In this document: positions 1-64,000 of the stretch, one piece after another
How the letters are laid out: every line of letters starts with the position of its first letter
Position numbering within the stretch: position 1 is the stretch's first letter
Assembly: GCA_038496445.1 (NCBI GenBank)
Contig: JALMLS010000056.1
Span: 1 to 64,000, forward strand
DNA length: 64,000 bases
Reading direction: 5' to 3'
Source: Trichosphaerium sp. ATCC 40318
Taxonomy: Eukaryota; Protista; Tubulinea
Made by a program: the position numbers and the translations under genes
Notes under the pieces: model-generated
The model's database searches: none
Told to the model about the DNA's origin: nothing
The model's input: the letters and a program-made list of their open reading frames with translations, nothing else

Positions 1-366
1 GTCATCATACAGTGACTGCGATCCCTTGTTTTAATAGAATATTTGTACTTTTAGATTTATTGGTTCAATTTCAAAATTGACTCGCGGTAATCGCTACCAT
101 CGTACTACCAGAGACACTGAGCGTCTGTTTTATGACAGTGCTCATACATAATATTTTCATGGCCAACAAAGATAACGACTTTTGTTACACACCTGTGATA
201 GGTTGCTTGAGAGCTTAGAATAAAATGTAAAAGGCTTCAATAGATTGTGTGGTGATTGGGAGTCATGATTGTGGAGACCCATTTAAGTCAATTGATATCG
301 TATATTTATATGCGCAGAAGACTGTAGCGCTTGTAGAGTGTCAACAAGTCAGTTAATAACTTGCGG

Positions 367-3300
367 ATGGCGGCGCAATCGCCGCAAAGAGTACAGTTAT
401 TTCTCAAGGAGCTCGCGGAGATACTCACCAAGGAGCAACGACAACTTATTGCTAAATTTCTGCCTGGTTTGTCTCAAAACGAGCGAAATCGCTTGAGTGG
501 CAATTCAAATGCGTTATTGCGTGCTCTAGTAGAGCTAAAACTGCTTCCTTGGGATTCAAGTTGGTTAAAAACGTTATCAGCGGCAAATCCATCACTGGGT
601 AATGTAGGGGATACAGTAGATAGATATATTGCGTCTAACGAGGTACGACCGTTTTTGGCATTTCAAACTCACAAGCTAGTTTATTGCGCTACTAGCGTAA
701 TTTTTCTTGCCAATATACACAGTTTTGATTACTTTTTACGTAGACACTCCTAACTTGCGTTCTTGTTTGTCCTGCCGCTCAAAATCAAGTCATAGACTAC
801 CTTGAGCACTCTCCATCATTTATAGGTACTACAACCCGAAAAACAGCAAATTGTACTATACAGTTTTAACTTTTATTGAAAAGCAATTAATTATCCGTTA
901 TTGTGCTTTATTGGCCTACTTACTAAGTCCTTTAGAACGCCCAAAAACAGGCCCACAACAACGTTACTTTACTAAGCAAACTTGGCCTCAATGGGATATC
1001 AGGGTAGTTGAAAAAGCGAACAAACAACTCATGTCAGCTTGGTCACCTGATCTCGTTATTTTTTTGTCTGCTATAGCACCAAACCACGTAGTAGACCTTC
1101 CAGAAGTTACAGGAGAAGGCGTTGTCGCACCAAATACGGTTATAGATAATAGGAAGGTACCTTTTTTTCGAAAAATTATCTTGTACTTGTTGGCGCCTAA
1201 TCTCGTTCTAGAACCCTCTGGCCGTTACGTCACCTTTTATTGGTGGTTTGAAGGACCTTTTGATGTCCGTGAGGCTGTCACAGTATATTCTACCGGTGCC
1301 CAACCTCGAGATTATTGAAAATATTAGTGTAGTGAATGAAACATGTCAACAACTGTTTCTTGTTCATGATACATATAAATTAGCTCTCTTCACACTCGGT
1401 GATACTCCTGTGGATATATACAACGCAATGTCTATCGTTAATATCGTTTTGGATACGCCTAAACCCGAGTTTAAATATCATACTACAAAGTGTACTATTA
1501 AGATGTCAAAGGGTGCAACAAAGGAAGAATTACAGCTTTATCTCAATCTTAACATATCAAAGACAGCTCAAGTATCAGCTACGAAAGGAACATTTGAAGT
1601 ATCCATAGAACACGGACATTTCTGGAGATTGAAGCATCAAGCAGAATCCGTAAAAAATCTTCAATTCCTGGGTTGTACTATCTCAGGTGTTGCTATTGAG
1701 AAAAAAACGAATGGCAAGCATTATAGAAAACATACTAGAGATAAACATGGTAAAGGAAATGAGAAGGATGCTAAGCAAGAAAAAGGAGATAAGGCTGTTG
1801 ATTTTGCTTTTACAAAGAAGCTAAAAGATAAAGATGATCCAGTTCGGTACCTTTTTTTTTTCCTTCTTTGTTCTTTTTTTTGTACATCAACCACGCTTGT
1901 ATTTACCTAATTCAATCTAGTATGAAGATGAGCGCCAGCGCACCTGTCATAGGTGGTAAACTAAGGAGCAAATCTGGAGGCTGGTCATTACCTAAAGCAT
2001 CATTCGATCTTCCAGGTACGATTGCATCTTTGTTATTTACTGTGCTGCTTTTCGAAAAATGTCATTTTCTAATGCCTCTTTCTAGTGTTTGATAGACGAG
2101 AAAAAGGTCTCCAAGAGATTCCAGAAGATGTATTTGGCCGTGAAAAACTTACTAAGCTTGTGTTACTCCAAAATCGTATTTCTGTTATCCCTCCAGGTTA
2201 GTACAATACTTTTTTTGTTAAAGGAACAAAATTGAGCTAATATATTGTAGAAATTGGAAATTTGACAACACTTCAGCACATGGATATTAGCCACAACTCC
2301 CTTGTAGGTTTACCAGATGAAATTGGTAAACTTCAAAACCTTGAGACGCTACTTTTGAATGGAAACTTTATTAAGTTCCCTAAAAGTACGTTAGATAATT
2401 AAAAGCAGTAATTTTCATACCTGTCTTACAGTTTTAGCACCTTTCTCGCTCAAATCCTTGACCTTCTTGGATCTATCTAGGAACAGGCTTGAAGCTTGTC
2501 CTGATTTCAGTGCGTATGCACCACACTTAACAAAGCTAGTACTAGACAAGAACAAACTAGATCAAGGTACATAATTAGTAAATCATTCCAAAAAAAAAAA
2601 ACAAGCCGATTCCTTTTCGAACACTAACTTGCCAAAAGGTGCGAACCTGTTTTCTCTGATGCCCAAACAACTTCGTCACTTATCTATAAGCCATAACTCC
2701 CTTTCTTGCGTTGGTGATGGTGTTGGAAACTTAGACTGTACGTCCGAAGAATTATCCTTATTTTTTGACTTATCACATGAAATAGCACTTGAGTTCCTTT
2801 GTCTTAGTCATAACGATATAGAAAATCTTCCACAAACAATGGATAAGCTTGTTCAGCTCAAGAGTGTAGATGTATCCCATAACAAGTTAAAAGACCTACC
2901 AAGCTCGCTAAACCTTCCAAAATTGATTACGTTCTATGCTAATAACAACAAGATCATGGATGTCAATGCACTATTCGAAGCGTAAGCCAGCATATAGACT
3001 TAATGGTATTTTTTTTACTAATTGAAGAATTTAGAGGCGCTTTTAGTTGTTTGACTGATTTCAACCTTGCTAATAACAAGATTGTCCAAATGCCTTCTAA
3101 TTTCTATAGTTGCTCTATGTTACAACATTTTTTGATATCAAGCAATCGTTTGACGCATATAGACCCTGAAATCAAAGATTTGGATAGATTGTTTACTCTT
3201 GACTTGGGTAATAACAAATTGGTTGATATTCCTTCGGAGATGTCTTCATTGACGAACTTGACTTATCTCAGTTTCTTCAATAATAAGATAGCAGAATTAC

Positions 3301-5221
3301 CAAAAGATCTCACTGCTGATATGGGTATTCTTCAATTCTACTACTTGTCATACACAGATGTTACTGAATACCGTCAGTCTGATAAGCCATTTGAAAAATT
3401 AGAAGAACTTAACATGAACTCATCACAACTTGAAGTCATACCAAGTTCTATATCTGTAGATATGCCTAATATACGTGTTCTATCATTGAGTAATACAAAC
3501 ATATCGGAAATACCTGTAGAGCTATGGTACGCGGCCAAAACAAAAATTGTTTTGTGATTGATGCTGATTTTTTTGTTTTAGCTCTTTGAAGTATTTGGAA
3601 CAACTTGACCTCTCTCTAAACAAGATCGTCACTCTACCTTCGGAATTCTTCGAGCTTAAGCGATTATCAGTTATTGATATTAGTTATAATCAATTAGAGT
3701 CTAATACTGACGAGGAATCATGGGACAAAACGTCTGAGTAAGCTGTCTTTTTTAATGAAATTAATACTTATTCTTTTAAAGGTGGATGGGTATGAGACGG
3801 CTTCATGTTGTCAACTTGAGTAATAATAATCTCAAAGAAGCGCCTGCAGGTACGTTATCTTTGAATAAATTGTAGACATTGTTTCCTAACGCTGTTTTCT
3901 TTGCAGGATTATTGGAAGCTGCACAAGAATTTGATGCTGATGTAAACCTTTCCGGTAACCAAATAGAAGATCATAATGAGCTCATTCAAGGTATGTAATT
4001 CTCAATATAAAGATGCGTTCCTTACGCTGTGGTGTAGGCGACAGATTCCAAGTAGCTTGGGCAGAGGTAACACATAATCTCTTTTCTTAAAACTTACTTA
4101 TTGTTTAGATGATGGGAAAACGACCAACCATGGAAGACGCCTTTTGTATAAAAGTACACTTACAATTCATTAATATGGTCATACTCACATCATATTTAAA
4201 GGGAAGCTTCATGGGAGATGAGAATATTGATTTATATGGTTTGTTTGATGGCCACGCCAGTTTCGAAGCAGCAAGATTTTGTGCTGTTAACCTACCACCA
4301 TTACTCGAAAAAGAGTTTCCAATGACCGACGACGAATTTCCAGCTGCTATAACAAAGGTACCCTTAATGGAGCGTATTAGTTACTCCATCCAATGCTCAC
4401 TCTGTTTAAGGTGTTCGACGAACTACATACAAAGTTCCACACGTATATCAAGAGTGTTGCAGTTCACTCTCCTAGAGCAAGGAATTGTGGCGCTACTGCT
4501 GTAGTCGTGCTGATTATGAATGAGGTGGTACATGTCGCTAGTGTTGGTGATAGCAGAGCTGTTGTAGTCAGAACAGATGAGATTATATCCGCTACTATAG
4601 ATCACAAACCTGAATCCGAAGAAGACCGCATCCGTGGACTAGGAGGTAAGTTTTCGCAGTTTTTTCCTCGAACGTTGTATGATGCTCACGTGATTTTTCA
4701 AGGTTCTGTTGTGAATGGTCGTGTAAATGGCCTTCTAGCTGTTTCTAGATCTATTGGTGATTTTTACTTGACACCTATGGTATCACATGAGCCTCGGTGT
4801 ACACGCTACAACTTGACAGAAAAGGTACGTAAAAAGAAACTTCCAAAAACAAATTTTCACGGTAACTTCCTTGTACTAAGAGCAAAGAATTTGCCCACAA
4901 AAGTGTGATATTCTGATTAAGTTTATTGTATAGGATGAATTCATCATCATGGGCTGTGATGGCGTTTGGGACGAAGTTTCAGAGAAAGAGGCAGCTCGAT
5001 TGGTTAGAACTAAAATTAGGGCAAGTGTACCTCGTGCTTGTACTAAACTACGTGATTTTGCGTACATGTTTGGTAGCGATGATAATATATCAGCTATTGT
5101 TGTGCGTACTGGAAAGAGATTGAAAAAAAAGAAGATGAAGAAAAAGAAGAGCAAGAAAAAAGGACCAGGATCTTTATCTCCCAAAGAGGACAAAAAAATT
5201 GTCACTGACAGTGTAATTTGA
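367..5221 (+). CDS. Multi-exon LRR-PP2C phosphatase (PHLPP-like layout) with an N-terminal death-effector-domain-like helical region and a polybasic C-terminal tail
   Basis: Exons 367-642, 744-825, 936-1156, 1211-1846 and onward splice in frame. LRRs (LxxLxLxxNxL/IxxLP) span about 2090-3960. PP2C motifs are intact: [60 protein letters not shown]. Tail [13 protein letters not shown]; TGA at 5219-5221. Confidence 0.9.
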
Positions 5222-5666
5222 TAGATTTGTACAAACCACCACTTTTGTTTTGTTTGCTTGGTATTCTTGAGATCCAGACGGATCTCTAGTTTTGAGGTTT
5301 GGTTTTTTTGGGTTGTATTGGTCCATTAAAATTAACGCAGTCAAGAATTGCGCCTGAAAGAGCGGTTTGAAAATGTCCATATTGAGGAGCTACGTGTGGT
5401 TAATGACAAAAAGCACGACGAAAGTAAACAGTGGTACAACAATGACAAGTTAAGGCACTATCTACATGGTTGATGAAAAACAGCAAACCATGGTTAATAA
5501 GTGCAAGAAATACTATCGTGCGAGTATGGCTCCAACTGTAACTCTTGGTACACTAATAAATATACTTAACCATCCAAGCACACTGTTGGAACGTTAATGT
5601 TAACTCCATACAGGAAAGAGTTTCTCTACTTAAAGCACATTTCTTGTTTTATTTTCTTCAATACAA

Positions 5667-7261
5667 TCAGTAAAATTTTGTTCTTGTTTTATGTATTGGT
5701 ATGTCTACTTGTTCTTCCATCTCCTTTGCAAGATCCCATAGGTAAAAATCTATAACTATTGCATTGAGTAGTTGATTTTTATCAATACTAGGGTCTTCTG
5801 CAATTTGTTTTTTCATTTCTTTTAGAATACACTAAGTAACAACATCAGAACATGTTAAGTCAAATCAAGTTCAATTAAAAACACTCTATAATAATAACAG
5901 TACCTCTACAGCCCATATAGAGTTACCACGAATCTCTAGCTCAATACGCTCACCATGTGATACTTGCGGTGATTCTTTTAGTCTGAAACAGTGTTAAGCC
6001 TTCAAAAAAGAGCATACGATGTACAATGGTGTTTCCTTACCTATTCATAAGTGCAGTTGAGTATGCCATAGCACCTAGATGTACTAGGATTTGAGGAACG
6101 CGATAATCAGCAAACATAGTTATTGTATCAATATCTGTGAACTCTCCTATGCCTTTACCTTCAAAACAAGCCCAAATATCTGCAACAAGAATTTGAACAC
6201 GTTTATAGATTTTAACTATGTACAAAGCATTAGAGAAAAAAATCCATTTGTGACTTGTCATGAATGTCATTATTTTTATAGAATCTTGCCTGATGTTCCT
6301 TCAAATAAGTGTGAATCGTCAAAACAACTAAAATTCTGAACAACAAGGTCTACAAGCTTTTGAGCGCTCTTGTTACTCTGACGAATACAATTGATAAACT
6401 TTCCATCAAATTTATCACAAAGTACAGTTCCTACCTCCTAAACAAGAATAAAAAAAGGTGAGTCTCCAGTCACTAGCTTTTTGCTTTTTCTTGGTTGATT
6501 TTTTTTTGAATTCTGTTTTTGGCAAAATGTGTAGTGTGACATGTCAAGAATCTTGTTTTTGGTGATCAACATCTCTCGATTTAATAAATTTGTGAAAAGG
6601 TTAATGTTGTTGATGTACGTACACGAAGGTTAGAAACGCGTTGGTAAATTAATGCTAACTGTGTTGAAGATGCACTCTTAAATACTTCCTGTACTTGCTC
6701 TTTTGTAATATTTTTGAGGTATTCAGCGGAAGTGAATGGAATGCCTTTCTATTGAAACGAAAAAAATAAAAGTCAAACGAAAATGTTAACAGATCAACTT
6801 CAATTTACCTCTATAGCCCTGTTCATAGCTGCGCAAAGCGACCAATAGCCTAATTACGTTAGATCTACGAGAAATAAGAGATATTGCGTGCCAGTGTATT
6901 TTTTGTTGTTGTAATCGACTGTAAATGGTATATCTTTCGATAAATGGTAAGATTGACGCCTAGTAAAGCATTCCTACCTGTATCCGAATAAAATGAAAAG
7001 TTTAAGGTGTCTAGTATAAATATCCACTCCACAGTCTCCTCTGTAATAATACTGGGGTGTTGTTCTGGTTTACGCCATGAAGCTAATGAATACTTCTGTT
7101 TTTTCCACACATTGCATATCTACGCCTCTAGAGTTGGTACAAACGAGTAGACGAGCGCATGACCGCACCTGCTGTGCTGTACGAGCTACACCCTCGGGAT
7201 TAACTGACACGTGTACAGAGTGCTTATTTATGAACTCAGCCGACTCTAGTACGCTTCTCAT
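5667..7261 (-). CDS. QNG1: Queuosine 5'-phosphate N-glycosylase / queuosine salvage protein (DUF2419)
   Basis: Spliced product contains [60 protein letters not shown] and the C-terminal [10 protein letters not shown], all characteristic of the family. Confidence 0.93.
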
Positions 7262-7520
7262 GATGCGTGGTTGTTTACGAATACAGAATCGTCGCTTACG
7301 CTGATGCACTGCTGCGCTTGTTGTAATTGAGCGGATAGTTGAACTGTTTGGCAGTTAAGCGAAAAATAACAGTTTACAGACGTAACACAAAAAACGCGCC
7401 TACGCACAAATAACATGCAAGAAGGTGTAAACAGAATACAAAACGTAATATAAAGTCACGATAAATAAACAACGCGACACAGTGAACGAATCAAAAACTA
7501 CATTGGTATATTGTAACACG

Positions 7521-7877
7521 TTACTCTTTCTTATTTTGAGCAGCTACAAGATATTCCTCCCAAGTAATAACACCCTAGCAACCAAAAAAAGTTAAACTGA
7601 GCGCTTTCTTGTACGAAATGCAACTCTGCAACGTACGTCCTTGTTTGAGTCCATAGTTTTGAATGCATCCTCAACTATAGCGTCAATATCGCCTTGAACC
7701 AAGAATTTCACTAATGCCTACGCCCACGCCATTAAAAACAAAAGTTTTAAACAACAATGTTTGCAACTGTACCGCTTTCATCTCTTCTCGTGTTACTTTA
7801 CCATTACCATCAGTATCTGTCTCAGAAAATGATTTTCTAAGGTTCTCCAGTTGCTCTTTTGTTAGTTGCTTCGACAT
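7521..7877 (-). CDS. Small two-EF-hand Ca2+-binding protein (paralog 1)
   Basis: Three exons: MSKQLTKEQLENLRKSFSETDTDGNGKVTREEMKA/ALVKFLVQGDIDAIVEDAFKTMDSNKD/GVITWEEYLVAAQNKKE*; two canonical 12-residue EF loops. Confidence 0.9.
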
Positions 7878-8032
7878 GGTAAATGATGGGTACAAAATGT
7901 GAATAGTATTAATTGAAAACCTAATAAAAAAAAGGCAGTTGTGAAAGAAACTTTTTCTTTTGATAAACGTCTACCACTTTGTCACGTGAAAAGATTTTTG
8001 GTTTATTTGGTTGATTTGATTATTTAAGATTC

Positions 8033-8423
8033 TCATTCGTCTGTCTTCTCTTCAGCAGCTTTGAGATACTCAGCCCACGTAACAAAACCCTACAAAAATC
8101 GTTACAATCTGAAATACAAACTGATATTAATTCGAAATAAAATCAAGCTTCTCGGGGCTCAAATCTTTGTAATCACGTGCGTCTTTGTTTGAATCCATAG
8201 TATTAAAAGCGTCCTCAACAACAGCGTCAATATCACCCATCACAAGGCACTTTTGAAGGACCTACAACATTAGTAAGCCAATTACAAACAAAAACATTAA
8301 CGTTTAAAATAATTATACCGCTTTCATCTCTTCTCGCGTTACTTTGCCATCACCATTCTTATCAGCTTCTTTAAAAGACAGTTTTAGTGCCTTTACTTGC
8401 TTCTTGGATAGTTTTTTGGACAT
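8033..8423 (-). CDS. Small two-EF-hand Ca2+-binding protein (paralog 2, tandem duplicate)
   Basis: MSKKLSKKQVKALKLSFKEADKNGDGKVTREEMKA/VLQKCLVMGDIDAVVEDAFNTMDSNKD/GFVTWAEYLKAAEEKTDE*; same intron positions as paralog 1; intron 2 has a GC donor. Confidence 0.88.
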
Positions 8424-8488
8424 TTGACACCTGTGGAGAAATGTTGTGGTGTACACTAAAATTGACACAGTAATTCGAGTTAGGAGGC
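8424..8488. promoter_or_regulatory. Compact putative bidirectional promoter between the EF-hand gene and TPC
   Basis: Only 65 bp separate the two divergent ATGs (8423 on -, 8489 on +). Confidence 0.55.
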
Positions 8489-11400
8489 ATGCTACAGCCT
8501 CCTACGCCTTCACAACTCCGCGAACCACTCGTGGGCAAGTCTGAAGATGAATTGTTAACTTCAGACAGCTTAAACCCTTCTATTCAATCCTATCTACCAG
8601 ACGATAAAAATACCGGCGTACGTGATTGTATTGACAACATTCTTGACACCAACTCTCGATTTTTAGGCTGATTATTTACGGGCAGCCAATTTTATACAAG
8701 ATGCTATACATTTACGCCAAGGGAAGCGCAAACAAGACAGTCAAGCGCAGAGGTACGTCTTAATACAGTAAATTTGGTATTCCTAATCTGTAGCTAGGTT
8801 TTACGCCTTGTACTACAGTCGACTATTTAAATGTTTCATGTGGGGAGTGATATTAGTGCATTTCAACCTAATCTGGTACAGTACATCCATTTTCTTCAAA
8901 TATTTTTTGCAAAAAAAAAGTCGTTTGAGTTTTACATTGAGGACTGATGTGTACTGCTAGGTTTGAAGATCCAGCACAATTTTTTATACCACAGTGGGCA
9001 CTACTTACTATAGAAGGCGTATGCCTATTGTCTTACTGCTTTGAACTGTTTGTCAAGGTTCGAAAGAAACAAAAAAGATCACGTGTTACAGTTTTTGTAA
9101 TTTTTTTTTGTAGACTAGGTTTGTTGATAATACGCGAATGTATAGGAATAGACTTCACTGGTTAGTAATTGGTTGTATTTGTGTACGTAACCGCGGAGAA
9201 ATCCCATTCCGACCTTCCAACAAAAATGACGTCATTTTTGTTTAAAGTTGACAGTGCTCGATATGATGACATACAAAGCTTCTAAAGTCCGTTGGAGTCG
9301 AATTCTTAGACCAGCGTTTGTTGGCTATTGGTACACATTTTTTTTTGGATTATTTTTGTCTTGTACTTACGTAATCTTTACTCAGGTTCAGACCTCTTAG
9401 GATATTTCTCAGGTACTGCTTTTAGCGCGTTAGTTATTCGTGTTTGCTGACAACGTAGCTAGGGAAGTATGGAGTACAATGGGAAGTATATTGGAAGCAT
9501 TTGCGGTTATCACATTTTTTATATCATTTGCTGTTGTATTCTGTGTTGTCATATTCGAAGGTGGTCCTCTTGCTGAACCAGGAGCTGGATTTGGATCATT
9601 ATGGGAAGCCACAAGAAGTCTCTTTGTGTTGTGGGTACGATAAAGATGAAAAGAGACCAAAGCGTCCTAAAGGGCAAGTACAAGACTTCTAACACTTTTT
9701 GTTAGACAACAGCGAATTATCCCGATATTATGATGCCAGGGTACCGGCATAGTAGAGCTACTGTTTTTGTGTTTGTTGTATACATTGTCGTCACAATGTT
9801 TATACTAAAATCATTGCTGCTTGGTGTCATTTACAATCAGTATACAAGCCAAGTCAAGAGAGATCTTCGAAATGCAAAAATACTTGAAAGGAGTAAACTT
9901 AAAGAGTCTTTTGACATTTTAACTCGGTATACACCTCCTGGTGGTTTACGATATGTTACATTGCCTTTATTCATTAGCCTATTCCGAGAGCTTAGACCAT
10001 CGTAAGTATCCCTCACTACTATTAATGTACTGCAACAGAAATCTAATTTTGATGTTTTTTAGAGCAAGCACAAAGAGAGCAAAGCTTTTATACAAAATAC
10101 TGGATACGAACAACACCCAACGTCTTAGTTTTAGAGAATTCAAAGGAATTACTAATCTCTTGAAGTTTAACATAAGTTCTACAAAGGTACGCTGCGTGTC
10201 AACATCACGACTTAATAGCGATTATTGAAGAAAACAAAAAAAAGAAACTTTGAAGTTGTTTAACTTTTTGCCTCTTGAGCGCTCTTGCTTTCGGGTTTTG
10301 CATTTATTTCTGTACTTTGATATTTCTTTTTTTTAATGGTTAGTATTAACACTTTCTATAGACAGATGACAACATATTCTCAAGGTGTATTCCGAAGTTC
10401 TACAATAGTCGTTTTTCCAATGTGCTAAAGTACTGTGTTCAACATGTCGCTTTCAGTGTCGTTGTCACACTTATGATTGTCATTAATGCTGCTTTGGTAT
10501 TAATAGAACAATTACTTGTTGAGAAACTACAGCAAGGAAAACAAAACCCAGCATTGGTTAGCTTTAATAAGCATAAAGCATGGACAGAGATTTTATTTTT
10601 TTTCGTTTTCTTTGTTGAAATGTTTCTCAAAATCTATTCCTTCGGTCCACGTAACTACTGGAAAAAAAATTGGAATAAGTAAGCATACAAACATATATTG
10701 AATGTTAGCAATTACCACCATTAATAATTTATTAGGTTTGATTGTCTGATCGTGGTGCGATGAGTGAAAGAATTTTTCTTATTTTGTTGTTTTTCTTATT
10801 TGTGGAGATGTATTTCCTTTTTCTTCGCCCTTGTTGCTAACTATTTTATAGATTACTTCTCTGTTTGATCTGATTCTTAATGCAACTATAGAGGATCTAG
10901 GATTCGGACTTCTCAAGTTTCTATTACTAAGTAACTACTAAAACCAACAAGCATACTTTTCTCTTTCGTTCATCAACTTATATTTTTAGTTCGTGTTCTA
11001 CGGTTACTACGCCTTTTTGGTCGCTTAGAAAGATTCAACGTTATTATGACAACAATATTCCAGCTTGTTGTTCCATTGATAAATCTATTTGCAGCACTGG
11101 CGGTACGTTGTGTTATTGTTGTCTTTTTTCTAATAAAATTCTTCTTTCTACTCTTTCGTCCTCTCTCAGTTTCTATTTTTCTCAACATACCATAGGTAGT
11201 TTCTTATGTATTTGCAGTTATTGGCATGCTCGTGTGGGCAGGTACGGAAGAGAGTATAAGAAGTAAATACTTAAATAATTCTTAAAAGGAAAAATGACTC
11301 CACTCAATCCTGCTCTTAATAACACTGAGGTACAACTAACTCTTTCGATTACTATCAATTTTTCTTACAATATTTATAATAGTACGCAGAATTGGAGTAT

Positions 11401-12476
11401 TGGGGCAATAGGTAATACCAATTAAGCACAAGCAACATTGAATTCATTTGATACCCACTTTTTTTTCTTTAGTTTCAACAATTATGGAGAATCACTTGTA
11501 ACACTCTTTGGTAAGCACCTGCAAAATTATTGTTGTATAACTTAATTCAATTAGAGTTGATGGTTGTTAATAATTGGCATGTCATTGCAGCAGGATTCGC
11601 TGCAGCCTCAACACGTGAGTTTTTTTTTTTCCAATAAAAAATGGTTTATAAATGTCAACTTCAGAACAAGTACTTCTTGTTTAGACTCTAAAGACGTACA
11701 TACAAAAAAATACTGTAGTTCTTTTGGGCTTACGTTCGTTAATTTACATCATTGTTTATTTCTTCAGCCTTGCTGAGCATTCTGACAGTTTTTTTTCATA
11801 GAATGGGCTTGGTTATTTTTTATGCTCTTCCACCTTGTCACAGCAGTTGTTCTTGTAAAGTACGCCCTATAATCAACTTAGTCATATAACCACTCCTTTT
11901 CGTTTACTTTCATATAGTATCCTTATAGCTGTTATTCTCGACGGGTTTGTAGCTCAATGGCAAGTTCGGAAACAAGGCATTAAATCTAGAGTTCAAATCC
12001 GAATCGAAATGTTGGACAAAGCACATGCAGACATTAATGATTTGAGGACCGTTGATAATGTATTTAAGAGTAAGACAGGAAAGAGGAAACAATACATAGC
12101 AAAACGTAAAGCAGGAGGTGAGAGAGACTGAGAAAAATCTAAGATTTTGTCGACCTAAAACAATGATTTGACTTTTAAACAAGAACGGGTTTTTTGGTTT
12201 GTTGTTGGCTTTTTTCCTCAATACCTGCCCTTTCTGCTGACGCTTTTTTCTTCAGGTGTTTTGGATCTTCTCGAAGATTTATTCGTAGAGGACGAAGAAG
12301 AGTCATTTTCTGTTTCTCATGCGTTTATTCCACCACGTGAGCTTATGGCAACTGTGGATGGTGAAGACGAAAGACGTTTAAGTTTTCATGATGAAGATTC
12401 AGTTAGTATGTATGGGAATTATGATAGTGATGACGATTGGGGACTAACAGATTCCTCTCTTATTGTACAATTGTAG
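8489..12476 (+). CDS. TPC: Two-pore channel (TPC) with linker EF-hand
   Basis: Two 6-TM domains. S4 segments RWSRILRP and RVLRLLRLFGRL; filter I TTANYPDIMMPGY; filter II LFELMVVNNW; linker EF loop DTNNTQRLSFREF; N-terminal EPLV dileucine-like motif; acidic C-terminal tail. Confidence 0.92.
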
Positions 12477-12593
12477 AAAAAAAATAACTAAAACAAGACT
12501 TGATTATTCATTTGCAAATGAAACCCATAAACATTTTCGAGGGATATATGTAGTTAAGAAATGGAAAACTAGATATATTCATACTACTTAATT

Positions 12594-14442
12594 TCATAAT
12601 TTGTCAATCCAAATTGGATTTAAACATCTCCTCTGAATGTTTGTACTTAACCTTGTTAGTGCAACCCGCAAGAGGAGTATTTTTTTTCAGATGTCAACTC
12701 ACGCGTATGTTGTAACATACAGTTCGTTTTATTAGTAATTTTCGAAACAACAAAATTGATGCAGGGTGAGTGATACTGGACCATCTTGTTGCAGGTATTT
12801 TTTTTATGCAAATGGATTTACAACAGGCTGGAAATCTACCTTGGTGCTGTCTAGAATTTTAATTTGCTCTTGTGGACCTACAAGCATACGTTTACTTCCT
12901 CCTCCAGATTTCCTCAAATTTCCCTAACAAAAAGCATGTGTGAGCAACACTAAACAAACTCTTTCGTACCCTCATTGGAGACTTTCTGCTCTTTGAAGGA
13001 GATCCACTTGAACTCAAAACAGAGATAGACGCACTTCTACGTCTTACTACAGGTGCTGGACCACCTGTCATACCAAACATAAGGCTAAATATAACCGTCT
13101 GACTACTCTCAGACAAGTGGCCAAACTTGGCTGTAGTAGAGGATCCTAACAAAAAACAATCAACAAATCAGCTCGTAAAAAAGACATTCAACTCTTTTTA
13201 CAACTCGTTGTGCGCTTAATAATAGCGCACAGAGTGATATAATTAGAGAAGGTGTTATTCTTTTTCGTACCAGTCAATACCCACGTTTCAGTTGCAATGA
13301 AGCATTCTGTTATTCTTGTCATGAGTACAGTATGTAAAGTAATATAAGGGTGCTCATTTAATTTAGCTTTACGAATAATAATATCTTTAGCCATAAAATC
13401 CTGGCTTTTGATATCAAAGTCACTTAGGACACCTGCTTCAACAAGTTTTTGAAGTAGCTCTCTAAAAGTAAAACAATCAACAACCAGAAATCCACAAAAA
13501 AGAACCAGAAAACAGAAATCCACATAAAAGCACAAATCCAGAAAAAAAAATCCTGTGTACTGAGTTGTTGGCAATCAAAGAAAAAATAACTTACGTTATA
13601 TTCTCTATTATAACGAGTGGTACGGGCCTCGTAATTGTAAGATGATACTCTACACCCTTTGCCGAAACAGAAGAGCTCCAAAGAGTGACACCAATACAAG
13701 TACCAGCAAACTCTACTTTACGTGCTCCTCGTGACATCTTCAGGCTCTTTAATCTTTTATAAACAAAGTAGGAATTAGATGGATACATCGGGTTTTTTGG
13801 AGTTGAACACAGTTTTAGATTCGAATATTCTGAAAACAACAATAAAGACGTTGTTTTCGTGACATTTTTGGACACCTTTGAATCTTCTTCTTTCTTATTT
13901 TACTAAACCAGGAACTTTACGTACCGTTCGCTTGGATTGAACATAAGTATTACGCGTAGGGACGCACTGCACTGCCGAGTGTCTTCACTCGTTACTGGCT
14001 TTAGTTTTAGCGTTTTCTCGATTTGAGTATGCCAAGCTAGTTTCTTTACTTTTATAACACCCTCAGCGTAAAGAGTCTTTTTTTTCGAGTCCTGACATAA
14101 AAGTCAAACAAAAATAGCTTATTGTAAGGACAAACAAGCACAGTTAGAATATATACGCACCCAAACGGATATATAAAGGTCTGTGTCACTAGAGTTACAT
14201 TTTACTCTTATTCGCTCCCCTTGCCAGTCTGGGTTCCACGTCTAGTAATTATTCTGTTTTAGAGCATGTTGGGAGCGATAAGTGCGCTTTGTCGTTACCT
14301 TTTTGGCCTTACTCTTCACAGGCACGTTTAAATCAGTGCAAACACCCTGCACGTAAATACTAGGCGTATAAACGTTATAGTCTGGGTTAAGACCATTTGC
14401 TTCAAACAAACGAACGTCTAGTGTTGCGTATTGCCCTGACAT
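12594..14442 (-). CDS. C2-domain protein, remainder unrecognised
   Basis: N-terminus LDVRLFEANGL...IYVQG...TWNPDW..ERIRV...DLYISVW/DSKKK..YAEGVI...LRVILMF fits a C2 fold. Downstream exons splice in frame to a TGA at 12594. Confidence 0.7.
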
Positions 14443-14818
14443 TATAACTATGCGTTTGCCACGCTTTGAATAAAGTCAAACAATAGTCACAATCTATTTA
14501 AATGTTTTTTATCAAAACCAAAATAGTGCCTACGCAGCCACAACCATGTTAAGTCCGACAAATTGCTTTATAGACCAAAAACGCCACCTTTGTGCGTTCC
14601 TACGCTCGCTCCAGCCCTTTGGTCCGGGATTCATGAAATAAGCGAAATTTGTAGGCTGTGTGAGACCTTTAAGTATGAATCTAATCCAACACACCGTGTC
14701 CGAACAGTAGGAACGTAGTTGGGATAGCGGATGCAGGCCAAAATCACATTCTCACCAATCTCATTGAATACATTTGTTTGAAGAAAGCAGTATGACCGGC
14801 TAATGCTCCCACCCAGAG

Positions 14819-17800
14819 ATGCAGTTCTCACTGATATTTTTATGTTTATTATTACCTGCAGCATACGGCTTTATTGCTGCTGAAGACAGAGAAGTTATTA
14901 GGGATTTTATTAATGCTTGGCAAAATGTCCCAGTTGAATGGCAGGAAAGCGATATTGATAACGCCTGTGAATGGTCAGGTATCTTATGTGTTCCAACCGG
15001 ACATGTTGTGACGTTGTACGTTGTTTGGCGTGTCATTATCTTTTATTGTTTATTATACAAATACCTCCCTTATCACCTACTACGCGGGGTTGAGGGCGCA
15101 TTCGCGCGACGAATAATTAATGAAAAACAATATTTAGGAGCTTAAACAATCAAGGCCTCGTTGGTGTATTACCAGCTTCTATAAGTGATTTAACGCATTT
15201 GTTCATGATGTATGTAAATTAAACCCAACACAAAAAAAAAATAAGGCCCACGTGAAAACGAGACGTGCAAAACATAAAACAAGTTTATTGGCATCTAAAA
15301 CTGATATTAACGTAGTAATTTATCGGGAAACCGGCTGCACGGACCTATCCCACCAGAAGTTATCAACCTAACACAGCTCATAGTACTGTACGGTTTTAGA
15401 TGGTAATATGTGGTGGGTAGCTGACGCGATATTTAGTGATTTGGGAGACAATGCATTTACGGGCCAGATACCATCTATGCTTGGTCATATGCATTTACAA
15501 GCACTGTACGACTACTAGGGATGACAATCAATTACAATATTTATTTTTTTCTCGGTTTGTAGATACTTAAACAATAATCAATTGGATGGAGGGATACCAA
15601 GCACTCTCTTTACTCCGAATTCTAGCCTAGTTATTGTGTACGTTCAAATGCAACTAGCGCCGCCCAGAAGTAAATAATACGTTAATAAATCTATTTGTAG
15701 GCAGCTACAGGACAACAACTTATCTGGTAAAGTTCCTCCTTCCATAGCTCATAATTCTGGTCTGCGAAGCATGTAAGTACTTACCTAAATGATAAGCATC
15801 ATCAATGCCATTGTACTGTATTTCTTACGCATATCAAGATTTCTAGAGAACAATGTACAATTATCTGGATGTTTTCCTGGCATAGAAGAAGAGACCTTGC
15901 GAGGATGGTAATACTTTGCTGAAGCTAATCTACAAAAAAAAAAATTGTCCCAGAAATCCTTTTTCTTTCTATTTCTATAAACATACACCAAACAGCAATA
16001 CTATTGCGTACAAACAAGTACTTATTTCCGATAAACAAGAAACAGCCTTTTGGGTTATTTATTTCTTGTTTGTTGTCAAACACGTTCTTGCGGTAGAAAC
16101 CCAGTATTTATAAACGCCGATAAACAAACTACACTATTTATTTCCCCGATCAAAATAAAAACTCTATTTTTGTAGCGATCTTACTGGCACTTCCATAACG
16201 TGTTCTGGTGAAGAATGTGACTGCATTCCGCAAAGATGTTTCTCAAAAGGATGTCAGCGTGGTGCGTAATAACCAAAACAAGAAAAACAAAAAAAAGAAG
16301 AACTTACATTGACAAGGTGATAGTACTTCCGCAAAGATCTGCGGTATTGACGAACCAGTTTTTTTCGATATGACACCCACAGAGGCATCTACAAGTAATA
16401 AACACAACGAGTAAACACTGGGAGTTTACTTGCTTACTTTTTTTTGTAGCAAGCGCGCCAACGTTATCACCAACATTAGTTCCTATTACAACCACACCTC
16501 CACCTATGGACGCACCAACTGATGCCCCAACGGAAGCACCAACGGATGCGCCAACGGAAGCACCAACGGATGCGCCAACGGATGCACCAACAGACACCCC
16601 AACTGATGCGCCAACGGACGCACCAACGGATGCACCAACAGATGTGCCTACAGCAGAACCAACGAGCTCTCCTACAGAAGTTCCAACAGCGCCACCAACG
16701 TTGCAGCCGACTGACTCACCCACAACACCACCAACGGAAGCACCTACTAATGAGCCAACTGACGCACCAACAAATCCACCCACGGAAGCACCTACTAATG
16801 AGCCAACTGAAGCACCTACAGATAGTCCTACAGAAGTACCTACGCCAGAACCAACTGTTACCCCAACACAATCACCTACAGAGGTGCCAACAGTAGCCCC
16901 AACAGAAGCTCCCACCGAAGCTCCAACAAGTACGCCAACAACAAAAACAAAGCCAGCTAACACATTACAAGACGAACCAACTGAAGCGCCTACAGACAGT
17001 CCTACTGAAACTCCTACACCAGAACCAACTGAAACGCCAACGGCTCCACCCACGAATACTCCCACAACATTGGTTCCTACAAATTCACCGACACTACCTC
17101 CAACAGTCGCACCAACAACTGAAACACCAACTACAGATACGCCAACATCAAGTCCAACAGTTGCTCCAACAAGTCCCCCAACACGTATTGGTAACGGCGG
17201 AGGAGGATTACCACCAAACTTCACATTACCACCATTTGGTTTACCTCCAACAAGTACACAACCGATTTTCTTTTTCTTCAAATTTCCTTCAGAGATCTTA
17301 ACCATTTTCTCTTTTTTTTGTAGATGCCCCATCCACTGCACCACCAACTGAGGAATCGCCTCCTTCAACCAACCCACCAACTACTCAACCACCCACAAAT
17401 CAACCTACTACGGAATCACCAACAACGGTTGTACCTGCTACAAGATCTCCTATAGATCCAAAGGATCCGCCACCATTTAGCTTGCCTCCGTTACCACCTT
17501 TTCCAACATTGCCACCTTCTCTACAGCCCTCTGTCCCTCCGATTCCAAACCCCACAACAGAACCAACAACAGCAGCTCCCACGGAAGCTCCTAAACCACC
17601 TGTTCCAACACCTGTTCCAACACCTACGCCATCAACTCCAATAGCTACTGAAGCACCTACAATCAAACAAGAACCTTCAGATTCACCAACAAGGACTTTG
17701 AGTCCTACACCTACTCCACCCTCAATCATCGCACCAGCTCCTAGTAGCATTCAAGTAAGTTATTTACTCAATACAAAGGATATTAAAACAATCATTAGCC

Positions 17801-18350
17801 CATCAATAATCATACAGTATCAGGAGAGATTGGAACTCCCAAGAAATTCGCTGTTTTTTGGATTTATGTTGGCATTGGAGCATTTATTATTGTTGTTGCG
17901 ATAACCTTGGTTGCACTGGCGATATATTACAGGCAGAGAAGCATACAAAGAAAAGCAAAACTCGAAGACGGCACGTGACAAATTTTTTTTTCTGAAAATT
18001 CCATCACACAAAACACGTGTTTTAGTACTTTTGAATCTTTTTTTATTAATATTAACTTTGTATCACGTGATTAGATAGAAGACGTACAATGGAGAGAAGA
18101 AGAACTGAGTTTATTAAACAACATGAGGCGGGTGTTCAGTTCAAGTTACCGGTCACCTTGACGGAAGAGGAAGGTGGGAAGTTGTTTGTATCAAGTCAAT
18201 TCGTAAATCATCTGGTTGACAGTACAGACACTTGATTATCTGATGCTCTTGAATAGGTAAGTTGTTGAAGACCACTTTGTAACTTTTTTTTTTGACTTTT
18301 TGTTTTGTAGAATTTTATACCGGTTGTATAACACCGAAACTGTACTATAA
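14819..18350 (+). CDS. Type I membrane receptor-like protein: signal peptide, plant-type LRR ectodomain, Cys cap, Pro/Thr mucin stalk, TM helix, short cytoplasmic tail (no kinase)
   Basis: Signal MQFSLIFLCLLLPAAYG; LRRNT ACEWSGILC; LRRs such as LSGNRLHGPIP, LGDNAFTGQIP, LNNNQLDGGIP, LQDNNLSGKVP; (PT[DE]A)n stalk; TM FAVFWIYVGIGAFIIVVAITLVALAIYY followed by RQR. Confidence 0.88.
16506..17200 (+). repeat. Coding 12-bp minisatellite encoding (PTDA/PTEA)n
   Basis: Tandem CCAACGGA(T/A)GC(A/G)-type units, most regular at 16510-16645 and degenerating downstream. Confidence 0.9.
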
Positions 18351-18749
18351 GTGTATGTATATATATGCGCCAACCATATGTTGTAAGTTTAATAAATTGA
18401 CCTCAATGAGTGATCGTTAAAAAGTGCTTGCTGTTCATCTTTTCCAAGACACTCAAGACAAACCGTGTATCAAAAACACAAGTCTCCTTCCTTCAGTTTC
18501 AGGTGTAAAACACAGCTATATTGTCTGTTACATGCCCTACTCGATATGAATTTCTAGCTGCCAAACAACTAACAAGGGAAAAACAAACTGCGTTTGTGTC
18601 GCAAATGTCTCTGCACATTAATACGCACTTTCAAAAGCGGAAAAAATAGGGCAACCCGGAAAGAATAGGATGTAATTATATTACAGCTGTATGTTTACTG
18701 TTGATGTAATTAGGTACTTCTAATTGCCCACTGTTGTTCTAGCTGGTGA

Positions 18750-19572
18750 TTATCTTGTTATTTGTCTAACTACTAAATGACCATTGTCCCAACTCTTGTA
18801 TTCTCCATGTAGTTTTCCATTGACATAGTTGCTCTGAACCCACAATTGACCATTTTCATGCCACCTCTTGAAGATCCCTTCTCGTTTACCATTAGCGTAA
18901 CTGGTCTGCTCCCACAATTGGCCATCATAATACCACCTCTTGTACTCTCCATGTAGTTTTTCATTGACATAGTTGCTCTGAACCCACAATTGGCCATTTT
19001 CATGCCACCTCTTGAGGATCCCTTTTCGTTTACCATTAGCGTAACTGGTCTGCTCCCACAATTGGCCATTATCATACCACCTCTTGTACTCGCCTTCTCG
19101 TTTGCCATCGATATAATTAACCTGCTGCTTCAATTGTCCATTTTCATACCACTTCTTGTATTCTCCATGTTGTTTACCATTGACATAATTACATTGTAAA
19201 CTCAGTTGGCCATTTGAATACCAAATCTTGCATTCACCATGCTCTTTTCCATGTTCCCAATACTGTCTACAAACCAATTGGTTTATTCTACTCTGCCATT
19301 TTCCATGTTTGTTCATCTTATCATCGTACCTTGTCATCATTGCCGCCTGTTTCGAAAGAAGCGGCCAAATTAAATACAGTGACGTGTCTAAATCGATAAT
19401 ATCAAGTTGAATCTCCACTGGAAGGCATAAAAGATGGCAATCATTTGATTGTAAAGTAAATCCCTATTAGTAATTAGATCCTTAATTTGATGATTAAGTA
19501 TGTTAATACCTTGGATGGGCCAGTGTTGGTATATGTCAGTATTCTGGATACAATATCAACAAAAGAAATCAT
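18750..19572 (-). CDS. F-box-like plus MORN-variant (YwqK-like) repeat protein
   Basis: Short 5' exon MISFVDIVSRILTYTNTGPSK, a 46-nt GT-AG intron (19464-19509), then LLCLPVEIQLDII (F-box-like start) and about 7 repeats of GEYKxWYxNGQLxxQxNYxNGKxx in one long exon. A near-identical 144-bp duplication lies at about 18800-19090. Confidence 0.8.
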
Positions 19573-19800
19573 GTTGCTGACTTGTGGTAAAGTCAACAAC
19601 CACGCGAAACAAAATAATGTATGGAACTACCAATGGTCAACGCAATTTCATGATAAATGGTCAACGACGTATGACATTACAATTACTTTACATTTCAAAA
19701 ATTTGGAATGTATTTCGAAGAATCACGTGTCTTTTTTTTTTTTCAAACGTTCTTGTTTTATTTACATTGTACAATCGCATTATAATACGAGATAACTTAA

Positions 19801-22800
19801 CTACTTATATGATTGTTCCTTAGCTGTATCAACTTTTGCCCAAGCAATATCAAGATTCTTTATAGTAGCTTCAAAACGTGCACTACGTTTTGGAGCAACC
19901 TTGGCTTTACTATCAAGAAAATCAAGAACCTTTAGAAAAAAAACCAGTCAGCAAAAATGTTCAACGTGAAAAGGGTTTTGTTACCTTCTTGGTTGGTTCT
20001 GGTTTTGCATGTTTTAATACTGCTTTAACCTGTACTACAGATAATGTAGGACATATATCAAATAGAACATCTCCTTCAGTAAGAATAGAAAAGTCACCCA
20101 AAGACAGTAACGTCGTTGCATTAACAAGAGGTTCAAAACGTGACCTAAAGATGAAAAAAAAATTAGAAAGATGACTTAACCACAACAACAAAAAATCATG
20201 AATCATCAAAATAAAGCATTAAATCATAGCGTTTATATCAAGAGAGAATAATCAAAAAAAAAAAATCTTGGCAAAGGTTGGTCCAACATGTTACAAAGAG
20301 AAAGTACGTACCTGATGTCTTTTAAAAAAATATCATTAATGATATCTTCGAGTTGTCTTGTCCCCATTTTTAACGCTAATGCGTTACCACAAGTACATAG
20401 ATCAGCACTTGTTAATAATGAATTAAATAACTTTGCATTTATATAAGTGAATGCTTGTGCAAAGGCCTTGTGGATGATTATTTTGTATATTTTGTGTTTT
20501 TTCAAAAGCGCAAGAAAACTTCTAACTGTTATGATGACATGTGACACAGCCATCTCATTTGCTGTCCCTGTTTGGTTGGAACTATAGACAGTGCATTAGT
20601 GGCGGTAAAAGATCAATAAAGAAGCAGAATGAAAGGCAAGCAGACAGCAAAAAAAAGCAAAATGAATACAGCACCCTACGTTCCCTGGTCCTCACGGACC
20701 CAAGTACTGGCAGGGCCATACCATGCTTATCTTCGCGGTTCGGAAAGAGACACGGAGTTTTCATGGTTGTATGGCCGTATCCATTATTGAACAAGATATT
20801 TTTGAAAGTGGTTTGGTCGAAAAACAAAAAGCTGAGAGCTTTGCAGCGAAAAACAAGAAAATCAATAAAAAAACACTACAACTTACCCAGTCATAAAACT
20901 GTCCAAAAATCCATCCAAACGCTATTTGTTGTTAGTTTGTTACTTTAAAAATAATAGTTCCAAACAAGTACCCGTTGAAGGTTACGTAGTATCGTTTTAT
21001 ACAATAAATCAATGGCCTTATTTAACTTATCCTCAAGATGCGGTAACTGAGATACCATATGTACTAATGCGCTTAACCAATACACAGAACAGTCATCAGA
21101 AGCGCCAACCTAAAAACAAACACATTTACAAAGAGGAACAGGATGTGAAAGTCGAAAAAAACCAAAAAAGTTTCATGACATACATCACTTGTAATGCTGG
21201 CAACAGCAATTGACATCGAATCTACAAACATATTTTGTAGCCTTGAATCACCTCCTAGAGTACTATAGTACTCTAGAAGCTTTTTACTAGCAAGAGGGAT
21301 ACTACCAGCCACCTCATTAGTAGGTTTTGTGCCAGTAAACCGTCTCTTTGGTGATACAACTCTAGAATCCGTGTACGCTTAAAGAAAAAACTTTGATAAG
21401 CACATATTCACACTTTGTAAGACGTACTTCGTCTACCCTGGTATACAGTAGTAACAAGTAACTTCATAAGCGCAAATTCATCAGATACTTTTGTTAATTG
21501 GCCCTCCAGAACTTGTTTTTCTTCAGTTAAAGTGTTAACTTTATCTTTGTAATCTCGTAATTCTGCCTCATGTTTTGATAAAGTACTCCCTTCCTTTTTT
21601 TGTGTACCACCATTAAGCTCCTGTTGTGCTTGTCTAAACGGATCTAATGGTGTACTAGAACTTCCTTTTGGTGTAGATGGAGTGAATGCTATAGAAGGTG
21701 TGGGTGCTGAATCACCTGCTTCGCCTTAAGCAAAAATAATCAGAAATTGTAACACTAAAGAGAAGAAGTGACTTACTCTCTGATTGACCTTCTAGAAGTT
21801 CATCACTGAACCTTACATCACGTGGAGATATTGCATCTGCGTCACTTGGCTCTTCACCAGCTATAACCTTCTGTAGAGATGCATTTTTTCGTTTAAGTTG
21901 TTGAATCTCCATTTTGTATTTTGTAACCATAATGCTTGAATCATTGACTTGTTTGCTTTGTATACGTATCTGAGAATCCTTTACAAGTATCTCTTCCTCC
22001 AGCAACTTAATCTTAGCCTTTAAAGGCCCATTACGCACTGCACAATGAGTTAATTTATACAAGCTAAAACCAGGTTCAAAGCGAACCTGACAAGACCCCA
22101 GTAGAGCGTGGTGTAACACTGAATGGGTCAACAGTCTCCTCAGATTGGTCTTGAGCGAACACTGAATCAGCAAACTCATCCGACATGTAACCATCAGGTT
22201 CATCGTAAGTAGTGTTCTCAGATAAATCGGGATCTGTTTTAGCTAAATAGAATCGTCCATCAACCTCAACAACTTTTTGTGTTGCCTTGAAAAAAAAATT
22301 GAGTCAGAAATCAAGAAATCATTTTTGTTGTGTTTTCTCTGTACTTCTTTGGCCATATTAGGGCTTAGTTCTGATAATATCTTTTGACCGTTTAGTTTGA
22401 GATACTGTGTATTTATTAAGAGCTAGATTTAATCGAGTGTCAGTAAAAGAATGTAGCGGGAATTTTTTTGAAAGGGGTACCAAAAGTTTCATTTTTGTTT
22501 TTGATCTTTTCTTCATTATTGGTATTTCTCTGACTTCTGTTCCGTTATCTGTCATGTATTTCGATAGCGAGACAACTAAAAAAAAATAACGTTATTTTTT
22601 TGACAGGTTTGTTTGTTAATAAAAGGCACGTGAGGCTGTATAAATAAAAAATCGCTAACGAATGCTCGAAAAAGCCGATTGGGAACGAATATAATTTTCA
22701 ATAAAAGATGGTGTCATTTGGCGTTTACCTGCTTTACCAGCGTCCTTCTTTGCTTTAGAACCGCCTCCAAGCGATATCTACGAAGGTTTTTTGTTTATAA

Positions 22801-23201
22801 TAAAAACGCGTAATAACTTTGCTTGTAGCACGTACTGACTTTAAAGAGAACGATATCATTTTGTTCGTGTACTTGCCAGTGTCATCACGCAAAAAAGTAC
22901 TTGAAAGTACTATCTTTTCCTCCCATAGCAGTTCACCGTTTTTCGCTAGCGTACGCTTCGTTGTACCTGCTACAATTAACGTGGAAATAAAAATAATACT
23001 ATTACCCGCGTTACGCCTCCCTCGCTTCCATGCAATAGAGTATGGCTGTCCATTATTCGCCAAAGGGACATTTATAACTTTTTTGATCCAAATTTGAAAC
23101 TGTACTTTGCTTGAATCTTTACTACCCTTTCCACCACTTCCTGGGCCAGCACGGGACTTTTGTGGCGATGTCATTTTGGCTCTGTGCTTGTTGGCTGCCA
23201 T
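19801..23201 (-). CDS. NT-C2 (EEIG1/EHBP1-type) plus coiled-coil plus Dilute (DIL) domain protein
   Basis: NT-C2: FQIWIKKVINVP...IAWKRGRRNA/GTTK...LLWEEKIVLSSTF...KMISFSLK. Coiled coil near 21850-22020. DIL: AQAFTYINAKLFNSLLTSADLCTCGNALALKMG. Confidence 0.8.
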
Positions 23202-23272
23202 GATATACGTTACCTCGACAGAGCTCGTGTGATTGTATAACCAATGGCCGGTGTTTATGCAAGAGTGGTCAG
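23202..23272. promoter_or_regulatory. Compact putative bidirectional promoter containing CCAAT
   Basis: 71 bp between divergent ATGs at 23201 (-) and 23273 (+); CCAAT at 23241. Confidence 0.45.
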
Positions 23273-24392
23273 ATGACGTCAAAAGTTTCACAAAGCTTAT
23301 TCGCTTACAACCCATACAACATGAAAAAGAACGTTTCCGACGCATTAGCTAAAGCAATCGCGTACGTTTGCGACAGTAATACATAATTTAACGGCCTGAT
23401 TTAGAGACCACGAAGAGGATGAAGTAGAAGACAGCGACGATGACTGGGGTGACGACGATGACGGCGCAGCTGAAGATTACGGTGCATCGATAGAATCGCT
23501 TACAAGGGCTCAATTGCTTAACTTTTACCGTGGGCAAGGCCAAGACATCAAAGGAAGGCGAGTATAAAACAATTTGTAGTTAATTCTACAATTTTGTACC
23601 AGTAGTCACTTCTAACATTGTAATAGAACCATAGAGCAAATATGGCAATGGTCTTATTCAGTTTACGAATCCGATAAAACATATTTAACGTGGTTATTCC
23701 CTTTGGATAGTGCCGACGCCGACAACGTTGATGCACCAGTGCTAACGGGTACGATCTCTAAACTGACACGCCTTATGACATAACAACTAACCTAAAAACG
23801 CGCAGCTGATACTGTAATGCAGTTTAAAGCCGACACGAACATTGCAGCAAACTTTAGAGAGAGCCTTGTTTGTGTTTTGGGATTTTACGGTTTAATGTTC
23901 GACAGTGCAGGTAAAACTATAATAATGAACCCTGATGAGTTCTCTGGTAGAAGGTACTTCTTCTTTTTACATTTTTTGCAACGGACAGGTTGGTCTTTTT
24001 GTGACGTCATCACAAGGTCACCTTGTCTTTTAATTTACGTTCACAAAATCAACAAGAGGTTTTACATCATGTCAAAGTTGTTTTCATTTTGTTGGTTAAA
24101 ACCATAAAGTTTGTTGTTGGCTATATATTTACTCATACATCATAGAGATAAATGGCTCATTGCTGGAAACCATAACTATCGTCGTATAGTTCGTATCTTA
24201 CAAAGTTGTAAACTACTTGGTCTTGAAAAGGAAGCAGTAATGTTTTGCGATTTACTTTGCGGTATGAGAAAAAAAAAATATCAAAATGAAATTTTTAGCT
24301 AAGTTACACTCTGTTTAGGTGAATTGTTCAAGAAATTTGAAGGGCGTATAAATAAGGCTGACGTCGCTGTATGGAAGAGCTCATTGGCATAG
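23273..24392 (+). CDS. Opioid growth factor receptor (OGFr) conserved-domain protein with an acidic N-terminal stretch
   Basis: LLNFYRGQGQDIKGR/TIEQIWQW...YLTWLFPLD...APVLT...LGFYGL...WLIAGNHNYRRIVRILQSCKLLG; needs the GC-AG intron 23558-23626. Confidence 0.85.
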
Positions 24393-24564
24393 ATATCTTA
24401 TAAGAAATCAAAGCAATAAGTAACAGAAAAATCACAAAGACAAACCTACAATAAAACTACTTTGATGTAAACCTGTAGAGCACTTAATTTCGTGAACACA
24501 AATTATTGGACAAAGTGAACTTTACCTTAACGTTACAAAGAGCCATTTAGTCACTGTTGATTAG

Positions 24565-24658
24565 AAACTGCTCAGTAGTCGGGCAGATTGGATTGCTTGT
24601 TTTTGATGAAGCACATCGTGCACGGAAGGCTTATGCTTATTGTGATGTTTTGAAAAAA
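24565..24658 (+). pseudogene. Orphan exon fragment of a FANCM/Mph1/Hef-like SF2 helicase (motif II)
   Basis: Translates NCSVVGQIGLLVFDEAHRARKAYAYCDVLKK and is bounded by AG and GT; no other helicase motif nearby. Confidence 0.6.
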
Positions 24659-24778
24659 GTAAAGTAGACAGTATTAGTTCTACGAGTATGAGATAATTTT
24701 ATTTACAACTTGCTTTTTATAAACACCTACATTCTATTTCGTTGATTGATATACAACTATGTTTTCTGTATTTTATAC

Positions 24779-27384
24779 CTATTTTATACTAAAAGTTACA
24801 AGGAATCTTGGTAGCGCCAAGCCCGTATGATACAATACTGTTTTATTCTGCCATTTAGCTGAGTGATATTCTTCCCCAATTTGAGAGCCAGGACCACAAT
24901 TCATTGGTCTCTCAGGTTCATGTACTTTACCTGGTAACACTTCGCATAAGAGAATTTTTATACTTGTCAATTCTTGATCTTCTGCAACGTGATCATGAAA
25001 ATAAAGGCCTTTTCCAAGAGGACCCAAGCTCTCATTTGAAATAAAACCTTCTTCGATAATACCAAACAATAAATAACTTGGGAAACTACCATCACTGAAA
25101 AACTTCATTTCAGTATCTGTTCCACTTGTTTTAGAAAGATTTTCTTTAGCATCATTGAACGCATGCTCAAGTACACTGTTTGAGATTTTCTGTGCGTCTT
25201 CGAGTTGAATCATTTTGTTCTAAAAAGAAATGTCAATATTATCATGTGAAGCGTTATCAAGCGAAAAAAGTGAAATTTACAATTAGAAAAATTGGAAAAC
25301 ATCATGACTCAAAAGCAATCGCTTTGTACGCTGTTGAAACAAATTGTAATAAATTCACGTGCGTTTGCAAATTTTCTACAAAGACCTTCAAGCCAATCAT
25401 GTTCCATGCCGTTGAATATTGGTGTAAGGGTATGTCTTAGTCTAGGTTTTTCTTTCAACTCTTTAATTGCCAACATTAGTTTTTTCCGATGTCCACTCTA
25501 CATCAATCAGTTACATTTTACTGCCGCGAGTGGGCTCTATAATTTACGAACTAACCTTTTTTATACCAAGATGCTCAAGATCTATTTCAGAAATCTCCAT
25601 AATGACGTTCAAATCATCAAAACCTTCCTCCATAAATGCATCAAAGTAATGCTCTAATTTTAACCCACTTAGCCATCTCGATATTAAGCTCTCATCAGTT
25701 GAGGTCGAAAGCGATGTATTAGTACCACCTACGATAAATCGTGTAAGGATATATGTTGTATCTGAAGATAGTAAACTCCGTACCTTGCTTCAACTTTACA
25801 TTTTCTTTCAACAATATTCGATTTTGTTTTTGAAGACGATGCACTTGTCTATTCGCATGACCAAGTTTACGCTTCAATGAAGAAATTTTCTGAGCTATGA
25901 GATATCTCTCAGAAAACCCACTATCTACACATTCACCTAAGAACCTCAGATTAGACCAAAAACACCAGGCAACTTTGCTTACCAAGCGATAAACACCATA
26001 CATCATTTAACCGTGCGCCGTTGTACCCACCAAAGATATAAACATTTGTTCCTACTGCGCTAGCAGTATGTGCACTTCTACCTGCTGGAATCTCTTGATC
26101 TCTATCTGTACAAATGATATTCCATTCATTAAGAACTAAAAGGATTAAATTAACCACAATTAGCTTTGGTTTTGTCCGCTCACCTGTGCTAAATTGCCAG
26201 ATATCATTCAGTCTGTCAGAACCGCCATATCCCCCGAAAACAATAATGTCTTCACCAACAGTACTGGGTGACGTTAAACAACGATACGCGAGTGTGCTTA
26301 AAATGAACTAAATTTAGAAAAACTTACCAACACGTGTGACTTTTTCGTTTCTTTGGTTTTGTGCCACGAACTCCTTTAACCATAGTTAATTTAAGCGTAT
26401 TACAATTATTAAGAGTCCAATAACTCACCCGGTTGGCTCCACTTGAGTTTGATTGTGTCAAGTTTCCACAAATCATTCAATCGTCCTTCACCGTTGTACC
26501 CGCCAAAAATATAAATAGAGTTTCCCAGACATGTAGCAGCATGCCCAGACCGAGCCTGTGGCGGTGTTCCAGAAGGACGAACTGGTTTCCATTTACCAGT
26601 AGCTAACAAATATTAGATACATTCACGTGATGACAAGTTTCTCGGCATACTTGTGTTGAGCATCCAAACGTCATTCAAGTGCTCCTTGGCTTCACTTCTC
26701 ACTCCACCAAATATCCAAATTGTATCATCAACAACAGTAGCTGAATGACCGGAGCGTTCAATAGGTGTCGGGCCAACTGGCGTCACTGATTTCCATAGCA
26801 ACGTTTCAGTATTTAGAACCTATTAATGTCAGAATAAAGCAAAAAGAGTCTGCCGAGAATTAATTGTTGGTTGAATGCGTTTCAATAAAAACAATCAACT
26901 AGCACAATAAGTACGTACCCAAAGGTCTGACAGTCTCTTTTCGCCGTCGTTGCCTCCGAAAATCCATATACTGCTGTCAACAGCCTGTCATTGTTAGAAT
27001 TGGATTAAATAAGCATTTACATACCGAAGCGGTGTGGTAAGAACGTCCCACGGGTGATTCACCTTTGGTAGTTAACGCTTGCCAACTCAAGCTCGGAAAC
27101 GCATCTAAACGTAATGGTAAACAGTATGAATCTAAAACAAGCAGGAAAATCGGTGTGTATGATCAAAAATGTAAAAATACATGCCTGTATCTAAATAAAA
27201 CACGTCGTTTAAGCGCTCTCCGTGGTACCCGCCAAACACGTAAATTCTATCCCCTAACGGAACGTCAATTGTAACTTTGTGCGCCAAACATACCAATTAC
27301 AGCGTCAGCGTGACCCCAGCGCTCCGGAGGGAGTTCACCTGCGATATTACAACGCTTCCAGCTAGTATCGCTCTTCCATTCCAT
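24779..27384 (-). CDS. Kelch repeats, coiled coil, SAM domain and PARP-catalytic-like domain
   Basis: About 6 Kelch blades (RSGHAA...IYIFGGYNG...LNDLW). SAM: ISRWLSGLKLEHYFDAFMEEGFDDLNVIMEISEIDLEHLGIKK/SGHRKKLMLAIKEL. ART fold: IIEEGF...GPLGKGLYF...ILLCEVLPG...YHS...VLY...ALPRFLVTF. Confidence 0.85.
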
Positions 27385-28968
27385 TTACGCCCAATTAATC
27401 CTACTCAACGCTATCGATGCTAGTTGTATGTTTGGAAATTGAATCCACGCTATTTAAGTCCAGTTACACGAATAGACTTTGGCCGTTTGATTGTGTCAAG
27501 TCCCAGAATAGTGTACAACAGTTAAACCAAGCCACAAGTGTCAGCGGTACATGTGCAGTTTTTTGTGCTGCAGCTGAACTTAAGATAATTTGCATGTGAT
27601 CTTTCATTAGCATGTTCAACTTTTGTAGTTAAAGACACACTCGTGCAACTGTTGCACAGAATGCCGTTAAGTACACTATCAAAAAATAGTATTAGTACGA
27701 GAAGCAACAACAACACTTGGTTAGCACAGCAAGTAATGCTCTTTTGGCGGGCCTTGCGGTTGGTCAACGGAAATTGTCGTATTTTTCCGGAGTGCGTACT
27801 AACTTTAATTTTGACTGATTCCAACATAATGGCAGCACAAGCAGCGTGCACTCACAGAATTGCACCTAACTACACTACTGTGCATTGTAAAGCAGAGTAC
27901 AAAGAAAAGGAGACTTGCTGCCTTACTCCAACGATCAATACCAACGAGAACAACGTTTATACAACGCTGGCGCGCATTTACGAGTAAAAGAAACGACTTT
28001 ACAACATTGGGAACCAGCAGCACAACCACCAACTAGATTTCGGCTAATAATTCGCCTTTATGATGTTATTTGCTCCACAATGACGGTTACCAGTATTTGA
28101 GTAACAAAGTAATGTCAGGTGTATTTGGCTGCAAAATCACCAACTATGCGCTAAAACGTATTTCCAGCACCGAGCATCAACAGCCAGTGCATTTGCAACG
28201 TCAATTTCAAAATTTCTGCAACAAACAGAGATTTTTACCAACGATCACTAAAAACCTCTGGAAAGTTGTAACGTTACCATAATTCGGTATAAAAACAAGG
28301 AGTAGCAGAAAAATTGGCCTCCAAAGGCATTTGGGTCAAAAAATGTGTGAATAGGTTTGAACCCCAAAATCTACACTGGAGTAATCAACCTTTCATCGGC
28401 ACTTCACTCGTTATTATTCACCAAATTCATAAACAATGGGTACATAATTCGCATACAGAAGAAATTTATTATTTCTTTTATATCCAAGCCTTTCTGTACC
28501 TTAGTTGGCTGTTTTACTGACGGTCGGGGCATTTTACTCTAGCAAAGCGCTGATCAATTACCTTCCTTTTTTTTTTTCGTTTTTAGGGCACTATTATGTC
28601 GCTATGCGCTCATATTTGTTTTTACTAAATTCCACATAGGCAGTCTAGGCGAACCAGCACCCCTCGACTTTACACAACGCATTTCTTTAAAACGCGACAG
28701 GTACCACTAACTAATACACGCAAAAGCGAGGCGCTTACGTATTCAATAAAGGTTTTTCAAAGTCCAAATAAGCGAAGTAGATAAACGAGCCATTATTGAC
28801 AAGCGGTTGGTACCCAGGGATATTGAGGTACGATTTATTTTGCAGAAAACGTTGAGTTGCGTGAGTTTCGTGGCGGTATTTTGCGTCGTACAAAATATTC
28901 GTTATGAATATCCGCATCAACAATGTTTAAACACTCTATTGAAAGTCTCCATGTCTAACTCACTTTAG

Positions 28969-31269
28969 GGATGCATTACACAAGTAAAGATAAAAGATCG
29001 TTGGTTGTCTGTAAACAAGCAAGGGACTACTCAAATCAAGCAAACAGGGACACAAAACGAAATACAGCGATCCGTCATGTTTGACGTAGAAGAAGGGAAA
29101 GTTCTAGCCACCCTTCATTACCGTGTGCGTGATCCAAGCAAAAGGGCGAAAGGTAGTCACCAGGTATGTCCAATAACAGGAAAATATCGTCAAAAACTTC
29201 CCAAAAAAATAAACGGGCGCTTGTAACATTTTCGGCATACTTGAAAATGTTACGTTTGTAGCTTCAAAAAAGAAACTTTCTTTAGGGGCGAATTTTCTAC
29301 TTTTCGGCGTTTTACAATTTTTTTCGCTACTTGACGCTAACTTTTTCGTTTTCAGTTGAGCAAAGTTGAGAACCACGTCGTTCGCTTTTGGTTTAAGATA
29401 ACTTTGAAGCATGTACAAGACTGTCCAAACACTGGAAAGCCAAAAAGAAAGTATGTTCCACGTAATACACCACTAAGCGTTGTATTCACTCTATTGGGCG
29501 ATAAACGATCACACAAGTATGCTTTTCTCGTGCACACGCAGGGTTTTAAAAAATATTAAATTCTTTTTTGTTTAGAATGACTCAAAAGCCAATACGCATC
29601 AATTTCTTTATTGAGACGTGCAGTGAAAGCGCAAAAAGGGCAAAAGAAACTACACACGAACTAAACCTATCCATCAGGTATACAAATCTTTTTTGAACTT
29701 TTTTGGGTTTTTTTGTATTACTTAGTGAATTTTTCAATGAACTCGCCTTCACGTGTTTTCTCGTGATAAAACTTGAGCTGCTTGCCCAAAAACGATGGGT
29801 TATAAAAAAACACGCTAACACCTACTACAGTGTGCGTCCTACAAATAAGAGACAGAACGACCTTTGTGGTATGACTGACTCGAAGTTACCTTGCGCGAAG
29901 AAGAGAAAATACGAAACGCGCACGTACACCGCAAGACGTACTGATATCTCGCCTTCTATTCCTCGAGGACTTGGTGTGATGCAGTGTACGTTTTTTAAAC
30001 GCACAAACTTCGACTTTTTTGACTTATGTACAATAGCCTGCTCGAAAGCTGGTGTTATAAAATTGGCTCTGGTCGACCTTGACAAGTCTATCAACAAACT
30101 TACAAACTTTTTAAATCGACACAGTCAACAACCGTTACGCTTTACAACCCATATAATGAACATCTATGAGTGTGAAGAAGAGTTCTATAAGTACAAGAGG
30201 TACGTTGTTTTGTATACAAAACAAAACAAAAGAGAATTTCTAGAATTATTCCTGTTTTGACTAAAATTGCTGTTTAGTGAGCTATTCCAAGCTAGTGCAG
30301 AGTCTTCGATCTATTCTATCGTTAATAAGCCTCTTCTTGTTGCTGAGGAAGAAGACGCTTGTTCTTATGGCTTCTGGAAGAAGGATTATCATAACAAAAT
30401 ATCAACTTGTTCCCGTTATGCTGCAGGCAGTGTAAAGTACTTTTTAGGGTACGGTTACCGAATATTTTTGTGCACCGGACTAATGGCGGACAATTAGAAT
30501 ATACGATCTCACTGCGCATGCTCAATCGCAGGATGACCTTTATGTTCTCATCCAAAAGTTATCTACACTTCCTGATGCTATTGCTTGTGGAGCTACACTT
30601 GCTTATGAGCTTCTTGGCATGCACTTTGTGTACTCTGCAGCTAGACCTGATGAGTTATTATTCGGGTTTCCTGATGACTCTGGTTCTATCAAGTATGGAA
30701 TGCGTGTAATGTTTTCTACACGATCTCAGAAGTACGTAGAACATTTGAAGCTTTTTTTTTTTGAAACCCAAAAAAGCAAGACATTAACGTAAAATTCTTA
30801 GTGCTATATCAGTTGCTCTTGAAGTAGCTTTCCAACAAACCAGCAAGAATATTGAAGGAGAGATTTTTCAGCTATGGGAGCGAAACAACCAAATGCGTCA
30901 AACATACACAAGAGGCCAATATAATCCTTACAGAACACAGTACCAGGTATGTAAATATTTACATAGAACTTTCAGTACTTTCTTCCAACCGGAGCGTTTT
31001 TTTCTCCCTTCTTTGTGTGAACGCGTGATTCACGTTTTTTAACTTTGTGTATCCTGTTTTTAACCTTGGTATTTTAGGATATACCTGAACCTATGGAGAC
31101 AGATGTTCTTAGCAACACAAGTTCACCTGACACATTATTCTCTCGACCTTTCTCTAACTGGCAAAATGTTGGTCACTCAGGCGTTGCGGCATATGAAGAT
31201 CCTGCTACAATGTTCAGCCACAACACACCTCCTGGTAGTTATGCGAGTGAACTACGTTCATACATGTGA
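28969..31269 (+). CDS. Multi-exon hypothetical protein, possibly nuclear; 5' end uncertain (may extend to the ATG at 27829)
   Basis: In-frame GT-AG exon chain from 28969 to a TGA at 31267-31269; NLS-like AKKRK; no family confidently recognised. Confidence 0.55.
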
Positions 31270-31419
31270 ATGTCTTTCTTCCATATCATACAACTCCCCC
31301 TTCCCCTTGTTCTTCATAACGCACACGATGTGGTAACATCAATTTTGTAAAAAACTTTCTTTGTACTTTTATTTAAATAAACAAAACTTAAAATGGAAAC
31401 ACTGGCTTAATTGAATGAT

Positions 31420-32928
31420 TTACATTGGGATTGCACTCAAGCATGAACCCAAAAGACCGTCTGGGCAGTCACTAGCCGTTATTAAATTATCGTTGAAAAC
31501 GCATACATTCGCTCCACCGCCACCGTTCAACATGGGCTGGTCATTTGGTAAGAATATTCCTTTGAGAGTGTTAGTGTTCGGAATAAAATGAATGTGATTT
31601 TTTGTACGAGGATAAACGAATACAACTGTATCATCGCCATCATTCCCATCAACAACATCTACTAGTGATTTTGAAGCACTCACTATATCGTTGTCATCAC
31701 CACCTTCTATGTTAGCTCCACTTTGACCAACGCCATTTATTATTTGTATATTGTCGTTGCCTACAGAGCCACATGTTGAGAAAAGCAATCTTGTGTTTTT
31801 ATTTTTCTTTTCTCTTACCGTCACCTCCATCTACGTTCTCATCAAATACTAGATTAGTAGCGTGGATGGTATCATCACCATCCATTCCGTCTATCGACTT
31901 GACAATTATATCTTGTCCCAAGAAGTAGTCATTGCCTTGCTCTAACCTTTTTTTTGTTTTCAAAAGTTTGCCACAGAATATTGGCGTACTCAACATCACC
32001 TAGTTCAGAACCTAAATCCGCGTATAGATAATCATCATCTTCTCCACATTTAACAACACCTCCTAAAGCATCAATGTCACCAACAACTGAAGCTGAGAAC
32101 TCCAAAACATCATCTCCGCTGTCCGCTAAACAACATAAGTATTTAACAACTTTTTTTTTTTCAGCTACTCACCATCAACTTCAGAGTTTACTCTAGATTG
32201 AACAAATGTCATACAATCATTCCCACCACTGCCTTGAACTGTTTGTGCTGTGGATTTCAAAAAGAGCATGCAATCATCTCCATTACCACCGTCAACATCA
32301 TCTGCTGAACTTTCGTAAAATTGTATGATATCATTTCCTTCTCCAAGGTCTACCCCCATCAGATTTCCATCTGATAACAAGCAGTCATCACCATCACCTA
32401 TTAGTAGAGTTAAGATTAGATTATAACAGCCGAAAAAACAAGACAACATGCCCATATCGATACTTCCTTGCACTACAGCGTCATTTTCGATTACAACGCA
32501 GTCCCTTCCTTGCAGCATGTCAATATCCCCTGTGACAGTTGTTCCAGAGCCAATCCAGAAGCAATCATCGGCTGGTGTTCCAGTCAAATCGTTATAAGGT
32601 CCTGCCTGCGTCCTAATGCAATCACCAGTGTATGAACCACTTGGTTCTATAAACGTCGTTACAAATCACGTGGAAAAACGTGATTTACTAAAAATCTTTT
32701 AAAACGTACGTGGTGTATCGCAATTTACGAATCTACTTGTTAAGCACTCTCTACAAGCACATGAAGAACATCTGGGGTCACCATAGCATTTCAAATCTCC
32801 GGCGAAGGTAAACGTGACCAAACATGCTATAAATGTTTTTTAGGCGATTTCTTTGCAAATACTATCTAATTTATTGTTTTTCATGCATGTAATTCAGTAC
32901 CCCAAATTAATAAGACTAGTGAAGACAT
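31420..32928 (-). CDS. Secreted Cys-rich protein with RTX/hemolysin-type Ca2+-binding GGxGxD repeats
   Basis: Signal MSSLVLLIWACLVTFTFAG; repeats MGDGDDCLL, LGEGNDIIQ, GGNGDDCML, GSGGNDCMT, GMDGDDTIH, GGDGNDNIQ, GGDDNDIVS, GNDGDDTVV. Confidence 0.8.
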
Positions 32929-33380
32929 AGCGTGTTGTATCACTCGTAAATACTTATTTTATAAACAGGTTTTAAGGCTTAGAGATTGTTAACGAATTAG
33001 GAAGTAAGAACGACAAGGACTTTTTCGATTTTTGTTTGTCAAATACTGTACATACCTTGCAATTAAGAACACTAATCCAGGTGCATAGCATCAACCAGCG
33101 TGTTCATATGTAGATAGTTTAAGTAGTTGTTTTGTATTGCAACTCAGTGTTTGCATTGGAGCTCTAGTCCTGGACGATCGACGATCTCTGGTGACTAATA
33201 TGCTACCATATGCGTTACACCGTTGCAGTGTAGCTGCAGTATGTAACTTGTTAAGCAATAAAATTACGTGCACGAAAAACAAACGTCGCGTGGAAAAACC
33301 TCAATTTAGTGCTTTTTTTTTTCGTTGATTTGCTTACAGGTGGTCAAAGGGTAAACCTGAATAAGCGCACGTTCTTAGTA

Positions 33381-36300
33381 ATGAAACAACTACCAAACCA
33401 AAACAAAGAGACTCTTGGTCTTTTATCCACTGAAAGGAATAGAAGACACTTCCGTGTTGGAAAATTTACAGCAATAGTTGTTGGAGTTCTACTGGTAGTA
33501 ACAGTTGCTCTTGTAATCACTGTACCCCTCGTAGTTACTTCTTCAAATCATGTAGAAGGAAATCAACGCTCTAAAATATCTAAACATATATGCTCTGGTG
33601 CGCTTCGAGCCTAGGAACTATCTAAACACAACTTATATGTAAAAAAGGCAAAGGTTACATTTTCCCAGACACGAACATGCGTATGCTTCCCCTGTCACGA
33701 AGGATCTGATTGCTCAGTGTCTATACCAAGTTGTAAAATAGATACTACGGGCAAGGTTTAAAAACTAACCAATCACGTGTTGACTAGTACCAGGAACATC
33801 ATTACCACTTCTATCTGCTTTTTGGAATACTAAAGAAGAAAAGTTTACTGAACTCCAGTCGTATCGCGTGCCATATGAAGAAGAGCTACAAGATCCTTTT
33901 ACGAAAACAGGGTACTGTATTGGTGCAAGACTCCCTATTCGCGTATGTTCAACAAGGTGTTATTTTAATACCCACAAAGTTTTGTATACAGGATGCACTG
34001 TTTGCGCTCCACGAAGAGTTTTTGAATATTGAAGCAAGTGAACAATGTAACTTTGTTATAGGAGTTGGAAAGGTATGTAACACGAGAATTGAACTTGTAG
34101 CTCACAAGTCATTCTAGGGAATGCTTATTGCGGGCGCTAATTACGTGTACTCGCAACGTAGAGGTACTTCATAGTTTAGTTTGGTAATGCGGAATAATCG
34201 GTTTCTGAAAGGGAACATTGTTAATGACATGTACTCGAAGGCGCCATATTCAATACATAACAAAGAGTTTTGTGAGTTCGCTGACAAACGTTGCAAATGG
34301 ACTCCAAATGAACCATCAAAGGACAAACTATATGAGGTAATTGCTATTTTAGTATTGGCTTAACCAATTTGCTTTTTTAACTTTACTAGGTTGTCTTGGC
34401 GCCTACATACACCACTGGAATGTATGGTAAACGAAATTTTACAAACAATGATTATTGGATTGAAGACAATGTATGTCTTGTGGTTGAATATTTTGGCTTT
34501 TTACTTTACTATTTAGACTTTGAATTGGCCATTATGGAGGAAAGGAGATCTTTCTAGAAATGCTCCCATTCACGTGTTTGACATTGAAGCTGTCACAGGT
34601 CAGACTTCAATGTACGTGGAGACTAGGGAATCTACATTTTCTTATTTTTTTCCTCATTTTAATGCTTGGTAAAGGAGTTTTGGATGGGCGTGTATAAGGG
34701 ATCCTACTGTTGCGTATGAGATATCTCGTTATGTCAGGTCGAACGCGATCCATGTAAGCATAGATACTGTATTCAGATCAATTACAATGATGAAATATGT
34801 ATTGGAAAACAAAAAGGAATACGTGTCGTGGGTAAACAACGAGATGAAGAATAGATGGTCAACAATGGAACAATTATTTGGTAAGTTCGTTTTTTGTTTC
34901 TTCTCAGGCGTTTTTGTTAGTCTGTTAACTGTTTGATTGCTTGTAGATATGAATACAGATTTCTCTATTACTAGTAAAGAAGGATCTCCGTTTTTAAGGA
35001 TTAAATGTCATAAACTGAATAGCCTAGATTGCGCGTCTCACTTTAAAGAACGTGACATTATTGTCGCAAAGTACTTCTCAGTATTTTCCCATTTTAAAGG
35101 TTGTTTATTAACAGTTACAACAAATTGCGGAGGCGATTTTGGGGTTACTGGAGTACCTGGATACATCCGTATAAACGTTGCACTTCATGATGATACATTT
35201 GGCATTTTGAGGCAGAAACTACAACAAGCAATAGGAGGAAACTATGAAACAATGACAGAACATGTAATTTACTATTTTGTTTGTTGTCTCCAACTTACGT
35301 ATTTTACAAGGTTCCTGTTCCTGTCCCGGAGAATTTGATGTCTTCAAAACAAAAGAAAGTTGAGTGCATTAACGGGATTGTTTACCCTGATACTGGTGAT
35401 TGTACATGTTTCCCTTGCTTCATAGGTGGCGATTGCTCTGTTTTTGATAGGAACTGTCACGTGAATGCGTCTTCTGGTACTCTTTCTTGAATAGTTCCAA
35501 CAAAATTTATCAAGTAATTCGAAACAACTCACCAACTATCTTTCACGTGCTTTTGCTATTACTCCAGAGTAACCTATATTTAGGTCAACCGTACTTGATG
35601 TCGAGGTGGTTTCACGAAAACATAGAGCGCTTAAACATCCCAGGTACTTTGTTGTTCAAGCACTGTGCAACCCACAACACTAACATCATTTCGTAGAGGT
35701 AGTACTACCTCTCAACTACAGGTGATATTATTATTCTGCTTGAGCTACTTACTAGGTGTCTACAAATAGATTTGAGGAAAAACAACTTGGTGTTGCAACA
35801 TTAGGAAGTGAAGACACTCCCGGACTTGTTGGTGCTTTGAAATCAGCAATCATTAAAGCTCACAACAAGTACGGCAATATTCTGGTAGGCAACTTCTCTC
35901 CTTTCGCATAATAGAGGTCTCATTTGTACAGGATCCAGAAAAAAAGTATCTGGTGATGGGTAACGGAGCAAGGCAACTTACAGCGGCAGCGTTTTATGCT
36001 ACATCAAAGCGTCTAAAAGGTACTTTGAATTGTATTTGCAAACGAAAGGTCAGAATTTATTAATCGGTTTCTTTTAGATAGTGTACAAATGTTTGTGAGG
36101 CGTCCATACTATTCTTCTTACAAGCCTCAATGTGATAAATTCCCAGAAAGGTGTTCATGGACAAGTGATGGCCCTGACCCAAGTCGTACTTTCGAAGTAT
36201 TGACAACTCCAAATAATCCAAGTGGTGACAACAGAGATCCATCTGTTCCAGGCCAATTCACATACATGAGAGATCACGCATATTATTGGAAAGTTGCTGT

Positions 36301-37355
36301 TTAGTTTTCGGTCTAATGGAGTGATTTTAGGCCTTGGTTTGTACCTTACGGAGTAGAGAAAAAAGATGGACCAATCATTGTTCACACATTCACAAAGATG
36401 ACAGGTATCCTTTGATTGATTTTGTTTCAAAACCTCTGACACGAGTTGATGGATTTTTTAGGACATGCTGGAGCGCACGTGATTCAATTTTTTTTCCTAT
36501 TTAGTTGACGCGTGGATAGTCGGTTTGGTTGGGCGTGGGTAAAGGATAAGGCCACTGCAGATCTAATGGCTGATTTTGTTACAACTCAGTCGAAACCTAT
36601 CGGAATTACTGCAGCGTACAGGTACACAATTGTTACCCAAGCTGATTTATTTACAATCTGACTAGAGCTCTCCGCATTTTTGAGTTCATGGGTACATCCA
36701 CAGGTGATGTTTTCAGCAAGGAAGTTAAGGTATATATTCTAGTCAAAAAGCAAGCTAACATTGTTCTCTCAGGCGATTCTTAAAGAGTTCTGGGATGGAG
36801 TACTTTTGGCAAGCGCAGAGAATCCAAACAGTGGGTTCGAAATTGCATCAACTCCAAATACTTGTTACTTATGGTGAATCATTAAATGACTACACAAGTA
36901 TCTGATCCTATCTAGGTTAAAATGTAACGACTATACAAGCACTGAGTGTTATGATTTATTTGATGGACAAGGAATAGTAGGCCAAAAAGGTGATGTGTTT
37001 GGCATGGGTATGTAAAAACCTTTTTTTTACAACGCCACTATTCTTACGATTATCGTAACACATGACAATTGTAAACGCTTTATTACAACTAGTTGTATAA
37101 GCCTACAGCTGAAAACATCACTCGGGCTAATCAAGCATTTGCAACTATTCTATTTGAGTCTTTGTTTAACTAACCACGTGACTAGGTGATCCAGAATTAA
37201 AGCCTGGATACTTTAGAATAAACCTCACACTTGAGAAGACAGGTCTATTACTTGTAAGAGATCGTGTCATTGAAATATTTAAAGGAAATACTACTCGGGT
37301 GTTTCCATACTCAAACATGGTTCAAGATGATGACTTTTTGTTGAGTGTCGGGTAA
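33381..37355 (+). CDS. Membrane-anchored tandem alliinase / tryptophan-aminotransferase-related (TAA1/TAR-like) PLP enzyme with two EGF plus catalytic units
   Basis: TM AIVVGVLLVVTVALVITVPLVV; EGF motifs CVCFPCHEGSDCS and CTCFPCFIGGDCS. Unit 2 has H..YGN, LVMGNGARQL..AA.YA, PYYSSY, TPNNPSG, DHAYYWP and TFTKMTGHAGARFGWAWVKD. The units are joined by a phase-0 intron at about 35264-35310. Confidence 0.85.
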
Positions 37356-37612
37356 ACATCTCAAAAAAAATACTCATTCGTAATAAAGAACTTTGAACCT
37401 TCACAATTCTAGTACACATAAATAATTGAATGGGTCCAACAAGAATAGAACTGCTGCTTGTCTTGAAACCCTAAGTACTTATTTTATTAATTATATGAGA
37501 CTTGTGACTCTAAGCCAAGGCGTGCTCTATGTCTATCAATTGGATGTATCTTTTGTAGCGTAACTTTCTGTCTACTATCACGTGTTTTTTTTGTATAAAA
37601 CAATGACCTCCT

Positions 37613-38705
37613 TTAGTAGTAAGGAATCCAAGTTATGCCATATGCCTCAACGTATTCTTTTGTAATAAGGGTTTCATGACTCTCGAGTGTTTTGAGAGAA
37701 GTCAAGTGTTTCAAACAATCGTTTGTAATCGAAGAACAAAAAAAGAGTATCAAATGTTCAAGATTGATCAAATGCTTGAAAACAGAGTCTGTTACTTCAG
37801 AACAATTATTCAAACGTAACTTCTTGACATTGACCAATGATTTGAGTCCATCATCTGTTATTGATTGTCCTTTGAAAATAGTAACAGTGTGGACATTACC
37901 AAGGTGTTCGAACCACCAGTTTTCTGGGGACATTATTGTAATTTCATGTGCATCTTTGAGTGCCTTTATTCCTTTACCTCTAATATTCGGACAGTTCCAT
38001 ATATTAATTGTGTGTACACCCCTGAGTGCAGTTAATGAATCATCTGTTATCTTTGTGGAAGCCAAGTCAATGGTGTGAATGGTGTGCTTGCCTCCTTGTA
38101 CTAATGTAAGGATACCTGAGTCTGTAATGTTTGATTCTCTCAAACTTATTGATTTAACACCAGAAAGGCAACTCAACTCATCACGTGATAGATCCAACCA
38201 ACTACAATCAATTATTGTGTTTTTAAGAAACGGACTGCCTTTGAGGACGCTACATTCTGACGATTCTTTCAAATTGATTTCAAAAAGAGCCAATTTTATT
38301 GCGAATGATGTTATGTAATCACGTGAGAAACTGTAGATGCATTAATACGTTGTTTTTTGTTCAAATGGCGTAAAAGACGTTAATGTCTCTGGTGTCAAAT
38401 CGCCAAGTGATTTCTCTTGGTTGGCATGCACCAAACTACGTTTGCCTTGATAAACATACCAGCCTACAGGCTGTTATTTTACAAAACAAAGAAAAATGCA
38501 TCGATAGTGTTGATTTACCTAAACTCTGTAAGCAACAAAAGTGCCCATAATATCACAATAGTACCACTCATGTATGGTCCTAACCTTCGTCTTGGTTTGT
38601 TTGTAATAGCTGTCACTTACCACTATAAACGCTTTTTGGTACAGGCGTCATCATTTTCTGTTTGAAACGCATTTTATCTATTTTTCTCGACCCTTTGCTT
38701 CCCAT
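37613..38705 (-). CDS. Leucine-rich repeat protein (AMN1/F-box-LRR-like 'VHT' repeats); 5' exons uncertain, possible MGSKGS myristoylation start
   Basis: Uninterrupted exon of about 650 bp with repeats ITDDSLTALRGVHTINI, ITDDGLKSLVNVKKLRLNNCSEVTD; upstream ATG at 38705. Confidence 0.7.
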
Positions 38706-38723
38706 GCTTTACAACAAATGTTT

Positions 38724-38830
38724 TTGTTTAGCGAAAACTGAAACAATTCTTGTTGTTTAGCGAAAACTGAAACAAATTTAGCGAAAACTGAAACAATTCA
38801 GTTGTTGTTTAGCGAAAATTGAAACAATTC
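38724..38830. repeat. Four-copy tandem repeat TTTAGCGAAAACTGAAACAA
   Basis: Units start at 38727, 38756, 38777 and 38808 (the last has one mismatch), separated by 1-11 nt. Confidence 0.9.
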
Positions 38831-38972
38831 AAAGAAACCTAATTTTGTTGCACACGTGATTTATCTACCACAGAAGAAATATCAACACGGTTAAATAATT
38901 AAAAGAAATCAAAGAGATCTTCAAAATGTGGTAGGAAACTTATGAGAAAATCCTGATAGTGTCTTTATTTGT

Positions 38973-40929
38973 TTACTGTTTTTTCTGTAGTTCTGGACGT
39001 AAGTTATGTTCTTCATAGTAGACCTACACAAAGTTTTAAATTCCGGAATGTTTGCAACTTTACTGCACATACCCCACGCAAGTGCCTGTTGCCTGAAAAC
39101 GCATTACGGCCATGAAGCATCCTAAATTGACATGTTAATTTTTTATATCAGCCCAAACCAAAAAAAAAAGACGTACTTGTAGTTATCATAAACAACAAAC
39201 TCTCCTGGATTTAAATCACAACGATATTGATTTTCTGGATTACGAACAAGTCTAGTGAACTTGATATAAGCATCATACCATGTCTCAACGACACCCAAAG
39301 GCTTCTTCTAAAGAAACTGATAAGAGTCTTATCGATTTATGTGTATCAGATTTTGGTTACCAGTGGTGCCATTGTGAAGTACGAGTATCTGATTTGTTTC
39401 AACTCTCCATTATCATCAAGTGATATTATAGGTGCTACTTTTATACTTTCAAAGTTCTTCTGTTTACGATGAAATGTAATCTCTGTGTTTGCTAATACAT
39501 TCAAAGTATGTGGATCATTCTCTTTCAAATAAGAAACAACTAACAAGTATTAAAAACGCGGGTTAGAATCTAGCAAGCTGAGATAGTCACGTGATATTTT
39601 GGTAAGTTATAGTTTGCGAAGAAAGAAGGGCGAAGATTCTTAGGTTGTTACCTTTTCGAATATCAACGAACATATTATCTCCGCCTTTGTCTGCCTTGTT
39701 TATACAATGAAGCATCTGGAATCGCGGAGGGTTTTCAATAAACGGTTGATCAGTGTGTACATCAACAGAGTCATTGGTATATCCGAGTTGATCAGTGTTT
39801 CTAAGCAAAGTGGTAAGTACGAATAGGAAAGAAAATAAGGCGCAGAAAAAAAAAAAAAAACATCACAAGCGACCAGTGTGGTTGTATTTCCTTGCTTACG
39901 CGTTGGTTGTATTTTGTGAAAAATGCATCAAGTCCTCTATTACACCAAAGTGGCTTTTAAAAACCTTTTCTCTGCTCTCAACAAAATCTAGTCTGGGAGA
40001 TTCATTAATAAGTTATAGCATCACGTGATGTCTTTCGACGGTACATTATGGCTTCTGTATCAAGTCCTCTATTTTTAACAATAGCGATGCCATTGTTTCT
40101 TAAGTATTCGCCTACAAGCTCCTAACATAGAGTTACAAAGGTCTTAAAGTGAATAAATATATTACCTGATAGCGTGGATACTCTTTTGCTTTAAAGTCGA
40201 TTGTCTAATCTGCGTCAGAAGAACAAAAGTGCCTAAAAATCGCTTTTTTGAAGAAGATACTAACCACTGTTTTTGGGTCGCACTCTAAACTAGTCCCTCT
40301 TTGAGTGCTTGCATAGTTTGAAAGCCATTCCCAATTATACCTCGATTCGTGAGAATCGTTCCATATTATTGCTAAGCCGTCACTCTGCGCCTCAACTTTT
40401 TGCTAGAACAAAAGAAATAAACAATCACGTTCTATGGAAAAAAGGTAAAAAATAAAATACCGGTGATATATCCCTTCGGATATCAACTGGATCTATAATA
40501 CGCTCGCCAGTATCAGGGTGAAGATTCTTAGGGTTATTACAATTATGCCTATCTAAATTTAAAGGTGCCACGGCGGCGAAAAAGTAATCATAAGCGCTAC
40601 CTTAGCCAAGTGAAGTTAAAATTATAAGCACGTGTTGGATTGGTAGCTTTTTTAGGAGTCAGCGCTATGAATGATGGTTTTACTTTAATGTCTATATTGT
40701 TTGGTGCCATATCAACAAGAGCAGGGCCTTTAGAACCTATAAAAAAGATTACGGTTTTTGAACATTAACGGTTCAAAAAAGCTGTTCATCACATAAATTA
40801 CAATATGTAACGCGTACCTACTGTACTGTAACCAAACGCGCTGGTTCGTACTGTACTGTGTTTGCTAGAATTCGCCACAGATGTCCGTGCGTGGCTACAG
40901 CTAACGTAATAACGCGGAGCATTAAGCAT
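38973..40929 (-). CDS. Gamma-butyrobetaine/trimethyllysine dioxygenase-like (TauD family) 2OG-Fe(II) oxygenase, probably mitochondrial
   Basis: N-domain FTWLRHNC...HPDTGER; QLGYT..VDVHTDQPF.ENPPRFQMLHC...GGDNMFVD; DNYRMLHGRNAFSG.RHLRG.Y. An alternative in-frame ATG lies at 40977. Confidence 0.88.
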
Positions 40930-41180
40930 GATGAATTTGTGGTAACTGTGAGATACAATACAACTATAGCAACGCATGACTTGTCACGACCGGATAGTGT
41001 GAAAGCTACCAGCAACAGTGGACAGGTTGGAAAAGCGTGAAAGGAGTCTCCTTTCACATTTGTTGTAATTGAGCCTAAAAAGGCATTGGTTTTATTGTTG
41101 TTGACAGTGTTATACATTATTGGCGTTGTCAGGATGTTTTGACGTGATTGGTTGACTTTGAGCGTGTATTGGTCGCTAAA

Positions 41181-43630
41181 ATGTCTGTGGCGGCTAGAAT
41201 ATTACGTTGCAGGCGATCCAGAGGGTATTGGGATGATATTAGTAAACGCCATGAGTTTGTGGCTGAAGTATGTTATTTAACGTTCACCTTACGCTCACGT
41301 TACCCCAGTTGGCTCAAGACATGTCAATTAAAACGATGGACGCGTGGTACAAAATAAATATTGACAAAATTAGAGAGTACAGTGCTGGTAGCTTAGTACA
41401 GTGCGTTTTAAATACCCTACGCGCGTGTCAATTTATTTGACGCTCTATGAAGGTTATACGGCTACTCAATCCACAAGATGCTTCAACATCTCTACCCTTG
41501 GTACCCTTGGCAAGCTTGGCTATTTGGTAAGTTTATTGCTTGATTATTTCCTTTCGTTGGCTGACCTCTCAGAGCATACACCAAGAAATTGTTGGAAAGA
41601 TGTCGACACTATTTTTGAGTTTGTAAAGGAGGTAGTGGATTGCATTTCGTGTTTCCTTCTTTTTTGCTTACCCCAAGACGAGGTAGAAGCTGAATATAAC
41701 CTCAGAACACTTGATAGCTGGTATGACATTGAACCACATGATGTATTCGCTTTAGGAGGCACAGGGCTAATTACACAGTACGTTGGATAATTTAGTGTAC
41801 AAGCCTTATGTAAAGAATCATGACAAAGTAACAGGCGATTTCCTTCTCTTGTAGAATTTTTAAGGTTTGTTTATTCTGAACATGAATGGCTCCCTTGGAA
41901 ATTTAGTACGTATTTCTTGTTTTTAACGACATAACATGTACTTGGTACATATTTTTATTTATCTATTGCTGTAGAGTCAACGTTACAGATGTTCTGGAAT
42001 GATGAAAGAAATCAACTACAATTTTTACAGAAAGTGAGTAGAAAAAAACAAAGTTGTTTTTTTTGTTCTTCTTGGTGTACTCATGTATGGTCCTACACAA
42101 GGTATCGACACCTCTAGGTATAAGTGAGTTAAAGGATTGGTATCGTGTATCAAAAGAAGACTTTGCAAGGGTAGGAGGTGGTAATCTATTAAACCGGTAA
42201 GTGTTGTTCCTCCTTCATTGGATATTTTACTAAAAACTCGTATCTCTAGTTATGGTGGCTCGGTGTACAATATGTTAAAACATTTATATCCAAATACGAG
42301 ATGGTACAGATGGAGATTTGATTCTCACAAACGTGTATTGAAGAAAAGAACAACACAACCTTTTTGGGACGTCATATCTAACAGGCAAACATGGGTTAGA
42401 AACGTTAGTAATACAAGCGCACTTGACTTTATATCTTATGATTCTTTAAGGCTGAGGAGCAGTTACGAGTACAAGTACAGGATGATTGGTATTGCGTCCA
42501 TACACAAGAATTAATAGACTTGGGAGGCGGACAATTGCTCAAGTACATATTCTTACGTAACTTTTAATTCTCAGTTCCCAATGAAGCAACTACAGTGGTT
42601 CACTCTCAAAGCTTCTTCGGCGTCTATACCCAGAATATGAATGGCAACCATGGAAATTTTGTAAGTGCAAAAAACAGTCACGTGTTGGTAATGGTTGTTG
42701 ACTTTTTTGCTGTAGCCAGAGCTCCTCAGAATTTTTGGCACTCGCAATCAAATGTAAAAACATTTTTGCTCAGTTTAGAAAACAAACTGGATATAAAAAG
42801 CCCAATGAACTGGTATAGCATATCAAGGCGTCAACTAGAGTCTGTAGGAGCGAAATCAATACTTGATTATTGGCCAGCACCTCTAAGAGGAATGTATCCA
42901 AACTACAACTGGAACCTTCTTGAAATTTCTAAACGAGATAAAAGATCCATTCAGAGGTACATTTACTCCTCTGTCTTCGGGTTACACAGGTTCTAACTTG
43001 TATTCTTTCCATAGAGCTTTGCTTCACAGTGTAAAACAGCTTTGTTTTGGATACGTTGTTACACAAGAGTATAAACCTGGCGTATTAATGAGCGAGACTA
43101 CACAGCCTTTAACAGTAGATATTTTTGTTGAAGAGTTAAATTTAGGGTTGGAGTACCAAGGTGCTCAACACTACTTTGATAAGCCGGAAGCATTTGGACC
43201 AGTAATGCGCCAAGAAGCTATTGATACTGAGAAAGATACTTTATGCAGAGCCTTAGGTACCCCGATTAAATCCTCTCAAACGAATACAATCGAGCTTAAT
43301 TCACCTTGTAGGTATCACAATTGTGCCTATTCCTTTCTGGTGGATTCCAGGGGATATAGGTAGTTTAGGTGCAACTATAATGCAATTTAGGTACCTTTGT
43401 AAATAATTTAGCACGTGCACCGTGTACGAGGTTAACTTTTGGATTTAGGAGTGATCTGCATTTCGATGTTGCCGTAGGAAAACAGCCATTGAGACATCGC
43501 TCTGCTGAAGGTACTACCCTTATAGTTATTCGTTTTCTAAGCGCGCATATTTATAGAGCCCAACATGCATAAGTATATGAGCCCTTGTACAGAACCAACC
43601 ATGTCGTTGCGTTACAAACAAATACTGTAA
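41181..43630 (+). CDS. Five ~73-aa Trp-rich helical repeats plus a C-terminal PD-(D/E)xK (Vsr/DUF559/RAP-like) nuclease domain
   Basis: Repeat consensus FW....N...F......L.I....DWY.V.......GGG.LL..Y..S....L...YP...W..W.F; C-domain LTVDIFVEELNLGLEYQGAQHY...D.EK..LC...GITIVPIPFWW; Arg-rich N-terminus MSVAARILRCRRSR. Confidence 0.85.
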
Positions 43631-43906
43631 AATAAAAAACAACATTTATACATCTTGTATTTACACTGCCACAAAAAAGACTGACACCAAATGTAATACG
43701 TAAACCGCGTATAGACATAAAAGGTTATATTTTACTAAAATAATTTGAAGTTTTAAGAGCACTCTTTAATCAGTACAATTCGAGAATTTGACTTCCTTAT
43801 TAGTACCAAAACAAAAACTAGCTTTCATTGAACGACTTGGTTTAAGCTTGTAATTAAGTTCTGAATGTGGATTCAAACGAAAAGGAACAGGAGCAAACGT
43901 AGAAGA

Positions 43907-46694
43907 ATGGGACAAGAGAACTCAAGGCACCAAGAAGACGTAACAGGTTACAGATTAATTCGTTTGTTTTTTGATCAAAAGCTCACTGTTTGATAGGTAT
44001 TGTTGCTGCGACGCGAAGTGGAGACTTAGAGAAGATAAAGCAGCTACTCTCGTACTAATATAAAAGTTTTTTCAACTTCTTTACGTAATTATGCGTAGTG
44101 ATAATCCAGACGTACTCTGGGAAGACGTGCGCGGGGATAGAGGCAATTCTGTGTTACAATTGGCAATACTACTTGGTTTCAACGATTTAGCTTTAGAATT
44201 CATCGGATTGGGTAGATCTTGGCCTTCCAATAACCAGGTATTATAGCGTTGTTTATGTTGTCATCACGCCACCCGTTTGGTTGTGTTAACTGCCTAATTT
44301 GTTTTTAGGGCGCTTATCCTGTGCATACTGCAGCTGAAGTAGGCAACGTAGAGATACTACGGCTTCTTTTAGCAAACATGGATGAAAAACAAGCAGAACA
44401 CCAATTAAACGCGCGAACAGTTCATGGTAGTACACCACTACGCCTCGTACGCATTTTCTGCAAAATTTAACGAAAACTGCGTAACGGGCAAAATTTTCCG
44501 CGACTGTACACCGCGTTACGCAGTAAATTATAACGTCATAGACGGTTTGTAACGTCATAACGTCATAACGTCATTCTCCGCTTTTTAATGATTGATAGTC
44601 AGTTGAACACGAAGCGTGCTTTCTTATGCTGTCTGATGTGTTTGCACAACAAGATTTTGAATTAAAGGTAAGGAAAGGAAGTTCTGTTAATACGTACTTT
44701 ACCATTTTCTTTGTTCTTCTTGAAAAAGTAATAATTTGTGTTTTTAGGATGCTATTGGAGACAGTGTTCTTACAACACTTGTTACAAAGAATAAAATATC
44801 TTTACTGAAAGCATATTTACAAAGGAAACCAGAAATTGATCATGCTGATGTTGAGACGGGGGAGACTGCTGTTGTTGTTGCAACACAGATGGGTCATGAA
44901 GAGTGTCTAAAGTTACTACTTGAAGCAGGAGCTGACGCAAACATGGTAACTAATGATGGTATGGTGTAGTTCTTTTTACTGCAATCGCGATTTTTGCGAT
45001 CCCCAACTTAAGTGGATTGTCAACCCACCGGCTTCTGTCTCATTTTTTTTTAGGCTACCATCCTCTTCATCTTGCTTTACAACGTCTTGAGTACGGTTGT
45101 TTTAGAATATTATTGGAGCATGGTAAGGAGATTACACCTGTTGTATCAACAGTATCAGGTGACTTACCAATGCACTTACTTTTAAAGAGTTGGAATACTG
45201 AAGATGACGTATGGAATTGTTTTTTTATTGATTCTTTCTTATTCTGGATAGGTTGATATGTCACTTGTTGAAACACTTATTTCTATGGAAGTACTTGATG
45301 TGACTCCAAGGAAAACATACACAGAAGGAAAAAATCAGAAAGTTTATTGTTGGAGTTTACTAAGGAAAAATCAATCAAACGAAACGCCGGTATGAGTTTG
45401 TGAAATGTCACATTCTTTTCATCTTTTCTAAAGTTCAATTTAGATTAGTCTATCTCATTCTTTCCCAAGTATAAAGAAGATTTTCTTAGATCACCTTCCC
45501 CAAGGTTATGAAGATATAAACTTGCTGCGTATACAAGTAACAAGTGGTAAGGACCTGTCCAAGAATTATTATCAAATGTTAACTTGTATATCCAAAGATA
45601 TACACTTGGAGTTTGGTCCAGCTGATGAGTTACTAAAACCTTCAGCTCCTTACTTGGCTTTACTTGGGGATATTGGACTCGTATGTGCTAATGAAAAGCA
45701 AACCAAACAGTATGAGGAGCTCATCGATAACACAGCTGCCAAGTTCAAGAAAGTATTTGTTTTGGCCGGTAAGCCTTAATTTTTCCCTCTATTCTTTTAC
45801 TTGTACTCATAATAAACAAGGTAACCACGAATATTATCATGGTGACTTGGATGAAGTAAATAATGTCATTCGTTCTATATGCGAAAAATATGAGAACGTT
45901 GTTTTTCTTCAACGAAATAGTTTTGAAATTGAGGGTAAAACAAAAAAAAACCAATTGAATTCGATGTTTTCAACTAATACCCGTTTTAGGTGTACGTATT
46001 ATAGGATCAACTTTATGGACATATATTCCTGAGAAATCTAGACAGTATTTACAGTATGCAATGAACGATTACAATTGCATAAAAACCAAAGACGAAGGTA
46101 AGAAATTTAGACCTTTCTTTTTTTTCAGATGAATTTTTGTTGCTTGTCCATGATTTTCTTGATGTATTTTAAACTAGCGCGCTTGGTATTAACAAAGGTT
46201 TTTAGAACGAGTTGCTATAAGCCTCAGTCCTGAACATACTATTAAACTACATGAAGAAGACGTAGCTTATTTTAAAGAGGAGATTAAAAAAGCGGCAGAT
46301 GCAAATCAACATGTTATAGCAATGTCACATCATGCGCCTATCACAAAGTTTGGATTTATACAACCAAAAGACGCACCTATAAAAAGTGCTAACGGGTACA
46401 CATCGAAATAATTGCTTTCTAGAAACCAACATCTTATTGTTTTCATAGTACTGACCTTATGCATTTGATGGGTGATAATGTAAAGGCATGGCTTTATGGT
46501 ACGTTTTTGCTAAAAAGTTTTACTGATAAGAGCATGTTCTTGTTAATGTCTCGTTTTAAGGGCACACGCATATGTTTCATGATGGTGTACATAGTGGCAC
46601 ACGTATTGTTACAAACCCTCATGGATACACTACAGAGACTCTTGCTTATCGTAACGATTATGTTGTAGAAATACCGCTTTACAAACAACCTTGA
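43907..46694 (+). CDS. Ankyrin-repeat plus calcineurin-like metallophosphoesterase fusion, N-myristoylation motif MGQENS
   Basis: Ankyrin repeats GAYPVHTAAEVGNVEILRLLL, GETAVVVATQMGHEECLKLLLEAGADAN, GYHPLHLAL; MPP motifs SDIHLE, LGDIG, AGNHEYY, SHHAP, YGHTH, TNPHGY all present. Confidence 0.85.
44531..44574. repeat. Intronic TAACGTCA octamer cluster (CRE-like)
   Basis: Four copies, three of them in direct tandem (TAACGTCATAACGTCATAACGTCAT). Confidence 0.7.
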
Positions 46695-46749
46695 TTCACT
46701 GCACAAAAATAATTTCATTCACTCCACACCACTACACAAAATGGTTCAT

Positions 46750-47359
46750 TGATTTACATGAACTTTGCTCGACGTCATTTTTGGAGCACCATAATCCATA
46801 GCTGTTCTTTGCGTGCGATAAACATACAAGGTTTTTATGGTGCCTTAGTTAGACCGTGATTTCTTCAGAATCACGTGCTTGTATTATTGAATAAACAAAA
46901 AACAATAGAATACCTTGTGATCTTCATACGGTTACCTTTGCTTTATGCAACATAAAAAACCCACACAGCGAAACAACATAGGCCCCAAGTACCGAAAAAA
47001 CACCCGAAAGAGTCACAACAAAATAGTCCACGAAAGCAAAAGTTTGTTTACAAGGAGTACTAAATTACATAGCTTACAGAATAGAAAGACATATCTTGGT
47101 GGTTGTGTTACTTCATGAGGGTTCTTTTGTTTTTACATTCATTTGTCTTCGTTGGAGTACTCGCCAGACATAGCTATCTGTTGTTTTGCTTTTAAACTAC
47201 CTATTAAACGAATGAGCTCAGTTTTGACAAAGTAGAATTTGCTGTACGTGACATAAAGTAGAACGTTACGCCTACAACACCTATTACTGCCCAGCTTATG
47301 TTGTTAAATCTCCAAACGGCTTCGTAAAACTGCCGAGAATTCGCATCCATCTTACTCAT
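46750..47359 (-). CDS. Possible small multi-exon membrane protein
   Basis: MSKMDANSRQFYEAVWRFNNISWAVIGVVGVTFYFMS and a second hydrophobic segment FVVTLSGVFSVLGAYVVSLCGFFML can be joined through short introns and a 12-nt micro-exon; 3' end unresolved. Confidence 0.3.
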
Positions 47360-47749
47360 GCCCCATCTATCTTTTATTAGCATTTTATAGCGTATGGAAC
47401 ATGATTTAAGGCTTTTACAAAGCTAAGGCAACGTACCGCCTTTCAAAGATGGCTGGTGGTTTTTTGGCTATCTCATCTAGCGCTTTGACGAAATTAAACG
47501 GTTTTTTTTGTTTGTTCGGATCCATTGTTAAATATTAGCCACGGTGCGTATGAACTAATGTGCGGTCGTGTGGGTTTGATAAACAACGCAATAAGAAACA
47601 CCGGAAGAAAAAGTCGCAAACGGTCGTTTTTGATGCAGCGTAGATACCAGTATTAACACGTACCAATGCTCCTAGCCAAATATTGATTAAGACGCGCAGT
47701 ACAAGACTGAATATACTCAAACTGGTTCCCAATCAACAAGATTACATTA

Positions 47750-50700
47750 ATGAGCGCTCCAAGCTCTGCCGCGTCTACTACAACTAGCGTAATTAGCTCG
47801 TTACTTCTGCCAGGTTTGTCAAAATTTTGGGTTTTAATACTAACGCGAGCTAAGACTCTTCACTGAGGAGTAATGGGTTAAACAAGGACAGTACAGAATT
47901 ATACAGCCAGTACTTTTTTAGAAGGACGTTCAGTACGTCTTAGCGTTCGAAAAGCTTTCTAACACGCAGTGAAAAGGAGTATCGAGCTGGTGCGAGAAAA
48001 TACATGAACACTCCTTCAAGACATCATACGTTAGTCTCCCATACGCTACAGTACGCACATAATAACTGCGTTTGGCGCTGTCTTCCTAAACTAAGGTCAG
48101 GTATGCGCCTTGTTGAAGCCAAAAACCGCACAAGCGCCAGAAATAGAGAGTTTAAAAGTTAGCCTACGAGAAGCGTTAACCAATTTCCCTGACGGAGCGT
48201 TTATTGTGCGTAAATGGGCGAAGATTGCCTCCATTTTATTTTTCGTTTTAATTGCCTTTCAAGAAATTGAGTACACGAGATTACAACGATCCAAGCGGCT
48301 CTGAAGATGCGAGAGCGAGAACGTTAAGCCAAGAATTATCTAAAACACCGTGCGATGAGTATGAAGATCCCTCAGAAATATGGGCTTTTGTACGTTAGCT
48401 GCCAGTAACTACTCGTAATTAATAATGTAAAGGCAAACCTAATTAATGCTGGTTTAAAGATGCACACCACTACTCAGATAATAGAGGTATTTGTTGTTTT
48501 ATTCTCTTTCTATTTATGAATCTTTGTATTTTTTTTTGTTTTTTTGGTACTCTTTGTTGACACTTTTGTTAGGCGTTGTCAAGTGTTTTGTACCGCAAAC
48601 ACCTGATTCAAAGTACACGTGGTGGTGAACAAGAATATGACGGTAGTCTAGTGCTTAGAGAGTGGCGAGGAGATTTATTTGATAACCCGGAACTGGTAAC
48701 CATTTTTTTTTCACTTTTCATTGAACTCCAAAAAGAAGATTTAATTGCCTTGCATCTTTGCGTCTAATAAGTATTAATAATAACTTTTAATAGGCGTTTC
48801 GCGCATTTGTTTCAAACAAAGAACTGACAGCACTCAGTCAATGTTTTTGCCTGGCATATTCGCAATTTTTAGGTAAGCTTCTCTTATTTTCAGCTTAGCT
48901 CCTTTTTTATGTCTATCATTAATTTTCCTACTATTAGTTGATAACAAAGAACGTGTTCAGAATGTAATTATGGATTGCTATAAGAAAATCAAGGATAAAA
49001 TACCACAGACATCATGTGTAATTGATTTTATACTTACAAAGAAAGATTTTTGTACTTATGTCCTCGACTTGCACCCTCTTCATACAGAGATGAATCTCGG
49101 TCTTTTTAGCTGGCATGATGATAAAGAATTAATCCTTAATGGCCCTTTTGAGTTCAGGTACATCCTACGCCAACAGAAGCTTAAATAAAATTAAATTTCA
49201 TTTCTTTTTCATTCTCTGATTTCTAAAGCTGGGCATTCTTTTTAAACTAATTTTTCTAGGATTACAACAAACCAAAAAAAGAAACTGGTACTAGGAGACG
49301 ACTTGGGTGGATTACTAGATGCCCTGTACAAGAAAAGATTCGCTCAAATGCCAAACTTCTCACCAGACGGTGAAGAAGAATCAAGTGAACTACCGGCTTT
49401 GCCTGAACGTAAAGTTTCTCCTAGAGCCAAGAGAATAGCGCCACTAGTGTCTAAAAAAAAGGTAAGCAAAAAGTTTTTTTGGAATTTTTCTGAAGGAAAA
49501 TCAACTTATTTCTATCGTAGCCATGGCTAAGCGCAGATACTATTGGTCCACAAAAAAATACATCTATTCCATTACTGAACCCAGAGAAAAAAGAGTCTTC
49601 TAGATCTTCACTCTCCCCTAATGCACCTGGATCATTTAGAACACACACAAAATCAAGATCTGAATCAGTAAGACTACAGTCAAACTCATCTAAAAAACTG
49701 TCGTCAAAAGTAGTATCAATGTCTTCTCTTGCACATCGCGAGGGTAGATCTCTGCCAAGAAACCGCAAGTTTAATGACGGAACAGATAACCACAAGACAA
49801 CTCGAATCTCTCCACTTGCTCAAGCTGGCCGATGGAAGCATGGCCCAAGGAAAAGCCCTTCAGGCGTCAACGGTCTTCTAAAGGCTAACTCACATAGCAT
49901 TAATAGCCCACCTACGCAAATGACTCGACCCACACAACCGCCACCAAAGTCACCACCAACTCCTCGAGCACAAACGAGAAATGGACAACCTGTCATTGCT
50001 CCACCCAGCATTTCCATGCCTAAATCAAAACCACCTCCAGTACCAAATGCTAAGTATTGGAATGCGCCAAGCACATCTCCTACTGATAGTAAATTTGTGT
50101 TGCCACCAAACTTGGCAAGACCAACCAAAGATAAATCCCCAGGACCACCAAAGAGGAAAGTACCCGTTTGTCCAATTGAAGATGCCTCACAAGCATCTCA
50201 ACCAAAACCTGACAGGATACCACCAATACTACCTTCATTGGGAAGTTCACCGAGTGTAACACAGCCTGCAAAGAAGCCAGGTTTAGGTATTCCACGTGGA
50301 CTAGGCAATCCCCCTGACTTGGGAAATACACCTGCGTTAGGTACTCCGCCTGGAATGGGTACACCCCCAACAATAAGGGCGCGTCCATCTGGGGAAGAAG
50401 GTTGGCCTGGGTTAAGTAATCCACCTGGAATGGGTACACCCCCAACAATAAAGGCGCGGCCACCTGGCATAGGTCGTCCACCACCGGTTCCAGGAAGCCG
50501 TTTGCAGTCTATGGAAACGCATATAGCAAACTCATCAGACGGTCCATCAAGTAGATGTCCACCAGCTTTATTTGATAGCGACACAGAAGAATCATCAGCA
50601 CGCCGTATTGCACCTAACAAGAACAAACTTCGTTCATTGGTTCCTACATCACTGGGTGACACACCATCGTATGCATTACTTGTACTTTTAAGTTTATTAT

Positions 50701-53276
50701 ACTCACTCACGTTTAGCACCCCTTCGATAATTACCACCGCACCAGAGCAGTCAACTCAGGTATCTAAGGCAAGCAGCACAGACAGCACCTCACTGGCGCA
50801 ACCGCTTTCAGTAAAACAACCGAATGCTGTCCATAGGCTTTCTATTGTTATACAACAGCCTCCTGAGCGTCAAACAACTCACATACGGAAAACCAGCACG
50901 CCAGTAAGACCACCTCCTACACTTGCAGCAAACGCCAAAAAAACAAAAAAGGCTTCTGCCAGACTTGTCAAGTTCTTACTACCTAATGACCAACATCATA
51001 TTCTACGTTGGGAATCACAAAAAACACTACGACAACTATTGGCTCTTGTTTGTAGAGATAGGAATGATTTGCATATTATAGACTATGTACCAAGAACAGT
51101 TGATGGAGTTGAACTCGATATCAATAAAAAACTGGAAGATATTGGTTATTTGAAGGAAATATGCTTTAGACACAAGAGTACGTACAAAGTTTACTCATGT
51201 GACTATGAACCAACGCACGTGATATTAACTAAGTACTCATATTTTTTATTTTAGAGACTCTTATCTTATTACAAGAGCTATTTAAGATCCACTTACCTGA
51301 TAATCAACACCAAACTGTAAAATATGAAGCCAACAAAAAATTACGTGATGTGCTCCAAAAGGTAAGAAAGAAAAACTTTTAGTATTTCATTGTTTATTTA
51401 CCTTCGGATATCCTTCTAAATGTATGTTATTGCTAGATTTGCTCACAGCGTACAGACATCGCTTTTAGTGATTTTCTAGCAAAAGACCTAGCGGGAGCAG
51501 AAATTGATTTAGACTCCACTCTTGGAGACTTGAACACTAAAGAAATCAATTTTAAAGCTCCTGCAAGGAACATGTCATTAGACAGCGGTCCTGGAACAAG
51601 ATCACTGAGAACAGCAGACGTACGTCTCACTAAACAATTAAGTCACGATGTTAAACTGTTACGTAGAAAACTAGACGAAGTTCTTTCAATATACAAGAAT
51701 CTCGTAGTGTAAATGCAGTAGATCAAGAAGCAGCTTCGTGTACGTATACTATTGTGTTAGTCGTTTTTTAACGATTACTTTAAGTGAAGGAACTTGTTGA
51801 GTCTCAAGAGAAGATTTCAATGCAAATGGCAAGAAAACGTCTACATAACCTTTACTCTGCTTGCTCTTCATTCAGCAACTCTCTTAAAGCACTTGTGACT
51901 TATTATTATACACCAATGAAGGCTCATGCCCAAGACAGCGTAAGAACCTTTCACTAGTAGATAGTCACCCTAAAACCTTGCCTAGGCTATAAAGAAAAAG
52001 CTTATTACAATGCCACAATTATCAATAATATTCCAAAGCTTGGAAGAGATGAGTATAATAATGACACAGTTTTGCTCTGCATTATCTCCGAAGTTAATGG
52101 ATTGGCCGCTGTCTTTAGGAGCACTTCTTGATAAGAAGATCGTTCTTGTTCAGTTATATACTGCTTATATTAAAGGTTACAGCCTTGCTAATGATACCCT
52201 GAAGTTAGTTTTACGAAAAAAATCTAAACTCGAAGATCTATTGCGGGTATGTCACTCAATTATTTTTTTGACAGTTTCACCTTTCGTATTTTTTTCCGAA
52301 AAACCAGTGCTTCCTTGCTTCGTTTTTTCTTCTTTTTTTCTAATGACCTTGAATTTAGGCTTGCCAACGTAAATCTGGTTCACGGCGTCAATTACGTGAC
52401 TTTTTATTAATACCTGTTCAAAAGATAACAGCTTTTCCATCCCTCTTTCAGGTATGTTTTTTTGTTATTTGAGATGGACTTTGTTGATAAATTTGAGACT
52501 ATTGTTTTCTTGTATGGAGTTTAATCTTTTCTGTAGGAACTTGATACAGCCTTGGGTACTACCCACTCTGATCATGAGCGTTTACAGCAAGTCACAAAGT
52601 CTTTTGCGTCTATACTTAAAGATGCAATGATTCTTAGAAAGACTGCTGAGTCAGAGAATAAGATGGCCGAAATAGAGTCGACAGTAGTCGGATTACCCAA
52701 GAAAGTCGTTTTTCACGACTTTGTACAAGAAGGGTTTTTGTATATTAGTTGGAAGCGTAAAATAGCGCCAACGTCACCATACTGGATTTATATATTTACA
52801 AATGTGATTATTGTCACTGTAAAGAGTGTAGCACAGTCACCAAAGTTTGAAGAAGCTATATATCTATCTGCAGCTACAGTAATTGACGATGCAGGCGGAG
52901 ACGAGTACGCGAAATTTCGTTTTTATTTGAAGGGATTTTTTCATTTTTCACGTGCTAAGGCCTTACACGTTCCTGTTTTTTTTTTGTCGCTGGTAGTACT
53001 GAAAGAGTGTTTACTTATTTTATTTTTTAGCATCTTTAAGCTTGGTATTGTAAAGAAGGATTCAATGTGTTTGTATACTTGTAAATTGAGTCCTAAGGAC
53101 ATGCGAACAAAGGATCAATGGCTTGATGCTATAAGAGCTGTACGTTAACAAACAACTACCACAAGCACCTTTTTTAAACGATATGATCTCATTTCTATTG
53201 ATTTCTAATAGTACACTTGTAGGCTGTTACTTCTGAGCGAAATGTTGCAGAAAAGAAGAAAAAGAAAAAGCACTAA
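47750..53276 (+). CDS. D123/Cdc123-like ATP-grasp domain, Pro-rich region, two Ras-binding (RBD) domains, RhoGEF (DH) and PH
   Basis: D123-like: GAFIKLSTR, LVLREW, FRAFV..KELTALSQ, VIDF, GLFSW..D...I.NGPFEFR. RBDs: VKFLLPNDQHHILRW...TLRQLL..VC and FKIHLPDNQHQTVKY....LRDVLQKIC. DH: LSIIFQSLEE...LYTAYIKGYSLA...LRDFLLIPVQ...T...HSDHERL. PH ends KDQWLDAIR. Exons link in frame across 49158-49520. Confidence 0.8.
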
Positions 53277-53406
53277 CAAAGTGTCACAAAAAAAAATCCA
53301 AATAAACACATTTGTACATACCACTAGACGTGATTCACGTGTTTTTCAGCTGGTATAGCGAATGTCAAGTAGTTGGAAGTTCTTTTTTCTACTACAAATA
53401 CGCGTC

Positions 53407-53441
53407 ATGAAATGCCTGAAAACTTGCACTTTTTTCAATAT
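53407..53441. repeat. 35-bp dispersed repeat, identical to 59979-60013
   Basis: ATGAAATGCCTGAAAACTTGCACTTTTTTCAATAT occurs at both intergenic positions. Confidence 0.85.
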
Positions 53442-53688
53442 CCTTCTTCAAAGTTGGTGTTTGGTGATAAACTTTGAACTTGTCATTATCTCTAGAATAA
53501 TTAAGTGAATTATGACAGTTCTCTCATGTATTTTGACAGAGAAAGCATGAACTCTGAGGTTACGAACAGGTAACGAAGGTAAACTACACTCACGAGATTA
53601 ACACCATTTAACGCAAAGTCAAAGCAAGTAGCAACAAAATAACGTAAACAGCATCTCAGTGTATTAATATAGCCTAATAGAGTTCAAA

Positions 53689-54707
53689 ATGGAGGATTGG
53701 ATGGATTTTATAACACCTGACACTAATAATACGCCGCTAGACGACGAAGAAGAAAAACAAGATACGGAGCCAATATCTTTAACTCATGAGTGTGGTATTG
53801 TTCTTAAACGTGTATTAACGTCAAAGCGGTTTTACTTATTGTTTATTCCACCACACCTGAACCGAAAAAAGTAAGTAAAAAGACTGTTTGCCAGAAAGCT
53901 CCTCCCAAGATTTATTATTCTTACTTCTATATAGTCCAAAGGGCGTACCACTACTTGTATTCTACCATGGAAAGACAGGGACAGCTAAACATCATGCAAT
54001 GGAGCGTACGACGTGGATAAAAAAAGCAAATTCTTGTGGATTCGTTGTAGCTTTTGGACAAGCCAAAGGAGAGATTTTTGATAAACCTAAGTGGAATGGA
54101 GAGAAATACATGCGTGCTCTCACGTGGTGGGATATTTGTCATCCAGAGGCAGATATTAGATATACAGAAGACATACTTATTGATGTTAAAGACTTTATTA
54201 ATATTGACAAGACAAAAATACATGCAGCTGGATTTAGCAATGGTGGTGTATTTACAATTAATGTTGCTATAATTATGCATGATATTTTTGCATCTGTGTG
54301 CAGGTACGAAAACCCTCAAAAAAGCCGTGTTTGAAAAAAAAAAAAAAGCGATCACATGTGACATGAATACTTGTCAACTTTTCCTCATTTCTTGCTTTCG
54401 GGTATTTTTCTGTTACCCTCTGTAACTTATATATATATTTAGTTTTATGGGTGGTCTTCAATTGAATTACAAGCAAGGGCGTCCACATCCAAGGGATATG
54501 GTTAATCAAGAAATGGCAGTTCTTGTCATTACAGCAACAGAAGATTGCATGTTGGAGTGTTGTAACGCAGCACGTGATGCTTTTACAAAGTACAAAGTAC
54601 CTACTGAGTATATACTCCTTCCTGATACAGGTCACGTGTATGTAAACAAGATGGAGGATACTATATGGGATTTTTTCGAAAGACATCCGAAAAGAGAAAG
54701 AAACTGA
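53689..54707 (+). CDS. LpqC / PHB-depolymerase-like alpha/beta hydrolase (esterase)
   Basis: PLLVFYHG, A...GFVVAF, W...DI.Y...I...IDKTKIHAAGFSNGG nucleophile elbow, then ATED and TGH candidate acid and His; three exons. Confidence 0.8.
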
Positions 54708-54717
54708 ATAAAGACTT

Positions 54718-54732
54718 CCACGTGTCACGTGG
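54718..54732. promoter_or_regulatory. Double E-box palindrome CCACGTG-T-CACGTGG between the esterase stop and the Zn2Cys6 gene start
   Basis: Two CACGTG hexamers (54719, 54726) forming a 15-bp palindrome about 180 bp upstream of the ATG at 54911. Confidence 0.4.
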
Positions 54733-54910
54733 CCTCTGACCACCTCCAGTAGTATTTTCATAGGCCTACATTATACAACCAAAAGTGATGCGTTTTTGTC
54801 AGTTTACGCGTGGCCACCGCCAGAACAGTTTCAGTGATTGACGTTTCGTTCTTTGCCGAAATTAGCTGACTTTTGGTACTTCCCTGTCTAACATTTCTAC
54901 GCACAGTACA

Positions 54911-57542
54911 ATGAGCCAGCGAAAGCGAAAACGGAAACACGAGCCTGTAAAGAACGCATGTGTAAGTTGTAGAGCTAAACATCTTAAATGTAATGGCGAG
55001 GACCCTTGCTCACGTTGTACAAAACTTGGACTGTCGTGTTCGTTTAGAGCGCCAAAGAAACGAGGGCCAGTACGAGGTATTCACAAATCATGCAGAAAAT
55101 TAAACACTACGCGCATGAAGCTACCTTAATATTATAGGAAAGCGCTCTAAGATGATAACAGAGATGACATTAATGAAAGCGGAGCTTGAACAAAAAAAAA
55201 GAGAAGCATCACGATGGAAACAGTTGTACGAGCAATCAGCAGTATCTCAGGTAACGTCTCAACGACTTTAAAAAGCAATCAATGCCCCTTTTTTTATGAT
55301 GTTCGCTTCACTCTTTAACGTTAAAAAAGAGCAATTTGTGGAAGCTGTCAGCAAATCTAGGCCTTACTTCAGCTGTAACAGGGTATATTGATCTATATCA
55401 TAGGTGTTTATACCCTTGGCATGTACGTACAGGCTCATAAAACCACGAATCTTAATTAACTCTAAAGGGTACAACAATAGAAGCTTGGAGTGCTTCTGGT
55501 GTTCTTGATACGCTTAGAAATAATACCAGTTATGTACTTAGTATTGTTTTAAACGAATAAGGTGGGATCTAACTTCTTTTAATAGGTTGGGAAGCAAATC
55601 CGCACATGTTGGAAGTTTTGACTTGTATGGCTTTAGGTGCAAGGCTTGGTGGATTTAAAACACATGCGGATCATTTTATTGTAATGTCTAAGAAGATATT
55701 AAGAAATCTATACGATACACAAAGTGTTAGCACTGCATGTACGTTCGCAATAGTTTTTTGTTGAAGCTTATGTTTGATGTTAACGTGACTTACTTTCTTG
55801 GTTACAGCTGGAGCTTATTTGCTTGGTATGTATATTGCTACATTCGAGAGTGTGCCTAAAGGCTATTTTTATATTGAAATGGCAAAATGTACGTAAGACA
55901 CGATTACTGAAAATGAAAGCACTGTTGTGCTGTTAGGAACTTTTCTTAATTTTTTTTATTTTTCTAGTAATTATACAACAACTGAAGCACAGAAGGATAC
56001 TAGAGGGTGATGATACTAAAAAACTTACTTTGATTGATCGTGGATTCCGTTTACACCATTTTGATACAAACATTTCAAGGTATTCACATTTGCGGCAGCA
56101 CGTGTCTTTGCTAACTCTTTTTGAAGAGGTGAGATGATTGACAATAATGAATCTGTGGTTAATGAGCTTGCTGCTCTTTCACTTAGTAATAAAAAGAGAG
56201 TATTTATATCTCCAGAGATAGTACAAGGACTATGGGCATCAATAACAGCTGCACGAAAAAAACAAAACAAACAAAAGAGTTGCTAACTGTTTTTTCGTCA
56301 GGTTTGGTTCCGAGTATCTCGAGTACCATGGTTCGCTAGTATATGGGGTGAAAACGCTAACATGCCTTCTCTGGTATGTAGTATTGATTTTTGTATAATA
56401 TTGTATCTGATTAATATCTTAGACTGTACCAGAGTACAACCATTGCATTAAAGAAATACAACGTGTTAAAACAATAATCGAAAATGATCTTACAAGAATT
56501 TCACCAATTAACGCAACTTACTTCTCTGTGATGGTTGAATCTGTAGAAACACTAGCAAATCTAGCAGCAGATAACCACGAGTTGGCTTTAAGGGTACGAA
56601 AAGAAAAACGAAGAAAACAAGAAATCCACTTTGTTTGGTTGTTAGAGCGTACTCTAACTGCTTTGTACAACTAAATCACGTGATTATAGGGTGCTTGGAC
56701 ATGCTGGCATAGTTACGTGAACGCAAGCAGCATGAGTTTCTTTCCTGGAAGTCTTTGTACAACATTCAATTGTTGTAGTGTTGCGATACAATGTAAAGAC
56801 GCACAACTCTTTCAAACTGTACAGATACAAAAAAAAACCAAACTGTTTCTAATGTTCTGCTTTACAGACTTTTAGTACTTTACTATCATTATCTTCTACA
56901 TGGAGGCTTGGTAGAATATTCATCAGGTACGAACGGAAGCTGTTTTCCTTACTTTTCTTGAACTGTTCTGTAAACAATCTGCTTTTACTCACATGTTTTT
57001 TTTCCCCTGTAGTGCAGTTTATGATGATGCAAAAGAGAGTGGTTTGGATGTATCAGCGTATACAGAAATTATTGCAGAACTTCGTGCGACACAACCCACG
57101 ACAGTACAAGATATGTGCGCTTATTGTTAATGTTTTCCCGTATTTTCTTGAAAAAGTGCCACCAAAGAGTTCGGTTTTTCGATAGTTTCTGTGAACTCAT
57201 TCAAAACTTAGGCTCTCTGACAATGGACCTACTACAGTCTCAGAACCAGCAACTGTAACTATTGACGTTCCAGAAGCTGTTTCTACACCCTTAATACTCC
57301 CTGAAAACACACCTCAAGAAGGAACAGCATGTGTTGTAAATATTCCTGCTGCAATCCCAAATCCACAAGTTGATGCTATTGTAGCTCAATTTCCTGACCT
57401 TTACGAAATACCGAGCTTAGATACCATATCTCCTGTTAGCGATAATATTTGTGAACTAGAACCCAATTTTGTTACAGCAACAACCGTAGACGACCAAATC
57501 CTCAATTTCTTAGATTTATCTGATTACAACTATGTAAATTAA
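54911..57542 (+). CDS. Zn(II)2Cys6 (GAL4-type) binuclear cluster transcription factor
   Basis: NLS RKRKRK; ACVSCRAKHLKCNGEDPCSRCTKLGLSC followed by PKKRGP and a coiled coil; helical middle region; acidic C-terminus. Confidence 0.9.
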
Positions 57543-58517
57543 CGAAAAACAATCAAACGTGTACATAATAAAAAAAAAGTTTATCGTAAATCTACTGCGT
57601 AATGCCCTTCTGTTATGAATGAATACTCAAATACAGCCAGTATTCACTAATATTCATGAGTAAAAAATTCATTCCTATTTTGCCTGACAGTAGGTCGAAA
57701 AGTTTCTAACGCCCACAAATCCCACACACATTCAACTTTGAAAGCGTTCGTGGGTTGTTAGTAAATAAACCATTTGTAGTTCTCTAAGGCAGACAATCTG
57801 GCAATACTACGCACACAGAGTGCTGCCGGTACGTTTCTATGGCGTTTTACGAGCACATAAGACAATTCTAGTTCTATGAGGCAAACGATCTGGTAATACG
57901 TAGTTCTACGCAGGGAAAGTGATGCCGTTGAGTTTCTGTGGTGTTTTAGGAGCACGTGACAAATATCGTTGTTTTGCATCAAAAGTTGTGTGACCGGTTT
58001 ATAAACAGTTAGCGCACAACCGTTTTGTGCTAGAAAACTGTTGGATTTGATAATGGCCATGACGCGTATTACATAAGTTAAGTTATCAGCACGGTTTGGG
58101 GTTTGTTGCATTACTTCTGTGTACTTTTCTAAAAATAATGTGGTTAGCCAATAGAAGCGATGGCAATAGAACGCTTGATTGTTCCTTGCCAATACCATTC
58201 GAACAATCTCTGATTTGATCGAAAAACCGGTTCGAAATATTATTTTCGAACGAGTTAAAATATGACGTTTGTTGGTTCGGCCACCAAAATAGCATTAAAA
58301 CCTTCCATAAAAACTTAAATTGGCGGTAACCATTTTTTGTTTAACTCTTTGAAATGGTATGCGAGACTACGTTGATGGGAACGCAAACACACCGGTCCGC
58401 TTTTTTTAACGAAATTGCATTATCAATGGTACCATTTACTGAAATTAGTAAGAAATTACTGGTATAATTTTATGTACCACACAACAACAGCAGCAACACC
58501 CACAAAAATTATTACAA

Positions 58518-59169
58518 ATGGACGCCAGACATAATTACATGACAGTTCGTAGAGTTTGCAGGCCGCGCAATCCACAATCTCGAAATCTTCAAAACGCTCT
58601 TCCTGTACCTCAAACCCTCTGCAATGAATGGAGTTCCATACATTGTAATGCAGTCATTGCATACCAACCACAAGGAAACCTAAAAGAAGCGAGGAACAGT
58701 CTTCTAGAGCTCTCTCAAGCAAATTCAATGCTGAATTCAGAAAATATCACGCTTCGGAACTCAAAAAACAAATTAGCGGAAACCTTACATAGACTTGAGC
58801 GACAGTTGAAGAGAGTAAACAGGAAAAAACCAGAAAGGACAATAGCATCTAAAGTGAAACTCATCAAGCAGTTACAAACCAATGACGTTGATAAACTATT
58901 GAAAGAGTTGAAAGGCTATACAAAACAACTTAAGGAAGAAAAGGTTCGAATGATTTTTTTCACGATCAATAATGCTAATGTTTGAATAGTTAAAGAGACA
59001 GCTTAACGGTAATTCAGAATGTCTAGTTTGTTTTGAGCAAATCAGTCAACGTATAGCATATCCTTGTGGTCACACAAGAGTATGTTCAAAATGCACAGAG
59101 AATTTAGATAAATGCCCTCTATGCCGAGAAAAGATAAATAAAAGGCTTATACGTCGCGTATACATGTAG
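58518..59169 (+). CDS. Coiled-coil plus C3HC4 RING E3 ligase
   Basis: Exon 2 encodes CLVCFEQISQRIAYPCGHTRVCSKCTENLDKCPLCR; exon 1 is a heptad coiled coil. Confidence 0.85.
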
Positions 59170-59599
59170 AACCAAACCAATAAAAACAAAATTGTATACT
59201 ACATTTTCATGTTTACTACTTTGTTGCAGGAGACTCAGGTTTAATTGTCCCTGGAAACTACTCTATACCATGGTATCATTTAATTGGACATAAGAAACTG
59301 ATAAATGGGTGCACTATGTTCCAATACCTACAAGTATGTAACACTTCAGTTGGAGAGTTATGAGTCAATGAATGCGCTGGTGTAGACAACATTTTCCTTG
59401 CCAAATCTTCCTTCAGAAAATAGGATCTAGATAAGTTTGTGTTTATCAACAATAACAATACTGTGCCAGAAAACTCATGAATAGATTTGCTTGGAACACA
59501 GTAGGTAGATTGTAGCTTAGGATGGATATTGATTATGTGGTAGCACCATCTACTTAAATGTTTCCGCCTCTACGACCTTTACTAGGGAAAGAAACGGTT

Positions 59600-59877
59600 C
59601 CTAATTTCGGTATTTCAGTTTTTGAGGAGAAGCCGAAAGAATTTAGGGTTTTTCGGCTTGAGTAATTTTGATATAACGCAATTCAGCTAATTTCGTTCGT
59701 CAGTTTTTATGGAAAAGTCGAATGACTTTAGTTTTTTCGGCTTGAGTAATATTGTATTGTATTAACCACTACGCTATACAAAACGTATTAACACACTCAC
59801 TCTGGAGTATGGTGGAACCTTATACGACATATTGTATTATGTATGTTTAGTACAATACTACTCAAGCCGAAAAAACT
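59600..59877. repeat. Two ~85-bp degenerate direct repeats plus a 27-bp inverted repeat (MITE-like or hairpin)
   Basis: TTTTCGGCTTGAGTAAT occurs twice in direct orientation; 59730-59756 and 59851-59877 are 26/27 reverse-complementary. Confidence 0.75.
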
Positions 59878-60737
59878 GAACAACTGGATTTACGTTGAGT
59901 CATTTCGTATAAATCTCGCAATGTCACTAATTTTTAGCAAGAAAAATAGTCCAGCACTGTTTTTTATGCAAAATTACGATGAAATGCCTGAAAACTTGCA
60001 CTTTTTTCAATATTCGGTTACCGGTCTTTTTTACTGTAAAGACAACTCCACAAAATTTTCAAGTAGTTTTGAGCGACAACCGGTAAAAGTATGTATCAAG
60101 TATTAAGCGCGGGTCCTTTTCGGCACTTTTCCAAGTGAAAAAACGTGATCGAACCGATTACCTTTTTTTAGCCTTTAGCTTTCCACGCTCTGTTTTTTTA
60201 CGCCATACAGTGTTAAAACGCTGGATGATGTTTGGGCCCTTTAGACGTTGTTTTGGCTCTAAATGCGATCGTAACGGCTTTTGTTGACTAAAACACCACA
60301 ATTTTCCTTCACTCTGCAAAACACAAGTCACCTATAGTGCGTCGCCAACAAAACACACGTATTTCTTTTCTCTACCTACATACTGCACTGGTCAACCTTT
60401 GTAAACAAGACACAAAGTAAGTAGTACTTACGTCAAGAACGCCAACAAGACCGGAAATAAGCTTGGTAGCGTTTAATTTCTTGCAATTGTAGAAAAATAT
60501 TAAAAATGCTGGAGGTATTTTTCAGACTCAAAACGCAGGGCGAGTTTTTTAAAAGTTGGCGCGTATTTCGCTAGATATTTCTTTTAACTCGTAAATCGAA
60601 AAAAAGCAATGAGTAGTCTTTTGAGATAATACAATTTTTACTTTTATACAGGTTTTAACTATTTTTACACTTTTTTTTCTTGTTTTTGTATGGTTGTTTA
60701 CCATTGTTGTTGGCGTTTTGGCGGTCCATTGTTGCGC

Positions 60738-61088
60738 TCAAAACAAACCCTTTCGTTCAAATGCGTCCACAAGTTGCAGTAAATAGTCTGCACCTGCTTC
60801 CAGGCCATCTTTTGAGAGGATTTCGCGTACTTGCACCTCTGGATTGAAGGTAACCTTGCGTGTGGTACAGGTTTGGACCTTTCTCTGCGGTTTGACTTCC
60901 ATTTCTTCTAGAAGTTGCAGTATGTAGTTCGCACCAGCTTCTAGGCCACCTTTCGAGAGGATCTCGTGTATTTGCACCTCTGGATCGACTGTGACTGTCT
61001 TCTCGGCGGCTGGTGGTTGTGGTTTGCCAAAAAAGAGTCTGTATGTGCGATTGGTGAAGTTTTCGATCGATTTGATAAGAGTAGACAT
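60738..61088 (-). CDS. Intronless 116-aa protein with an internal duplication and an RVxF-type PP1-docking motif
   Basis: KTVTVDPEVQIHEILSKGGLEAGANYILQL and RKVTFNPEVQVREILSKDGLEAGADYLLQL (141-bp period). Confidence 0.65.
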   Translation of the reverse strand: MSTLIKSIENFTNRTYRLFFGKPQPPAAEKTVTVDPEVQIHEILSKGGLEAGANYILQLLEEMEVKPQRKVQTCTTRKVTFNPEVQVREILSKDGLEAGADYLLQLVDAFERKGLF

Positions 61089-61547
61089 GATGAAGTGATG
61101 GCGCGTAGATGTATTTAAATTATGAGCTTAAGGTGCACCAAAAACGGTTAAGTGATTGAAGATTCCATTGACTCGGCGTGGACTGTAAGGCAGATTTCAA
61201 TTGCACTAAATAAGTACCTTGCAACTTAATACTATCTCAACCATCCCGGGAATTTAGGGATGTGAAGTTACTTAAGAAACAACAGATCCTGAGGAATAAG
61301 AATAAAAGAAGAATTCATTCCAAAGTCAGCTGCAACAGGCAAAATAGACGGTGAAATCAATCGGCAACACCTAGTCATTTTTCTAAAAAAAACTTGAAAG
61401 CATCACAGTGCTAATTTAATTCTGGTATTATATTTACAATTGCTACAACTCTCATAGTCATCCGCAGAGGGTTGAAACTTCAAAAAGTATCTGGTGGACT
61501 TGAACCTTTCGTTATCGTACAACTTGACTTCCTATCTACTGTAGTAA

Positions 61548-62168
61548 TCAAGTATTTGGTGTTGCTGCCTTTGGATGCTTTCTAGGCCTTCCAGGCCGTC
61601 TGGCAGGTGCACGTAGTTGGACCTCATATTTTGAATTATTCGATCCTGTCAGTTCCTGTTCTATGTAATCTATACGTGCGTGCATATCCCAATTCATATC
61701 CTTTATCCTCTTTTCAAGTACACCTGCAGTTTTTCGAACCAAATTCTCAACACGCTGCATTTGTGTCTTAACTACAGTGTATAGTTCCTCTTGAGAAGAC
61801 CGGTTAACAGTTCGGTAAACTTGATCCTTTATGGTCGAGTTAGGGTCGCCCGAAGAAAAATCGTCCAATTGCATCGCAGTGGAAGTCGAGGCACGTCTCG
61901 TGCTGGACCTTGTTCCATTATCCGTTGATTTGCCGTTCTTGGCAGAATCGCGAGAGCGTAGAGTTTTACGTCGCTTACGTGGAATAGTTTTAGTGGCGGG
62001 AAAGTACTCTTGGGATTCTAAAGAGGCTGCTGGCTTCTTTCGCTTCCGGGAAGGTCTGCTACTTGATGAGCTTTTGCCGTTTAGCTCAGGAAGAATTTTA
62101 TCATCATGAGACCTCGGTAATGCCATGAATGTCCTTTGTGTACGTTCCTTTGGTGTGTAACTTATCAT
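61548..62168 (-). CDS. Intronless basic nuclear protein with coiled coil and a C-terminal AT-hook
   Basis: NLS-like RKRKK and RKRRK; C-terminal RRPGRPRKHP; start codon uncertain (62126 or 62168). Confidence 0.6.
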   Translation of the reverse strand: MISYTPKERTQRTFMALPRSHDDKILPELNGKSSSSSRPSRKRKKPAASLESQEYFPATKTIPRKRRKTLRSRDSAKNGKSTDNGTRSSTRRASTSTAMQLDDFSSGDPNSTIKDQVYRTVNRSSQEELYTVVKTQMQRVENLVRKTAGVLEKRIKDMNWDMHARIDYIEQELTGSNNSKYEVQLRAPARRPGRPRKHPKAATPNT

Positions 62169-64000
62169 ACTAACATAATTCGGCTTTTCAAACTCCTTTT
62201 TGGCGGTGAATTTAAAATTATTATGATCGAATAGCTTTTGGAAGAAAAAAAGTGTTTTTGTCTTCGTCTTTGCTATCTGTTTGATTTCTGTTTTTGCCTT
62301 TTTAAGGGCAGTATAATGATAAACAAAGCACTTGCAATGGAGTTTTGATGTGTAGTCGCTATCAACGAGATTTGAACAAAATAATTCTTCGGGTTTGCTT
62401 TTTCGCTTCATGCTTTTCTGTACTACTTGCTGTAAAGCTGATTTTTGGCCGTTTTCATTAACACGCTTTGTTTGACGAAATAACCGTAGTAAATCATTGC
62501 CTCTACACAAAGTAATTAAGTTTACATGAATTATTTTAAGTCACATGTCAAAAAAAAATTTGCACGTGCTCACCTAAAGAACCACTCCAATTTTACCCAT
62601 TTCTTCTTGGATTGCTCATAAAGAGATATTATCCTTGCAATAGGGTACGGTTGCGTAGTATTATCACTTAACAAAACACAGTCGTAAACGTGATAAGTTT
62701 CATCCTGTAAAGTAAAAAGTCAGCCGTTAAATTAAATAAAAAATGATCCAGCCACAAAAAAATAATGACGTGGGTTTTTTTGCTATTGTGGGACAGGAAG
62801 TTGTTGCAAAAAAAAAAAAATTTGTACCTTGTACTTGCAAGCCTCATAAAATATGCGAGTGCCAATTTGCTTTACAGCCTTCCCAATCCACGTTGTGGGT
62901 GAGCTACGTTGTGGTCGCGTGTTAGTCATCCATTAATAAGATGGCGCTAAAAAAAGTATTAATAATTGGACTTGACGCTTGAGATGAAAAAATTGACGTT
63001 AGATCATTAAATAAGGTGTACTAAATGCGGAGCAGGTGATCGGCATCAAAGAGCTGTTAGCGCAATGTCACCACTCTCAAAAGGGCTTAAATTGCAATAA
63101 AACGGTATGAGGCGCATTTTTGCCCTTATAAGAATCTTTGGGTACAGATGAGCACTTACCGACTGGAGACAAGCCCGCTGCTGCTAGGGCAGTAAATTGA
63201 CGCTTTCCCTGACGTCAGCTGATGAGTTGAGGGTGTGATGGACCTGTTTAATAGATCAGAGGCGAGGTGAAGGTGGTAAAAAAGCGGCTAATCCATTAAA
63301 GCGCTGCGGTAGCATTGGTACCGTTTTAAACTGCCCAAGTGAAGCGATCTCGTGGGTCAACTGTTAACAGCTAATAAAGGACAATAGCTCCTTTGTAATT
63401 GTGCACCAGGTTGCGATAGAACAGCCTCAAGCGCTTGTACGGGGATTTGTTCTTTAGTAAAATTCGGTCCGTCCAAGTTCAATTCAAGGTGCCGTTTACT
63501 TTTGATACTTAACAATGCATTTACTTGCGTAACGGTTGTGCGCTACATACTGGGCGGTTTTCAACCGTAATAAGGGCTTTTCAATTAAGGAGACTACGCT
63601 GAACGCGAAATCGTCACAAAGTGAGAAAAACTTCGCGTCTCGCGCGTCTGACAGTGCTCTAACTCAAAAATTCGTAGATAAAATGCATAAACCTTCACAT
63701 ACAAGAGCAGAATCGCAACAAACCAAACCTACGTATGCAGAGTTAAAAGATGAAGTGCGTACAGCTTTAAATTGCTTTATAGATAGATAGATAGAAAATG
63801 GAAAGTAAGACGAACTAACTTATTTTGCAAAAGGAGTTGTCTAGTAGGCACTCTCTGGGTAGACTATTGGTTAAAAGTACGAAATTATCCTTTTTATGAC
63901 GCTATTGCGCCTAAATGGGTGCTCCTCTTGCTACACCCGCGTCAGCAACGCGTTGACACTATGCATAGGAAAAATTGGCCCTGTCACAGGCGAATTGGTA

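Follow-up and report, generated by a model that had tools for sequence, protein, structure and literature searches.

The DNA that we analysed (the window, 64,000 nucleotides) carries at 33381-37355 on the forward strand an intron-rich, eukaryotic gene that encodes two successive units, in each of which an Alliinase_C domain follows an EGF-like module. Behind a type II membrane anchor, EGF-like module 1 precedes PLP-fold unit 1, and a Pro-rich linker of some 20 residues then leads to EGF-like module 2 and on to PLP-fold unit 2. Translation starts at an ATG at 33381 and stops at a TAA at 37353-37355, and a hydrophobic, N-terminal type II anchor of 24 residues is predicted at about 33465-33536. 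The features are given below, with identities to a paralogue on contig C11 of the same genome.

33381-33597, + strand: exon 1; encodes a short cytosolic tail and a type II signal anchor after the start codon; ends in Cys-Ser before a GT donor at 33598 (per-exon translation)
33648-33750, + strand: exon 2; EGF-like module of unit 1; GC donor at 33751; Pfam EGF_alliinase 9.6e-5
33794-33942, 33992-34072 and 34118-34163, + strand: exons 3-5; PLP-fold body of unit 1
34212-34336, 34390-34470 and 34517-34611, + strand: exons 6-8; PLP-fold body of unit 1
34675-34880, 34947-35070 and 35128-35263, + strand: exons 9-11; PLP-fold body of unit 1
35071-35127, + strand: intron 10; 57 nt, stop-free; TG acceptor instead of AG; retention would add 19 residues
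35264-35310, + strand: linking intron between units 1 and 2; GT..AG, 47 nt, phase 0
35311-35476, + strand: exon 12; Pro-rich linker and EGF-like module of unit 2; EGF_alliinase 2.1e-3; dN/dS 0.42
35584-35643, + strand: exon 13; unit 2
35722-35884, + strand: exon 14; unit 2; first 46 nt degenerate, remainder conserved; alternative in-phase acceptor at 35804
35932-36019, + strand: exon 15; unit 2
36078-36288, + strand: exon 16; unit 2; GA donor at 36289-36290 (GT in C11); 86% identity to C11
36331-36404, + strand: exon 17; WPWFVPYGVE...TFTKMT; Schiff-base Lys codon at 36395-36397; 96% identity to C11, pN 0.02
36462-36474, + strand: 13-nt micro-exon encoding GHAG, followed by a GC-AG intron with donor GCACGT at 36475
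36520-36621, 36666-36729 and 36773-36873, + strand: exons 18-20; unit 2
36916-37007 and 37186-37355, + strand: exons 21-22; unit 2; stop at 37353-37355

Per-exon translation recovered every motif that a sequence-only reading had quoted for two EGF-plus-PLP-enzyme units, and exons of both units gave Pfam matches. Searched as single exons, exon 9 of unit 1 matched Alliinase_C (PF04864) at 1.9e-9 (37.4 bits) and exons of unit 2 at 1.1e-6 (28.3 bits, exon 16) and 3.5e-4; exons 9 and 16 both exceed the curated cut-off of 22 bits. Six Cys are present in each of the two EGF-like modules by per-exon translation. The EGF_alliinase (PF04863) matches of exons 2 and 12 reached 23.1 and 18.9 bits against a cut-off of 25 bits, each exon covering no more than the final 23-29 of the 55 positions in the profile.

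Garlic alliinase (alliin lyase; PDB 1LK9, 2HOR/2HOX) belongs to the same Pfam families, EGF_alliinase and Alliinase_C, and is likewise a secretory-pathway protein in which a six-Cys EGF-like module precedes a fold-type-I PLP domain. It is, however, soluble and vacuolar, a homodimer of one-unit chains with two active sites, whereas the amoeba gene fuses two units behind a membrane anchor, and its unit 1 is predicted to be unable to bind PLP. The Arabidopsis tryptophan aminotransferases TAA1/TAR (PDB 3BWN) share the Alliinase_C fold and the PLP motifs. TAA1 was the best PDB match for exon 16; similarity to PDB chains is low, at 13-16 bits for the best exon. An N-terminal anchor is found in TAR2-4. 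TAR3/4 have an EGF-type domain (PMC9309667), a module that TAA1 lacks, and these plant proteins differ from the amoeba gene in being one-unit enzymes. Nothing in the amoeba sequence appears to discriminate between lyase and aminotransferase chemistry, and the products proposed in the sequence-only reading, antimicrobial sulfur compounds or indole-3-pyruvate, are conjectural.

We mapped cofactor and substrate residues through alignments to alliinase and TAA1. Unit 2 retains all of the garlic alliinase contacts (equivalents of Y165, N207, D225, Y228, K251, R259 and R401). Its motifs read TTPNNPSG, DHAYY-WP and TFTKMT-GHAG-ARFGW, with RPYY (Tyr165 equivalent), TTPNNPSG and DHAYY in exons 15-16 and RFGW (Arg259 equivalent) and YFRINL (Arg401 equivalent) in exons 18-22. 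The Schiff-base Lys lies in an S-K-x-T-G-H motif, TFTKMTGHAGARFGW, aligned to alliinase K251 and R259, and the 13-nt micro-exon, conserved in both paralogues, is required to read TGHAGARFGW. Unit 1 reads APTYTTG, DN-TLNWP and FDIEAVTGQTS-MSFGW. Its exons 3-11 (33794-35263), which have the same lengths as in C11, carry ELQSY, APYS, APTYTTG, DNTLNWP, EAVTGQTSMSFGW and YIRINV. Five of the seven contacts are lost in this unit (K>A, Y165>S, N207>Y, Y228>L and R259>S), identically in both paralogues, and only the D225 and R401 equivalents are kept. The latter, the alpha-carboxylate-binding Arg, lies in YFRINL of unit 2 and YIRINV of unit 1, both aligned to YVRLSL. The residue map confirmed the earlier observation that unit 1 lacks the Lys, Asn and Arg of the active site and that unit 2 is intact. 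Judged by these residues, unit 1 is a member of the alliinase/TAA-TAR family by fold and is predicted not to be a PLP enzyme.

The C11 paralogue has the same 23 exons, colinear exon by exon with the window copy, and forms a clean 890-codon ORF (2673 nt) with GT/GC-AG introns; exon 1 is 44-61% identical between the two. A profile scan of the genome contigs found three loci of the family, two of which (the window copy and C11) have two units, with Alliinase_C scores of 37.2 and 24.2 bits in the window copy and 39.3, 28.5 and 24 bits in C11. Between these copies (dS ~1.2), dN/dS was 0.19 over 343 codons of unit 1 and 0.10 over 316 codons of unit 2. The best conserved exon of unit 1 was the one around the dead Lys, at 87% between paralogues. 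Purifying selection conserves both units and the junction that joins them, a conservation that rests on two paralogues of one genome. That unit 1 might be a decaying duplicate, named in the sequence-only reading as the outcome to look for against it, is rejected on its dN/dS of 0.19. The claim of two alliinase/TAA-like units in one membrane-anchored chain, with a dead N-terminal half and an intact C-terminal half, is thus supported by the same layout in the clean ORF of C11, by a linking intron conserved in position and phase, by purifying selection on both units and by a Tyr kept in the dead unit. The two-unit design is real and is maintained by selection.

With the junctions conserved in C11, the frame of the window copy is broken. 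Exon 2 lacks 2 nt that C11 has after 33676, a deletion seen in the DNA alignment that shifts the frame and leads to a stop near 33705; in the C11 frame, the flanks of the deletion show 4 synonymous and 0 non-synonymous changes upstream and 10 and 8 downstream. The 5' part of exon 14 (35722-35767) has indels of -5 and +4 and a TAG at 35753, and its 3' part shows 13 synonymous and 9 non-synonymous changes over 39 codons. Intron 10 has lost its acceptor (AG>TG at 35126-35127), and no in-frame GT-AG alternative that preserves the exon ends was found there. The DHAYYW-P junction spans the GA donor at 36289-36290, a GT>GA change relative to C11. In the window copy, three indels thus break the frame and two splice sites are disabled, in stretches that otherwise bear signs of selection; C11 carries none of these lesions. 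A frame of 880 codons is open only if four choices are made: splicing at a weak GC donor (33600), keeping the 57-nt intron 10, switching to a new acceptor at 35804 (27 residues lost) and using the GA donor. The earlier description of one spliced ORF therefore stands only with these four unusual splice choices, and not with the junctions conserved in the intact paralogue, which give a broken frame. This serves as a warning for annotation, since the 'ORF' read from motifs is at odds with the splice signals of the window copy.

Judging from these lesions, the window copy was most likely inactivated recently or is a null allele. The damage appears recent because the lesion flanks show synonymous-only change (4/0 and 3/0). 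Relaxed constraint was absent in the window copy: dN/dS is 0.10-0.19, and its rate showed no significant excess over C11 (unique changes 16 vs 12 and 24 vs 17), so any inactivation must be recent. In its conserved frames, no stops were found outside exon 14. Alternatively, the window copy may be expressed through unusual splicing only, and it may still be functional, given an in-frame route around every lesion.

A working gene for the full two-unit protein, in which the odd sites are assembly errors or are bypassed by the splice choices above, is somewhat improbable in our view, though it deserves serious weight. The complete 880-codon frame is available with those choices, the new AG at 35804 keeps the phase exactly, intron 10 is stop-free with a length that is a multiple of three, and GC-AG introns are genuinely used in this gene family. 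Efficient use of GA donors is known from rare genes. Some 700 conserved codons without a stop, a low dN/dS and the absence of rate acceleration also speak for a working copy. However, the window copy has five departures and the paralogue none, and two of these are substitutions in splice dinucleotides, which are atypical for assembly errors; on these grounds we rejected the idea that assembly error alone explains all five lesions. At 35721 the original acceptor remains, intact and conserved, and should stay in use, yet it opens into the broken stretch. The GC donor at 33600 has a poor context (GGT-GCGCTT), and its use would read a stretch outside the frame that shows 4 synonymous and 0 non-synonymous changes; as a historical reading frame it was rejected for this reason.

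Relatives of the gene were sought with exon 16. No two-unit relative in any other organism was found by word search, HMMER, or scans of metagenome and viral contigs. The word search gave zero matches, and the exon 16 alignment recovered no relative from the metagenome and viral contigs. A whole-library HMMER search gave 13 matches, the best being a one-unit fragment of 172 aa that is 57% identical; the long multi-stretch matches P0002, P0004 and P0008 were rejected as relatives, being unrelated repeat proteins by Pfam. Contig C27 of the same genome and contig L010 encode an anchor, an EGF module and Alliinase_C with an intact Lys and an SY motif. Contig L009 is partial, containing only an Alliinase_C part with an intact Lys, and is too short to reveal a second unit. 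L010 and L009, from Logan runs SRR28285697 and SRR28211869, match exon 16 of unit 2 at 52-68% identity, and SLSYRVPY of L010 matches LQSYRVPY of unit 1. Unlike the window copy and C11, a second unit was seen in none of C27, L010, L009 and the library protein P0006, and these one-unit relatives are presumably ordinary homodimers.

Fold-type-I PLP enzymes are obligate dimers, with active sites built from both subunits. To our knowledge, natural fusions with one pseudo-enzyme half are few, serine palmitoyltransferase being the textbook case. Its LCB1/LCB2 pair has one Lys-less and one catalytic partner, and in most Emiliania huxleyi virus (EhV) strains a single gene carries a natural fusion of the two (PMC5371807, and Han et al. 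2006 as cited there). The amoeba gene is alike in pairing a Lys-less with a catalytic fold-type-I partner. It differs in the order of live and dead units, in membrane topology and in chemistry, and serine palmitoyltransferase belongs to the alpha-oxoamine synthases, not Alliinase_C, with homology limited to the fold type. For the window gene, Pfam gave Alliinase_C only and no homology to alpha-oxoamine synthases. By this comparison, we read the resemblance as one of mechanism and not of family membership.

Tyr92 of alliinase (MSY92) is the residue that we take to act in trans, and a literature search on it found no paper. Class I aminotransferases lend a Tyr in trans to the partner's site (PMC9309667). 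ELQSY of unit 1 aligns with LGY of P0006, which in turn aligns with alliinase MSY92. At this position unit 2 seems to have Phe in C11, and the stretch is degenerate in the window copy, according to a weak hand alignment to TAA1 through IxG...SD anchors, and a nearby Tyr (SSDY) could substitute. A dead unit 1 that retains the in-trans Tyr fits a single-chain asymmetric dimer, by analogy with serine palmitoyltransferase. A Lys-less and a catalytic unit lie cleanly in one polypeptide in C11 (the 890-codon ORF), and in the window copy only with unusual splicing.

We consider the best explanation to be that the window copy and C11 stem from an old duplication of a two-unit alliinase/TAA-family gene in an amoeba-like eukaryote, that the product is a single-chain dimer with one site, and that the window copy was most likely inactivated recently; we put the probability of this whole reading at roughly 0.55. 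Units 1 and 2 would pack together as separate subunits do in a fold-type-I dimer, giving a single-chain asymmetric enzyme whose one active site is located in unit 2. Unit 1 would be a scaffold that gives its in-trans Tyr (ELQSY) to the PLP phosphate of unit 2. The catalytic part would lie on the lumenal or outer side of the membrane, where a beta-lyase would be more plausible than an aminotransferase because it needs no keto-acid co-substrate. It is possible, though on balance doubtful, that the two-unit genes (surely C11, perhaps the window copy) encode the first natural single-chain asymmetric dimer of the alliinase/TAA clade, membrane-anchored and outward- or lumen-facing, with exactly one PLP site and a pseudo-enzyme half that supplies the in-trans Tyr and the interface. 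Such a protein might be an amoeba C-S lyase for reactive sulfur compounds, as in allicin-like defence or prey killing outside plants.

The units might instead not be paired with each other, unit 1 being a PLP-free ligand-binding or regulatory module and the dimers forming between two units 2 (and two units 1) as in ordinary alliinase. Fold-type-I enzymes are normally homodimers, and the strong conservation around the dead site of unit 1, together with its carboxylate-binding Arg, could mean ligand binding beyond scaffolding. We find this arrangement unlikely, since the in-trans Tyr is kept in unit 1 and unit 2 apparently has Phe (C11) or a degenerate stretch (window copy), a 20-residue linker between two homologous dimer-forming folds would favour intramolecular pairing, and serine palmitoyltransferase provides a precedent (PMC5371807). 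Two adjacent genes (a tandem duplicate pair) in place of one fused gene are very improbable and were rejected: an unspliced linking intron would end unit 1 at a stop at 35336-35338, but the units are just 46-47 nt apart, the intron (47 nt in the window copy, 46 nt in C11) has GT..AG ends and phase 0 and stays in frame in both copies at dS ~1.2, and unit 2, despite a disulfide-type EGF module, has no start codon, signal or anchor of its own, with no Met before EGF-like module 2 in C11, which argues for one gene.

If true, the single-chain asymmetric dimer would be a second, independent case of such a fusion, in the alliinase/TAA family, and would show how such asymmetry evolves. The route would run from tandem duplication through loss of one site to retention of the in-trans residue on the dead half only. 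It would also offer a ready-made single-chain scaffold for engineering, and would place an enzyme of the alliinase type at the cell surface of an amoeba or in its secretory pathway.

Two EGF-plus-PLP-enzyme units, proposed by the sequence-only reading at 33381-37355 (plus strand), were recovered on the exons. The window is AT-rich (~38% GC), intron-rich eukaryotic DNA, and the open stretches of this interval are short exons. The spliced gene model was searched one exon at a time. The two-unit layout is real, far above chance, because Pfam finds Alliinase_C twice and the EGF-like domain twice on exons.

Pfam matches on single exons of the two-unit gene
33615-33758, plus strand: first alliinase EGF-like domain (score below the curated cut-off)
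34673-34933, plus strand: Alliinase_C, unit 1 (N-terminal half), 37.4 bits
35248-35487, plus strand: second alliinase EGF-like domain (score below the curated cut-off)
36029-36301, plus strand: Alliinase_C, unit 2 (C-terminal half), 28.3 bits
36509-36658, plus strand: further Alliinase_C match, unit 2, 20 bits

Immediately downstream, a 226-aa open frame with leucine-rich-repeat-like periodicity lies on the opposite strand (37613-38293, minus). Elsewhere in the window, 16508-17038 is strongly strand-skewed (GC 0.45, GC skew -0.32, AT skew +0.21). Tandem repeats of 12/24/48 nt, CCAACAGAAGCA among their units, make up this stretch, which resembles coding sequence for a mucin-like repeat rich in Pro and Thr; a 72-nt tandem repeat (2.9 copies, 71% match) occupies 18789-18997.

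Scanning the genome (70 Mb, 642 contigs) revealed three Alliinase_C loci: the window copy (contig C35), a second two-unit locus (C11) and a one-unit gene (C27; 285573-289577, minus strand). The last, the genome's top Pfam match (99.8 bits), has its own membrane anchor, EGF module and intact Lys (motifs RMSY, PNNPDG, DLVYYWP and SLGKLTGHSAT|RIGW), and presumably encodes an ordinary homodimeric enzyme. Unit-specific exon searches of the genome matched the window and C11 only, and in tblastx these two genes are colinear from ATG to stop, exon after exon, with diverged introns. With junctions set by demanding equal position and phase in both copies, the C11 gene comprises 23 exons (2673 nt, 890 stop-free codons) and introns of 43-74 nt, GT-AG throughout except two GC-AG. 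Exon lengths match in the window copy, save that its exon 1 is 3 nt shorter and that exons 2 and 14 differ through the lesions they contain. A single spliced reading frame, as originally proposed for the window gene, is clean in C11; the window copy is broken with the C11 junctions and reaches 880 codons only via detours.

This gene family is unusually rich in GC-AG introns (2/22 in C11; two in the window copy, at 33751 and 36475), whose typical donors, GCACGT/GCAAGG, may be characteristic of the genome. A 13-nt micro-exon (window 36462-36474; 6234-6246 of the reverse complement of L007, the C11 locus) codes GHA(G/A), two codons past the catalytic Lys. Both two-unit paralogues share this micro-exon, which is followed by a GC-AG intron (donor GCACGT); in the one-unit C27 gene, Lys to GHS is read without interruption by an intron.

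Fusion of the units was upheld. The linking intron (47 nt in the window, 46 nt in C11) is GT..AG, phase 0 and in frame onward in both copies after long divergence; unit 2 opens with a disulfide-type module and has no signal of its own, and in C11 no Met precedes its EGF-like module. Such an intron is too short to house a terminator and promoter. These features argue strongly against two genes; on gene structure the units are a single gene. Both units have three introns at matching positions and phases: one past the EGF module, one 11 codons upstream of the A/RPY motif, and one within the codon preceding (S/R)FGW; their remaining introns are unit-specific. The similarity of the one-unit relatives L009 and L010 extends to both units. 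An origin in which an intron-bearing one-unit gene underwent tandem duplication and fusion, with later duplication to C11 and C35, fits these data.

Beyond this genome, no two-unit relative appeared in a word search (no match), a whole-library search (only one-unit fragments at <=68% identity and spurious repeat proteins) or metagenome and viral scans (no relative), which is weak evidence of absence because the libraries lack the genome's own proteins. The closest outside relatives are L010 (Logan SRR28285697, 2414 nt), AT-rich genomic DNA with introns whose gene comprises anchor, EGF and Alliinase_C, and L009 (SRR28211869, 977 nt), which looks like a spliced transcript fragment.

Active-site residues were numbered after garlic alliinase via P0006, a one-unit homologue from the library search (389 aa; 236 bits to garlic alliinase, 199 bits to the Arabidopsis tryptophan aminotransferase TAA1). 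As predicted, unit 2 is intact, with all seven contacts: RPYY (Y165), PNNP (N207), DHAYY (D225, Y228), TKMTGHAGARFGW (K251, R259) and YFRINL (R401). Unit 1 reads APYS, PTYT, DNTLN, EAVTGQTSMSFGW and YIRINV, keeping only D225 and R401, with the same losses in C11. Its best conserved exon between the copies (87%) is the one around the dead Lys. Counting whole codons per exon and then summing, exons unjoined, we obtained window-C11 dN/dS values of 0.19 for unit 1 (exons 3-11, 343 codons), 0.10 for unit 2 (exons 13 and 15-22, 316 codons) and 0.42 for the linker/EGF2 (exon 12, 55 codons), at a dS close to saturation (~1.2). With L009 and L010 in turn as one-unit outgroups, unique changes numbered 16 and 24 in the window copy and 12 and 17 in C11, a non-significant difference. 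By its substitution pattern, unit 1 is therefore a constrained domain and no decaying duplicate, and the refuting condition that the sequence-only reading set for itself, a unit 1 free of purifying selection, did not hold.

Comparison with C11, using its conserved junctions, places the following lesions in the window copy.

Departures of the window copy from C11
after 33676, plus strand: 2-nt deletion in exon 2; frame runs into a stop near 33705
33751, plus strand: intron 2 donor GC (C11: GT), probably tolerable
35126-27, plus strand: intron 10 acceptor TG instead of AG
35753, plus strand: TAG within the opening 46 nt of exon 14, which also carry -5 and +4 indels; old acceptor at 35721 intact
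36289-90, plus strand: donor after DHAYYW is GA (C11: GTAAGT)

The stretches beside two of the lesions, KGYIFPDTN and PWFVPYGVE, differ from C11 by 4 and 3 synonymous changes and no non-synonymous ones, so until recently both were read in the C11 frame; the lesions are either errors or of recent origin. Recent inactivation or a null allele is the more economical reading (probability roughly 0.6), because five departures stand against none in C11 and two are splice-dinucleotide substitutions. That the copy still works is a more doubtful reading, which the same departures oppose, although each lesion has an in-frame detour: exon 1 could end at a GC donor at 33600, intron 10 (57 nt, stop-free) could be retained, exon 14 could start from the in-phase AG at 35804 with 27 residues lost, and the GA donor could be spliced as it stands. 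Combined, these give the 880-codon open frame that was probably what the sequence-only reading had followed. The window gene is probably a recently damaged copy, and the two-unit gene is best represented by its C11 paralogue.

The observation in the sequence-only reading was confirmed in part, and its interpretation was supported in part. By analogy, the two units would pair within one chain as a one-site asymmetric dimer. Such pairing, here predicted from sequence, has a precedent in serine palmitoyltransferase LCB1/LCB2, which most Emiliania huxleyi viruses encode as a natural fusion (PMC5371807). In class I aminotransferases, the PLP phosphate is held by a Tyr from the other subunit (PMC9309667). 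Its alliinase counterpart is MSY92 (numbering from the P0006/alliinase alignment). Unit 1 retains this Tyr as ELQSY, matching SLSYRVPY of L010. C11 unit 2 has an aligned Phe (NIPGEPNSVFSSD versus TIRGCDLMSYFSD in TAA1), and in window unit 2 the stretch falls in the degenerate part of exon 14. Tyr in unit 1 and Phe in unit 2 is the pattern predicted by a pair with one live site, but is only suggestive because unit 2 was aligned by hand and has a Tyr nearby. Given the type II anchor and Cys-rich modules, the enzyme part would face the lumen or the outside; lyase chemistry is slightly preferred over aminotransferase chemistry as the prediction, because it would need no keto-acid partner outside the cytosol.

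Follow-up and report, generated by a model that had tools for sequence, protein, structure and literature searches.

The window, by which we mean the whole 64,000-nt stretch of Trichosphaerium sp. ATCC 40318 analysed here (positions 1 to 64,000 of contig JALMLS010000056.1), carries on its plus strand, at 41181-43630, a coding region of 16 exons separated by 15 GT-AG introns of 41-69 nt. In the spliced model the start ATG lies at 41181, the stop TAA ends at 43630 and the product has 549 residues. A spliced RNA contig of 1649 nt (run X1) spans 41134 to about 43630 with zero mismatches; it matches 14 of the 15 model introns exactly, shifts one acceptor by 6 nt and contains one extra joint. The shifted acceptor belongs to intron 6, which in the contig ends 6 nt upstream of the AG at 41973-41974, replacing K by TVE and adding two residues.

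41181-41267, 41309-41400, 41453-41526, 41573-41631, 41683-41777, 41835-41905, 41975-42033, 42102-42196, plus strand: exons 1-8 (spliced model and transcript contig)
42250-42403, 42451-42542, 42587-42660, 42716-42956, 43015-43256, 43312-43390, 43449-43510, 43557-43630, plus strand: exons 9-16 (spliced model and transcript contig)
41906-41968, plus strand: intron 6 in its transcript-contig version, GT..TG (1649-nt contig)

The locus is a real, expressed, nuclear spliceosomal gene of an amoebozoan. Its flanking genes in the window are unrelated host genes, no second copy or paralogue is present elsewhere in the 64,000 nt, and neither a mobile-element context nor a self-splicing intron or intein is seen around it within the window. 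Repeats 1-4 of the encoded protein have intron sites at the same three repeat positions and in the same phases, to within one codon, which argues for a long residence in the nuclear genome.

The initial annotation had described a repeat array fused to a PD-(D/E)xK nuclease, and the spliced model reproduces its R3 and R4 strings, its VDIF...LEYQGAQHY...DTEK...GITIVPIPFWW tail, its MSVAARILRCRRSR N-terminus and both of its end coordinates. The protein is laid out as follows, the scores of the single repeats (60-83 bits) being those of an HMM that includes the window's own repeats.

41181-41222, plus strand: N-terminal 14 residues MSVAARILRCRRSR, with four Arg and zero Asp or Glu (spliced model)
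41223-41525, plus strand: repeat 1 (aa 15-84), repeat HMM 77.4 bits
41526-41904, plus strand: repeat 2 (aa 85-159), acidic, net charge -7, repeat HMM 61.4 bits
41905-42319, plus strand: repeat 3 (aa 160-234), net charge +6, repeat HMM 82.8 bits
42320-42659, plus strand: repeat 4 (aa 235-317), with a basic linker of 8 residues, repeat HMM 78.5 bits
42660-42927, plus strand: repeat 5 (aa 318-388), a shortened terminal unit, repeat HMM 60.2 bits
42928-43497, plus strand: predicted Vsr/DUF559-like PD-(D/E)xK domain (aa 389-521), exons 12-15, family nuclease HMM 136.6 bits
43498-43627, plus strand: last 28 residues (aa 522-549), a C-terminal tail without conservation in the family (family alignment)

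The five Trp-rich repeats, 70-83 residues long, are 18-36% identical in pairwise comparison and hold W, WY, G, L, YP and W positions invariant. Repeat 5 lacks the GG..LL..Y motif and lies almost entirely inside exon 12; a degenerate last repeat adjoining the nuclease is kept across the family. With an HMM built from the repeats of other proteins only, the window protein reaches 321.9 bits and the best of 200 shuffles 6.6 bits. Members of the family differ mainly in repeat number, from 1 to 13.

To what known module is this repeat related? Structure and Pfam work used window exon pieces and the closest homologues, and folds were predicted for the homologues. The model of a repeat pair from P0018 (residues 88-242; pLDDT 96.2, pTM 0.86) shows a five-helix unit and superposes on three DUF4046 clusters with TM 0.78-0.81 and an rmsd of 1.7-2.7 A over 138-152 residues; one of these clusters has PF13255 in 100% of its members. 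Pfam DUF4046 (PF13255) finds zero matches on the window exon pieces or on 10 relatives, and its gathering score of 22.8 bits is reached by no sequence searched. Sub-threshold matches, collinear with one repeat unit, occur in P0129 (14.0 bits) and P0150 (19.9 bits), and 2 of 58 repeat pairs match DUF4046, at E 0.03. On the strength of the models, the repeat is probably a DUF4046-like five-helix module. The view that it differs from PPR, OPR, TALE and PUF is borne out, the unit being a five-helix module of 70-75 residues. The description as a distinct scaffold has to be qualified, since the unit superposes on DUF4046 proteins.

Among solved structures the repeat has no significant relative (best Z 4.3, to generic helix-turn-helix domains), so that nucleic-acid binding by the array is something we infer. 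The BFVD viral structure library gave nothing useful for the repeat. The I..nGG..LL..Y segment was considered as a helix-hairpin-helix and dropped, since the searches returned no HhH protein or Pfam family. In an entropy profile of 568 repeats, high variability extends across the exposed sides of helices 1, 3, 4 and 5, namely at positions 14, 18, 36-38, 40-41, 45-46, 49-50, 56-57 and 60-61. Per-position variability had been expected to reveal specificity residues; the variation is diffuse instead, and the profile contains no hypervariable hotspot of one or two positions, a result compatible with a more complex code.

The nuclease, read in the genomic frame, keeps every residue that is conserved across the family.

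43118-43120, plus strand: D433 codon (VDIF; family consensus ELDIF), the Asp invariant in the family (family alignment A1)
43151-43171, plus strand: E444-Y-Q-G-A-Q-H450, the E-x-Q-G-x-x-H motif (family alignment A1)
43223-43234, plus strand: D468-T-E-K471, family motif RDxEK (family alignment A1)
43092-43145, plus strand: 54-nt segment spliced out, GC..AG, in frame (joint 43091 to 43146 in the transcript contig)

Across 60 family sequences D433, G, H and K never vary, and E, Y, P, W and the D of the RDxEK motif are kept in at least 90%. The fold predicted for the closest relative, P0012 (pLDDT 82.8), has an alpha-beta-beta-beta-alpha-beta core that matches I-Bth0305I (3r3p), Vsr (1cw0) and the DUF559 protein 3hrl at Z 8.3, the Toxoplasma gondii mitoribosome protein 9g6k_L9 at Z 8.5 and the FASTKD4 RAP module at Z 7.9. 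The top Foldseek rows are mitoribosomal helical-repeat proteins. Because these values (Z 7.9-8.5) are tied, the fold cannot separate Vsr and DUF559, which act on DNA, from RAP, which acts on RNA. Comparison of the family profile with the DUF559-positive tail of P0145 by hhalign gives a probability of 95.5% and E 1.4e-8. Pfam at threshold found nothing on the window exon pieces or 20 relatives; DUF559 (PF04480) has no direct match on the window exon or close relatives, and RAP (PF08373) has none at E<=1 on the window pieces and 10 relatives and none at E<=0.01 on 10 others. PDB sequence searches with the exon and with the family profile returned nothing meaningful. By its predicted fold, the domain is a PD-(D/E)xK domain of the Vsr/DUF559/I-Bth0305I/RAP type, with a predicted endonuclease role. 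Alignment, the P0012 fold and hhalign together uphold the initial proposal of a modular helical-repeat array carrying a Vsr/DUF559/RAP-type domain with conserved catalytic residues.

The window's full-length protein is absent from database matches, the best exon-level match being 57% identical. It belongs to a large family. P0092 is collinear with it over the full length, repeats first and nuclease behind (blastp E 5.5e-75), and P0018, P0023 and P0012 are likewise collinear at 34-36% identity. Amoebozoan members occur in Physarum and Cavostelium, in keeping with the initial annotation's mention of similar proteins in other amoebae, and P0145 lies on a gene-dense, giant-virus-like contig. P0046, P0071 and P0094 combine repeats and nuclease with PF01068, at 48.9 and 41 bits in the first two, which pass the cut-off of 26.2, and at 23.5 bits, below it, in P0094. 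The tail of P0046 matches Lig E-type DNA ligases at E 7e-29. Judged by these sequence matches, the nuclease is followed in some of the family by a bona fide ATP-dependent DNA ligase. Among predicted structures, the nearest clusters consist of proteins from phages, giant viruses and Bacillota, and several of them have DUF723, DUF4379 or DUF2726. NCBIfam gave no useful match. In tblastn searches against phage genomes the repeats were absent, and the sole match was the nuclease tail of P0152, in jumbo phages. A full-text literature search found no paper mentioning DUF4046, and the literature on RAP and helical-repeat proteins yielded nothing describing the repeat-nuclease family; as far as the literature was searched, we found no published study of it.

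What might such a protein do? In the explanation that we consider best, and to which we give an even chance of being right, five DUF4046-like modules are joined to a DUF559/Vsr-type endonuclease domain: the array would dock the protein at a given site or structure of a nucleic acid, where the nuclease would nick or cut, more likely in DNA. Two things make us favour DNA over RNA, with modest confidence: the ligase fusions, and structural neighbours that come from phages, giant viruses and bacteria. For the window member mitochondrial DNA is our leading guess, because its N-terminus is short, Arg-rich and acid-free; MSVAARILRCRRSR is a possible short mitochondrial presequence. N-termini in the family are mixed, some presequence-like, some acidic and some resembling nuclear localisation signals. 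The strongly acidic repeat 2 (net charge -7) counts against the explanation.

Could the substrate be an organellar RNA instead? An RNA-processing or RNA-capping factor of the RAP type, whose array reads a mitochondrial transcript while the Vsr-like domain cleaves or holds the RNA end, is to our judgement rather unlikely, although 9g6k_L9 and the FASTKD4 RAP module match the predicted fold as well as Vsr does and mitoribosomal proteins lead the Foldseek rows. A large nuclear family of helical-repeat proteins that differ in repeat number is typical of organellar RNA factors, as is established for PPR, OPR and HPR, and the Arg-rich, acid-free N-terminus of the window protein fits such a factor, as does a faint RAP match (14.7 bits) on one alternative-tail family member. 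The Pfam RAP model, however, is unmatched on the window pieces and 20 relatives, the DNA-ligase fusions argue for DNA, and many N-termini of the family are not presequence-like; moreover, neither the members on a giant-virus-like contig nor the bacterial proteins that share the repeat fold would have an organelle to act in.

Improbable, in our view, is a cytoplasmic or nuclear DNA-targeting conflict nuclease, be it one that defends the amoeba against giant viruses in a restriction-like manner or a free-standing homing-type endonuclease that has been domesticated. In its favour, a giant-virus-like context also contains these repeats joined to tails of the DUF559 or Vsr type, the homing endonuclease I-Bth0305I has a matching fold, a weak structural resemblance (TM 0.40-0.52) links the array to clusters with the homing-endonuclease-associated HNH_repeat, and a large, variable paralogue family would fit an arms race. 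But no PADLOC anti-phage defence model matches, the window gene is an ordinary 16-exon nuclear gene amid unrelated host genes, with no mobile context and no paralogue in the window, and the intron positions common to its repeats point to long nuclear residence.

The new point at this locus is that its sole transcript contig removes the catalytic Asp strand, a strand conserved in relatives. The 54-nt splice swaps S424-G442 (SETTQPLTVDIFVEELNLG) for a single Arg, so that D433, encoded in the genome, is lost together with the beta-2 strand. The nuclease that had been called intact is so in the genomic reading frame and not in the sampled mRNA. The skip is seen in one contig, with a depth of 14, from a single sample, and minor isoforms are lost from contigs; no run listed contains 31-mers of the retained form. 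A reverse-transcriptase template-switch artefact is disfavoured by a microhomology of 1 nt only and by the GC..AG ends; nor could assembly from 31-mers easily produce a 54-nt deletion unless each end carried a long repeat. The skipped segment is conserved as coding in L001 and L002, and the acceptor AG is missing in both. Where the mRNA lacks the catalytic strand, as in the sample, this paralogue would give a binding-only or unstable protein, unless an isoform retaining the segment exists. That the paralogue is a non-catalytic derivative, its 54-nt segment removed as an intron and its product binding without cutting or unstable, fits the GC..AG skip in the single contig and the missing retained-form 31-mers, yet we think it very unlikely, since the reading frame stays open through the segment and its sequence follows the family consensus (L001 has the identical residue at 10 of 19 positions, the other differences being mostly conservative), L001 and L002 lack the acceptor AG, the evidence is a single contig in which minor isoforms would be dropped, and loss of beta-2 would probably leave an unfolded domain and not a neat binding protein. 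The splicing-out of the strand raises the possibility that nuclease activity at this locus is switched by splicing.

Returning to the docking endonuclease that we prefer, a bolder extension is a long shot: the family could perform a protein-guided cut-and-reseal, in which arrays read sites in the organelle or nuclear genome or in transcripts, the Vsr-type domain nicks and ligase-bearing members reseal, or else a biased very-short-patch repair. In either case a decipherable repeat-to-sequence code might exist that could be used for engineering. Repeat arrays that direct an enzyme to selected nucleic-acid sites, such as TALE, PPR and PUF, have taught much biology and have served as tools. The module of the window family is another one, of 70 residues; it is coupled to a predicted Vsr-type nuclease that retains the catalytic residues, and some relatives have a DNA ligase besides. 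Were the family's targets known, some of the upkeep of amoebal organelles or genomes might be explained, and it could be judged whether the array is a new module for the recognition of DNA or RNA by proteins.

How does the family compare with known systems? The DUF4046 (PF13255) proteins of bacteria and amoebae resemble it in the five-helix unit and in inter-unit packing, as modelled for P0018; they differ in that their Pfam model stays below the gathering score on every sequence searched, and DUF4046 itself is without known function. In bacterial HNH endonucleases, the 'homing endonuclease associated repeat' (PF18780) likewise places tandem small helical modules before a nuclease (TM 0.40-0.52), but theirs belongs to another superfamily, HNH, and the similarity is below the level that would indicate common descent. 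With TALE and PPR arrays the family shares only the idea of a variable number of tandem modules delivering an effector domain; its unit is twice as long, and no hypervariable site of one or two residues is seen. Unlike homing endonuclease genes, the window gene is spliceosomal, has 16 exons, lies between unrelated genes and has no second copy in the window; I-Bth0305I sits within an intron or intein (PMC3239194).

Vsr, DUF559 proteins and I-Bth0305I (EDxHD) have the same alpha-beta-beta-beta-alpha-beta core (Z 8.3), and D51 and H69 of Vsr compare with an Asp-to-His spacing of 17 residues in the window family. The family differs from them in having Q for D in E-x-D-G-x-x-H, in ending with a family-specific IPYWWD, and in being fused to long helical-repeat arrays in multi-intron eukaryotic genes. 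Of the same design are the RAP proteins (FASTK, OPR-RAP, HPR-RAP and the Toxoplasma mitoribosomal proteins), expanded nuclear families in which a helical-repeat array precedes a C-terminal Vsr-like domain and whose fold matches at Z 7.9-8.5. Their unit is a helical hairpin of 35-40 residues, whereas the window family has a five-helix module of 70-75 residues, leaves Pfam RAP unmatched and includes members that carry a DNA ligase. FASTKD4 has lost the equivalent of the His, tolerates mutation of its putative catalytic Asp without effect and appears inactive (PMC11879112); in the window family, by contrast, Asp and His are both invariant.

Does the gene at 41181-43630 (+) encode one continuous protein? 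A long open reading frame is absent from this region, and pieces of a single protein are spread over three frames. Joining them at GT-AG boundaries yields 16 exons, separated by 15 introns (41-69 nt) and encoding 549 residues; R3, R4 and the nuclease motifs appear in this product just as the initial annotation read them from the sequence. X1, a public sequencing run of about 18 Mb available solely as contigs, is evidently a transcriptome. In it the gene is represented by a single contig of 1649 nt, running from 41134 to about the stop codon. Because this contig has no mismatches and is spliced exactly at 14 of the 15 model introns, the gene is real and expressed. Intron 6 is instead removed as GT..TG (41906-41968), ending 6 nt upstream of the model's AG (41974) and adding two residues to the product. 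Non-canonical junctions thus number two of 16 in the contig, the other being a GC..AG joint across 43092-43145. Since the TAA that ends the frame is partly shared with an AATAAA(AAA) stretch (43625-43640) and transcript coverage stops at about 43631, the 3' UTR appears almost absent. The 5' start of the contig (41134) is a two-codon mini-ORF, ATG-TTT-TGA. No paralogue was found elsewhere within the 64-kb window.

The flanking ORFs have no relation to the repeat-nuclease gene. Upstream fragments (39346-39808, -) resemble a TauD/gamma-butyrobetaine-hydroxylase-type dioxygenase (HTDQPF...FQMLHC...GGDNMFVD), and downstream ORFs around 45017-45256 look ankyrin-like. CACGTG is the single outlier hexamer of the window (z 9.8, maximal-order Markov model). 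It occurs 49 times across 1-64000, where 10.4 are expected (sd 3.3) and none of 100 shuffles exceeded 22; TCACGTGA is favoured. Examples within the gene lie at 42679-42684 (intron 11) and 43412-43417 (intron 14). The excess could stem from a regulatory box in common use or from biased repair or conversion.

The product carries five consecutive repeats ahead of the nuclease domain:

R1, residues 15-84
R2, residues 85-159
R3, residues 160-234
R4, residues 235-317
R5, residues 318-388

The proposed array on a fixed Trp-rich scaffold is borne out: pairwise identity among R1-R5 is 18-36%, and W, WY, G, L, YP and W stand at fixed places in all of them. Under an HMM built exclusively from repeats of other proteins, the window protein reaches 321.9 bits and the highest-scoring of 200 shuffles 6.6; once the window's own repeats are included, each of R1-R5 scores 60-83 bits. 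In R1-R4 introns recur at the same three places, namely in phase 0 after profile position 18, in phase 2 at position 49 or 50, and in phase 1 directly behind the closing F. This recurrence shows that the array expanded by duplication of a three-exon block within a nuclear genome. R5 lies almost entirely inside one exon. R2 is acidic (net charge -7) and R3-R5 are basic; as had been described, the N-terminal stretch MSVAARILRCRRSR is rich in Arg and lacks acidic residues.

Across 60 aligned nuclease domains the consensus reads ELDIFIPxLNLAxEYQGEQHYxD...RDxEK...GIxLIxIPYWWD; D, G, H and K never vary, and conservation is >=90% at E, Y, D, P and W. Direct matches were absent from Pfam, PDB sequences, NCBIfam and PADLOC when exon pieces, relatives or the family profile were searched. 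For P0012, the closest relative, which carries two repeats and the nuclease, AlphaFold predicts an alpha-beta-beta-beta-alpha-beta core (pLDDT 82.8, pTM 0.71). In a comparison with representative structures, the best matches of this model tie at Z 8.3-8.5: a T. gondii mitoribosome protein, the nucleases I-Bth0305I and Vsr, and the DUF559 protein 3hrl, followed by the FASTKD4 RAP module at Z 7.9. The family profile also aligns with the DUF559-positive tail of another relative, P0145 (95.5% probability, E 1.4e-8); the two Asp residues fall opposite each other, as do EYQGxQH and ELDGSQH. Because of these structural ties and this profile alignment, the window nuclease is predicted to be a DUF559/Vsr-clade PD-(D/E)xK domain with Q in place of the usual D, in keeping with the Vsr/DUF559/RAP type first suggested from its motif residues.

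Is the nuclease intact, as initially stated? The genomic frame holds all conserved residues (D433, E444-H450, D468-K471, P484-W489), but the X1 contig contains an extra joint beyond the gene model, 43091 to 43146, which takes out 54 nt in frame with GC..AG ends. Removal replaces S424-G442 with a single Arg and deletes D433 and the whole beta-2 strand. The 54 nt are not decayed intron: they fit the family consensus, and two related genomic contigs, L001 and L002 (57% and 52% identical over the exon), retain them as coding sequence and lack the acceptor AG. No 31-mers of the retained form, an mRNA keeping 43092-43145, were found among the runs listed. The genome thus encodes an intact nuclease, whereas the sole RNA on record (one contig, one sample) encodes a core-deleted version.

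A search of 1.84 billion representatives with the 80-residue nuclease exon matched 103 proteins at E <= 1e-3, the best 57% identical; the window protein's own entry was not among them. A further search added 50 members. Nearly all long matches contain the same repeat, in 1-13 copies. The window protein is collinear over its full length with P0092 (E 5.5e-75) and with P0018, P0023 and P0012 (34-36% identity). Among the sources with a name are transcriptomes of Physarum polycephalum and Cavostelium apophysatum, in line with the initial suggestion of similar proteins in other amoebae, and one MMETSP transcript. The related gene at L001:850-3150 (ENA ERZ25072490 contig) shares its exon layout with the window gene. 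Its product becomes less like the window protein with distance from the C-terminus (identity in the nuclease exon 57%, R5 64%, R4 51%, R1-R3 <=30%), a pattern explained either by much faster evolution of the N-terminal repeats or by this gene being a paralogue. P0002, P0006 and P0087 have two nuclease domains each and may be fused tandem genes. P0150 and P0152 join the repeats to a Vsr-type tail with E.HG.FWHG, and P0145 combines four repeats with its Pfam-positive DUF559 tail:

L003:8001-9335, P0145 gene (NCBI assembly GCA_013572995.1, contig JACCDX011114240.1)

Its surroundings are gene-dense and apparently intronless, with closely packed, mostly ORFan genes; GIY-YIG, NUDIX, AAA and ResIII genes lie nearby. 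This looks like giant-virus DNA within a eukaryote assembly.

A two-unit repeat model (P0018:88-242; pLDDT 96.2, pTM 0.86) has five helices per unit. Among solved structures the best match reaches only Z 4.3, to generic HTH-like domains (TetR N-domains, LOTUS, Slx4 CCD) that we take as a common helical arrangement and no more. The proposal of a distinct scaffold has to be qualified, as among ESM Atlas predicted structures the model superposes on three 'DUF4046' clusters (TM 0.78-0.81), one of them bacterial with PF13255 in all members; homing-endonuclease-associated HNH_repeat clusters come next (TM 0.40-0.52). The Pfam DUF4046 model stayed below threshold on relatives and repeat pairs. The description that best suits the repeat, judged from these models, is that of a divergent relative of DUF4046 at the level of structure; for DUF4046 itself we know of no function. 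In the literature library that was covered, searches found no paper on DUF4046 and none describing the repeat-nuclease family.

Among 568 repeats, the hydrophobic core and N11, Q12, D30, W31, G43, G44, Y51, Y63, P64 and W68 are conserved. High entropy is distributed across the exposed faces of helices 1, 3, 4 and 5, with no TALE-like or PPR-like hotspot, and no repeat code was found.

What would such a protein cut? By structure alone, the domain could be either a DNA enzyme like Vsr or I-Bth0305I or a RAP domain associated with RNA. In P0046, P0071 and P0094, repeats and nuclease are followed in one polypeptide by an ATP-dependent DNA ligase adenylation domain and an OB fold; PF01068 scores 48.9 and 41 bits in the first two and 23.5, just under the 26.2 cut-off, in the third, and minimal DNA ligases of the Lig E type match the tail of P0046 at E 7e-29. 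The repeat-plus-nuclease model lies closest to predicted-structure clusters of phage, giant-virus and Bacillota proteins, a number of them with DUF723, DUF4379 or DUF2726. The ligase fusions, these neighbours and the member on a giant-virus-like contig tilt the probable substrate toward DNA over RNA, with a RAP-like reading as the alternative. N-termini are mixed across the family, and mitochondrial targeting would be a reasonable guess for the window member only.

The initial observation is therefore confirmed and its interpretation partly supported: the architecture holds. In design the family is closest to RAP-type helical-repeat proteins, and in its catalytic domain to DUF559, Vsr and I-Bth0305I; its repeat is DUF4046-like and, unlike those of TALE and PPR proteins, has no single variable hotspot. 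The repeat-nuclease family keeps both Asp and His, in contrast to FASTKD4, in which the equivalent of the His is lost and which appears inactive (PMC11879112).
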